From Octopus vulgaris (lineage: Eukaryota): a stretch of 64,000 bases of DNA. Positions 1-64,000 of this stretch are shown piece after piece. The DNA lies in NCBI GenBank assembly GCA_951406725.2, contig OX597819.1, forward strand, positions 133,548,001 through 133,612,000, read 5' to 3'. Each line of letters starts with the position of its first letter. The stretch's first letter is position 1. The notes beneath the pieces were generated by a model that was given only the letters and a program-made list of their open reading frames with translations, did no database searches and was not told the origin of the DNA. The position numbers and the translations under genes were made by a program.

Positions 1-2445
1 AAAGAACACTTTGGGGTTGAGTTTGATTTTTTCAATGGCCCACTTCTCCTCAGCTGATCTTTGGTTATTGATGAGGGACTTCATGCATTGTTGGAGGTTA
101 TATTTTTTGGATTCAAGCAGTGCGATAGCCGTCGAATGTGTGTGTTGCTGTTGGCAGTACTTTAGTTTGTTAATTTTTTTGTTTGTTCTTTTTATTTTTC
201 TGATAATGGTTTTTCTGTTTTGGGGGATTCTGCACTTTTTGTTCACAGGTCTTGGTGGGGAGTGTTTTGCACATATGTCTGTGACGGTGTCTACAAAGAT
301 CTGCCAAGATGTTTTATGGTTGGTGGAGATGTGTGTATGTGTAAAGGACCAGTCAACATTTGATAGCTCGTTCCTGATTGCATCCCAGTTGGCTTTATGG
401 AGATCCATGTTGTCAAATGGGTGGGCTGGAGGAAGGTCACTAGGATTAGCTTTCGGCTGGTGGAATTTCATGTTACAGAGAACCATGTCATGGTCTGAAA
501 GAAGGGTTTTTTCCACTGTAACGTTATGTATAGTGTTAGTGTGGTTACTAAACACTAGGTCCAAAATGTTCTGATGTCTTGTTGGTGCAAGGACAAGTTG
601 GGACAAGAAAAACTCATTCGTAAAGTCGAAAAGTGACTCTGCTGCTTCTTTGTCAGCGGTTGAGGCGGGAGTGCTTGGTTTCAAACAGTTTGTAGTCCAG
701 TCAACACAGGGTAGATTGAAGTCTCCCATCATGAGTATGTTGCTAGAATGGCACTGTTGAATAAAGCACTTAATGCTGTTGAGGCATTCTTTAAAGCACA
801 GTATGGGTGTTTGGGGCGGCCTATAGAGCCCAATTACTGTCAGATCATTGGCTTTGTTGTGCACGGTGACTGATTCACAGTAGCCGTTGGAGAATATACT
901 ATTTCCATCTGCCGTAAATGAATCATGCAGGAAAATGGCAGTTCCACCCTTCCTCCTGCCGATACGATCCGCGCGGATGGTTGTGAAATTCTTCACTCTC
1001 ACTTCGGCTTCCAAGTGGGAGTTGTCAAGGTGGGTCTCAGTGAGAATGAAGAAAGGGATGTGGTGTGAATGGTTACCAACCCAGTCTTCAATGAATTGGA
1101 CCTTCCATTTTTGTGCATTGATGGAAGGGCTGACACCTTGTGCATTGAGTAGGAATGTGGAGGTTAGTGTAGTGGCTGGTTTTGACTGTTGCAGGGGGCT
1201 TGGATTTTTTGTGTGTGTTAGTGGCAGCAATGTGGGGAATTGGTGCACTGGGGTAATAGCATAGGATGGTGTTGAGTGATGGCTAGAATGTTTTTGTGTA
1301 TCTCTTTTGCCATGTTCAACATGGCTAAAAAAATTTTCCTGCTTAGGGAGCAGTTTTTGGCTGGAGGTGCGGTTGCACTGTTGGATAGGGTTGTAGTTTC
1401 CACTTTTGTTGTTGTTGTTTTTGTGTCTTCCTGAAAAGACTGGACCAGCATTACTGCAGCATGGTGTGTTTCTATTTTTATTGTTATTCAGGTTTGTGTG
1501 TTGGCTTGAGGCCCCGTTTCTGTTTGTGCGTCGGGTCCCTGGAAGATGAGTGAAGGGACAGTCACTCAGTAGACATGTTCTCTCACGTTGGGAATACCGG
1601 CAGATTTTGGGACTCCGAGTTGTGTGTGTTTTGAATTTCGATTTACTATTTGGTGGTGTTGATGTTATTGTGGGATGCGTGCTTTGGCCTTGGCCAGTAG
1701 TGCGTCTAGTGCCGGGTAGATGCGTGAAGATGCAGTCACTATTTGTGCAGAGTCTCTGGCGCAGTGAATAGCGGCATATTTGGGGATTTCTTGTTTGTGC
1801 CGTGGGGGGCGCATTCTGCTTCCTATGTTTCTTTAAGTTTTTGTTACTGCAGTAGTATTGAGGTGGTGATGTGGGGGAAGAGGGTAGTGGTTTCTTATTT
1901 GGTTTTCTGTTGGTATTTTTGGTGATAGAAGACAATGGTGGCAGCGGTGGTGATGATGATGATGATAATTGTGGTGGTTGCTGTGAGAGCGGTGAAAAGA
2001 TACTGGCATTTAGTGAATCGTCTAGTAAGCTAGAGTTGAGGAGTGGCTGTTGTTGTTCTTGTTGCTGTGGCTGTTGTTGTTGTTGTTGTGCCTGACCGAT
2101 GTCAGGGTCAGCCATTGTGTTGGGAACCAGGAGTGGCTCATTCTGTTGTTGTTGTTGTTGTGGCTGCTGATTTTCTAGCTGTTGTTGTTCTTGAACTGTG
2201 AAAATATGTAGAAGCTTTTCATAATGGCCTCTTATCAGTTTGAAAGATACTTCGATATGTTTCAACTTGCTACGAATCTGTTTGACGGATCGTGTGTTGA
2301 CCACTTGTGATGTTTTTTCGGCAATCTCATTCAAACACAAGACATTTAGATTTTCTGTTTGGGAAAGAGAGAGCCATGTGTTTATTAAAACATCAATTTC
2401 GTTATCAGACCAATTTCGTCTGTTGCAGGCCTGCAAGTTAGTCAT
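1..2445 (-). CDS. Open-ended ORF: Myb/SANT-like + 2 CCCH zinc fingers read in frame into APE endonuclease (absent from ORF track)
   Basis: Codon-by-codon reading shows no stop from 2445 into the APE motifs near 900. CCCH motifs: CRYSLRQRLCTNSDCIFTH and CRYSQRERTCLLSDCPFTH. Absence from the ORF track fits a frame open to the window edge. Confidence 0.75.
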   Translation of the reverse strand, partial: MTNLQACNRRNWSDNEIDVLINTWLSLSQTENLNVLCLNEIAEKTSQVVNTRSVKQIRSKLKHIEVSFKLIRGHYEKLLHIFTVQEQQQLENQQPQQQQQQNEPLLVPNTMADPDIGQAQQQQQQPQQQEQQQPLLNSSLLDDSLNASIFSPLSQQPPQLSSSSSPPLPPLSSITKNTNRKPNKKPLPSSPTSPPQYYCSNKNLKKHRKQNAPPTAQTRNPQICRYSLRQRLCTNSDCIFTHLPGTRRTTGQGQSTHPTITSTPPNSKSKFKTHTTRSPKICRYSQRERTCLLSDCPFTHLPGTRRTNRNGASSQHTNLNNNKNRNTPCCSNAGPVFSGRHKNNNNKSGNYNPIQQCNRTSSQKLLPKQENFFSHVEHGKRDTQKHSSHHSTPSYAITPVHQFPTLLPLTHTKNPSPLQQSKPATTLTSTFLLNAQGVSPSINAQKWKVQFIEDWVGNHSHHIPFFILTETHLDNSHLEAEVRVKNFTTIRADRIGRRKGGTAIFLHDSFTADGNSIFSNGYCESVTVHNKANDLTVIGLYRPPQTPILCFKECLNSIKCFIQQCHSSNILMMGDFNLPCVDWTTNCLKPSTPASTADKEAAESLFDFTNEFFLSQLVLAPTRHQNILDLVFSNHTNTIHNVTVEKTLLSDHDMVLCNMKFHQPKANPSDLPPAHPFDNMDLHKANWDAIRNELSNVDWSFTHTHISTNHKTSWQIFVDTVTDICAKHSPPRPVNKKCRIPQNRKTIIRKIKRTNKKINKLKYCQQQHTHSTAIALLESKKYNLQQCMKSLINNQRSAEEKWAIEKIKLNPKVFF

Positions 2446-2760
2446 GTTTGTTTTTCTTTTGTTTGTTTTCCTTTTGATTTTTGAAAATATATATATTCTT
2501 TCTTGGGAGTTAAAGAAGTGTATATATATATAAATGTTCTCTCTTAAGGGTGTGAGTTTTTGATTATTTGGTTGTTTGAGGATATTAAAAGAAAAACAGG
2601 TGTATATAACAATTTGTAGTTAAATGAAAACGTACTTACGGGTTTGTAGGCAAACACGTGGTTACAAATATATATATATATAAGGTCAGTTAGTTTTGAA
2701 GCTGTGTAGCTTGCTACTGACTCGGGAGAGAAACAAATAGACGTCCGTCCAGTTCAACAG
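1..2760 (-). mobile_element. CR1/L2-group non-LTR retrotransposon, 5' part (ORF1 plus APE endonuclease; runs off window edge)
   Basis: Manual minus-strand translation from ATG 2445 gives MTNLQACNRRNWSDNEIDVLINTW...RSVKQIRSKLK (Myb/SANT-like), two CCCH fingers, then TSTFLLNAQG...FFILTETHL...RADR..RRKGGTAIFLHDSF. This is clearly homologous to the APE region of the 36660 ORF. Confidence 0.9.
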
Positions 2761-2873
2761 TTAATCCACACATATCTTGTGTTAAATTTCTAAATTTATA
2801 TAAATTATTTTATGTATTGGCTTAAGTCTTTCTTTGTTTGATTTGCATAATAGTGGTTTTGTCTCTAATTTTA

Positions 2874-2909
<36 letters not shown>

Positions 2910-3847
2910 GTATAAACGTAGAGGCACATACACACACAAATACTCATATATAAATATATATTTGTACGTATCTATATGTGTGTGTATGCATGTATGTATG
3001 TATGTATGTATGTATGTATGTATGTATGTATGTATGTATGTATGTATGAATGTATGTATGTATGTATAATGTATGCATAGCAGACACTCAGTTAGACTTC
3101 AGTATTACATTCATTCAGCATTACCAAATTTGGACGATAGAATTGTCGTAATACAATTACATAAACGCAGCGGCTCAATCATAATAATACAGTTTGTTAA
3201 CATTAAATGGAGTTTAATCCACATCATAAGATGGGTGTATGTTTTTATAATAAAAGTAGAAATTTAAACTAGGAAATTCTATTTGAGTGAGAACGTACTG
3301 GATGCGAGTGAAATCACGTCTAGGTTTCTTCCTCGGTGATATGAATATTCAAATATATGATATGGATTCTGAAATACTATTTAGAAAACCGTACAATTGT
3401 TTGTATTTGCATTCGTTTAGGCCAACTGGTTTACTGAGCTTGATTTGGGGTATTTATGAACTATGCAACGCCCTACTCATCCTTTAATACTAAAATACGT
3501 CTCTGTTTACTGATACTAAAAGAATTAGTCTTCAATTTCTTTAGTTTGCTTAAAGATAAATATTCGCAGTACTGTTAGAACTAATTAATATAATTTAATT
3601 AATGGCTGTGAGGATTAAGCAATGACTAAAAAGAACGTCTGCGTCAAGAAAATCATTTTGCTTCAATGATAGCAACAAACTCACCAATGCCCGGGGAGGC
3701 TGCGTAAGTTTGTTAACACTGTGTCTCACACAACTGTTTTGTTAATTGCTACGCTATGTTTTCTCTATTACCTACAATGACCACATAACCATTACTTTAG
3801 GTTCGATTTTATGGGAATTCTTTCACCTTTTTGCATTTTGTGAACGT

Positions 3848-4010
3848 AGGCGCAGGCGTGGCTGTATGGTAAGAAGCTTGCTTCACAACGACATGGTTCT
3901 GGGTTCAGTCCCACTGCGCAGAAACTTGGGTAGGTGTCTTCTGCTATAGCCTCCGGCTGACCAAAGCCTTGTGATTGGATTTGGTAGAGGGTAACTGAAA
4001 GAAGCCTGTC

Positions 4011-4050
<40 letters not shown>

Positions 4051-4061
4051 GTGTATGTTTG

Positions 4062-4126
<65 letters not shown>

Positions 4127-4149
4127 ATATATGTATATATGCATATATA

Positions 4150-4215
<66 letters not shown>

Positions 4216-4227
4216 AACATACACGTG

Positions 4228-4258
<31 letters not shown>

Positions 4259-4460
4259 GTATATGTATTCGTCCACTCACTATCGCTTGACAACCGATGT
4301 TGATATGTTAATGTCCATATAACTTAGCAGGTCGGCAAAAGAGACCGATAGAATAAGTACTAGGTTCACAAAGAATAAGTCCTCAGGTCGATTTGTTCGA
4401 CTAAAGGCGGTGCTCCGGCATGGCCACTCTCAAATGACTGAAACAATTAGAAGAAAAAAA
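3848..4460 (+). mobile_element. tRNA-derived SINE with internal (TA)n expansion
   Basis: tRNA-like head GGCGCAGGCGTGGCTGTATGGTAAG...GGTTCAGTCCC. The 3' body (GGCAAAAGAGACCGATAGAATAAGTAC...GCATGGCC...ATGACTGAAACAA) recurs near 5370-5560, 20680-20870 and 59505-59700. Confidence 0.75.
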
Positions 4461-4789
4461 AAGAAGGAAAGAATAGTTGCAGTGACTCTTCCTTAACAAT
4501 TAAAACAGACTAAAATAGTATGATTAAACCAGAAAAATGTTCAAAGACAATAATTAGTGGAAATATATTATTTTATTTGGCAAATTAAAATATAACAGTT
4601 TTGTGAGTTCAGTTTTGTTCCATTAATGCAACAAAACTGAACTTCAAAGATGAAAAATAAATTTCGTGCCAATATCATAATTAATATTTGTTTCCAAAAT
4701 TATAATCTGTATGTGTGATTATCTTTGAATATATTTCCTAAAGTTGAATTATAGCGAAATTACCACGACCAAATGCAACATTTAAATAT

Positions 4790-5176
4790 TAAATCGTGGC
4801 CTTCCGTCGGTTTCGACAACGAGAGTTCCAATTGATCCGATAAACGGAACAGCCTGCTCGTGAACAGACACGCAAGTGGCTGAGCACACCACAGACACGT
4901 GTACCTTTAACGTAGTTCTCGAGTTGATTCAGCGTGACACAGAGTGTGACAAGGCTGGCCCTTTGAAATACAGGTACAACAGAAACAGGAAGAAAGAGTG
5001 AGAGAAAGTTGTGGCGAAAGAGTACAGCAGGGTTTGCCATCACCCCCTGCCGGCGCATCGTGCAGCTTTAGGTGTTTTCGTTCAATAAACACTCACAACA
5101 CCTGGTCTGGGAATCGAAACCGCGATCCAACGACCGTGAGTTTGCTGCCCTAATCACTTGGTCATTGCGCCTCCAC
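4790..5176 (-). mobile_element. tRNA-derived SINE
   Basis: Minus strand begins TGGAGGCGCAATGACCAAGTGATTAGGGC...GGTTTCGATTCC (A/B-box-like), followed by a GC-richer body. Confidence 0.65.
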
Positions 5177-5364
5177 AAATTTTAAATAGTATTTTTCCTT
5201 AGCTTTTGTGTATCATATATAGACGTATATATTGTTTACCAGCAACATCTACGAGGACACTCGAGGAAGGCATTCAGTCTCTGACGAATTTCCAGCACAG
5301 GATCGAAACTAATTTATTCTGTTTATTCATCTAGTTGTGTCCGCAATGATATTTTTTTCTATTC

Positions 5365-5560
5365 TTCTATTTGTTTTAGTCATGTGACTGCGGCCATGCT
5401 GGAGCGCTGCCTTGAATGGTTTTTATCGTCGAACAAACGGACGCCAACACTTATTTTCATTTTCTGAAGCTTAGAACTTATTCTATCGGTCTCTTTGCCG
5501 AACCGCTAAGTTACGGGGATATAAACACACAAACACGGGTCGTCAAGCGGTGGTGGGGGA

Positions 5561-5606
<46 letters not shown>

Positions 5607-7122
5607 CATACACAAATATATACATACTTATATATATATATATACATATATAAACTGTGTATCACGCTTTATTGCAGGTCAAATTTTTGTTGATTTTTTT
5701 AATATTGCACGTTGTACAACCGTGTACTTCGGTCCACTAAAACATCCTAGGTACGTACGTACGCAGCGAACATTTGAATCGTATTGATAGGCTACATACA
5801 AAGTTATGTTGAGTTATGTATTTTGAAGTGCTTTCAACTGTGTCACACTTTATTGCAGGTGTACGGAAATGCTCCTGAAACGTCTGACAGCCACGGAGAA
5901 GATTGCTGCAGGTCTCACTTATATGTAGGAGAATTAGCCCAAGAGCTTGGTCAGGATACAAAAAGATAGAATGCGTATGTGGAAAACCCTATCACCAAAC
6001 CAAAGCAGCATAAAGGTACGAGAAGAAGTGTATCCCAGCAGGATATCTGAAAACTAATTAGACAAGTAAAAAAGGACATCGATAGCCCAAGTGCTGCCAT
6101 ATTTAAAGTGCTGGGGTTGCTCCTTTGTCTAGAAGCACGCGATGTAGGATCCTTAAAGAGACGGCCAGAAGTGTTAAGTGCATCGTTAGACCCATCCTAA
6201 GCAAGAACCCCAAAGGGAAGCATATTGATTGGTTACAGAAGTGCATGAAGATCAGTTTCCTAGATATTGTCTTCACAGATGAGGTCAAAGTTACTCTGGG
6301 TAGCCCCGACGCATTCAGCGTCAACAAGGAGGTGGTGATATCATGTTTTGGGCCTTTCTGAGTGCCGGAAGGTGTGAAACTCACCAGCAACTCCTACACC
6401 GCGTCTCCAGAGGAGCCTTTTGCAGCATGGCTAGATGATCTGCCACTCTCACGTCGACGGAGATGGATTTTTATGCATGACGATGTTCCTTCGCATTCAG
6501 CCAAGACTACAGCTTCGTAGCTCACAACTTTGGGAATTACAAGCCAATCACTCATGACTCGGCCTTCCTGTTCTCCTCACCTAAACCTTATAGGACAGCT
6601 CTCGTCAATCTTGAAGAGGAAAGTGTATGAAGGAGGTATCCAGTTTTCATCGAATAATGCCCCGTGGGAAAAAATCAAAACAGTTGCTGGTACCGTAACA
6701 TTTCTTGGATTAGTCGGCTAACAGTTTCTGTCTACTGTTTGATGACATTTCTAAACAAGGAAATTACGTAGACAAATAGAGTACAGCACCAAAACTGTAA
6801 TTGTGTTTGTTTCATATCTTTTGGGGCTATTCTTCGGTAGCGTGTTTCATTATAACAATAAAATCGTAATATAACGATATTACTTTGTTTCATTACCTTA
6901 AATTGACATTTTTGTACACCTGCAATAAAACGTGACAGTTGAAAGCACCTCAAAGTACATAACTCAACATTACTTTGTGTGTAGCGTATTAATGCGATTG
7001 AAATGTTCGCTGTGTACGTACCTATCTACAATAGATACACAGTTTATATGTGTGTGTGTGTATGTGTGTATGTGTGTGTATTTGTGTGTATATATGTATG
7101 TATGTATGTATGTGCGTTTGTA

Positions 7123-7157
<35 letters not shown>

Positions 7158-7355
7158 ATGTATATATGTATGTATATATGTATGTATGTATATACGACGG
7201 GCTTTCAGTTTCAGTCTACCAAATCCACTCAGGAGGCTTTGGTCGGCCCAAGGTTATAATAGAAAACATCTACCCAAGGTGTTACGCAATGGGACTGAAC
7301 CTGGAATCATGTGGTTGATAAGCTAGCTTCTTACCACGCTGCTACACCTGCGTCT
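5365..7355 (-). mobile_element. SINE (same family as 3848-4460) split by a Tc1 insertion in its internal microsatellite
   Basis: Head at 7195-7355 is the reverse complement of the 3848-4010 head. Tail at 5365-5560 is the reverse complement of the 4285-4450 tail. Confidence 0.7.
5653..7044 (+). mobile_element. Degenerate Tc1-like DNA transposon with long IR/DR-type terminal inverted repeats
   Basis: TA-flanked ends AACTGTGTATC/GATACACAGTT; 5750-5865 is inverted relative to 6912-7020. Transposase remnants: IVFTDEVK, FMHDDVPSH, PSCSPHLNLI. Confidence 0.75.
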
Positions 7356-7849
7356 ATTGTATATACAATGTGTATATGTTTGTCAATATATAATTTTTGA
7401 GGAAATTATTAGACATATTACGGATTGGCAGCGCTAATCAGTGATGAGATTATAAATACAATGTTATTATTAGTTCAAATATAATTGGCGAACCAGTAAC
7501 AAAGCCATTCACTTTTATGTGATGGAGTAAATATCTCGCTGTAGACAAATGGTGTAAATACACCTAAAACCACCTTGCAGTGCCACCTACCCAGACTGTA
7601 AGATTCAAGCATTTTGGAGTAGTTATCTGCTCTTCTGTCATAGAAACACTTTATTGATGTATTCGGCCGTACAGTTCAGCATTGAAAGACAACAACAAAG
7701 AAAGGTTAACACAACTGTAATTTATTGATCAATATGTCGGACTGACAGCCAACAGTGACTAATATATTTGTAGATTAGTCTTCCCCCTTTCGAGGAGTTC
7801 AGTTGTGTTTATTGAATAATGTATCCGAAACTCGAACTGAAAAACAACA

Positions 7850-8230
7850 ATGAATCCCACAATTCTCCTGCAAAAAATACTCTAGATTATCCGTCCCCTA
7901 TACTGCCTAACAAAAGGGTGAGTAGATTGATCCTCTGGTTTGCATCCCATTCAATTTAAACGTTAATGGCTTAGCCAAAATATTCTTTCAAATAGTAGAC
8001 TCTAACCTCCCACGTCACCATAAAAGCCATTCAATCTTCAATCGATCTACCCTAAAATTATCCTACTGCTCTCCACCCAATATAGAACCTATTGCTACCT
8101 CTTCCAATAAAGGTAAACGTAATTCCTACTACTTAAATATATATAATCACAACATAGGTCAAAGCCACGAAAACACGAATATCGACATTGATAGCATACA
8201 CTACACCCGCAACCCTAGCATTGTAAGTCA
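7850..8230 (+). pseudogene. Decayed Naiad-type Penelope fragment
   Basis: Translates (with breaks) to LILWFA..FNLNV..LAKIFFQIVDSNLPRHHKSHSIFNRSTLKLSY, matching KVLWFNPAFNLAV...FYRIFNRRTLKVSY in the 40566 ORF. Confidence 0.6.
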
Positions 8231-8249
8231 AAATCCCAGAGTATTTTGT

Positions 8250-8912
8250 AATTTTCTTTTTTCTTTACTCCTTATGGCTTGTGTTAATACCATTGTTCGG
8301 CTCTCTCGAGGTTTTCTTTACAGCACAACAACCAGTGGACACATTTGGCCACATTGTCCTGTCTCCTTTTGTATTCGCGTGGTGCGAGCTTACAACACTC
8401 ACTAAACAATATGGCTTATACTTTCTCCCTTCTCAGAGCACATCCTACTCTGTAGCGAGTCAGTGCTTTTATCAATGTGATATATTTGGAGTAGTTTGTT
8501 CTGAGAGCTTGTTCTTCAGCGCTGCACACTAATGCCTCAGTGGGCCCTTTTAAGTCTCCTTTCTGAAGCCATTGCCAGGTTCTATTCCAATCAATCTCAT
8601 TTTTATTCTTCAAGAACTGACTCTGCATTTTCTTGTCCAACCAAATATTTTATTCATCTGTTCCCTCTGGTCTTTCTTAAATTCTGTTGGATCTACGGCT
8701 TCGTTCACTTTTAAGGTTCCCTGCATTTTCACTGCTTCAATTATTTCTTATTTTCTCCCCTTGACATACCAAGCCAGGCTATTCTCCTCTTCCCTTATAC
8801 AACCTTCACAACACAGTAATCCCCGCCCTTATTCTTTTCTCTTTACAATCTTGACACATCACTCTTGGGGTGTAATTCCTTGCTCACTGTCATTAATTTA
8901 CGTGTTCTCGGC
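8250..8912 (-). mobile_element. R4/Dong-type RLE LINE fragment (decayed)
   Basis: TWQWLQKGDLKGPTEALVCSAEEQALRTNY matches the other Dong-like copies; begins at the (TAA)n at 8914-8941. Confidence 0.7.
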
Positions 8913-9602
8913 CTATTATTATTATTATCATCATTATTATATGAAACCTCACAACTTATTTTGCAGGGTTTGATGGAAAGTGTCAGCTTTCCACAGCCAG
9001 CAGACTAAGGTGACACTTGCTTACTGGTCATGCTTCAAGAATCCTGCGACGAATTCCTGCAGTTATAAGGAATGCTAATTATTGTAGGTGTTCTACCTTC
9101 ACACTTGTACCAATCTTTTTCGGACATGTTGGTAGTTGAGTGATGATACTTCCAAATGCACCAATTACTATTGGCATCATGTCTACTCTCTTCGTTGACC
9201 ACAACCCTCGTATTTCCCACTTCAAATCGTCATAGTTGTTTATTTTTTCTTCTTCTTTCTCTTTGACCCTGTTGTCACCGGGGCATGCTATGTCGATTAT
9301 CATGTATGTTCTTTCTTCTTATTCACCACAATATATCCGGTTTCCAATGTCTGCTCGGCTGATCACACTGCATCATTACATCCCACAGGATTTTGCAATT
9401 CTCATTTTCGGTGATTCCTTCTGGGGTTTGTTCTTATCACGTCTTTGCTCTTTGTAGGCCGTGATTTCCACAAAGCTCCCAATGGACCATTCTTGCCACA
9501 TTCTCATGGCGTCGTTTGTATTCGCGTTGTACCAATTTCGGGCATTCGCAAACGATGTTCCATACTGTTTCACCCCTCTCACCACACATTCTACATTTGT
9601 TG

Positions 9603-10685
9603 TTAGTTAGTTAGTTAGTTAGTTAATTTGGCTCAAAAGCAAATAGCAAGGCCATGTACGGGGACATGGAGTTAAGTACAGGGTGGTGTTCATGTAAAGA
9701 GTTCAGGCCACTTGAGGTCAAGGGAGGCTTTGAACAAAGCGGTCGTCGGCATCTTCACCATCACGTCTGGCAGCTTGTTCCACGGATCCGCAACCCGGAC
9801 GGAGAAAGCTCCTCTCCTTCGATTTAGATGGAATCGTCGCAGGTAGAGCTTTTCGGAATGACCCCGCAGCCGACGCTCTGGAGCAGGAGTGAAGAACAGC
9901 TCTTTCGAGAGGTTACACTTTCCGCTTATGATGTTGTGGGCGAGAATGAGATCACCACGGCGGCGGCGTTTTTCTAGAGAATAAAGGTCGAGCGTCCTCA
10001 GCCTTTCTTCATAGGACAAATTATTGAGACCATGAACCATGCGGGTAGCCAGCTTCTGGACTCTTTCGAGATGCTGTATGTCTTTGAGGAGATAAGGAGA
10101 AGAGGCTTGAATCCCGTACTCCAATATGGGTCTCACCAACGTGACATAGAATGGTAGGAATATGGCTGCTGTGAGCATTGCGAATGAGCGTCGAATCAAG
10201 AACAGAATTCCGCGTGCTTTGTTGGCAGCATGGACGCACTGGGCCGAAGGCGAAAAGGAGGAATCCACCAAGATACCCAGGTCCTTTACCTGATCGGTCC
10301 TCTCCAGCAGCAGACGACCCGGCTCGAAATCAAGTTGAGTTGCAGGAGTAGAGCCGACAGGCAGATGACAGCACTTTGACACGTTCAGACACAGGTCCCA
10401 ATCGTTAGACCACTTCCAAATTTGGTGGAGACATCGACGAAGATCCTCTATATCACCGCGAGGAGCGACCAGTTTGATATCGTCGGCAAATAGAAGGGTG
10501 TGTTGCGTGAGGTCGTCGGGCAAGTCATTTATGAAGACTAAGAACAATAAGGGCCCAAGCACTGAACCTTGAGGCACGCCACTGCTCGCACTGGAGACGT
10601 CGGACCGCGAACCATTAACTTGGACTTGGAAGGAGCGATCTGAGAGGAAGGCACCAACCCATCGTACAATATCCGGATGGAAACT
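9603..10685 (-). mobile_element. 5'-truncated CR1/L2-group LINE with (TAAC)n tail
   Basis: RT ORF 9690-10577 (PQGSVLGPLLF, LFADDIKL, LEKRRRRGDL); tail seen as (GTTA)n at 9602-9624; it splits the Dong zinc-knuckle sequence. Confidence 0.9.
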
Positions 10686-11491
10686 ATATGTTCTTATCGG
10701 TTGTGTTGTCTATCCTGCACTTTATATAATTGGTCCTTAACGCTTGTTCCTGAGCAGCGCACATGAGTGCTTCTGTCTCTATCTTCAGGTCACTCCTCCC
10801 CATCCATGGCCACTGGTCCTCTGCATCTGTCTTGGCGTTCTCATCTTTTGCAAACTGACCATACATTTTCATTTCCTTCCATGATTTTTCTTTATTTTCT
10901 TTCATTTCTTGTTTAAACTTTTCTTTAGTTACACAATTTTTAGTTTTGATGACACCGGTCTTCGTGTGTTTCAACATTGGCTCCACAGCATTTTTTATAT
11001 ACCACCCTAGGCTGTTTCCCTCTGCTTCGATACAGTCCTGGCAACTGACCAAACCTCTCCCACCGTTTCTTCTGGACAAATACAGCCTACAAGTGTCACT
11101 CTTAGGGTGGAAGGCTCCGTGTACTGTCAACATATTTCTGGTCTTGGTATCCATTTTCTTCATTTCTCTCTTTTGCCATTTTATAATTCCCGCTCCATAC
11201 CGAAGTGATGCTAATATCGCTCAGGTATTAACTGCTTGGATTTTATTCCACCCAGTCAGTTTTGAGCGCAGCACCAACCTCAGTCTTCGGAAATACTCCA
11301 TCCTCTTTCATTTCCTTTTCCATTATCTCGCTGAACTCCAGTACACCAACGTATTTGCATCCTTCCGTTTCAATTTGCTTAACCAAGTCTTTATTCGGTA
11401 ATTCTATCCCTGCTAGGGACTGTACTTTGCCTATTTTAGGTAGATTACTTTGCACTTCTTGAGTCCAAACTCCATTCTAATATCAGTACTA

Positions 11492-12782
11492 CGAGGGGCG
11501 TTCAATAAGTAATGCCCCTGACCCAATTCCCATAGCAGTAGAGCAATGAAACTTGGCACAGGTATTAGTCTTTTTCTACATAGGAAGAACCCAGAGCTAC
11601 GCATTTCTCCCATCGTTTGATGCAGCTCTGGAGACCGCTTTTGTAGAAGACCCCAGCTTGGTCATCCAACCACGACGTGACTTCAGAAATCAAGGCTGCA
11701 TCATCTGGAAAACGCTTTCCTTTCAAAAACAACTTCGTGGCTGGGAAGAGGTGAAAATCAGAGGGTGCAAGGTCAGGAGAGTAGGGGGATGGGGGAGGAG
11801 TTCATAGCCGCACGCCTGTGCTTCTGATCTGGCGACAAGCGAGTTGTGGACCGGAGCGTTGTCCTGCAGGAGGAGGATGCCTTTGCTGATCTTGCCCCGC
11901 CTCTTGATTTTCATAGCTTCTCTTAATTTCCTCAAAAGTGAAGCATAATAGGCTCCTGTAATTGTGGTACCCTTTGACAGGAAATCTGTTATTACTACTC
12001 CGTCCTGTTCCCAGAAGACTGTGAGCATGACCCTGCCAGCGGAGGGCTGCACCCTTGCCTTCTTTGGAGGCGGTGAGTCACGGTGCTTCTACTGCATTGA
12101 CTGGGCTTTGGTCTCTGGATCATAGTGATGGACCTAGGTTTCATCCTGTGTAATCAGTCTTTTGAAAAATTTTGACTCATCTTCTTGGCACATCTCCAAA
12201 TTCATCCTCGAGCACTCATGGCGTTCTTGCTTCTGGAAAGGTGTGAGCAACCTGGGAATTCATCTGGCAGACACCTTTTGCATATGCAAATGGTCATGAA
12301 TGATAGTTTCCATAGACCCGGTACTAATCTTGACCTCATGGGCTATTTGGCGAATAGTTATGCGTCGATCTTCCAAAATGGCAGCCTCAACTTGACGGAC
12401 AGATGCCTCATGAATGGCAGAAGGGGGGCGACCAGATCTGGGAGCTGTTTCCACAGAGTTCCGACCATGTTTGAATTCACGATGCCAGCGTTTTACAAGG
12501 CCATATGATGGAGCATCATCACCATAAGTTACTTTCATTTCATCGAAAGTCTCCCGTGGTGTGCGTCTTTCAAATACAAAAACCGGATCACTGCTCGACA
12601 CTCAACAGGCTCCATTTCACACTTGACTCGGTTCAAACACCTGTAAATCAGAAACCACAATTAGTTCAGAGATGTAGTTTGCCACTTCATCTATAGAGAT
12701 ATAAATGATTGCACATGCAAAATTTCAGCTACATCAAACAATTGCAAGTGTGTCAGGGGCATTACTTATTGAACGTCCCTCG
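11492..12782 (-). mobile_element. Full-length mariner element (DD34D-type), transposase disrupted
   Basis: TIRs CGAGGGGCGTTCAATAAGTAATGCCCCTGAC / GTCAGGGGCATTACTTATTGAACGTCCCTCG with TA duplication (11490-91, 12783-84). Motifs: SAGRVMLTVFW, QDNAPVH, N-terminal HTH with RSGRP. Confidence 0.95.
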
Positions 12783-14451
12783 TAAAACAGTGGACTGTGT
12801 TCACCAGGGGACTCACTTGTGTCTCATCCATGCCATACAGTTTCAAATCATCCATGAAGAGGAGGTGGTTGATTGTTTGGGATTTTTCCTTTAGTTGGTA
12901 CCTCAGGGTCATTTTCCTGAGAACAAAGGTCAGGAGTATCATGCAGAGAGCAAAAAGCAACAGAGATAGGCTGTTACCCTGGAAAATCCCTCTTCTGATA
13001 CCCAGGGTGCCTAAGCTTCTTTCCATAAGATGTCAGTTCAGTTTTCCATCCCACCATACTTCTCTTCAGGAAACAAGTTACATTCCTCCCAATTCCAAAC
13101 AGATCCAAGCATTCGATTATCCGCGAATGTGGAATCGTATCATAAGCTTTGCAATAGTCAATCCAGGCTATTCCCAAATTTGTTCTCCTTCGTTTACAAT
13201 CTTGCATTATCATTTTGTCTACCAACAGTTGATCTTCAGTATCTCTGCATCTCCTTCTATAATACCTTTTTGTTCCGGCGGTAATATTTCGTCCTCATCC
13301 AGGAATTTATACAGTTCTTCCGCAATTCCTCCTGACGATAATTTCCTCATTAACGGGTGGCAGGAAATTGGTCTGCAATTGTCAGCAGCATTTCCCTTTG
13401 ATGCATCCTTCAGGCACAACACCATTCGTCCTTTTGTTAACCAGCCCGGGATTTCTTCTTTTCCATTGATCAATGCATTAAATTGCTCTGCGATCAATTT
13501 ATGGCAACTACTGAACTTTTTTTATCCAAAATCCCTGTACACCATCAGGTCCTGCTGCTTTCCAATTGCTTATCTTTTTACTCATATCTCTGATACTGTC
13601 TTCTGCGAAGTGGATAGCCTCTGGCTGGGGAGAAGAAGCTGTTTGTGTCAGGCTGCAGAGCCATTCAGCTGTAGTATTCTACAGGATTTGGCAATTCTCA
13701 TTTTCGGTGATTCTTTCAGGGGTTTGTTCTTACCACGTGTCTGCTCTTTCTAGACCGTGATTTCCACAGAGCTCCCAATGCATCATTCTTGTCACATTGT
13801 CATGTATTATGTTGTTCTTGCTTACTCCATATCTTATCTCTAAAAACTCGACCTTCATCAGCATCAGGGACTAATCTTTCACGCTTGTTATCATCATTAA
13901 TCTCTTGATAAAATCTTTTTTTTTTTTTGGTCGGGTCTAAACAATTTGTTTCCCTGGTATTGCTTAATCCGTTGTTCAAACTTAGCTTTGTTTTTTTTGG
14001 GTTTTTTTTTGCCTGTATTCGCTGCTTCAGTTCTTCAATTCCAACATTCAGGTCTTTTGTTCCTACACCAAACTTCTTCCCAACTTTTTCGAATTTCCAT
14101 TCATTCTTAAATTCTCCATTTCATTTCCTGACTTGTTCAAGGAGTTCATATCTTCAGACATTCTCCTTTTCCACCACTCTTGTTTATTCCCTCTTCTATC
14201 CGTCGCTGTTCTATTCTCAGTAGTTCTCAATTCCATCCTTTCCGCCACAATCCAATTAGCAGCCTTGATAAGATTATCCGTTCGTCTGGTGTTCTTTGTT
14301 TCAATGTCTCTCAATATTTTATTGACTTTATTCGTCTCTTGATTTAGTCTCCATTGGTTCGCCTTCATAAAGTCGCACTTCATTATCATCTTTCAATTCC
14401 GTTTCCATTTCTTGCAGAGTGTCCTCCTGACACCTGGTGCAGAGAAACGCA

Positions 14452-14490
14452 CTATTATTATTGTTATCATCATCATCATCATCAGTATCA

Positions 14491-14581
<91 letters not shown>

Positions 14582-14617
14582 CATTACTATTATCATTATT
14601 ATTATTATTATTATTCT
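14452..14617. repeat. (ATT)n/(TAA)n microsatellite between two Dong-like LINEs
   Basis: Seen directly. Confidence 0.95.
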
Positions 14618-17600
14618 ATGTTTGACTTTTGATTTATGTCTGTACAAGTTGGCTCCAAGTCTCACCCAGAGACCTCAAGAGACAACAGGTTGGAAGTTCT
14701 GTGCCATATATTTGGGGGGAGGGGGTTGGTGTTGTACTAGTGAATGTCTAATACATAAAAAAATTTTTTTTAAATTAAAAATTAAAAATTTAAAAAAAGT
14801 TTGTTTTAAACCTTGGGATTACATAGAGAGTATTTTGCGTAGGATATGAGCAGTTCCCATGAGCACTATCTTTTGAATTTCTGCCATTTTGGGGTTTCCT
14901 GGTATCTGAGTTAGGTAGCAATCAGTCCCTTTCGCTATCATTCCCAGGGCACCTATGACAACAGGTATTGTTTTAGTCTTCAGCTTCCACATTTTGCTGA
15001 TTTCTATTTCAAGATCTTTATATTTGCTCAGTTTTTGGTAGGTCTTGACAGATACGTTTATATCGATTGGGACAGTCATATCAATGAGGAGGCATGTTCT
15101 TTGTCTGAAGTCTTTCAATATGATGTCTGGCCTATTTGCATCTATCTTGATGTCAGTTTGAATGGTGAAGTTCCAGAGGAGTGAGATGTGGTCATTTTCA
15201 ATTAGAGAGTATTTTGCGTAGGATATGAGCAGTTCCCATGAGCACTATCTTTTGAATTTCTGCCATTTTGGGGTTTCCTGGTATCTGAGTTAGGTAGCAA
15301 TCAGTCCCTTTCGCTATCATTCCCAGGGCACCTATGACAAAAGGTATTGTTTTAGTCTTCAGCTTCCACATTTTGCTGATTTCTATTTCAAGATCTTTAT
15401 ATTTGCTCAGTTTTTGGTAGGTCTTGACAGATACGTTTATATCGATTGGGACAGTCATATCAATGAGGAGGCATGTTCTTTGTCTGAAGTCTTTCAATAT
15501 GATGTCTGGCCTATTTGCATCTGTCTTCCTGTCAGTTTGAATGGTGAAGTTCCAGAGGAGTGAGATGTGGTCATTTTCAATTAGAGAGTATTTTGCGTAG
15601 GATATGAGCAGTTCCCATGAGCACTATCTTTTGAATTTCTGCCATTTTGGGGTTTCCTGGTATCTGAGTTAGGTAGCAATCAGTCCCTTTCGCTATCATT
15701 CCCAGGGCACCTATGACAAAAGGTATTGTTTTAGTCTTCAGCTTCCACATTTTGCTGATTTCTATTTCAAGATCTTTATATTTGCTCAGTTTTTGGTAGG
15801 TCTTGACAGATACGTTTATATCGATTGGGACAGTCATATCAATGAGGAGGCATGTTCTTTGTCTGAAGTCTTTCAATATGATGTCTGGCCTATTTGCATC
15901 TGTCTTCCTGTCAGTTTGAATGGTGAAGTTCCAGAGGAGTGAGATGTGGTCATTTTCAAGCACTGGAGGTGGATTGTGTTCCCACCAGTTTTTTTCATGG
16001 GGCAAATCCAGGTTTTTGCAAATTACCCAGTGAATATATTGTGCAGCTCTATCATGCCTATTGAGGTACTCTGTAGGCGCTAGAAGACTGCATTTGGAGA
16101 CAACATGATCAATGGTTTCATTTTGTTGTCGGCATACACGACATGTTGGGCTACTGCCGTTCTTTAATATGTTGGCCTGGTAGTTTCTTGCTGGTAGGCA
16201 TTGATCTTGAGCTGCTATGATAAACCCCTCTGTTTCAGATTTTAAGCCAGAGACCATTAGCCATTGATGGGTCAGGGCTTTGTCAATATCTGCATTATTC
16301 GCTCTCTTTGGGTATTTGCCAGAGAGAGGTTTTTCTTGCCATTTATTATTCAGAATATCTAAGGCCGCAGTTTTGGCACGGTTTTTCATGCACCTAGCTT
16401 TTTCTGTGCTTGTTTCTTGTATGTCTATCTCTAATTCCGAAATTGGTTGTATTCGGAATTCACTTAGATATTCCTTTGCCTGTTTTGTGACTGAGTATGA
16501 TGCTTTCTTGTTTTCATGTTTTGAGACAAGTTTTAACATCCAGTCCTCAGAGTTTTTCAGGTAGGTGTCTAGGCCGATTGTAGCAATCTTCATTGTTATT
16601 GCCAGTTGCAAAAGACCACGGCCTCCCTCTTTTCTTGGCAGATAGAGTCGTTCTGTATCTGCCTTAGGGTGGTGCATTCTATGCATTGTCAACAGTTTCC
16701 TTATTTTTCTGTCGAGCTGACATATTTCAGTAATTGACCAGTTAACAATATTGAAACTGTAAGTCACGACTGGTATGGCTAATGCATTGATCGCTTCGAT
16801 CCTGTTTCTTGCATTCAGCTCTGTCTTGAGTATTGCTCTCACTCTTCGATAGCATTCTCTCCTGATCCTTTCCTTCATCTCTGAATGCCTTATTCCGTTC
16901 CCTTCAATTACCCCTAGGTACTTGTAGCTCTCCGCTGGGTCTAGTTCTTTTATGACATTCTGCTGGTCAAGGTTAACGTTAGATGTTTCTGTCATTTTTC
17001 CTTTGATAAAGGTAGCTTTTGCACATTTATCGAGGCCGAATGGCATTCTGATGTCGTCACTGAATTGTTTGACTATCGCTAGTAAGCCCTTGAGTTGTTG
17101 GTCATTTTTTGCAAAAAGCTTTAAATCATCCATGTAAATGAGATGATTTATATTTTTATCAAACATTTTATACCCGTACTGCGCGTCATTGAGCAGCTTT
17201 GAGAGAGGTATTAAGGATAAACAAAAGAGGAGTGGTGACAGTGAGTCACCCTGGAAAATGCCACACGAAATGTTTACATCACCAGCATTTAGGGATTCAT
17301 TGTCACTGTTCAGAGTTAGTGTGGTTCTCCATGATCTCATACTTACAGTCAAGAAGTTTCGCAGAGTAGGTGCTATCTTATACATTTCCAGGCATTTCCT
17401 AATCCAGCTATGTGGTAGGCTATCAAAAGCCTTTTAATAGTCTATCTAGGCTATTGATAAGTTTTTGTGTCGTTTGTGACAATCTTCTAAGATCATCTTA
17501 TTGATGAGTAGTTGGTCTTTACAGCCGTAGGATCCACGTTTACATCCTTTCTGTTCATTAGGGAATATGCTGCTGTCTGTTAAAAAAACTATAGGTATAT

Positions 17601-19410
17601 TCCTTCAGAACAGATGTTAGCGTTTTGTACATAGTTGTTAAGCAGGTTATGGGTCTATAGTTTTTTGGTTCATTTGTTTCTTCACTTTTTGGAAGCAGGA
17701 ATGTTAACCCATTAACTAGCCAAGGAGGCATCCTACTAGGGTGTTGCAAAACATCATTGTACAGTTCTGGTAGCAGTTCATGGCTCTCTGGGAAGGCATT
17801 CAGCCAGAAGTTAGGAATTTTATCCTCTCCTGGAGACTTCCATTTGCTTGACCTCCTGAGAGCAGATCTTATATCTTCTACCTTGACACCCTCCCACTTT
17901 TGCTCTTCTAAGGGGTCCAGTTCTGTAGATATTCTGTCAATCCAGGGGGCCTTTTCGTTGTGTGTTTTTTCTTCTGCCCAGATTTTATTCCAAAATCCCT
18001 GCACTTCTTTTGATGGTACAGACCTTGCAGTAAACGCTGTTTTCCCTATCTTCCTGTAAAAATTCTTGGTGTTATTTTTTAACATGTTGTTGTCCTTGAA
18101 AAATCTAACACGCTTTTCATACCTCGCTATGCGGGCAGCTTTGGCAGATACCTTTTGTTTGATGGTTTCTATGGTGGCATCAATATCAAGTATAGTTTTC
18201 ATATTATATTTTTTCAGTAATTTTTGGGTTTTTGTAGGTTTGGTAGTCTTGTGAGCCTTAAGGTTTTTCAAATATTCAATGTCAGATCTAAATATTTTAA
18301 TTTGTTGTTGCAGACGCTCTTGCCAAGAAGGCTTTTTGTGGGAAGGTTGCCGTTTTCTAATCTTTACACCACATAGGATCGTTGAGATTTTCGCGGATGC
18401 ATAGTATAGGTGGTTGCGGTTTGTGATATCAACATCATTAGCTGTAATTATATCCTTGAGTGCAAGCCGGATTTTACCAATTATTTTCATGTTTTGGTTA
18501 GAGTTGCGGATTTTAGGAAGTGTATCACGTTCATCCATGCTGGTTTCTTTAATTTTCAGCCATTCAATCATGATTTGATTTTTTAGCTCATGTAGTTCTG
18601 TTGGGTCAATATTTGTGTGACTTTCTTTATCTATTTGATCCTCATCTGTCTTAGTGTTTATGATTGGTTCAGGGAGTATTTCACTTTGCCTATCACTTAT
18701 ACTAACTCTTTCAATCCTCACTTCGTTTTTATCAGCCCTGGGCTGGTCTATAATTATTTCCTCTGTATTATCTTCTCTAGCTGCAGCTTTGTTCATTTTA
18801 TCCGATATTGCTTATCTAACTTGATCAATCTCTACTTCAGTCAGTAATTTTTTTATAATGTTTCTTCTGACTTTGGCAAGTTTGTTACTGTCTATGTAGT
18901 GTCTTACTTCAGGGTGTTTCTGTCTCTAGTTTAAGTATGCTTGTACAGTGTTAGATTTATCTGTGGGGAAATATATGGCATGGTAGAAGGCCTCAAGAAC
19001 TTCTTTATTATCTTCCCTAGACCATTTCTCCTTCTTTTTCTTTTGATTATTTGGTGATGAGCATGGATGGCCATCTGTTGGAATATTCCGGTAGTGGGGT
19101 ACATCCAGCTCCTGTGTGTTGGGAAGATTTGATCCAGTAGCTGATTTTTCAATCAGAATTTTGTTCAATTTTCGGGTTACGTGGTCTTTTGTAATCCGCG
19201 CGACGACTAATGCGGTTTATTGTTTGATTTGTTGACCTTGAAGCATGACGAGCTTCCATACTTACATTAGGAGATGGATCTGTCAGTTTAGGGTTCTCTA
19301 CATGTAAGCATTGCTCATAGTGCTGCTTCTTAAGACTAGCAGATCTATATTCGTCTGTATTTTTTTTGTTGATAGTTTTATCTCCGACCATTTTTTTCCT
19401 CCTCTTCCTT
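14618..19410 (-). mobile_element. Near full-length R4/Dong-type RLE LINE, with stops and frameshifts
   Basis: ORFs 17558-18796 and 15577-17385 contain WKSPGED, NYRPITCL, GIFQGDSLSP, YMDDLKLFAK, CRVC...ETIDHV..C, RHD, NRPDI and KLSKY. The AWIDYKKAFD motif is broken by stops near 17437-17448. (TAA)n at both ends. Confidence 0.93.
14824..15959 (-). repeat. Three near-identical 379-bp tandem copies of the RLE-coding 3' end
   Basis: ORFs ending at 14819, 15198 and 15577 are spaced exactly 379 bp apart and encode the same C-terminus. Confidence 0.95.
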
Positions 19411-19559
19411 ATTATTATTATTATCATTATTATTAGTTTATACTTTTGCTCTTTACTCATTTCAGTCATGCGGCTGCGATCATGGTGGAGAATCACAGTG
19501 GTCTTTCTGATTTCCTCAATCTGGAGTATTTCACATCATTAACCCTCATGTGCCTTTGT

Positions 19560-19875
19560 CCCAACTATTGGCCCATTTGACTTAAAACGGAGTTTGGTTC
19601 CGCTGCCCTCGTCTCTACCTCATGTCAGGCTGTTGGTTCATCCAATAGTGTGCAGGAAAGGATGTCTACTTCCACCTTATGCAGATTTCTTAATTTTTGT
19701 GGCAGGGCATTGAAAAGCTGTTGTCCTTTGAGCCCTAGGCTATTACAGTACCTGGTCTTCAATTTAGATTGAGTGGATATTGCCTCTGGTACAATACAAT
19801 GGCAGCCAGTATAAGACTCTATGCCGAAATTAGGTACTAGCCGTTCTAGAGTTTTCCATATGTTCCACACTAAAC
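19560..19875 (-). mobile_element. Short 3' fragment of a CR1/L2-group LINE
   Basis: WNIWKTLERLVPNF...RYCNSLGLKGQQLFNALPQKLRNL resembles the C-terminus of the 37621 ORF. Confidence 0.6.
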
Positions 19876-19879
19876 CATC

Positions 19880-20490
19880 AATATACATAGATACATCAAC
19901 ATAAACAGATGGATGTACAAAGACTACATACAGAAACAGACATATATATGTAAGACGTAAATATACACACAAATATACATATGTATACATGTGTATGTGT
20001 ATATTTGTGTGTATATTTACGTCTTACATATATGTCTGTATATGTATGTAGTCTGTCCATCCATCTGGGTATTTTGATGTATATATGTATATTATAGAGG
20101 ATCTAGTATGCGTATATACTGTTGTAAAATATTTATGTAATGCAGCGTGAAAATGTTAATTTTAATTTTAATGTATAAATTGTATTAATCGAATTGTATT
20201 TCGTATATAATTATATGCAATAGGTATTTTTAATCCGCTCTTCATTTTAAGGTTTTCCTCGATTTTTATAATAGGATGAATTTATATTGAATTCATTTAA
20301 TTTGTTTATTTTGTTCATTGCATACTTAAGACCGTTAATTGAAAAGACCAATGAAACAAATCCATTTTTAACTAGTTTTGATTATATCATCATTTCTGTT
20401 CCATTTTAATAAAACTGTCCGACGAATGGGAACGTGAAACTCTGAGTAACAACTTTTGTTATATTTCTGCTGCTTTTAAATAAAGAATAT
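19880..20490 (+). mobile_element. Solo Penelope pLTR with a palindromic 5' part and a hammerhead
   Basis: 20200-20485 aligns by eye with 42760-43100; 19880-20093 is an imperfect palindrome. Confidence 0.65.
20408..20460 (+). ncRNA. Degenerate type I hammerhead ribozyme
   Basis: AAAACTGT-CCGACGA-ATGGGAACGT-GAAA-CTCTGAG-TA-ACAACTTTT; homologous to 43024-43077. Confidence 0.6.
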
Positions 20491-20555
20491 TACTCTGCCT
20501 CTCGTATTTGAGTCCTCATTTTTTCCTCCTTGTTTCACATTTATGTGCTTACACC

Positions 20556-20600
<45 letters not shown>

Positions 20601-20889
20601 CATTTCGGGACGGTCATTTTTATCTTGCCAAATAAACACACCCTCTTACTCTTTTACACTTCAACTCTTTTATTTGTTTCTCTTATTTGACTGCGGCCAT
20701 GCTGGACCAACGCCTTCAGTGGAACAAATCGTCCCCCAGAACTTATTCTTTGTAAGCCTAGTATTCTATCAGTATTTTTGCCGAACCGCAAGTTTACTGG
20801 GATGTAGACACATCAACATCGGTTGTCAACTGATGGTGGAGGGACAAAAGCAGACACACAAACATATACATACACACACACACACACAC

Positions 20890-20947
<58 letters not shown>

Positions 20948-20996
20948 AAACAAGTCAAAAATAGAAAATGCTAAAATAATTTTATAGTGAACATTT

Positions 20997-21034
20997 CAGT
21001 ACCGGTTTCGGTCATTTTGAGACCTTTTCAACTG
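20997..21034 (-). ncRNA. Variant minimal hammerhead (UUGAAAA core), pLTR copy 1
   Basis: Reverse complement reads CAG-TTGAAAA-GGTC-TCAAAAT-GACC-GAAA-CCGG-TA-CTG. Confidence 0.6.
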
Positions 21035-21761
21035 TAACGATTAAATAATTAAATTTAGAAAAATTAGAAGAAAAGTTTTTTTAAAGGAATATTTCTATAG
21101 TAGTGTTCAGATATAAGTGGCATTCTGCCTTTCTCTGACTCCCTTGTTTGCACTTGTGTGTTCGAGGTCGTTGTGAGTTCTTGGTAGGGTAGTAGAGGAA
21201 GAGGGCTGGTGAGGAAAGGGGGTGGGAGAATCTGGGAGTGCCCTGATGGTCGTATTTTGAATGGTCAGTGGCGGCTGGCAGTCTCAGTTCAATTCAGGAG
21301 AATATTTATATTGACAGGCTTGTTTATAGAATTAGCGTAGGTGTTATACTAAAAAACATTAGTGACAAAGTTAAGGGGTAGGGGGTGGAGAAGTAGAAGA
21401 AGAAGAAGAAGAAGAAGAAGAAGAGAAGGAGAAGAAGGAGAAGATGACGATGATGGTGATGGTGGTGATGATTATGACGACGATGATGATGATAATGATG
21501 ATGATGAAGAAGAAGAAGAAGAAGAAGGAGGAGAAGGAGAAGATGGTGGTGATGATGGTGGTGATGATGATGACGACGATGATGATGATAATGATGATGA
21601 TGAAGAAGAAGAGGAAGAAGAAGAAGAAGAAAAAAACAGAGAAGGGAGAATATGAATGGGTGTAAATATAGCTATGAAGGGGCTGATTAGTAATGGATTC
21701 TATGGAGTGTAATATTTGTGTGTGTATATATATTTTTCTTTTATTCTAAAGTTGAGGTATA

Positions 21762-24091
21762 TTAATTGTTTGTCGTAGACCCGTTAAGAAGTGGCTTGTA
21801 TTTTGTAATAAAGAGATTTTCTTTACTTATTCGTTGTCTCGAGGTTGTATCGTCCCTAAATTGGTAGAGGGGGAAAATTCTGAAGTTTGGTGTTTTTTTG
21901 TTGGCGCAAGTATCTATGTGTTGGCTAAAAGCTATTTTTCTGTTTTGGGGAATTTTTATCTGGGATCTGTGCAGGGCCATTCGTTTACGCAAACCATTTT
22001 TTGTTTGGCCTATGTACTGCTCTTGACACCCGGAGCAGGTTAGTGAGTATATTAGGTTCTCCGAAGCACATGTGAAGTTGCTTTTCACTGTAAACCGTTG
22101 TCCCTGTTTGAAGGAGAACTCTGATCCCTCAATAAGATAGTCGCATATCCCGCAATTGGGTCTTCCACATTTTTTTACTGTCGGCTTCTGTGTTGAAGAG
22201 TGAATTCGGGCTTGTGTAAGGAGACTTTTCATGGATCTAGGCTGTCTTTTGCTTTTTATGATCGTGTGTGTTTGGAGGATTGTGTTCATTCTGTGGTCTT
22301 TTTTAGGAGGGGTATGTTGTGGAGGATGGTGTCGAAGGCTTCGTTATTGAGAGGGTTGTGTGTGGAGATGTATGGTAAGGCTTTTGGTTGTAAGTTTTTC
22401 TTGGATTTGGGATGTCTCAGTTCCTTGATGTTAAGTTGAAGGGCACGTTGAATGCCCTTGTCAATAAGTGAAGGTGGATAGTTCCTGGTGATTAGGGTAT
22501 CTTTTAGTTCTTGTAGTCGTGTGTCTCTGGTGTTTGCGTTAGAGACTATAGTGCATATCCTTTTTGCTAGATTGAAGGGGATATTCATCCTGGTGTGTCT
22601 GGGGTGGCATGAATTGAATGGAAGATATTGCTTAGAGTCTGTAGGCTTATAGTATATGTCTGTTTCTATTATATTATTAGCTTTCTTAATGAGGATATCG
22701 AGGAAGGGGAGTTGTTGTTGGCTATATTCCATCGTGAATTGGATGTTTACGTCCAGTCCGTTTAAAATTTTCTGGAATTCTATGAGTTTTTCTATATTTT
22801 TATGCCAAAGGATGAAACAGTCATCTAGATATCTCTTCCAGTTGTTTTCTATGTAGATGGAGAAAGGGCTGCCATATCTTTCTAGAACCTTACGATACAG
22901 ACTGATCTCTAGGTATCCTATGACTAGGTTGGCAAAGGAGGGGGCCATTCGTGTACCCATCGCAGTCCCCGATTTTTGTCGGTAGAAGTTGTCATTGAAG
23001 GCGAAGAAGTTATTTTCCAGGATGAATTTAACCCCTTCTATCACAAATTATTTTTTGATGCGGTGTGGTAGTTCGTTGGCGTGATTCTCTAGCCAGAATT
23101 GGATTGCCTCTAGTCCTAGGTTGTGGGGGATATTGGAGTAGAGGTTGACTGCATCGAAGGATACCAGTATGGTGTTTTTGTTTATAGTATTCGGTAGGTG
23201 ATTGAGCATATCTAAGTCGTCCCTTATATAGCTTTTGACATGTTTGAGGAGTGGTTTTAACAGGGTGTCTAAAAAGTTACTGAGGCGGTGGGTTTCGCAT
23301 GCGGGACCTGCTATTATGGGTCTCAATTTGAGGTCATTAGGATTAGGGACTTTAATTATTTTGTCTGTAGCTATCTTGCATGCGTTGCTTATTTTTTCAC
23401 TTTTGTGGATTTTAGGTATACCGTAGAATTGGCTAGTTTTACTTGTGAAATTGGTCATATAATCATATTCTCTGTCGGTGAGCCCTGCTTTGTATGGGTT
23501 TAATATGGATTTTAGTTCCCTCATTATTTTTTGTTGACTGTAGTTTTGTGCCTTTTCATAGTATGTTGTGTCTTCCAGCATAGAAAGTACCAAAGTTATG
23601 TAAAATGTCGTATCCATTAAGACAACAGCACTCCCTTTATCGGCCTCTTTGATTGTTATTGTTTTATCTAGTTTTAATTTGTTCAACTCAGCCCATTCTT
23701 TTTTGCTGAAGTTTGGTTTGTGTTTTTGTTTGTGCATATGTTGATATGGGTAATTTGATATGTGGTCACAGAAATCATCAAGTGTTTTATTCTTACCTTT
23801 CGAGGGGGTGTAGTTACTCCTATTTCTGGCTAACGATTCGTCCTCGTTGTATTTATCGTATAGCTCCTCAGTAAGTCTTAATTTTCTGCAGAATTCTGCG
23901 ATGTCTTCTTTCATTTCATTGTAGTTGGGGTGTTGTGGGGTGGGTGTAAACTTGAGTCCTTTGGAAAGTATGTTTATTTGGTTTGCTGTTAGTTCCTTGT
24001 GAGTTAGATTAATAATTTTTATTACTTTTGGTTCCTCCTGCTTGTTTGGTGCTATCTTGTGTCTCTGTGTTTGCGTATTGGGTCTAAAAAA
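21762..24091 (-). pseudogene. Penelope RT + GIY-YIG endonuclease (one in-frame TAA at 23048-23050, one frameshift near 22290)
   Basis: IINLT..LT...LSKGLKFTPTP, ADKGSAVV, YGIPKIHK, LRPIIA, SFDAVNLY, GTAMGT, RYLDDCF, CGRPNCGIC, LIY..TCSGC..QYIGQT, PLLN. Confidence 0.9.
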
Positions 24092-25338
24092 TGAATGCGG
24101 TGGTTGGGACGGTAGCTAGTATATAGTTGTTCTTTGTTGATTAGGAGTCTCCTGTTGTGATTTATGGTGTGTGTTCTTGGAGCAGTATTGAGGAGAGCAT
24201 CCCGATATCCCATATTCGGGTGTGGTGTTCTAGGAGGCCTTCGTTGGTAATCATTGCAAGTGGTGTGGGTTTGTTGTGCATGGTTGTTTAACCGGTTAAT
24301 GGGACGAATATTTCGTTGGTAACTCCTTTGGGTGGGGATGAGGTTGCAGTGTCTATGCTGTGGGTGTTGATTTATCCTTTCTCTGCTTGAAGTGGGGGTA
24401 TTCCTGATATTGTATCGCTGGCTGCTTACAGAGTTAGGGTTAGGTCCTGTATTCTTTTTTTGATAGTAGTGAAGGTTCCGATTTTTAGACAGGTGTGTAT
24501 CGGTGTTTGGGTGTTGTTTTGGTTTTCTTATTTTCTGGAAAGGGTTGTTGGAGGCGTGCTCTGTTAGAAAGACGGCTTCATAGTCTGAGAACCAAGTGGC
24601 GCTTTTCTCCCAGCGTTGGAGAGATTTTAGTTCTTCTTTTTCACAGTCCTCTTTCCATAGTTTGGAGAACTTCTCTTGATCTGGGCCTGGGGTCATTTTG
24701 CGAATTTCTTCGTTGATATCTTCATCGGTGGATTTTATTTTATCCTCATTCGTTTGGGCCCTCAATTTCAGAAGTTCTATTTCCATTTTCATTTTTTCCA
24801 GTGCCATTCTCTCCCTGAGGTGTCTTTGTGTTTCAGGTTCTTCTGTAATAGCTTTGAACTGGAATTTACGTGGGAGGATTAACGGGGTCCGGTTGAGCCA
24901 TTTTTCGTATATATCCGCTTTGTTGTTGTTTTGGATCATCTTCCAAAAGGCGAACTTTCTATCTCTGAGTGATTTGTTCCATTGTGGTATTATGTGGTGT
25001 TTCATTTGGTATGTTGTTAGAGTATTGATCCCATATATTGACGCGTTTGGAGGTCCTTGGTTAGCGTTGTTAGAGAAAAATGTTCTAATTGTTTCGCATA
25101 AGTTTCCAAGGTTTTCGACAATTTCGGAGGTTGTATTTTTCGTATCTGTTTCTTCATTGTTCTCTCGATTGGGTTGAAGTGTCGAGTCGAATTTGTTCAA
25201 AAAAGTTGACAAATTTGTGTTGATTTTCTTGAGTTCATTCAGTATTTCTTCGTTTATGGAGGTGATTGTGTCTGTTTTTGTCGGCATTTTCTGTATCTCG
25301 TGTGGGTTAATGATATGTATAAGGGTGAAAAGGAACAC
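24052..25338 (-). CDS. Penelope upstream ORF, 428 aa, charged and helical-looking (first ATG at 25287)
   Basis: Long open frame between the upstream pLTR and RT; E/K/L-rich segments; no catalytic motif recognised. Confidence 0.7.
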   Translation of the reverse strand: MFLFTLIHIINPHEIQKMPTKTDTITSINEEILNELKKINTNLSTFLNKFDSTLQPNRENNEETDTKNTTSEIVENLGNLCETIRTFFSNNANQGPPNASIYGINTLTTYQMKHHIIPQWNKSLRDRKFAFWKMIQNNNKADIYEKWLNRTPLILPRKFQFKAITEEPETQRHLRERMALEKMKMEIELLKLRAQTNEDKIKSTDEDINEEIRKMTPGPDQEKFSKLWKEDCEKEELKSLQRWEKSATWFSDYEAVFLTEHASNNPFQKIRKPKQHPNTDTHLSKNRNLHYYQKKNTGPNPNSVSSQRYNIRNTPTSSRERINQHPQHRHCNLIPTQRSYQRNIRPINRLNNHAQQTHTTCNDYQRRPPRTPHPNMGYRDALLNTAPRTHTINHNRRLLINKEQLYTSYRPNHRIHFLDPIRKHRDTR

Positions 25339-25407
25339 ACGAGTTGATATATATGAAAAAACAAGTCAAAAATAGAAAATGCTAAAATAATTTTATAGTG
25401 AACATTT

Positions 25408-25445
25408 CAGTACCGGTTTCGGTCATTTTGAGACCTTTTCAACTG
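25408..25445 (-). ncRNA. Variant minimal hammerhead, pLTR copy 2
   Basis: Identical to copy 1. Confidence 0.6.
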
Positions 25446-27110
25446 TAACGATTAAATAATTAAATTTAGAAAAATTAGAAGAAAAGTTTTTTTAAAGGAA
25501 TATTTCTATAGTAGTGTTCAGATATAAGTGGCATTCTGCCTTTCTCTGACTCCCTTGTTTGCACTTGTGTGTTCGAGGTCGTTGTGAGTTCTTGGTAGGG
25601 TAGTAGAGGAAGAGGGCTGGTGAGGAAAGGGGGTGGGAGAATCTGGGAGTGCCCTGATGGTCGTATTTTGAATGGTCAGTGGCGGCTGGCAGTCTCAGTT
25701 CAATTCAGGAGAATATTTATATTGACAGGCTTGTTTATAGAATTAGCGTAGGTGTTATACTAAAAAACATTAGTGACAAAGTTAAGGGGTAGGGGGTGGA
25801 GAAGTAGAAGAAGAAGAAGAAGAAGAAGAAGGAGAAGGAGAAGGAGAAGATGACGATGATGGTGATGGTGGTGATGATTATGACGACGATGATGATGATA
25901 ATGATGATGATGAAGAAGAAGAAGAAGAAGAAGAAGAAGAAGAAGAAGAAGAAGAAGAAGAAGGAGGAGGAGAAGGAGAAGATGGTGGTGATGATGGTGG
26001 TGATGATGATGACGACGATGATGATGATAATGATGATGATGAAGAAGAAGAGGAAGAAGAAGAAGAAGAAAAAAACAGAGAAGGGAGAATATGAATGGGT
26101 GTAAAGAGTAGTCAAGAGCAGTACATAGGCCAAACAAAAAATGGTTTGCGTAAACGAATGGCCCTGCACAGATCCCAGATAAAAATTCCCCAAAACAGAA
26201 AAATAGCTTTTAGCCAACACATAGATACTTGCGCCAACAAAAAAACACCAAACTTCAGAATTTTCCCCCTCTACCAATTTAGGGACGATACAACCTCGAG
26301 ACAACGAATAAGTAAAGAAAATCTCTTTATTACAAAATACAAGCCACTTCTTAACGGGTCTACGACAAACAATTAATATACCTCAACTTTAGAATAAAAG
26401 AAAAATATATATACACACACAAATATTACACTCCATAGAATCCATTACTAATCAGCCCCTTCATAGCTATATTTACACCCATTCATATTCTCCCTTCTCT
26501 GTTTTTTTCTTCTTCTTCTTCTTCCTCTTCTTCTTCATCATCATCATTATCATCATCATCGTCGTCATCATCATCACCACCATCATCACCACCATCTTCT
26601 CCTTCTCCTCCTTCTTCTTCTTCTTCTTCTTCATCATCATCATTATCATCATCATCGTCGTCATAATCATCACCACCATCACCATCATCGTCATCTTCTC
26701 CTTCTCCTTCTCCTTCTCCTTCTTCTTCTTCTTCTTCTTCTTCTTCTTCTACTTCTCCACCCCCTACCCCTTAACTTTGTCACTAATGTTTTTTAGTATA
26801 ACACCTACGCTAATTCTATAAACAAGCCTGTCAATATAAATATTCTCCTGAATTGAACTGAGACTGCCAGCCGCCACTGACCATTCAAAATACGACCATC
26901 AGGGCACTCCCAGATTCTCCCACCCCCTTTCCTCACCAGCCCTCTTCCTCTACTACCCTACCAAGAACTCACAACGACCTCGAACACACAAGTGCAAACA
27001 AGGGAGTCAGAGAAAGGCAGAATGCCACTTATATCTGAACACTACTATAGAAATATTCCTTTAAAAAAACTTTTCTTCTAATTTTTCTAAATTTAATTAT
27101 TTAATCGTTA

Positions 27111-27148
27111 CAGTTGAAAAGGTCTCAAAATGACCGAAACCGGTACTG
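27111..27148 (+). ncRNA. Variant minimal hammerhead, inverted pLTR copy
   Basis: CAGTTGAAAAGGTCTCAAAATGACCGAAACCGGTACTG. Confidence 0.6.
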
Positions 27149-27235
27149 AAATGTTCACTATAAAATTATTTTAGCATTTTCTATTTTTGACTTGTTTTTT
27201 CATATATATCAACTCGTGTGTTCCTTTTCACCCTT

Positions 27236-27284
<49 letters not shown>

Positions 27285-27326
27285 CATACTTACATACATA
27301 CATATATGTATATATATACATACATA

Positions 27327-28383
27327 CAAATCAGAAACGTCCTGATCAAGGAGATGTTATTTGCTGATGATGCCGCTCTGGTAACACACACAGAAGAAGC
27401 CCTCCAAAGGCTCATTAACTGTTTTGAGCAAGCATGTAACGACTTTGGCTTAGCTATCAGCCTTAAGAAGACCAACATCATGGGCCAGGCTACATCGGAC
27501 ATCCCAAACATACTAATTGGAGACCACAGATTACAAGAGGTGGAGAAGTTTACCTATCTGGGCTCTACCGTCACCTACAACCTATCCCTTGACGCTGAGC
27601 TCAATATACGCATTGGCAAGGCAGCTGCTGCGATGGCCCAACTCTCCAAACGGGCTTGGGACAACAATAAGCTGACCAAGACCACAAAAATGAAGATCTA
27701 CCAGGCATGTGTACTCAGCACTCTACTGTATGGAAGCGAGACCTGGACGCTATACACACGCCAAGAGCGTCGCCTAAACATCTTTCACCTGCGCTGCCTC
27801 CGAAAAATCCTCCACATCAAATGGCAGAATCATATCCCCAACAAAGATGTCCTCAGGCAAGCAGGAATACCAAGCATGTTTGCACTCCTCACACAAAGAC
27901 GTATGAGATGGCTTGGGCATGTTAGCCGTATGAAAGATGGCAGAATCCCCAAGGACATACTCTACGGAGAGCTTGCTAGGGGTACTAGGTCTGTGGGTAG
28001 ACCGATCTTACGTTACAAGGATGTCTGCAAAAGGGATATGAAGGCCTGCAACATCAACATTTGCGGTTGGGAGGCAGTCGCCGGCAACCGTGGAGAATGG
28101 CGACGTACAGTAAAAGAGGGTATACAGAGGAGTGACAGAAAGAGAGAGGAGAAATGGAAAGAAAGGAAGAGACATAAACAAGAGACCATGGCACTACAAC
28201 CAGCCAGGAACAGTCTTCGCTACATTTGCAGTACCTGCCAGAGGGAGTGTTTGTCCAGGATAGGACTACACAGCCACAGCAAGAAATGTAACAGGAAATA
28301 AAATATAACAGCCGGACTAGACCTAGAAAAAAAAAAAAAAAAAATGCGCATCTCCATTGTCTCCCGAGACAGAAAGGATGCCA

Positions 28384-28385
<2 letters not shown>
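27327..28385 (+). mobile_element. 5'-truncated RTE LINE with intact RT C-terminal frame
   Basis: LFADDAAL, FTYLGS, LLYGSETW, RMRWLGHV, C-terminal CSTC..ECLSRIGLHSH finger; 3' hairpin TGTCTCCCGAGACA; flanked by (TA)n. Confidence 0.92.
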
Positions 28386-28437
<52 letters not shown>

Positions 28438-31259
28438 CACATACATACATATATATATATATTTATTTATGTGCCTGTACTGTTTATGTATATATATATG
28501 TAGATAGATACATACATACATACATATAATAGAAATAGATATGTGTATGTGTGTGTATATATGCATGTGTGTGTGTGTGTGTTGTGCGTGGATGCGTGGA
28601 TTCCAAAATAGCCTCCCTCTATCTATAGACCCCTTCCTCACTTTGTGTTTATGACTGTCGTAACAATCTTATGACCCATTTGTTTCTCTCTATTGGTATT
28701 CTGCGATGGTGAATGAAAAAATATTTTACTAAACTTCTACCATGTCATATTTGGTGTGTATTTGCTGACCGAGAAAGAAGCAGTCATTAGTTAGGTAATA
28801 TATATATACTCTTAGTGGGTACAATGCTGTGTATTGAAGCAGGAGGCTTAAGAACAGCATTATTAGGGTAGAAATAGTATTACTAATCTAACATTAACAC
28901 AAACGAACAGCGCTAAGTCGCTTCGGGTAAATTTTAAATTAAAATCTAAAATCGACGAACATCTTCTGCTCTGAATTGGTTCGATCGATTGATTTTAGTT
29001 CGTCATTTGAATGTTAATTTATGCAGAAAGGAATTATATTTTATTAATTTGATCAAATTTGTCGCTTGATATTGTTTTGTCGTTTTTGTTCTCTGCTAAA
29101 TTTAATAAGAAAACATGAATGTTATACACTTTTGCTACAAATTCTAGAAGATACTTTGTTTGTTTGCTTGTTTATTTGTTAGATTGTTTTCTTGTTTGTT
29201 TGTCTGGATGAATAACACATGTAAAAACTGTTAAGGATTGAGGAATTTCCGGAATGTCTTATTCTGAATAAAGCTTGGTTATTTCTCACAGATAAAAAGT
29301 AAACCATCCGCATTCATTCATGTATGAATGTAAAAATATGATCTGTTGAAAGCATATAGATTTAAGACAATAGAATTTATAATTTAATCCTATAAAAAAA
29401 TTCTCCCAAAATGCATTCATCACAACACTTACCTTCCAAATAAAAAAAATGATCTGACATTGAATTACGCTTAACCTTACTTTTAGTTACAACTTGAACC
29501 TCGGGAGAAAGCTCTAAACGTCGAACATTCACAATCAGCTTCTATAATTTGTTGTTTCGTTGCCTTCATAAGAATGTGATAAAACAATTATATTGATGAC
29601 ATTATTTCTGTTTATATTTTATATTTTGTGAATACATACATGAAATATGGTTGCCTTTAAAAAGGTTTTACAAAGTGAAATCGTGGCACTTCCTTCCTTA
29701 TGTCAACTATTAATCAATAAAAGACGCTAATAAAAAATGTCTATTAACAATCCTTTGAGGATTTCAAATGCATTTGACTAAGTGTTATTAGGAATAGAGG
29801 TGTCAAAAATATAATGCATAGCTATGAGATTTATGCAAACTCTTCTTTGACTTTTCTGAAACGTGATACAAAACTGTTAGAATGAGTCATCTTGAATTTG
29901 ATAGCTATAGAAATGATAAACGTCTTGTCATACAAAACTCTAGGTTTCAAACGATGAGATATACTTGCAGGAATTAGGAAAAAAATCTCGTGTGTGATAT
30001 TGAATTTGAAGTCAAATGATAATGAAAATAATTTAGCACAAAAAATTACTGGGGTTTTTTTTCTGTTTTTAGAAGAAATTCGTTTGGAAACAAGAATGCG
30101 TTTATTTGAGTTTGGATAAATTCCAGGAAATAACACAGAAAATTATATTTATTCTTACTGAATATTCTAAATGGCAAACATATTACAGAGTTTCAAAATG
30201 TTGTGTACAAGGAATATCGATTTTAGAAGTTCATAGAATCTTCATTTATAAAGGGTCAGCAGAAAGTTCGAAGAAAAATCAATCATTTATAGTATGGAAT
30301 TCGATAAGTGTGGTTTGAAAGAAAATCTATGATCAGCGTAAAAGTAAATGTAATGAGGAGTGACACGAATCTAAATCTCTCCCACGTTGAACTGTAAATG
30401 TTTGCCGAGCATAAAATGTTTTCATACATATTACAGTTGACATAGTGACGGCATCTGGAGAATAAAGATATAATTTCACATATTCACTTAAAGATCAAAG
30501 AACACAGTAAGTATAAACCGAGCAGTTTTCCTCCAAACCATTTTTATCTGGGAAACCTTTATTTATTTGGCAAAGAAAATGAATGACAAATTATTAAGAT
30601 AGCAGAAAGGTATTAGGAAAGAGGTTTATTCGTGCATATGTATGGCAAGAATGGCAGTAGCATATATTTAGCTCCGTTGAGTAATATAAACAATAATTTG
30701 GGAATAGAAGTGACATGTTATCTAAAACAGAAATGAAAATATCTCCAATATAATGGATAAGACACAGCAAGGCTGGAATTTGCCTCGTTCACTACATAAG
30801 CTATTCTAATGCCAATTCATAAACGTTCAAAGCGGCTGGAATTATTCAGATAGTCAAGAAGTCTAACACACACACATATAGAAGTATGTATATAATACGT
30901 ATGCGTATGTGATGGTGTTTGGAACTGTTATGATAACTTATGCACTCACGAACACACATACACGCACATACACACATATATGCACGCACATACATACACA
31001 CATGCTGAATATTGCAATACTTTGAAACAATACAACGCATACTATAATAATCTAGTAAAATCTTTCTTTAAAGTGCATTTAACCTCGAAATATAATTAAC
31101 TAATTATTCAGTCATTGAATTGCGTTTTAAAACTATTTTCAATTTCAGCATTAACCTCGAGAGGGGGCCTCACAAGTCATATGATCACATATTTATTACG
31201 TATGTGTTTGCACATGCCCACATACATATAAATGTAAATGCACATATACATACATGCAC

Positions 31260-31311
<52 letters not shown>

Positions 31312-31329
31312 GTATGTCATTACCTATTT

Positions 31330-31506
31330 CGTCTGTCGTTATGTTCTGAATTCAAATTCCGCCGAGGTCGAGTTTGCCTTTCATCCTTTCGGGGTCGATA
31401 AACAAAGTACCAGTTTCGCACTGGGGTCGAGGTATTCGACTTAATCCCTTTGTCTGTCCTTGTTTGTCCCTTCTATGTTTAGCCCCTTGTGGGTAGTAAA
31501 GAAATA
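31330..31506 (+). mobile_element. tRNA-derived SINE, partial (family of 52506-52740)
   Basis: TTCAAATTCCGCCGAGGTCG...GGGGTCGA...TTTAGCCCCTTGTGGGTAGTAAAGAAATA, the reverse complement of the 52506-52740 copy. Confidence 0.75.
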
Positions 31507-31599
31507 TATATATCTGTATGTATAAATATATGTATATGTATACATACATACACACACACACATATAGGAATACTATCATTAGACAGGAGAACTATTATA

Positions 31600-32200
31600 A
31601 GTTACATCCACCAAACGACTCCCTCACTACAATAAAGAATAACAATTCCTAACGCCGTCGAGGATAATGAATATAACACTAGGTTTGCTCTAGATAATCA
31701 TAACTCCGTAAATCCCGCTTTAGTACCTTCTAGAATCCTATGTAGCGTTAGACACCCCACTTCCGTTAGATAATAGATGCCTCACAAAAAATATTGTACA
31801 CAAATGTACGGTTCTAGCCGAGAATTCCACTTATATATACATCGGCTCGTGCAATACCACTTTCAAGGTCAGATTTTGGTAAACACTATTCTAACTTCAA
31901 ATGCCAGGCAAGAACTAGCAGCATTTTTTTTTTATCTCGCTAATTCATTACCCAAAACAAACCTGAATTTCATATAATCTAAAATGGTTACTAATACCAA
32001 ACCGTATAACGGTTACAAGGACAAACTCGATCTATGCATCGGGGAAATCGTTTCTGTTATGCCATCCACCAATCGTTTGAATGAATGGAACCATGAAGTA
32101 GAGTATAACGGTTTTCAGCTTATCGAACATCGCTATAGGAAAGACTCACAACCTTCTACATCAATAAACTATTATTGTACCAGAAAGTTGTTTTTTTATA
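31600..32200 (+). pseudogene. Decayed Naiad-type GIY-YIG endonuclease fragment
   Basis: PLDNRCLTKNIVHKCTV....YIYIGSCNTTFKVRF and KPY...LDLCIGE parallel CPLEGKCLVKGVVY...YTGASENSFKTRF and CRLCLLEK in the 40566 ORF. Confidence 0.6.
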
Positions 32201-32387
32201 CATTCTACAGACTGCTCGAAGCTTACTCACTTCAGACACCTAGATTGAACGACTACAGATAATTGTTAGACAAGTACCTGGAGAAGAGAAAAGAACAGAT
32301 GGCAGGAGGTGGCGAGTTGAGAGGAAGAGAAGGTTATGAATATAGGAGACCAACCAATGCAAAGGAAGAGAGGCCATTATAGTTGCT

Positions 32388-32428
<41 letters not shown>

Positions 32429-33730
32429 ACCTTCATGCTCTGCGTTCATTATGACAGTGCAGGCTTTGTGGTTTGATATGTGAATAGTGCTTAGTAGGAG
32501 CACGTAGGGAAGAATGAAATGTTGTTTATGGAAATATTATTGGTGGTCATTTAGGGGAAGAGAGAGAGAGTGTGAAAAAAAGAGACTGAGAGAAAGAGAG
32601 GGTAAGAAAGAGAGAGAACCCTAGAGTAATCCAAGGTGTAGAACATCATGGTTAATGGTTGTCAGCATTACCTTAGAGATAGCGAAAGGGAGAGCAATAA
32701 GGCGATGAAGGGTCAAACCGAATGGCCTTCTTGAGAATGAGGCTCACTGCAGCTTGAATCCAAATAGCAGGGAATTTCGTTGCAGGGAGTAGAAAAAGAT
32801 ATATAAAGAGCTTGCTGAGTATAAGAACCAGTTCTGGTACGCAAATTTGACAGAATTCTCAGCAGCACACTTTTCAGTTTGAAGTAACCGAAAAAGTTGC
32901 AGAAATCAGAAATTTCTCATTGGAATATTGAAGAAGCCTATTTTATTCGAGTAACCAATTCTGTTTGCATTCAACAAACAATAATCAAGGAAATGTCTCA
33001 GAGCTGCAGTATTTTCGCAGGGAATATGATATCCAGCACTTAGATAAGGTGTAATGTCATATACTAATAGATACAATTATTCTTTAAACACTCTTTAGGG
33101 AAGAGACCAAATTTCAAGATAGTGGAAACATAGCAACTGTTGCCATCCTGGAAAGTATCGAACATGTCGCAAAACACTAATTGAAAATAAATGATAATAT
33201 GCATTAAGAATATATTCAGCAGATATTTATCTCGGGCAATCCCTAGGAGATAATGGAATCGCTACTGGTAAAGATAACGAAACTAGAATATTAGAAAATG
33301 TCAGTACTTTGCAACATATAATTATGGGTTTTATAAGAATCATAACCTAAAAGAAAAAAAAAACAGCAGTTCACTGTATACGAACCAGATCTTCTGGGAA
33401 AACTGTTTCAAATATACAAGTAGTCTTTGCTCGAAATTTATAATTATGACAACGAATTAATGATTTTTATCAACTCCCACCAATCTTGAGAAATTAGGCT
33501 TCTCAAAACCAGAAAGGAGAAAGCTAATTCGAGGACCACAGATCCAATCCATCACTGGAACTGTAAAAGTCGCAAGTCTTTCCAGTTTATCATTTAAATA
33601 TATATGATCATGTCTAGATATGTGGCTATATGCATGAGAAGACATACATAAAGCAAAACATGCAAATCTGCACATATACATACATACACAGACACATAAT
33701 ACATACATGCATGCATGCATACATACATAA

Positions 33731-33793
<63 letters not shown>

Positions 33794-33934
33794 CATACAT
33801 ACATACGTACGTACGTACGTAGTACCCTGTTGATGATGCTGAAATTCCAATGAATGAGTCTTGGATCTAGGTTAGAAACCAGCTCTTACTCTATTTGAAA
33901 GAAATCATGAAATAAAACTTAACAATGACATACA

Positions 33935-33968
<34 letters not shown>

Positions 33969-34042
33969 CATACATACATGCATGCATACATACATACATA
34001 CATACATACATGCATACATACATACATACATACATACATACA

Positions 34043-34073
<31 letters not shown>

Positions 34074-34532
34074 GCACATGCATACATACATGTAGACTAC
34101 AGATCCAAGCCATCGCTGAAACTAAAAATCTGTAAAACGTTTCTCAAGTCTATCATTTAAGTATAAATGATCATGTCTAGACATACAACGCTATGGATGA
34201 GAATACAAATATAAAACGAAGCATACAATATGCATATATACATATATAGAAAAATACCCTGTTGATATTGTTGAAATTCCAATGAAGGAGACTTGGATAT
34301 CGGTTAGAAACCGATTCTTTCGCTATTTGCAAGAAATCTTGAAATAAACTGAATAACATACATACATACAAACATACATACATACACACATACATACATA
34401 CATACATACATACACACATACATACAAACATACATACATACATAGGGAGAGTTTACGAAAAAAACAAAAGAAGACAGATGGTGTACAAAACAAACAGATG
34501 TATTAGTATAATGCTCAGGAATAGAAAAAGTC

Positions 34533-34577
<45 letters not shown>

Positions 34578-35129
34578 GCACATGCATGTCTATAGTATTT
34601 CTAGCGTTTCCATTCACCGTTGATAAGTATAAGAGTATTATTCTCTCATCCGTCCAATTCATATTGCCACTGATTTGTTTAATCGATCAGTCTTGTTCAA
34701 TTAAAGTATGATTGGAAATTGCATTAGAAATATTTTTGCTTTCAATCGTTTATAAAAAAGTAATTCTTATAGACTATTCCACAATCATTATTGGATGGTT
34801 GTGTTTGCCAAAGCGAAATACCCAACAACTCCCATGCAACCTGTTAAAACGCCAGTTAATATGAATTACTAAACAGATTAGTGAATACACAGAACAACCT
34901 GTGCAAACGTTCAATAAATACACAAATATATGATTAATTTCGAGAAAAATGTCGTGTTGTAGTATATGCGGTTATTCTGCATTCAGATGCTGTTGTATTA
35001 ATAATTTTCAGTAATCTATAAATTATGAGCCATTTGCAAATAAAAATTAGTATGAAAGCCATTCAATCCCCGTATCATACATATACTGTATATAATTTCA
35101 TAGGATATGTATGCATGTATGTATGTATG

Positions 35130-35163
<34 letters not shown>

Positions 35164-35181
35164 TGTATGTATGTATGTATG

Positions 35182-35240
<59 letters not shown>

Positions 35241-35486
35241 TTATACAAATTTATATACAACCTGGAGAAAGAAATTTAAACCAAAACTAAACCCAAGACT
35301 AGTTCTAAAACTAGCCCCGTGAGTACAATTCTTTTTCCTTGATTAAACTCAACGCTCATCCTGATTTGTACTATATACACTGAACTCTCCCACACACACT
35401 CAGATATAGCCACGCATTTCCGAATATATCGACACAAACTTTTCATCAATAACTAACGTACAGTGTATAATACTGTCCCACTGAAT

Positions 35487-36750
35487 ATGGCCGATAAAAA
35501 AACGCCACTGGGTTGAAAATGAAATCACTGCAATGATAAACGCTTGGTACACTCACCACAATGAAGCTAATGTTTACAGTAAAATAGCTGAAAAATTAGC
35601 AAAACAATCCTTTCCCAGATCTGTAAAACAGATAGAAAATAAAACAAAAGAGATTGTCAGAATATTTCCTATTATTCACACACACATGGCAACACTAAAA
35701 GCCATCCTTGTCAATGAATGTAGTGCACCAGATGACCCAACTCCAACAGGTCAGGGATCACTTCAACGACTCGATAGCCAGCAACAAACATCTGACCTCA
35801 TTCCACCCATTCCACAGGACTCACTATCACAGCAGCCTGTTTCTGCTACTACATCACCAGTACCTGACCCGATTCCACTTGCTAGCCCTGCTGTTGAAAG
35901 TCAAGTTTCACCCATTCCACAGGACTCAATACCACAACAGCCTGTCTCTGCTACTACGTCACCAGTACCTGACCCGATTCCACCTGCTAGCCCTGCTGTT
36001 GCAAGTCAAGTTTCACTGCTGCTACAGCAACAACAACACTCTTCTATAGAAAAATCACCCATACACCCATATCAAACACCCTGCCGTTACTATGCTCAAG
36101 GCAACTGTAAATTTGGCCCCAGCGGCAACAACAACAAGGGACGCTGTGCTTTTTTCCATCCCACCCTATGTCGTAGACTTGTTAAGGGCACCTGTCCATA
36201 CGGTATAACGGGAAAAAACTGCCCTCACCTCCACCCCAAATACTGTCCTAAATACAGAATCCATGGTCCTGATCCCAAATATGGATGTACAAAAGGCAAT
36301 AGATGCACCTTCTTTCATCCTAAACTGTGCCAAACTTCTGTGTCACTAAGGATGTGCCTGAACCCAGAATGCAACCACCACCATCTGAAGGGCACAAAAC
36401 GATCACAAAATAGATATAAACAGCAACAGAGGAGATCTTCGACAACAATAAAAGCAACATACAACCACGTTTTCCCTCCTACAATCAAACAACGAAGACA
36501 GAACCATGAAAAAACCATAACACCAAATAACACAAACATGAAATATGTATCCTCCGACCAAGTGGCAAACCAAAGTGGTAACTCTTTTTTACTGACTTAC
36601 CTAGAAAATATGAAGGCCGACCTAAGCCAGGAGATCCAACGAGCTATCAGCAACCACCTATGCAAATCACAAGGACCACACACCCACTACCAACAAGAAA
36701 ATCATACACACACAGCTCCATACAAGAACTACCCACATTGTTACCACTGA
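35487..36750 (+). CDS. ORF1: Myb/SANT-like domain, 105-bp internal duplication, four CCCH zinc fingers (1-bp frameshift in the A-run after ATG 35487)
   Basis: RHWVENEITAMINAW...RSVKQIENK. Fingers: CRYYAQGNC...CAFFH, CRRLVKGTC...CPHLH, CPKY...GC..GNRCTFFH, CQTSVSLRMCLNPECNHHH. Confidence 0.8.
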
Positions 36751-39708
36751 ACAACTTAGAACAATGCAAACATCAAACTTCACTTACCTCGACATTCCTA
36801 TTAAATGTACGTGGCATCAACCCATCAATTATTGCCCAAAAATGGAAGATCCCATATATAGAGAGTTGGCTTGCCGAAACAACACATTGCTTCCCTTTCT
36901 TTATCCTTACCGAGACTCACCTGAACAACACCCATATAGACGCCGAGGTGAAAATAAAAGATTTCACCATTGTTCGTGCGGATCGTACAAACCGAAATAA
37001 GGGAGGGACAGCCATCTTTATCCATGACTCCTTCTCACTTGATGCCAAGGACATATTTTCCAATGGCTATTGTGAATCTGTATCACTATTCAGCAAGGCC
37101 AAGAACATTGTCGGTCTTTACAGGCCTCCCCAAGCACCTTTAAAGTGCTTTGAAGAGTGCCTTAGCAAAGTCAAGTCCTTCCTTCGGAAGTACCACTCCG
37201 GAAACATACTAGTGATGGGTGATTTTAACCTCCCTCATGTGAACTGGCCCACAAATACTCTAAAGTTAGGCAAGTGCTCTACATCAGATAGAGCAGCAGC
37301 GGAACTGCTCTTTAATCTAATGGATGAATACTTCCTGACTCAGCTTGTGCTCGAACCAACGAGACAGAATAAAACGATCTTGGATCTGGTATTGACCAAT
37401 CACTCTAGCTTCGTTCACAGTAATTCAGTTGAAAAAACTCTCCTCTCAGATCACGACAAGGTACTCTGCAATTTCAATTCCCGACATATAAAAACCAAAC
37501 CAGCCAATCCCACTCCATGGCACTCATTTGATAACATAAACTTCCACAAAGCGGACTGGGGAGCAATCAGAAAGGATCTGTCTTTCATCGACTGGTCTTT
37601 TACTCTCAATTCCACCCATATTGAGACGGCATGGCAGCACTTTGAAAACATTGTCACATATACATGCTCTAAGCACGCTCCCACGAAATCTACTAACACA
37701 AACAGAAATCGGCTCCCTAAAAAGAAGAAAACACTCATCAGGCGCATCAAAAGACTTAACAAAAAAAATCAACCAATCAAAATATTCCCACAAACAACAT
37801 CCACATTCAACAACAATGAAAAGGCTAGAGCTGGAAAAACTTCATCTGCAGAACGACATGAAAACCTCCATTGAAAACCAAAGAGCTGCGGTGGAACAGT
37901 GGGTAATCAAAAACATCAAACAGAACCCAAAAGTGTTCTATTCCTATGCAAATAAGCATAGAACCACTGTCTCACCCATTGGGCCATTGATTGATGCTAA
38001 CGGCATTCCCCAACACGATGCTAAAGAAATGGCAGAAATACTGCAGAAACAATACTGCTCTGTCTTTAGTGTTCCCACTGATATTGACGTAAGAGAAGCG
38101 AACGAAGTTGACTCCCAACATAAAATCTCAGACATAACCTTCACTCCCACCGACATCGTAGCAGCAATAAATGAGGTCAAATACTACTCTGCTGTAGGCC
38201 CTGATAGATTCCCCGCTAGTCTCCTGAAGGAATGTAGACACCAACTTGCAGTCCCTCTGACCAACCTCTGGAGAAATTCGTTAGATGCAGGTTATATACC
38301 AAAACAGTCAGTCATCCCGGTTTTCAAACAGGGAAACAGATCCCTCGCACTCAACTATCGCCCAATCTCACTCACCTCCCACATCATCAAAGTGTTTGAA
38401 AGAGTGTTAAGATCAAGGATGGCTGACTTCCTGGAGACCCAGAAACTCCTAAATGCAAATCAGCATGGCTTTCGCTGTGGCAGGGACTGTCTAACACAGC
38501 TCTTACACCACATTGAAGATGTACTCAAAGCCTTGGGATCAGGTTCGAACTCTGATGTCATATATCTTGACTTCAGTAAAGCGTTCGACAGGGTAGACCA
38601 TAACATCCTACTCTCAAAATTGGCAAATGTTGGAATCCGTGGAAAAGTTCAACACTGGATCAAGTATTTCCTGGCGAATAGAACACAGCATGTTGTAGTT
38701 GATGGAGTCAACTCAAGCCCAGCAAAAGTCACCAGCGCTGTCCCCCAGGGGACTGTCTTGGGTCCGCTACTCTTCATAATCTACATAAACGACCTTTCCA
38801 GTGTCGTACATTACTGCAAAGTGAAAATATTTGCTGATGACACCAAGCTCCAGCAAATCGTCAATGAAGAAGCAGACCGAACTCAACTCCAGTCTGATCT
38901 ATATGCTGTGAGTCAATGGGCAGACAGAAACAAAATGCAACTGAACGAGGGAAAATTTGAGCTGATGCATTTTGGAAGAAACTCCTCACTAAAACAGCCA
39001 TACTCTCTTCCTTCAGGGGAACCGCTCACAGCCTCTAACAATATGAGAGACCTGGGTGTAATTGTTGATGACGATCTCAGTTGGAGTGCACACATCAACA
39101 AGAAGGTCGATATAGCTCGTAGGATGAGTTCCTGGATCTTAAGAACTTTCCGGTCCAGAGAACAAGGTGTCATCATACCACTTTTTTCCTCCTTTGTACG
39201 GCCACACCTTGAATACTGCTACTCACTGTGGTCTCCTCACACAAGACAAAACATCTCCAGAATTGAGTCACCCCAGAGGGCACTCACTAAACGCATTGAA
39301 GACATGGCTGCTCTCGATTATTGGGATCGCCTTAAAGCCTTGAAACTTTACTCCCTCCAGCGTCGCCGTGGGCGGTACATCATTTGTACGATGTGGAAAA
39401 TATACCGCCAACTTTGCCCAAACGACCTAAACATTAGCTTCAAGGTTCATCCAAGACTTGGACCACGGGCTATACGTCCCCTGCCCAATTCAAGATCACA
39501 ACATACATGTACACTGCAACATAATTTCTTTTCCTCAACAGGCCCTGCCCTATTTAACATTGTCCCGAGAGAGATCAAAGAGGAAAAGGATCCCATCAAC
39601 TTTAAACAGAGTCTGGATAGATTCCTTCAAAGAATACCAGATAAGCCACCCATAATTGGATACAACTCACCCAACAAGAACTCACTACTTGAACAAAACT
39701 TGACTTAA
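36585..39708 (+). CDS. ORF2: APE endonuclease + reverse transcriptase (frameshift in the A-run near 37765)
   Basis: LTETHL, GLYRPP, MGDFNLP, LDLVL, SDHD; NYRPISLTS, YLDFSKAFD, VPQGTVLGP, IFADDTK. Confidence 0.9.
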
Positions 39709-39812
39709 ACAAAACTTGACTTAAACAGGATTCGAATAATCCTATCAGGTGGTGCTATTAAGTTAGATTGGCCTGGACCAATCTTTGGTCGAAACATATC
39801 TAAGTTTATCTA

Positions 39813-39852
<40 letters not shown>

Positions 39853-39958
39853 TAAATGAAAGAATGGAGTCGAACGAAGATTTTAACAAAATTCCTTTAC
39901 TCTCGACATATGTTTCGACTTAAATATATATATATATATTTATATATATATATATATG

Positions 39959-40035
<77 letters not shown>

Positions 40036-40376
40036 CTATACATTTACGAATACCAACATAAACGCGTCTATATATATCTGCACGTGCAAGTGTGTGTGTT
40101 TGTGTGCGTATGCATGTGTGCACGTAAGTAGGCGTTTTTTTCCTCACTGCCCTGCGACTGGTAGAGTTTTGTTTACGTCGTGTAATCCAGCAGCTGGGCA
40201 GAAAGAGATTGAAAGTACGAGAGGCAAGAAGTGCCGAGACCTTCAGAACAGCAGCAGCAGCAGCAGCAGCCCGTTCAGACGAACGACAGAAACAAGCAGA
40301 AGATTAAGAGACTCTCTCTTGTGTTTCTCTCTCTCTTTCTGTCTCTCGCACGCGCGCGCTCTTTCTACACACACAA

Positions 40377-40467
<91 letters not shown>

Positions 40468-40567
40468 TCACCTTTCAACTTCCGGTCTTTCAATATGTGA
40501 CCTCGTGAGTACCGCCAGCGATTTTTTTCCCTCTGTCTTCCCTTCTCGGGATCTTTCCTTCTTCTAT

Positions 40568-40602
40568 GTCTCCGACGAAGAGCTCCGCTCGAAACGTTAA
40601 AC
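40568..40602 (+). ncRNA. Minimal hammerhead-like motif (CCGACGA core variant)
   Basis: GTCT-CCGACGA-A-GAGC-TCC-GCTC-GAAA-CG-TT-AAAC; palindromic ACGT stem III. Confidence 0.55.
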
Positions 40603-43102
40603 CCGGGTTATCTAGGACGTTGCTCCTAAGGGCATTGGACTTCGCCAAGCAGTATGTCAACATCGATAGCTCGGAAATTGAAATTATTATGCATGCGAGG
40701 AAATCGCTTCTTTTTTTCGAGGATTCCACCTGGATTAAGAAGACTGAGGATTCTCTTTTCGATGTACCGATGGGGGCATACGACGGGGCTGAATTATGTA
40801 TGCTCATAGGAGCCTTTATTCTCCATAATCTAAAAATAGAATTCCCATTTATAGATGCAGGTTTATATAGGGATGACGGCCTTATAGCCACGCATAATCT
40901 AAACGGCCATGAATCAGATAGACTTAGGAAGGACCTTATGGCTTTCTTTCAAAGGATGGGCTTACGGGTTACGATAGATGCTAACCTGAATAGTGTAGAT
41001 CTTTTAGACGTAAATTTTAATGTAAGATCGAATAGATTTAAACCTTTCCATAAGCCCAATGAAAAGCTATCGTATATTAGCAAAGATTCGAACCATCCAC
41101 CAGTTATCCTTAGCAACTTAGTCAGCAATGTAGGTAGAAGAATATCTTCAATTTCTTCGGACGAGGCAGCATTCCATAATGCTGCACCTTATTACGATAG
41201 CGCATTAAAGAATAGTGGATTCTCGGAGAAGATCCAGTTCAACCAGCTTAATGCTGATAATAATGCTGCACGAAGAACTAGGATCAGGAAAGTTTTGTGG
41301 TTCAACCCGGCTTTCAATTTGGCCGTAAAGACTAATATAGGTAAGGAATTTTTTAGATTAGTCTCTAAGCATTTTAAGCAGGGTCATAAATTCTACAGAA
41401 TATTTAATAGAAGAACCCTGAAGGTTAGCTATTCTTGTTGCAGAAATTTCGCCTCTTACATTAGCCAACATAATAGGAAGCTAATTGAGATTAGACATGG
41501 TGCCGAGCCCATTAAGAAATGTAATTTCAAAAACGAAAGCTCCTGTCCGTTAGAAGGGAAATGTCTAGTGAAAGGAGTAGTTTATAGAGCCAAGGTGCAA
41601 GTGGAAGGCTCATCGGAATACAAGACATACACAGGGGCTTCAGAAAATTCATTTAAAACAAGATTTTATTCTCATAAAAATTCATTTAAATACCCAGAGA
41701 ATAGGAAGAAAACCAGCCTAGCAAAATATGTCTGGGAACTAAAAGAAAAGGAAGCCCCACCTTTCAACGTGACATGGAGCATTCTGGACAGGGCGGCACC
41801 ATACAGGCATGGAGCTTACAAAAATAATTTCAAGTGCAGACTTTGTTTATTAGAGAAAATGTATATCTTATTCAAAGACAATAATTCTTTGAATCAAAGA
41901 AGTGAGTTAATGAACTTATGTAGGCACGCGGCTAAATTTAAAATGTCGAATATAAATATACCATATGGATAGAGTATATATTTTGTAGTTTTGATTTTTG
42001 ATTTTGATTTTGACTCTTGAGCGCTACGATGAATTTGGATTCTGTTTCCAAGCTACGTGGATCTTAATCCGTATAGCAAAGTCTTATGTTTCTACATATA
42101 TATTAGGAAAAACCTACAAACTTTGTTTTCATGTTATTGTATTGCATAGGATTACCTTGATTATTTATATTACCTTGATTATTTATAAATGACCCAAAAT
42201 AGGATGTTATATTTTATTTTATATGTCTTTCGTATATATTTTTATTAATGCACCCATTTTTAAAAGCAATGTTTTTTAAAAAAAGCAATGTTGTCAAAAT
42301 TAGAATGTTTATATAAGTATGTGTATAGCAAAGCATATGTATTTGTAAGCATGCGTATCTGTGTATGTGTAAGTGAAAGTATGTTTTGCTTAAGCACACA
42401 TATACACGACGGTATGTATATGTATCCATTCAAACTTGTGTATGTATACTGGCCTCTATAGATGCCAATAACATCGTTACACTGCTTATTTCGTTTTTTT
42501 CCCCACCCCTCCTTCGTTTCTTTTTTCTCTCTCTCCCTATCTTTCGTTCCCCCTCCTTGCCCAGTATATGAGAATTGCTACATAGATGAATTTTAGCTTG
42601 CGTGCGAGACGGTTTGCGTGAATATATGTACACATGCTCTTATGTGTATATTTAGATTCATATTCATACGTCTGTATATGTATGTATGGCGTTTACGCGC
42701 ATCCTTTTGTGTATGTTGATATATATATGTAGATTTTAATATAAATATGTATTGCAGTATTTATAACAGGTTTAATTTCTATGCATTAATTTGCACTGTC
42801 TTCATTAACGTCAATGGTTTTTCCTCGGATTTTATAATTTTTATAAGTTTTATATATAATTTTTATAAGTTTTTTATATATATATACATATATCTTTGAC
42901 CTTTTTGTTTATCGCTCGAAGATTGACCGCTTTTTCTAAAGGGCCAATCAAACAAGTCCATTTATTTTTAAAGGTGTAGCGTTTGTAAGAGTATAGATTG
43001 AATTGATATATCAGTTCCATTCTAACAAAAACTGTCTGATGAACGGCAACGAGAAACTCAGAGTAACAGATTTTGTTGAATTTTCTGCTGCTTAAAATAA
43101 AG
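40600..43102 (+). mobile_element. 5'-truncated Naiad-type Penelope element (partial RT, GIY-YIG, 3' pLTR with hammerhead)
   Basis: ORF to 41972: VPMGAYDGAE, GLYRDDGL, SNHPP, CPLEGKC..GVVY...YTG, CRLCLLEK, LNQRSELMNLCRH; ends in (TA)n. Confidence 0.88.
43024..43077 (+). ncRNA. Type I hammerhead ribozyme, canonical core
   Basis: AACAAAAACTGT-CTGATGA-ACGGCAACGA-GAAA-CTCAGAG-TA-ACAGATTTTGTT; long stem I, GUA cleavage triplet. Confidence 0.85.
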
Positions 43103-43257
43103 TATATATATATATATACATATATACATATATATATATACATATATATATATACATATATATTTATATACATATATATATATACATATATATTTATATA
43201 CATATATATATATACATATAAATATATATATATATACATATAAATATATATATATAC

Positions 43258-43312
<55 letters not shown>

Positions 43313-43327
43313 CATATATACATCTAC

Positions 43328-43378
<51 letters not shown>

Positions 43379-43601
43379 ATCAATATAGGGTGGCAAAAAA
43401 AATTTTGTAGAATTCTTTTGCCACCAGCGGCCTAGTGGGAAAAAATTAAATAGTCATAGACCATTTTTAAGTTCAACATCAACAATCAAGGAACGGCTAT
43501 AATAGGCCATTCACCCACTAGAAATAACAGCCAAAGCTTCAACCGCAAATAAAAATTAATTCCGTAAACCAGGAGAAAATTTAAAAAACATTTACCTTGT
43601 A

Positions 43602-43708
43602 ATTTCTTATACGATATACCGTTTCATCTGCTGATTAATGGTAAACTAACCTGATTAAATTAAATCAAGCCAATCTTCCAAAGGCCCTCAGATTCTTCAG
43701 TAAGAAAT
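43602..43708 (-). ncRNA. Type I hammerhead with extended stem II
   Basis: Reverse complement of the motif at 44106-44212. Confidence 0.8.
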
Positions 43709-44105
43709 AGCCCAAGTCGGAACAGATATTTTCACGAGGCAAATCCGACCTTGCCAAGGTTATATCTGACCTAAAATTTTCAAATCGTCGCACTCGGGCC
43801 AAATTTATCGGCAGCAAATAAATATAAGCCGTCGATTCCATTACGGAATTAACCAGAAAATTCATAATTAATCAATATAGGGTGGCAAAAAAAATTTTGT
43901 AGAATTCTTTTGCCACCAGCGGCCTAGTGGGAAAAAATTAAATAGTCATAGACCATTTTTAAGTTCAACATCAACAATCAAGGAACGGCCATAATAGGCC
44001 ATTCACCCACTAGAAATAACAGCCAAAGCTTCAACCGCAAATAAAAATTAATTCCGTAAACCAGGAGAAAATTTAAAAAACATTTACCTTGTTCCGACTT
44101 GGGCT

Positions 44106-44212
44106 ATTTCTTACTGAAGAATCTGAGGGCCTTTGGAAGATTGGCTTGATTTAATTTAATCAGGTTAGTTTACCATTAATCAGCAGATGAAACGGTATAT
44201 CGTATAAGAAAT
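44106..44212 (+). ncRNA. Type I hammerhead with extended stem II
   Basis: ATTTCTTA-CTGAAGA-ATCTG...CAGAT-GAAA-CGGTATATCG-TA-TAAGAAAT; perfect 8-bp stem I. Confidence 0.85.
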
Positions 44213-44597
44213 TACAAGGTAAATGTTTTTTAAATTTTCTCCTGGTTTACGGAATTAATTTTTATTTGCGGTTGAAGCTTTGGCTGTTATTTCTAGTGGG
44301 TGAATGGCCTATTATGGCCGTTCCTTGATTGTTGATGTTGAACTTAAAAATGGTCTATGACTATTTAATTTTTTCCCACTAGGCCGCTGGTGGCAAAAGA
44401 ATTCTACAAAATTTTTTTTGCCACCCTATAGTGATTAATTATGAATTTTCTGGTTAATTCCGTCATGGAATCGACGGCTTATATTTATTTGCTGCCGATA
44501 AATTTGGCGCGAGTGCGACGATTTGAAAATTTTAGGTCAGATATAACCTTGGCAAGGTCGGATTTGCCTCGTGAAAATATCTGTTCCGACTTGGGCT

Positions 44598-44704
44598 ATT
44601 TCTTACTGAAGAATCTGAGGGCCTTTGGAAGATTGGCTTGATTTAATTTAATCAGGTTAGTTTACCATTAATCAGCAGATGAAACGGTATATCGTATAAG
44701 AAAT
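44598..44704 (+). ncRNA. Type I hammerhead with extended stem II
   Basis: Same motif, next monomer. Confidence 0.85.
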
Positions 44705-45088
44705 TACAAGGTAAATGTTTTTTAAATTTTCTCCTGGTTTACGGAATTAATTTTTATTTGCGGTTGAAGCTTTGGCTGTTATTTCTAGTGGGTGAATGGC
44801 CTATTATGGCCGTTCCTTGATTGTTGATGTTGAACTTAAAAATGGTCTATGACTATTTAATTTTTTCCCACTAGGCCGCTGGTGGCAAAAGAATTCTACA
44901 AAATTTTTTTGCCACCCTATATTGATTAATTATGAATTTTCTGGTTAATTCCGTAATGGAATCGACGGCTTATATTTATTTGCTGCCGATAAATTTGGCG
45001 CGAGTGCGACGATTTGAAAATTTTAGGTCAGATATAACCTTGGCAAGGTCGGATTTGCCTCGTGAAAATATCTGTTCCGACTTGGGCT

Positions 45089-45195
45089 ATTTCTTACTGA
45101 AGAATCTGAGGGCCTTTGAAAGATTGGCTTGATTTAATTTAATCAGGTTAGTTTACCATTAATCAGCAGATGAAACGGTATATCGTATAAGAAAT
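45089..45195 (+). ncRNA. Type I hammerhead with extended stem II
   Basis: Same motif, last monomer. Confidence 0.85.
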
Positions 45196-45315
45196 TACAA
45201 GGTAAATGTTTTTAAAATTTTCTCCTGGTTTACGGAATTAATTTTTATTTGCGGTTGAAGCTTTGGCTGTTATTTCTAGTGGGTGAATGGCCTATTATGG
45301 CCGTTCCTTGATTGT

Positions 45316-45378
<63 letters not shown>

Positions 45379-46599
45379 TATGGCTATATATGGAAAAAGT
45401 GACGAATGGGATTGTTGGTGTCTCATTTATTCCACGGTTTTTCATTCAGTAACGTATGGATGGCAAATCATATGTTTGTAAACACAGAAGTGAGCAATGA
45501 TACCGTAATATCGATTACATGTTATTGATTAGTGACAGACCTATAGCCATTTAGTCATAACACTTGTGAGCAAATACAGATACAAATTGGATGAATTCAC
45601 ATATAGAAAAACGGATGATTTGGTTGAAGTTGTTTAGTTAATTCGGGAAGCGAGAGTTAGCTTTGGAAGTGCAAAAGAAGCGGAAGCAAACAGACAATTC
45701 TTTCCCGTGGCAAGATAATTCCAATGGTTCCATTCGTTTATCTGTCTATAAATGCAGGTAATTGTCTGTTTGCAACGGCGAAGTTTTGTGAAGTCTCTTT
45801 ACTATGGCACAGTCAGTAATAAGTTAGGTGGGATGTGTTTCTATTGGGTTGGTTCCCAGCTCTCAAACTTAAGATCCAGAATAAGGAGATTAGATGAGAC
45901 AAAGAGTGTTAGGTCGAGGGGAAAATATCGAAGAGAAGTGACCCAGGTCATAGGAAAATCCCAAGAACGTATTAGTAAATACAAATTGTTACCTTTCAGT
46001 TGCCAAACAAGCTCATTCAATAAAGTTCTATGTATTTATTTCCTATAGCTAAAGAAATCTAAGATAGCTTCTCCATCTTACCTACAATTTTGTTACTGTA
46101 GCACAGATATAGTATTAAACTGCATCAAGTGTGCAGGCGGTACAGTAATAGGCAATGTTTTTATCGGAGACAATTGTTATCCAAAGTTCAACTCTCCTTA
46201 TTTCTACAATTACTAAGGCAGTTATTATGAACGGGTAGCAAAGAAATACCAACGTGCGCTATGCTGCAGCGACGAAAATTTAGGAATCGCAGTGTCCTGC
46301 ATAAATATTTTGGTGTTGGGGAATTTCAAAAACCAATATTTCCGTTTGAATAATTAGTAGTATTATTAAGTTTCTTACAGTTCATTGTAGCGACAATATT
46401 CGAAAAATTCAGAGTTGTGGAGTATGAAACAGTTACAGTGGGTATATAAAATGTGCTCTGCATCTTTGCACAAGGCACTTTATCTTCACGTTGCTCCAGT
46501 TCACTCATCTGGCAAAAATGAGTCATACCTGTAATTCAAAAAGCCATCAAGAACATCAGATGTTACCAAGATGTTTCCAACAAAGAACTGCGCGCGCGC

Positions 46600-46935
46600 A
46601 CGCATCAGCTCACAATCTCTCACTTCATTGCTATCCGTTCCATCTGCTGCTGCTACGGGCAGTCCTCCGTATCTGCTAGATCACTCTACCAGGGCTTTAC
46701 TGTCATTCGATGCAGCAACTACGGGCTGGAAGACGCCTCATGGCTGGCTCCGCACTAGATGGTTGAATGTGATTGGGGAAGATCTCCAAAGGCTCGATGT
46801 CACCTTGCAAGATGCAGAGAAGCCCGCACGGGGCCGCCAGTGATGGAGAGCACTGGTGGACCTGCTCGGCTCTACGCATGATGAGGCCACTGGAACCACT
46901 AACTTGGAATAACCCCAGCTCCATCAAGCAAGAGT
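46600..46935 (+). mobile_element. RTE-group LINE 3' fragment
   Basis: GWKTPHG.LRTRWLNVIGEDL...A..R..WRALV, typical of the RTE C-terminus. Confidence 0.6.
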
Positions 46936-47058
46936 AGTCTCGCTGTGGTTTTACTGGGATCTCCCTTTTAAGTAGAAAGAATAGCCAAAACTTTTTGACT
47001 GCTATTTCTAAATTCAGTGTGTGGTGAGGCAAATCGTTGCTAAACCCTTAATTACTTA

Positions 47059-47139
<81 letters not shown>

Positions 47140-47161
47140 CAGATAGATAGATACATACATT

Positions 47162-47193
<32 letters not shown>

Positions 47194-47195
<2 letters not shown>

Positions 47196-47515
47196 GCTCA
47201 GGGGTTAGAGCGTCGAGCTTACGATCGTGAGGTTATGAGCTCGAATCCCGGACCGGGCTGCGTGTTGTGTTCTTGAGCAAAGCACTTTATTTCACGTTGC
47301 TCCAGTTCACTCAGCTGTAGAAATGAGTTGCGACGTCACAGATGCCAAGCTGTACCGACCTTTGTCTTTCCCTTGGATAACACGGGTGGCGTGGAGAGGG
47401 GAGGCCGGTATGCATGGGCGACTGCTGGTCTTCCATAAACAACCTTGCCCGGACTTGTGTCTAGGAGGGTAACTTTCTAGGTGCAATCCCATGGTCATTC
47501 ATGACCGAAGGGGGT

Positions 47516-47518
<3 letters not shown>
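47194..47518 (+). mobile_element. tRNA-derived SINE
   Basis: GGCTCAGGGGTTAGAGC...GCTCGAATCCC head; core CACTTTATTTCACGTTGCTCCAGTTCACTCA also seen at 46476-46508. Confidence 0.75.
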
Positions 47519-47595
<77 letters not shown>

Positions 47596-47619
47596 GAATT
47601 TCTTCTTTCTGCGAATTTT

Positions 47620-47900
47620 GATTCGAATGACAAAATTATAAATACCTTCGATGCTATCATGGACATTTCTACTGTGTTATACTACCCATATCAAATGAAA
47701 CGCAAAACTTTAAATTACATCCACAGATAATCAAACCGTCCCCACTCGATAATTAGTGAACTGACAAGTAATATATCAATATAAATTGTACCGGACAATT
47801 ACATCATGTTTCACAACTAAAGATTTCCTTTCTTAAGTCGGTTTTCAACAAACTTTTTACGTCTTTACTACCAGATTAATTCGTCTAGAGATGTTTAAGC
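47620..47900 (+). pseudogene. Decayed Naiad-type RT fragment
   Basis: YYPYQMKRKTLNYIHR*SNRPHSIISEL resembles FKPFHKPNEKLSYISKDSNHPPVILSNL. Confidence 0.45.
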
Positions 47901-48365
47901 TTCCCTGATTATATTCTTTTAATCGGATTATTGATACAACAAATACGTCTTCTACCAATACACGCCCTTCTTCATTTTGTTAGAGAATAATTTATTTATT
48001 TCCCCTCCTATTAACATATTTGATCGACCAAATAAATGTATACGACCAAGCATGTATGATTTTCCAATACTTTGCTTACATCGGAATTATTCCTCTGGAA
48101 ATAATGTACATATCCAGAAATCTCTTTCTATGTTTAGAGCGGCATTTTCTAAGCAACATCAACTGACTCCATCTCTTCTGAATCCTTTTGATCCTATCTG
48201 TGGACTCTGAACATTGCTTCCCATCCTAACATTGATTATTTTCTACCTCGCTTGCAAATATATTATGTATTCAAAAATGTTCTTCTATATCCTTCAATAA
48301 TTTATTAGTACAGGAAAACTAGAAGATTGCTAAAAACGAACACTTATGTAACCTGATATATGCAC

Positions 48366-48419
<54 letters not shown>

Positions 48420-49571
48420 AGTATATATATGTATATATAAGTATATATATGTATGTAGATGTGGGTGTGTGTCGGTGTAAGTATTTAAATTCTGTACGAC
48501 TTTTTTACCCATTCTTTTAGTCCCCTTCATACCTTCTTCTTTCTTTCCTCTTTCCTTTTTCTCGCCCCTCTCTCATATTTCTTGGCTTTCTCTTTCTTTA
48601 ATCTACCTACTTCTCTCGTTTATCTCCCTTGTACCTTCTCCATGTCCCTTCGATTTTCTTTCTTTCTTTCTTTCTCGTTCTCCTAATTCCCCAATCCCTA
48701 TGCCCTTGCCTCTCTCCTTTCCTTCCACGTGACCGGTGTTCGGCCAAGCATGGTCTTTCTTTCATGGCTTGACTACCGGCCGCGCAGCATCTTTTATATT
48801 CCTGTCTCAGGACTTTCATCTCTTATGTTCATGTCCTATGTTCCCGCCTCAAGGCTTTCACTCTACACTTGCCAACTCAACTTCATTCGTCCCTGTTACT
48901 AGAATTACACCTCTTATTATTTTCTTGTTGCTTGTATTTGTAATTGTGCAACATTCACTTTCTCCGTTTGTTTGTGTTTTTCGTTTTTTGTTTCTTTGTT
49001 GTCGTACACATTCGCTTGCTTTCTCCCAAATATTTAATGCAGTTAGCTTATATGTTTGGGGACAGCCATATTTGAACAGCCTCAAGTGTAACTGGCCGAA
49101 ACTGTAAGGATAATCTGGAAAACTTGACTGAAGCGAGAAGGTCTTGTCCATTTTTGTAGCCGCTATTTGTCCGAATGTTTTATTGCCATCTGTTATGTTC
49201 TACAATTTTGGGGATTTATATAAACATGGCCTGTACAATCTATGGTCGAAACATATCTAAATTATATATATAAATTTTGTTTTTTAAATAGTTGAAGGAT
49301 TAAAATTAATCAAAGACATACTAAGTCTACTTGCTGGAAATAACAGTCAAAATTCCTATTTCCAGCAGATAGACATACTTAGTATGTCCCTTGATTAATT
49401 TTAATCCTTCAGGTATTAAGGCTTTTTGTGGGGAAGGGGGGGGGCTGTATGTGACTATATTATTGATTATGTTATTATCATTTTTAATTGTTAATAATTG
49501 TTACACTAGATAATAACAGAGTCAATAACAACTTCGCAATTATTTTCTCCTGAATTATTTACTCCATATTG

Positions 49572-49612
<41 letters not shown>

Positions 49613-49783
49613 TGTATATAAATAAAAGGGGCAGGCAACAGGTTGCTTGGCCGCATACCGACAAAATTAGAAATAGCAGTCATAGACTCCACATACGACA
49701 TATCCCTGTAATTCACATATGCAAAAACCATTAAAGAAATTATTTACTCTTATTATTATTATTATTATATATATTATATATAT

Positions 49784-49836
<53 letters not shown>

Positions 49837-51123
49837 GCTGTTGAGTTAAACATGGCCTGAGCCAATCTTTGGTCACAGACAGATATACTATATGCATAAA
49901 TGCATACATACAAGCAAAGTAATACGTGTGCGATGCCTCATCTAACCTCATGATAATTTTTTACGCAATGTCTCAAATAAACATTTTTCAAATGTTAATA
50001 ATAATAAAGTTTGAACTGACTGGTGTTTGTGGAATATTGGTCCTGAATTTTATTCGTTAAGCTCACACAAAAAAAATCCTGTGACCATTATAATCAGTAG
50101 CAAATGCGGCAAGATGTATTACCATTAATCGAAAGAATGAAATAATTCTTGATATGAAATTTGAGATAAAACGTAGCAAGAATACTTGAGTTATAAAGGA
50201 TAACTCTTTAACATTCGAAAGTTCACTATTGTTCTCCTGGTGCCTGATCGTCTCTGTGTATGGATACACCTCATTACAAAAAAATAATAATAAAATAATG
50301 ATGGTGTCTGGTATAAGGAACATATAATTAACACAGACTTCATCTCGTTTCTTAACTTCTAATTATGGATTGCTGTCATGAGAAACGCATTTAGTTTTGT
50401 TGTCGGAAAATCAAATTAGTAGCTGCAGAAATTCATGAAATTTAGGATTCATAAATAATCTAAATATATAGAAATAAGCATAAATAAGTATAGGGAGTTG
50501 CTGCCATTTTCGTAAATTGGAACATCTTACAGTAAATGATCATAAAAGATATTTGTCAACTTCTGTAGAAATAAACCCCTGCCATAATCTAGGTCCTTTC
50601 AAGATTACAGAAACATCTGTGTAACATATGAGGTCATATTTCAGGCGAAACAAACAGTAAATCATTTATTAGTATAATGTTTCCTTGTAAACAATGTTTA
50701 TAGTTATTCGTTTCAGCGGTTAATTCGTGCTCGCTTATTATCACAGCTTGCACATGAAATTCTAACATGTAGTTGAACAGAAGATAAGTAAACCGCCTCC
50801 AGCCATAAAACTACATTTCTGAGAAGCCCGTTTCTAGATTACATAATTGACATAGCAAAACAAATACAAAGACGAATATTTATATTCTTGAAGTATAAAG
50901 ACCGTCTCGTGTAACTGGAGAAATTGCAGCTAAACTCCAACCTCATACTGGGAAGTGAGTGGAAGTTTAAATGTGCACAATATGTATATATATATATACA
51001 TATATATATGTATGTATGTATGTATGTATGCTTGTGTGTGTGTGTGTATATATATATATGTGTATATAAGCATGTATGCCTGAATATATGTATGTATTAG
51101 CTATCTATCTATATATAAATGTG

Positions 51124-51166
<43 letters not shown>

Positions 51167-51300
51167 GGGAGAGAGAGAGATATACATATATACATAGATA
51201 TATGTATATATGTATGTATATGTGTGTGTCTGTGTGTCTGTGCCTGCTTCTACATACATACATACACACACACATATATCTATATATATGTGTATACATA

Positions 51301-51336
<36 letters not shown>

Positions 51337-51352
51337 TCTATCTATCTATCTA

Positions 51353-51387
<35 letters not shown>

Positions 51388-52223
51388 TTTTAATCTGACA
51401 GAGGAGTCGTTTTAATCTGAAAGAGTTCAAGTTGAAACAAGGATAATCCTTTACAATAAAAAATAACTTCAGCGGTGCATCTAAGAATCTAATCAAAGTA
51501 ATAACAAGCTCAGAATGTGGGCAAGATTACATTCGACCAGTAAAAATCGCCTTATGTCAACGAATTACCCTACATCGATCGCCAATTAAAATACGGGTAT
51601 TTAGAAAAATAGAACTCAATGAACCTATAGATACGTGTGCAGGTAAGAAACAATCTAAATTTACGAGTTTTCTTCTTTGCAAATTTGGTAATAATTCAAC
51701 TCAATGCCAACGTATAAACAAAGAAATGTTCCTCATTATCAAATGCAAATCAACTTGTGAAGTTCTATAGCAAAGAAAGGGAAGCAACCACAACCACCAT
51801 CCGCAGTACTGCAACTACCACTACAAGTACTGCTACGTTATAGAAGGAAAGCTGCCAGAAGTCAACTGTACTACTGCTAGCTAGTTTATAGACTGTTATA
51901 AGCCTAAGGTAACCCTGACTTTTACTGGTGCTATTACTGTAGCCGCTCCACCCAACAACCAAGGGAGACAGCAGTAAGCACTAATAATACTATGGCTGCA
52001 GCTACTGTCCTTCCTCGGAATACAGGTCTGGGCAAAGAAACATAAGGCTGGTGGTGTTTACCTTTAGCTTGTCCTCAGTATTGTAATCGAATACGTAGTG
52101 ATAAATGCCGGATGACATGCATAACATGGCTACTCGTATAGACACGTTGGGTCTACATAGACGTACGGATGCTGGTGTTACTTGAATAATACGAAACGAT
52201 CCTGAAGCTGATATCCGTTATGA

Positions 52224-52268
<45 letters not shown>

Positions 52269-52505
52269 AAGAAACCGACAGACAAGCAGTGAGTGAGAAA
52301 GCCTGTGAAACAGTTTGAGCAAGAGGAAAAGCTCACCTGGTATACGTGCGAAATTAGATGGTTTTCTGTCCGACGGAGCTGCACTAAGGAAAGAACCGGA
52401 GCCAGAGCACACCAACAGCAACAACTGTAGGTCGTGCAAATTGATCTTAACAGACACCAAGCCTCACTGTTGTTGGCAAGTCCGACGATAGTAAAATAAA
52501 TCACC

Positions 52506-52740
52506 TATTTCTTTACCACCCACAAGGGGCTAAACACAGAGGGAACAAACAAGGACAGACAAACGGAATAAATCGATTACATCGACCCCAGTGCGTAACT
52601 GGTACTTAATTTATCGACCCCGAAAGGATGAAAGGCAAAGTCGACCTCGGCGGAATTTGAACTCAGAACGTAATGACAGACGAAATACGGCTACGCATTT
52701 CGCCCGGCGTGCTAACGTTTCTGCCAGCTCGCCGCCTTTA
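52506..52740 (-). mobile_element. Full-length tRNA-derived SINE
   Basis: Minus strand AAGGCGGCGAGCTGGCAGAAACGTTAG...GAGTTCAAATTCC (A/B boxes); related partial copies near 31330, 56970 and 59960. Confidence 0.8.
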
Positions 52741-55169
52741 ATAAGTAAAATAGTAAAATAAATCACCATCACCTTACAGCGTGAAGAGCAGGCAGAACAA
52801 GACCGATTGGAAACTGTTGGTCATAAATAAACAAAATGAAGTAATACTATCAAAGTTTACCCAAGCGGAAAGCGAATAATTCATGCGACAAGCAAAACAT
52901 TTTCCTTTGCGACTGCGAGACGAACTGCGAACAAGTTGAGCTAACCATAGAAAGAAGGAAGAAAATATGATTTACTGACTGAGAAAGGGACGGGTTCTGA
53001 CTCTGAGTGACATGTAAGTGAATAATAATTGTACTGTCTATAAACAAGCATATTTTGCTGCTGGGATGACGTGGTCTATTTTCTATTTAAACTGACTTTA
53101 ATAATGTAAATTGTGTAGAAGTAGAAGATAATCAATGCTGTGTGTTAGCAAGATCGAAGCTCTTGTTACAATCGAATCGTATTTATATAGGAGGATTGTA
53201 CAAGAAAGATACGATCCCGACACATCTTTGAACCATCGTTCGGCAACTTATGGTCTATATAAAGTTTATATGCCGATCGGAGCACAAGAGATGGGAATGG
53301 TCACTTGGCATTGGTTGTGAAGGTGACTTTGCTTCGTAGGGTTCCTTGATTGACCTTAGTTGGGGAAAACAAGGATCTATAAACTGATATAAGCAGGATT
53401 GTGGCATGAAATCGAAACTATTGTGAACCATAATTGAAGTGTAAGGATTGAAGAATCGATTTTTGTGCTTTTCTGCTTCAAGTAAAAGACATTGTTGAAC
53501 ATAGTGAGCAATTCTAGTGGCAGCTTTGGTGGCAGCAATAATACTATCACACCTATATCTTAGCGAACGAAATTAATGCAAATGATGTCGATGGCAATGG
53601 AAGCAGTTTCGCTCAGTCTGGTCGGAATTGGAAATGGAACGAATGCAGACTGAAGAGGTGACAACGGTGCGTCACAATATGCAAATCCTTGCCTGAGGAA
53701 TTTGTCCAGTTATAGTAAGCAAAGGGAAAAATAACATAAATACCGGAGATAGCTTTGTGTGCTCTTAAAAGAGCAGAAAAGGTGTGTGGGTTTTCCACTA
53801 ATCGACAAAGGATTTACGAAAGAATCTACCTGATATTTCAAACCGACCTTTAGGCAACACACCGAGTTAGTACGATACACGCGTATCCATGCAGAATACC
53901 AGGTCCACAATCATGGACCTTGTCAATGACATTAAGCTCTGGTTCATTGTTACCTTTTTAAGGTGGATAGTAAGGAGAGAGGTGATTAGAAATGACATCG
54001 GATAGGGGATTAATAGTAATAAAAATCTAAACAGATTGCACAAGAGCACAGTTGAAAGTTTCTAATCCGAGGTAGAGAGGACGGTGACTGGTAGCAGGAC
54101 TGACAACACTAGCAGCAGGCACTAGTGGTTACTCTTCCAACAATATTACCAATCGCACAACTAGTTATATCTCTGAAGATTAGCCAAGACTTCACCCCAT
54201 TACCACGACTAGAAATCTATAAAACGAGGGCCCGCTTGCGTGATAAAAATCCAATAATAGCGGTTAAGATTAAGTTAAATTGTTGTGAATTTGTTGTCAT
54301 TTATTAAAACTTTTCATTGAAATATCCATTTATGTAATTTGAATCCGTAAATAAACAACATATAAACGGATGTATTCACTTTCATGTAGTTAAAAAAATA
54401 TGACTTCAAATAATGAATAATTTCAAACCTCCGATCATATAATGACTTTGTTTCGCATACAACTATTTGCTTTAATACATAAACAGAAAGTAATTAGAAT
54501 AAAAGAGGTCTTTAAAATTCTTCATAAATTACTAATCATATTTAATATTTCATATTCATACATTAGTAAAACTCATTAGTTAAAAACAACAAAAATAACA
54601 AAATTAGAAAATAGCTGAGATAAATTTGATAAAAATTTAGAAATAGCATACAGCAATTCAGTTCTACAATTTGATGTGAGTTATTTTTCAATTTAGATTT
54701 GTTTCGGATTTTGAAGCTATAAGCAGGAAGTATAAAACTTTTTTGGAAATATCAGAGATGAGACACTCAGAGACATGTCCATGCGCATACAGATATATAT
54801 GCACTATGATAGTTATTGTTGTTGCTGTTTTTGTTGCTGTTATTTATTTATATATTTATTTATTTTCATGAACAGCAACATGAATATATTTCATAAAGTT
54901 GGTCATGTGATCTTCGGAAGGAGACTATAAACATTTTTTTATTACTATACACTATATATGTTTCAAGTTCGCTTTCCGATAGTAAGGAAATAACATTTTT
55001 GAAATAATTTTACTAGGTATGTTTACGTATATTATTGGATATTAACCTCTTAACCACTAATAATAGAAATCAATTCTGAGGTTACGGAAACACGTTTCTA
55101 TATTTTTTTCAAATGCTTACATAAGTACACCAGCAGAGAAAAACACTTGTGTTTAAGCATCTCCTATGT

Positions 55170-55430
55170 TATTCATCTTTCTATTTCTTTCCGTTACTTG
55201 TTGGACTTCCAACGACAAATTGTCTGCCTTTATTTGTCATTTTCTGTTTTTCTTTACCATTCCATGTGACGCCCATTTTCTGAAAATCTTCCATGAAGGT
55301 CCTACATCTCCCATTCTCCTTCCTCCCTTCAAAATCCAGCCCAGGCAATATAGCCTGGTCTATACTATCATACACTGAATTTTCCCTAAAATCTTCTGCT
55401 ACTGATGATGTCCACAGGGCCCTCATGGAT
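55170..55430 (-). pseudogene. Decayed RTE 3' fragment
   Basis: EGRKENGRCRTFMEDFQKMGVTW resembles the RTE C-terminal G.RKRGRP..TW motif. Confidence 0.4.
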
Positions 55431-56568
55431 CGCTCTCCTTATCAATCTTTTTTTGGTAATACAATCTCTCTTTCGCAGATGTATAACCACGAAAGACATT
55501 TAGCTTGTTGCATAGACTTATTGTTCTTTTCCGTAGCTGACAAGCATACATCGCCGTTGAAATGGGGACATGAGAGCATTACTGAGGGTTTCTTGGAGTC
55601 ACACAGGACCGAAACGTTATAAATGAGTTTAATTATAGTTTTCTTGTCAAGAGGATTGGAATGACAAATACTAAATAGTTTTAATCCACTCCCTTTTTCA
55701 CGATTAATGGAAGACCCCTTAAGCAGCAAAAACTTAAAATTATTATGAAAAATATGTTTATACGCCATGTTTTGTAGATACCATGCTAGTATCTTATAAA
55801 ATATTCTCCAAAATCAATTTCAAGTTAAGTTAAGAAATCAATAAGAAAAATACGGTTATCGATAGGTTTATTCAAGTTTATTTCGCCTCTGGAGGAATGC
55901 GTTATTTCATATCAGAGTGCTCTGAGTCGCAAACCGACTAAAAGCAAAATTATATCTTCAAAAGACAAAACTGATTTCTTGAATATTTAAATAATTTTAT
56001 TGTAATCTACCCATGAGTTTGATACAAAATTGTAAAAGTGATAAGATATAAAGCAGATAATAACCTCTATTGGGCTATGACATACATACATCAAGTGCTT
56101 CTAAATAATTTATAATATTATCTTGATGGCAAATACGTCTGTGTACATTTTATAATTTCCACAAAAGAACTCTTGCTATTAAACTATTTTCTTTCAGTTA
56201 GAAGAAAATAAATTTAACCAAATATAGAAATAACACCTGTGTACTCCTTCTTCCCCAATTGACAACAAACGTTTCACAGAAATCGAGATAAAATTATAAA
56301 AATCGGATTTAAAGTACAAAATTCAGAATTCACTTTTAACTTTGAAAGGTTAAAATGAAAACACCGAGTAAAGAAGTAAAATTAATGGAAATTAAGTTGA
56401 GTTGTTCTTATAACATAAAGGTCATACCCCCCCACCCACCCAACCCATATATTTAGATAGAGATATGCACATACGTACATATATGTTTATACACACAAGT
56501 ATATACATACCTACCTTCATATATATATATATATATATACGTACGTATGTGAATCTCTCTCTCACTCA

Positions 56569-56669
<101 letters not shown>

Positions 56670-58046
56670 GAATCATTATATATGCATACACGTACATGTG
56701 TGCAAACAAACATACACATCTGTATAAATACTGAAAAGTGTTTTTCGCCGGTGAATGCGTCTTTCGAGTTGGCAAATTTCCATTAGTTACGAGTGAAGCA
56801 AGCTTAAGTGTGCTGTACAATGTTTCTTTTGATTGATAAAGTAATATCTTAATTATGGTTAACAGAATTTAGAATTCAAATATAGAGAGAAATGTCTTTG
56901 TTTATTTTATGTTTCAGAATGAGTTGTATTTCTTGCTACGAACGATATGCTATAACTCATTCCGCTGGGAAGGCGACGAGCTGGCTGAGTCGTTCGCACG
57001 CAGGGCAAAATGCTTAGAGGCATTTCGTAATTGCTTGCGCTTGGGTCGATAAAATAAGGACCAGTCAAGTACTGGGGTCGATGATATCAACTTGATTCTC
57101 CTTCCTCCTCCTCCTCCTCCTCCTCCAAAACGTCAGAATTTTTGTCTATGATAGAAAGGTTTATTTATTCTGCTGAGCGGCCGACTCTTGTAGAGTTAAC
57201 GATCTGTATTTTTTCCAACTGTCTTCAGTCTGAATTCAACTTGATTTGCATGCTTTTGGCATCATTATATTTAATCCTCATCATGGTCCACTTAAGGAAA
57301 ACACTTAATCCGTTACACAGATTAACACTCCCACCTGGCATATAGGATCCTTTTAGCGGGGTTCACTGCCAGATCTCCAGTTTGCGAACAACTTACTCTC
57401 TTATCCTCAGATTTCTCTGAGGTCCTGTAAACTGTCAGAGGAATAACTTTCCCTTCTGACTAATATATATATATATATATAAATTTATTCTATTTCAATA
57501 GTCGTTTTATAATTTAAAAAAGTATTTATAGCTAAGAATATAAAACATATCTGGAACAGACACAAGTCACGCATTGACTGCCGCTCCGGGGTTGCAGTCG
57601 AGCGTTGTCTTTTATATCCTGCCTGCAATGTACCAAAACTTCGAGCATTTAAGTTTACAAATGACAATATGGTTTCCCGATATAATCAGAAGTTTTGATG
57701 AGCGCAGATTATTGCTTGGGAGTTACACCCACGATCGCAAGATGGGAGTTTTGATTCGTAGATGGGTGGTACATTGTGTTTCTGAGGAAAGAACATTTCA
57801 TTTCCCGTTGCTGCAGATAACTCCGCTGTAAATGGACACCACTGCCATGGACTGGAGTCATGCTTGTCTGCTTTCCTGGTCATTGGGCTGGTAGCATTCG
57901 GAACCTACAACAATGCCACGAAGCGTATTGTGACCGGCGTTGTAGAAATAATATCCAATAGTCTAGTCGAAATAGTGATACACACACACACAGACGCGCG
58001 CACACACACAAACACACACACATACATGGGTACATGTGTATGTTTC

Positions 58047-58093
<47 letters not shown>

Positions 58094-58467
58094 GTATACA
58101 TATATCAACGTATGTGTTCTATCCATACACATTACTTAATAATGATAAAAGAAGATCCTTATTTTACACAATCATCCACGAAAAATGTGGCACCAATGAG
58201 TGAGAATCTGTGAGCTTTCTTATGTCAGCTTCACTGGAATCTTTGAGTGGCCAGATAAGAGAATATCTGTTGGTGTACATAACTTCGCAGTCGCAGATTA
58301 TATATACCGGACATGAAGAGTTTCCAATAACTGATAACAAGACTCGTCATGGTAAGTCACGACTATACTAACATTATGCGATGCCTGCTAAGCCATCATC
58401 GGACTGTTTGAAGACGGCTTTACAAGTTAAAACTTCGAAGTCACTGTCATTACCATTCTCGTTAAAG

Positions 58468-58511
<44 letters not shown>

Positions 58512-58515
<4 letters not shown>

Positions 58516-60215
58516 TTAAACGAAAAGAAAATGGAGATTTACGACTGACATATTTTAATTTATTAACTTAGTATCATATCATTATTATAATATAATATAA
58601 ATATCATAATCCTACAATTGTTTTGATTCAGACCCAATAATACATTTATAAGAACTCATTTTTCATGGGTAAGAATCTCATCAGGGGAATATTTGACTAA
58701 AATTACAAATGAGGATTTTTAGATCCTCCTGAAACAAACTGAATTAAATATGCTTACGTTTGTAAGCGTGAGCGTCAATAATTTTTTTAAATGTACTAAA
58801 AAATATATAATTAAAAAAAGCTAAAACAGATAAAAAATTAAATAAATAAAATCTAATATAACAGTCATAAAATATGTTTGTGCACTTTTAAGAATATTAA
58901 TCTAAATATATTTCTGTGCATTAGTTTGAAAAAAAAAACTCAGAAATAATATACTAAGAATTTATGGCGAAATAGAAAATATTTCCTTTTATTCTTCCAT
59001 ACTATTAGGAAAATTACATTTTATTCAGACAATTTATTCAGGAAATTCCTTCTTCTCACTAGTATTATAAAACAAAAACAACCCACTATTAATCATGGGA
59101 AAATAGTGAAAAAAATTGTTTAAATACTTTATCCTCACTTGGCTAAAACTAAATAATATTATAAATTACACTGTATTCATTATTTATAATCACACATATA
59201 AAAATGCAATCAAAATTTAAAAGTACGCCGATATTAAACAATTTTATATAAATTACGATTATTTATTACCTATACTATACTATAAAATATTCCTATATGT
59301 ATTATTATTTAAAATTTATGTTAAACATATATAATCATATTTAAGAATTATTATAAAAGTATTTTCGAAAAAACAGAATAGCTGGAAATTCATAATATGA
59401 CATTAGAAATGTTTTTAATTACTATAGGGTCTACTATTAAGTTATTTGTACATTATTAAATTTAATTTAAAGGCTTATAATTATTCAAGATAAAATAAAA
59501 TAATATTCTCTTTTACTCTTTTACTTGTTTCAGTCATTTTGACTGCGGCCATGCTGGAGCACCGCTTTTAATCGAGCAACCCGACCCCGGGACTTATTCT
59601 TTTGTAAACCCAGTACTTATTCTATCGGTCTCTTTTGCCGAACCGCTAAGTAACGGGGACATAAACACACCAGCATCGGTTGTCAAGCAATGCTAGGGGG
59701 AAACTTTTATTCATGTACCAATATAATTATATACTTAAGATGAATACATCACAGTATTTGCATATAACCTTACATTAGACAATTATATTATATATAATAT
59801 AATAATAACTTTAGTTAGTAATACACTGAATTATTACAAATATCCCTATGAAGATACTAATTTAAACTTATGAATCAGTCAGTCCCAATGAAATATTTTT
59901 TTCAAAATCCAATTACATCAAAATGTGGAACACGTGATAAAGGAGAATAAACATTATTTTCTAGTCTAAGCACAAGGCCCAAAAGTTATTGGGGGGAGGC
60001 ACCGATTATATCGACCCCAGTACGCAGCTGGTACTTGATTTATCGTCAATAACGTTAGAAATTTACCAAAACATTATGTAGCTTTTAATTTATTTGATTT
60101 CGTACCGATTTATTTATTTGTATTCCTTAACTATATAGTAATCTGTTAAGTAACACGTGTATGAATTCAAATACATATAGATTATAGATATACACGCATA
60201 TACATATATGTACAT

Positions 60216-60262
<47 letters not shown>

Positions 60263-61017
60263 CTTCACATACATATAAAAATTTATATATATATAGACAC
60301 AGACACACACATGCACACCTATACATATATACACATGACATACATCATATATATGTCAGTATACATTTTCCTAAATATATTAATATATACTGACCTAATG
60401 AGGATAAAGTATCTTTTTTTTTTTTTCTATTTAGCCATGACTAATAGCGTGTTGTTTTTATTTTATAACACGAGTGAGAATAAAGAATTTTTCTCAATAA
60501 ATTGTCTGAATAACATGTATTTTTCCAAATAGTACAGAATAATAAAATGAAATATTTCCTGTTCCGCCATAAATTCTTAGCCTATTACTTCTGTTTTTTC
60601 TTTATTTATTTTAAATAATGCACAGAAATATACTTAGATTTATATTCTTAAAACTACGCAAACATATTTTATGACCGTGATATTAGATATTATTTATTTA
60701 TTATTTGTTATTTTTGCTTTTATTATATACTTTTATTATATATTTTCTAGAAATTATTGACGGTCAGGTTTACAAACATAAACATATTTAATTCAGTCTG
60801 TTTTAGGATCTAAAAATCCCCATTTGAAATTTTGGTCTAATGTTTCCCTGATGAGATTCTTACCTATAAACATGAATTTTTATAAATTTATTATTGGGTC
60901 TGAATCAAAACAATTGTAGGATCATAATATATTTATAATATAATAGTAATATAATATTATGTTAATAAATCAAAATATGACAGTCGTAAATCTCCATTTT
61001 CTTTTCATTTTTGTATA
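58512..61017. mobile_element. Old inverted pair of Penelope-like 3' ends (arms about 58512-59143 and 60392-61017)
   Basis: Arms align as diverged reverse complements; each holds a hammerhead-like motif (58609-58688 minus, 60844-60922 plus). Confidence 0.7.
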
Positions 61018-61246
61018 TTGAACATATAACCCTTTGAAATGTGGAAAAGTTTTTCTTGCTAAATTGGGTATTAAACCGCCGAACCAGTGAAAAATTGAAT
61101 GTTTCCCATCCCTCTAGGGGAGCGCATTATCATTGTATTGGATTTTAACTTTAGATACACACACATATATATTTATGCGTGTTTCTATGAGTGTGTGTGT
61201 GTGTAGGATTATGCATACTTACCTTATGTACCCCCGTGGCTGCATT

Positions 61247-61277
<31 letters not shown>

Positions 61278-61360
61278 ATAAACACACACATATATATCTT
61301 GAAAATAATTTGTGTCTATAGATAGATAGATATTGATATATATATATCATGTATGCATGC

Positions 61361-61422
<62 letters not shown>

Positions 61423-61439
61423 ATGGCGCTGTAATCCTA

Positions 61440-62550
61440 AAGTGGACAGAGGAGGAGCTACAGGTGGACAGGAAGTCAAGTTAGCTCCTAACGAGGCATG
61501 AGCCCATCATCCACGTGCAACCTCTTATCGCCAACGCATGAGAAGAGCAAATGGAGGAAGGGGACTGATAATTGTGGAAGACTGCCTATCGGACACGAGA
61601 GCGTAAAGGGATACCTAACGCAAAGTAAGGAAACCTTGCTAGTGACACGAAAGTGGGAGAATTGGGTAGAAATAAAAAAGGGAAAACAAAGGAAGAAGTA
61701 CAAAAAGGACATCAAGAAGAATTACACATGAAAGGACTACACAATCAATTCCATGCATCCACAACAGAAGTTGCTGGAAAAATAGGTGAGATTGGTTGCA
61801 GAAAGGAACCCTGTAAAAAGAGACCGAGAAAACTATACTGTCAGCGAAGGACCACGAAATGGAGGGTCAATCTGAGGAACGAGCAAGTGTCTCTGCTGTG
61901 CTGCATCTGCAATAGAGTGGATGAAACCATTGCCTATATCACGAACGAATGCCCCAGACTTCCCCAAAGCCACTACAAGTTGTGGCAAAATGATCAGGTA
62001 GGGAAAGTGCTACATTGGAAACTACGTGAAAAGTGGGGTCTAGAGAGAGGCAAGACGTGGTATGAACACAAACCACGGTGAATGGCAGAGTCGGAGACTA
62101 GCAAAATCCTCTAGGATTTCCCAATCCAAACAAATCAGGTACTGTGGCATAATCTACTAAACCTAGAGGTCGTGACCAGGGTGCACCACATATGCTATAT
62201 AGTCGATGTTGCATACCCCTTTCACCCACGAATGGTCACGAAGGAAGACGAAAATATAGATAGATACAACTCTCTGAAATACGAAATGGCTCGGCTATGG
62301 AAAAATGAAGACGGTGAAGATTGTGCCAATTATTGTTGGCAAGAGGAATATAAAGGAAATTGGAATAGAGTTCCCAGTAGAACTGTTACAAAAGCTTTGC
62401 CTCCTTGACACGGCCAGAATAATCTGGTAAGTAATAGATAGCTGAAAAGAACTAACAGCATGGTACCGTAGACTGCAGGTAGTAAACCCGCTATGTATGC
62501 AAGACTCCAGGAGTTCCAACAAAACCGTTGATTAAGAGAAAATAATAATG

Positions 62551-62597
<47 letters not shown>
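61440..62597 (+). mobile_element. Decayed R4/Dong-type LINE 3' part ending in (TAA)n
   Basis: CCICNRVDETIAYITNECPRL...VLHWKL, WYEHKP, IVDVAYP...KEDENIDRY..LKYE. Confidence 0.8.
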
Positions 62598-62615
<18 letters not shown>

Positions 62616-63599
62616 TCTCAAATTTTGAAACTTTGGAAGTGATTTTTTTTTTCGGAATATAGTAAATAACTAGGGAAAGCAAAGAAAAAAAAACTACATG
62701 AAAAATTTATGTTGAACGTTTTTTCTTTTAAATATTAAATGTCTGTAAACAATTCTTTGTGTTGCGCTTGTGATATTCTTGAAGCTGCTATTGGTAAAAA
62801 CTTGTCTAGAAATTTCTGTACATGAATATTCCTAGATTGAAATTAAATTAAATTAACAGCAGGGTGTATAAAATTAATAGAAATGTACATCACTATGAAA
62901 AAATAAATTCATTTTATTTCACAAAATGATAATAATTACGAGCGAAACGAGCAAACAGAATTTAGAGATAAATTTTATCTAGACATGATAAGTATTTTGA
63001 AATCTTATAAATATTTCATTATTTGCACTGAAAGTTTTACTATGGAAGCAGTCGACAAACATAAGAGAACTGATAACATTTATCTCTTTAACTGATTAGA
63101 GTCCAGACATTCGACATTTTGTTTGGTATCATATAGCATAAATCGAGTCAAACTAAAATTTATACCAACTAAAATTTCATCCTAATTATTCCGTTTAAAA
63201 TTAAAACAAAGCCAAATATTTGAAGATTAATTGTAGATGAATATTGTCAATGATTTACCAAACTATTGAGTGGATTAAACATTTTAGTTGATAGCTTATG
63301 ATAATTACTGACGAAATGTAGAGGTGGCTGTTATAGTCCTGCATTGTTTGTTTGAAGTTAGTAAATTGAAATTGAACTCAAATCGATCGCTCTAATAAAC
63401 GAAGCAATCGGTGCCAGCTTTGTGGGTGGGGATAACATTTTATGTGGATAATGAGGCGGAAGTGTAGATTGGTGCATTAGTATAGTCTTTTCTAGGAGAG
63501 GTAAGTCGATTACATCGACCCAAGTGGTCAGCTGGTACTTCACACCCATTGCCTCCAACGAATTTTACGCATTATTTGGAAAGATAAGGACCCCCGCAC

Positions 63600-64000
63600 A
63601 GAATTTTTCCAGCGTTGAAGCCATCATCCAACTCCGTCTTCTAAGATGAGTCGGCCAAGTTATCAGGATGCCTGATAATCGTCTCCTGAAAATGGTCTTC
63701 TTCGGAAAGCTATGAATCGGTGTTCACCTGCACGGCGGACCTAAGAAGAAGTTCAGGGACCATCTTAAGCTTGTCCTCAACTCCTGCAGCATTCAACCAG
63801 TACAATTTGAACACTTTGCTCGGTACCGGCAAAGCTGGCGCTCTCTCTGCAACGAAGAAAATACACATTTTGAACTAATCCGACGTAAAAAAACTTGAGA
63901 AAAAGAGACGTCAAAGTCATCTTAGACTCAGCAACAATATAATGCGCAACTTGCCTTGTCATCGGTGTTCAAGTACAAGCCAATCCAGGATCGGATTGTT
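63600..64000 (+). mobile_element. Decayed RTE 3' fragment
   Basis: QLRLLR*VGQVIRMPDNRLLKMVFFG...GGPKKKFRDHLK and terminal SRIGL resemble the 27192 ORF. Confidence 0.65.

Follow-up and report, generated by a model that had tools for sequence, protein, structure and literature searches.

How a non-coding repeat that carries its own ribozymes can spread in a genome is the question raised by a short array in Octopus vulgaris, which lies in the 64,000-nucleotide stretch of DNA analysed here (the window; contig OX597819.1, positions 133,548,001 to 133,612,000). The link between animal retrozymes and Penelope-like elements (PLEs) has so far consisted of co-occurrence and pLTR similarity, the alternative being a local, satellite-like expansion. 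The octopus family provides insertion-level evidence on retrozyme mobility and on the origin of the inverted arm and one-sided tail of PLEs: young insertions in the hundreds whose ends are fixed and paired, a haplotype shared by the two arms, and intact candidate ORFs of Hydra and Neptune type in the same genome.

Architecture of the repeat and its genomic family

The initial annotation had described near-identical monomers of 491-492 bp with four canonical hammerheads, and the cores, stems and GUA sites were indeed all present. The CUGAAGA motif was found at 44114, 44606 and 45097 of the plus strand and at 43700 of the minus strand, with no other hammerhead core in the whole window. Each ribozyme combines the core CUGANGA, the GAAA, the NUH and the three stems of type I hammerheads: stem I has 8 bp, stem II spans 68 nt with 5 bp closing it, stem III is near-palindromic (CGGUAUAUCG), and the site is GUA. 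TRF reported a period of 491 with 2.5 copies at 99%. The repeats had been described as an array, with no mention of an inverted arm. A plain tandem order holds for two full monomers of the plus strand, in an arm with three consecutive cores whose tandem units bear a complete type I hammerhead. It does not hold for 43372-44092, which is an inverted arm, so the plus strand has only two full monomers and the fourth ribozyme belongs to the minus strand. The window copy thus consists of two head-to-head arms inside (TA)n, whose outer ends lie at monomer positions 238 (minus arm) and 132 (plus arm), with (TA)n beyond both (positions are numbered from the ribozyme cut, 44205 = 1). These two arms with paired fixed ends are the most informative feature of the locus, and had been overlooked. 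The features are as follows.

43103-43375, no strand: (TA)n-rich target tract, left flank
43372-44092, minus: left (inverted) arm, monomer 10-492 then 1-238; outer end at site A (~238)
43372-43477, minus: 106-nt "tail" (monomer 133-238), at the end of the left arm only
43602-43714, minus: type I hammerhead, predicted cut after 43610
44090-44092, no strand: head-to-head arm junction with 3-nt microhomology
44090-45319, plus: right arm, monomer 378-492, 1-492, 1-492 (491 nt), 1-132; outer end at site B (132)
44100-44212, plus: hammerhead 1, with predicted pseudoknot strand 44100-44104, stem I, core 44114, stem III and predicted cut after 44204
44121-44188, plus: 68-nt stem II, with 5-bp base, internal loop containing the predicted pseudoknot strand 44129-44133, and 14-bp distal hairpin
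44205-44696, plus: full monomer, cut to cut, 492 nt
44592-44704, plus: hammerhead 2, predicted cut after 44696
44697-45187, plus: second full monomer, 491 nt
45083-45195, plus: hammerhead 3, predicted cut after 45187
45318-45381, no strand: (AT)n target tract, right flank

The repeat has no coding capacity, the longest stop-free frame in a dimer being 68 aa, in agreement with the earlier statement that no RT is encoded. The local GC content is 0.29-0.35, below the 50% that bounds retrozymes. The unit of 492 nt is above the range of 150-450 given in PMC7229834 and inside the published consensus lengths of 51-972 bp (10.64898/2026.07.22.740005), so the large monomer is not the special trait it had been taken for. 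Like the animal non-LTR retrozymes described in coral, mussel and axolotl (PMC7229834) and in vertebrates (10.64898/2026.07.22.740005), the octopus element consists of AT-rich non-coding repeats in tandem, a type I hammerhead lying in every unit, and it shares with them the palindromic stem III, a self-paired predicted circle and co-occurrence with PLEs. On sequence criteria it qualifies as a non-LTR retrozyme. It differs from those described in the two sources by its 68-nt stem II with a predicted pseudoknot, its inverted two-armed insertions and its fixed paired ends; the words "inverted" and "orientation" do not occur in the main text of PMC7229834.

A search of the genome (2.8 Gb) gave 914 candidates, 40 of which were scored; full-length copies were mostly 98-100% identical and were dispersed over most large contigs. 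Genome-wide, the exact 16-base core motif was counted at least 835 times (2 times in the reversed control), and insertion ends number about 700. The fetched loci contained 155 cut-to-cut monomers of 484-499 nt. Subfamilies were distinguished at about 97% and 93%, the latter with units of 485 and 491 nt; the 239 matches to the subfamily B pattern are an overcount, and L122 and L159-L161 were dropped as unrelated repeats. A sister family (2190 candidates) is older, has units of ~465 nt and is about 62% identical over positions 3-408. Its own hammerhead has GUC at the cut site and a stem II of 42 nt. The sister family ends at the two homologous sites (about 139 and 238), and has kept several helices through compensatory change. 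In most of its copies (L194, L196, L197, L202 and others) U replaces C3 of the ribozyme core, while L213 and L215 retain the C.

Two other repeats were noticed in the window. At 14824-15959, three 379-bp copies at 99%, devoid of a hammerhead, adjoin a (TAT)n tract; the minus strand there resembles the C terminus of a protein encoded by a non-LTR retrotransposon, presumably an endonuclease of the PD..D type. At 35804-36016 there are two 105-bp copies at 93%.

Fold and conservation of the ribozyme

Folding bore out the nested-hairpin stem II and the self-complementary monomer that had been noticed by inspection. Stem II folds at -23.1 kcal/mol, a value that none of 500 shuffles reached (z -4.0), and the circular monomer fold, with 62% of its nucleotides paired, gave a z of -4.7 against 60 shuffles. 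The ribozyme-competent fold of the monomer lies 3.4 kcal/mol above the minimum. An Rfam scan of positions 40000-50000 returned no hammerhead family up to E=1, probably because of the long stem II; that such hammerheads are missed by Rfam here suggests that retrozyme surveys undercount. The 68-nt stem II had been singled out as oversized. This distinction was lost on comparison with the sister family and the Hydra-type PLE ribozymes of the same genome, where stem II spans 42-61 nt (51-61 nt in the PLE ribozymes). A long stem II is the local norm in this genome, and eight PLE cases with widely spaced core halves are reported in PMC8557442. Further hammerhead types of unrelated sequence, with a stem II of 14-55 nt, were seen at L060 (5356), L079 (45), L114 (6439), L201 (2750) and L202 (588).

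An intact core was retained by 256 of the 260 complete copies, and the retrozyme reading therefore survived the objection, raised at the outset, that the core nucleotides might not be conserved across genomic copies. The covariation sought in stem II was not seen in its distal hairpin, which has no compensatory change and where 16 of 17 pairs never vary. Subfamily B shows seven differences in the ribozyme region, each change being a single inherited event. Two form a compensated stem I pair (A-U to G-C) and one perfects the stem III palindrome (G.U to G-C). Two others change G-C to A-U between nucleotides 388-392, 5' of stem I, and 417-421 in the internal loop of stem II, and one adds a U-A pair to this contact. 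As far as sequence comparison can tell, the ribozyme is under constraint, given the intact cores and the stem I and stem III changes of subfamily B. The strands 388-392 and 417-421 would form a pseudoknot of 4-5 bp, the outer pair of which is unpaired in 15 of 25 rows; one compensatory change supports this predicted contact between the stem I and stem II regions. A matching pair of complementary strands was read by eye in most copies of the sister family, L215 excepted. The putative contact recalls the pseudoknotted hammerheads of PMC3088659, in which Watson-Crick pairing between the stem I and stem II regions replaces the loop-loop contact and which are put there at about 40% of hammerheads. 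It differs from them in that the octopus partner strand is the internal loop of a 68-nt stem II, with one compensatory event. RNAalifold did not recover the ribozyme from the joint alignment of the two families, since stem II misaligns between the retrozyme and its sister.

Insertion ends, target and candidate enzymes

Insertion ends were mapped at 80 loci, a sample out of several hundred comprising the 40 best matches, 17 of 20 fetched loci of subfamily B, 20 loci taken by position on contigs 1 and 2, and 3 others; the fragment L074 and L139, which overlaps L152, were left out of the tallies. Across the 80 loci the outer ends fell at two fixed monomer sites, A (~238) and B (132), and never at the ribozyme cut. 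The A ends span 233-242, with 43 of 66 at 238, and 55 of the 70 B ends are at 132. Automatic classification gave 58 A+B loci, one A+A, one B+B, 16 with a single arm (8 A-only and 8 B-only) and 4 unclassified. One end of each kind was thus present at 58 of the 60 two-armed loci (p 1.6e-15 under random pairing). On inspection by eye, a short A arm is present at the B+B locus (L177), and two of the unclassified loci (L155, L182) are damaged A+B insertions; L044 stays A+A. Exact junctions with (TA) numbered 693 for A and 484 for B genome-wide, and 0 in the reversed controls. On contigs 1 and 2 we counted 96 A and 67 B junctions, and the outward-facing pairs within 12 kb were A+B in 21 of 21 cases (15 new loci and 6 among the 80). 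The A junctions of these contigs that have no exact B partner (75 of 96) may be older variants, imprecise ends or single arms.

Flanks of (TA)n were found on both sides in 71 of the 80 loci, and would hide any target-site duplication of more than 4 bp. The tail of 106 nt corresponds to the distance from site A to site B. Inner ends are scattered, every locus having a unique arm junction, and the two inner breakpoints of a locus are usually far apart. After removal of one mis-mapped locus, 40 of 59 junctions showed an overlap of 1-23 nt, 3 were blunt and 16 contained filler; palindromic fold-back junctions occurred at L061 and L190. At L035 (4085-4250) what forms the second arm is flanking host DNA copied in inverted orientation, not retrozyme. 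Classical L1-type twin priming, in which the second primer lies beside the end of the first cDNA, was rejected: the arms overlap in template and the inner ends are unrelated to the outer ones.

A one-sided tail and an inverted arm are described for PLEs (PMC3846280, PMC8557442). The retrozyme insertions, A+B in the proportions given above, share with EN+ PLEs (PMC3846280, PMC8557442, PMC11167929) the inverted 5'-truncated arm, the tail at one end, two internal starts and a microsatellite or AT-rich target, here (TA)n. They differ from the EN+ PLEs of these sources by the absence of an ORF, by a tail well beyond the 30-40 nt reported, by multimeric arms whose variants trace the template, and by a one-of-each pairing that could be counted as a near-strict rule. 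The Chlamys MRC1-type elements (PMC8557442) are likewise non-autonomous, PLE-type, multicopy head-to-tail insertions; unlike the retrozyme, they are described as sharing 3' sequence with autonomous families and as mostly lacking hammerheads. The octopus retrozyme bears the tail and inversion that mark PLE insertions, and the traces of mechanism are unusually clear in it. Our search of the open literature retrieved no paper dealing with cephalopod retrozymes or with retrozymes whose ends are paired, and neither this signature on a retrozyme, nor strict pairing, nor a shared arm template; supplementary material could show such loci.

Young, intact PLE ORFs are present in the same genome. Neptune-type ORFs have 781 aa with RVT_1 and GIY-YIG. 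Two Hydra-type groups, H1 (~980 aa, L310) and H2 (842 aa, L295), are 50% identical to each other; Pfam detected no family in the two Hydra-type proteins tested, so the groups were assigned by the motifs RW(K), DKT and CxCx5C, which match the clade description in PMC8557442. All three kinds of PLE target (TA)n, and their two-armed copies had one long and one short end in 17 of 17 cases for H1 (from 30 loci chosen for the long end, of which L235 and L236 may be duplicates), 3 of 3 for H2 and 2 of 2 for the Neptune type. The tails measure 110 nt in H1, ~75-85 nt in H2 and 35 nt in the Neptune type.

Comparison of the retrozyme with the fetched Neptune loci showed no pLTR homology (best E 0.78), and with the fetched Hydra loci no homology beyond short patches (best E 0.019). 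No chimeric retrozyme-PLE arm was found among 10 flanks checked, and a pattern search for short-stem-II relatives gave one match, a junction of the retrozyme family itself. That the copies might be found only as the pLTR of an autonomous Penelope had been named as a case against the retrozyme reading; none of the 80 loci was such a pLTR or was contiguous with PLE coding DNA. The annotation as a young, dispersed and non-coding family of retrozyme type, tied to Penelope-like machinery, was upheld. Since no PLE examined is homologous to the retrozyme, it is architecture that points to the partner. The tail and ribozyme style of H1 are closest to those of the retrozyme, and by analogy the partner enzyme probably belongs to the Hydra clade. 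The Hydra-clade PLEs of this genome share with the retrozyme the (TA)n target, the one-of-each ends, a long tail and a hammerhead with a long stem II and GUA; they differ in sequence and in the place of the cut, 40-50 nt before the short end instead of 132.

Some PLE copies deserve mention in their own right. The minus strand of the window carries at 21783-26355 a Neptune-type PLE with ORF1, a split RT ORF and a short inverted arm, and the microsatellites around it (21389-21631 and 26507-26756) mirror each other. In the Neptune-type family of L113 (1481-6310), a 479-aa ORF1 overlaps the 781-aa ORF, the pLTR is 80 nt and the 35-nt tail is optional; no canonical hammerhead was found in it. Young Hydra-type families (L310 3001-5943, L295 2078-4606, L309 1900-5175) have many open frames of 780-1090 aa with asparagine-rich inserts.

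Template of the arms and mechanism of insertion

The variants carried by the arms provide information on the RNA that was copied. The two arms were identical at lineage sites in 45 of 54 pairs and differed at one site in the other 9, as compared with 7.8% identity among 3161 between-locus pairs. At the level of these variants, both arms of a locus carry one haplotype, that is, the same template lineage; matching arms would also be expected from two RNAs of one dominant source locus. Arms reach 4443 and 6982 nt and cross the cut site up to 14 times, so they were copied from a circle or from an uncut multimer. Assembled contigs of four sequencing runs, three of them presumed to be RNA, match stretches of the monomer and extend across the cut, as a circle, an uncut multimer or DNA would equally do.

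In 441 instances a lineage variant was common to all units, and in 28 it was confined to some of them. Variants private to a locus numbered 134: 112 were single, 13 were in all covering units (8 of them across both arms) and 9 in subsets; with 80 of several hundred loci sampled, such "private" variants may derive from unsampled source arrays. Subset variants were periodic, with periods of 2-4, at L059, L034 and L174, one rearrangement was repeated in both arms of L064, and the phase of the two arms of L034 does not fully fit one trimer circle. These mosaic and periodic arrays imply that their templates were multimers and not monomer circles; DNA-level duplication may be a further source of mosaic loci. 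Long arms were also homogeneous for a given haplotype, up to 9 and 14 units. Their occurrence with many haplotypes calls for the multiplication of single units at some stage, and a monomer circle would be the simplest means.

We consider it likely that the two-armed A+B retrozymes nested in (TA)n were copied by a PLE protein that cuts both strands of the target and then elongates the two 3' ends along the same RNA. Arrays would be transcribed as multimers. By analogy with known retrozymes, the ribozyme would cut some transcripts into ~490-nt monomers, likely circularised, and others would remain multimeric. The 5' ends of arms are in modest excess within positions 1-15, just 3' of the cut, with 12 of 139 cases against 4.2 expected (p 0.001, for an interval chosen post hoc). 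The folded RNA, putatively a single molecule per event, would be bound by a PLE protein that is probably dimeric and a probable member of the Hydra clade; this protein would nick both strands of the (TA)n tract in which the insertions are observed. One strand would be primed inside the RNA at site A and the other at site B, the two fixed and paired ends lying 106 nt apart. Each cDNA would then pass the ribozyme junction over the 0.1-14 monomers measured in the arms, and the two cDNA ends would be joined through the microhomology or filler bases seen at the junctions. In vitro, the PAc PLE protein cleaves and extends both strands from two internal RNA start sites and is predicted to be a dimer (PMC11167929), which by analogy fits two-sided priming on retrozyme RNA. 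Against this, in the PAc study the ribozyme was dispensable for insertion and the start sites did not differ between strands.

A first alternative retains two-sided priming by a PLE and dispenses with the circle: templates would always be linear uncut multimers, the ribozyme incidental, and long arms rebuilt by DNA-level duplication. It draws on the mosaic and periodic arrays (L034, L059, L064, L152, L174), on the use of unprocessed RNA by PAc in vitro (PMC11167929) and on Xenopus retrozyme dimers, only 1 of 9 of which cleaved in vitro (10.64898/2026.07.22.740005). Nevertheless, copying of linear multimers alone can only shorten arrays, and the long homogeneous arms of single haplotypes, the 8 private variants in every covering unit of both arms and the compensatory changes that kept the ribozyme make this account doubtful.

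The inverted arm might instead come from self-priming by fold-back, or from an antisense template, in a single target-primed event, as proposed for rotifer PLEs (PMC3846280); the few palindromic junctions and the copied flank of L035 are what one would expect of it. We regard this origin as quite improbable: the two outer ends that adjoin (TA)n are constant positions of the sense strand, loci with A alone are as frequent as those with B alone, and the inner breakpoints are usually distant from each other. Remnants of an autonomous PLE's pLTR, or a satellite grown locally by unequal crossing-over, are hardly credible for copies at 98-100% identity on most large contigs that, at the loci mapped, are mostly bounded by (TA)n on both sides, lie apart from PLE coding DNA and have each their own junction, even though a relationship to PLE pLTRs is reported for Xenopus retrozymes and amplification in place has been put forward (10.64898/2026.07.22.740005).

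Two-sided priming by a PLE protein can be carried one step further. We tentatively suggest a twin rolling-circle reverse transcription, in which one PLE dimer on one circular RNA would prime both strands of the cut (TA)n tract at two different sites, each polymerase then rolling around the circle. The same asymmetric priming might also account for the inverted arms and one-sided tails of PLEs at large. Retrozymes and PLEs were also found inserted into each other's (TA)n tails, forming nested clusters (L051, L080, L110, L176 and L180).
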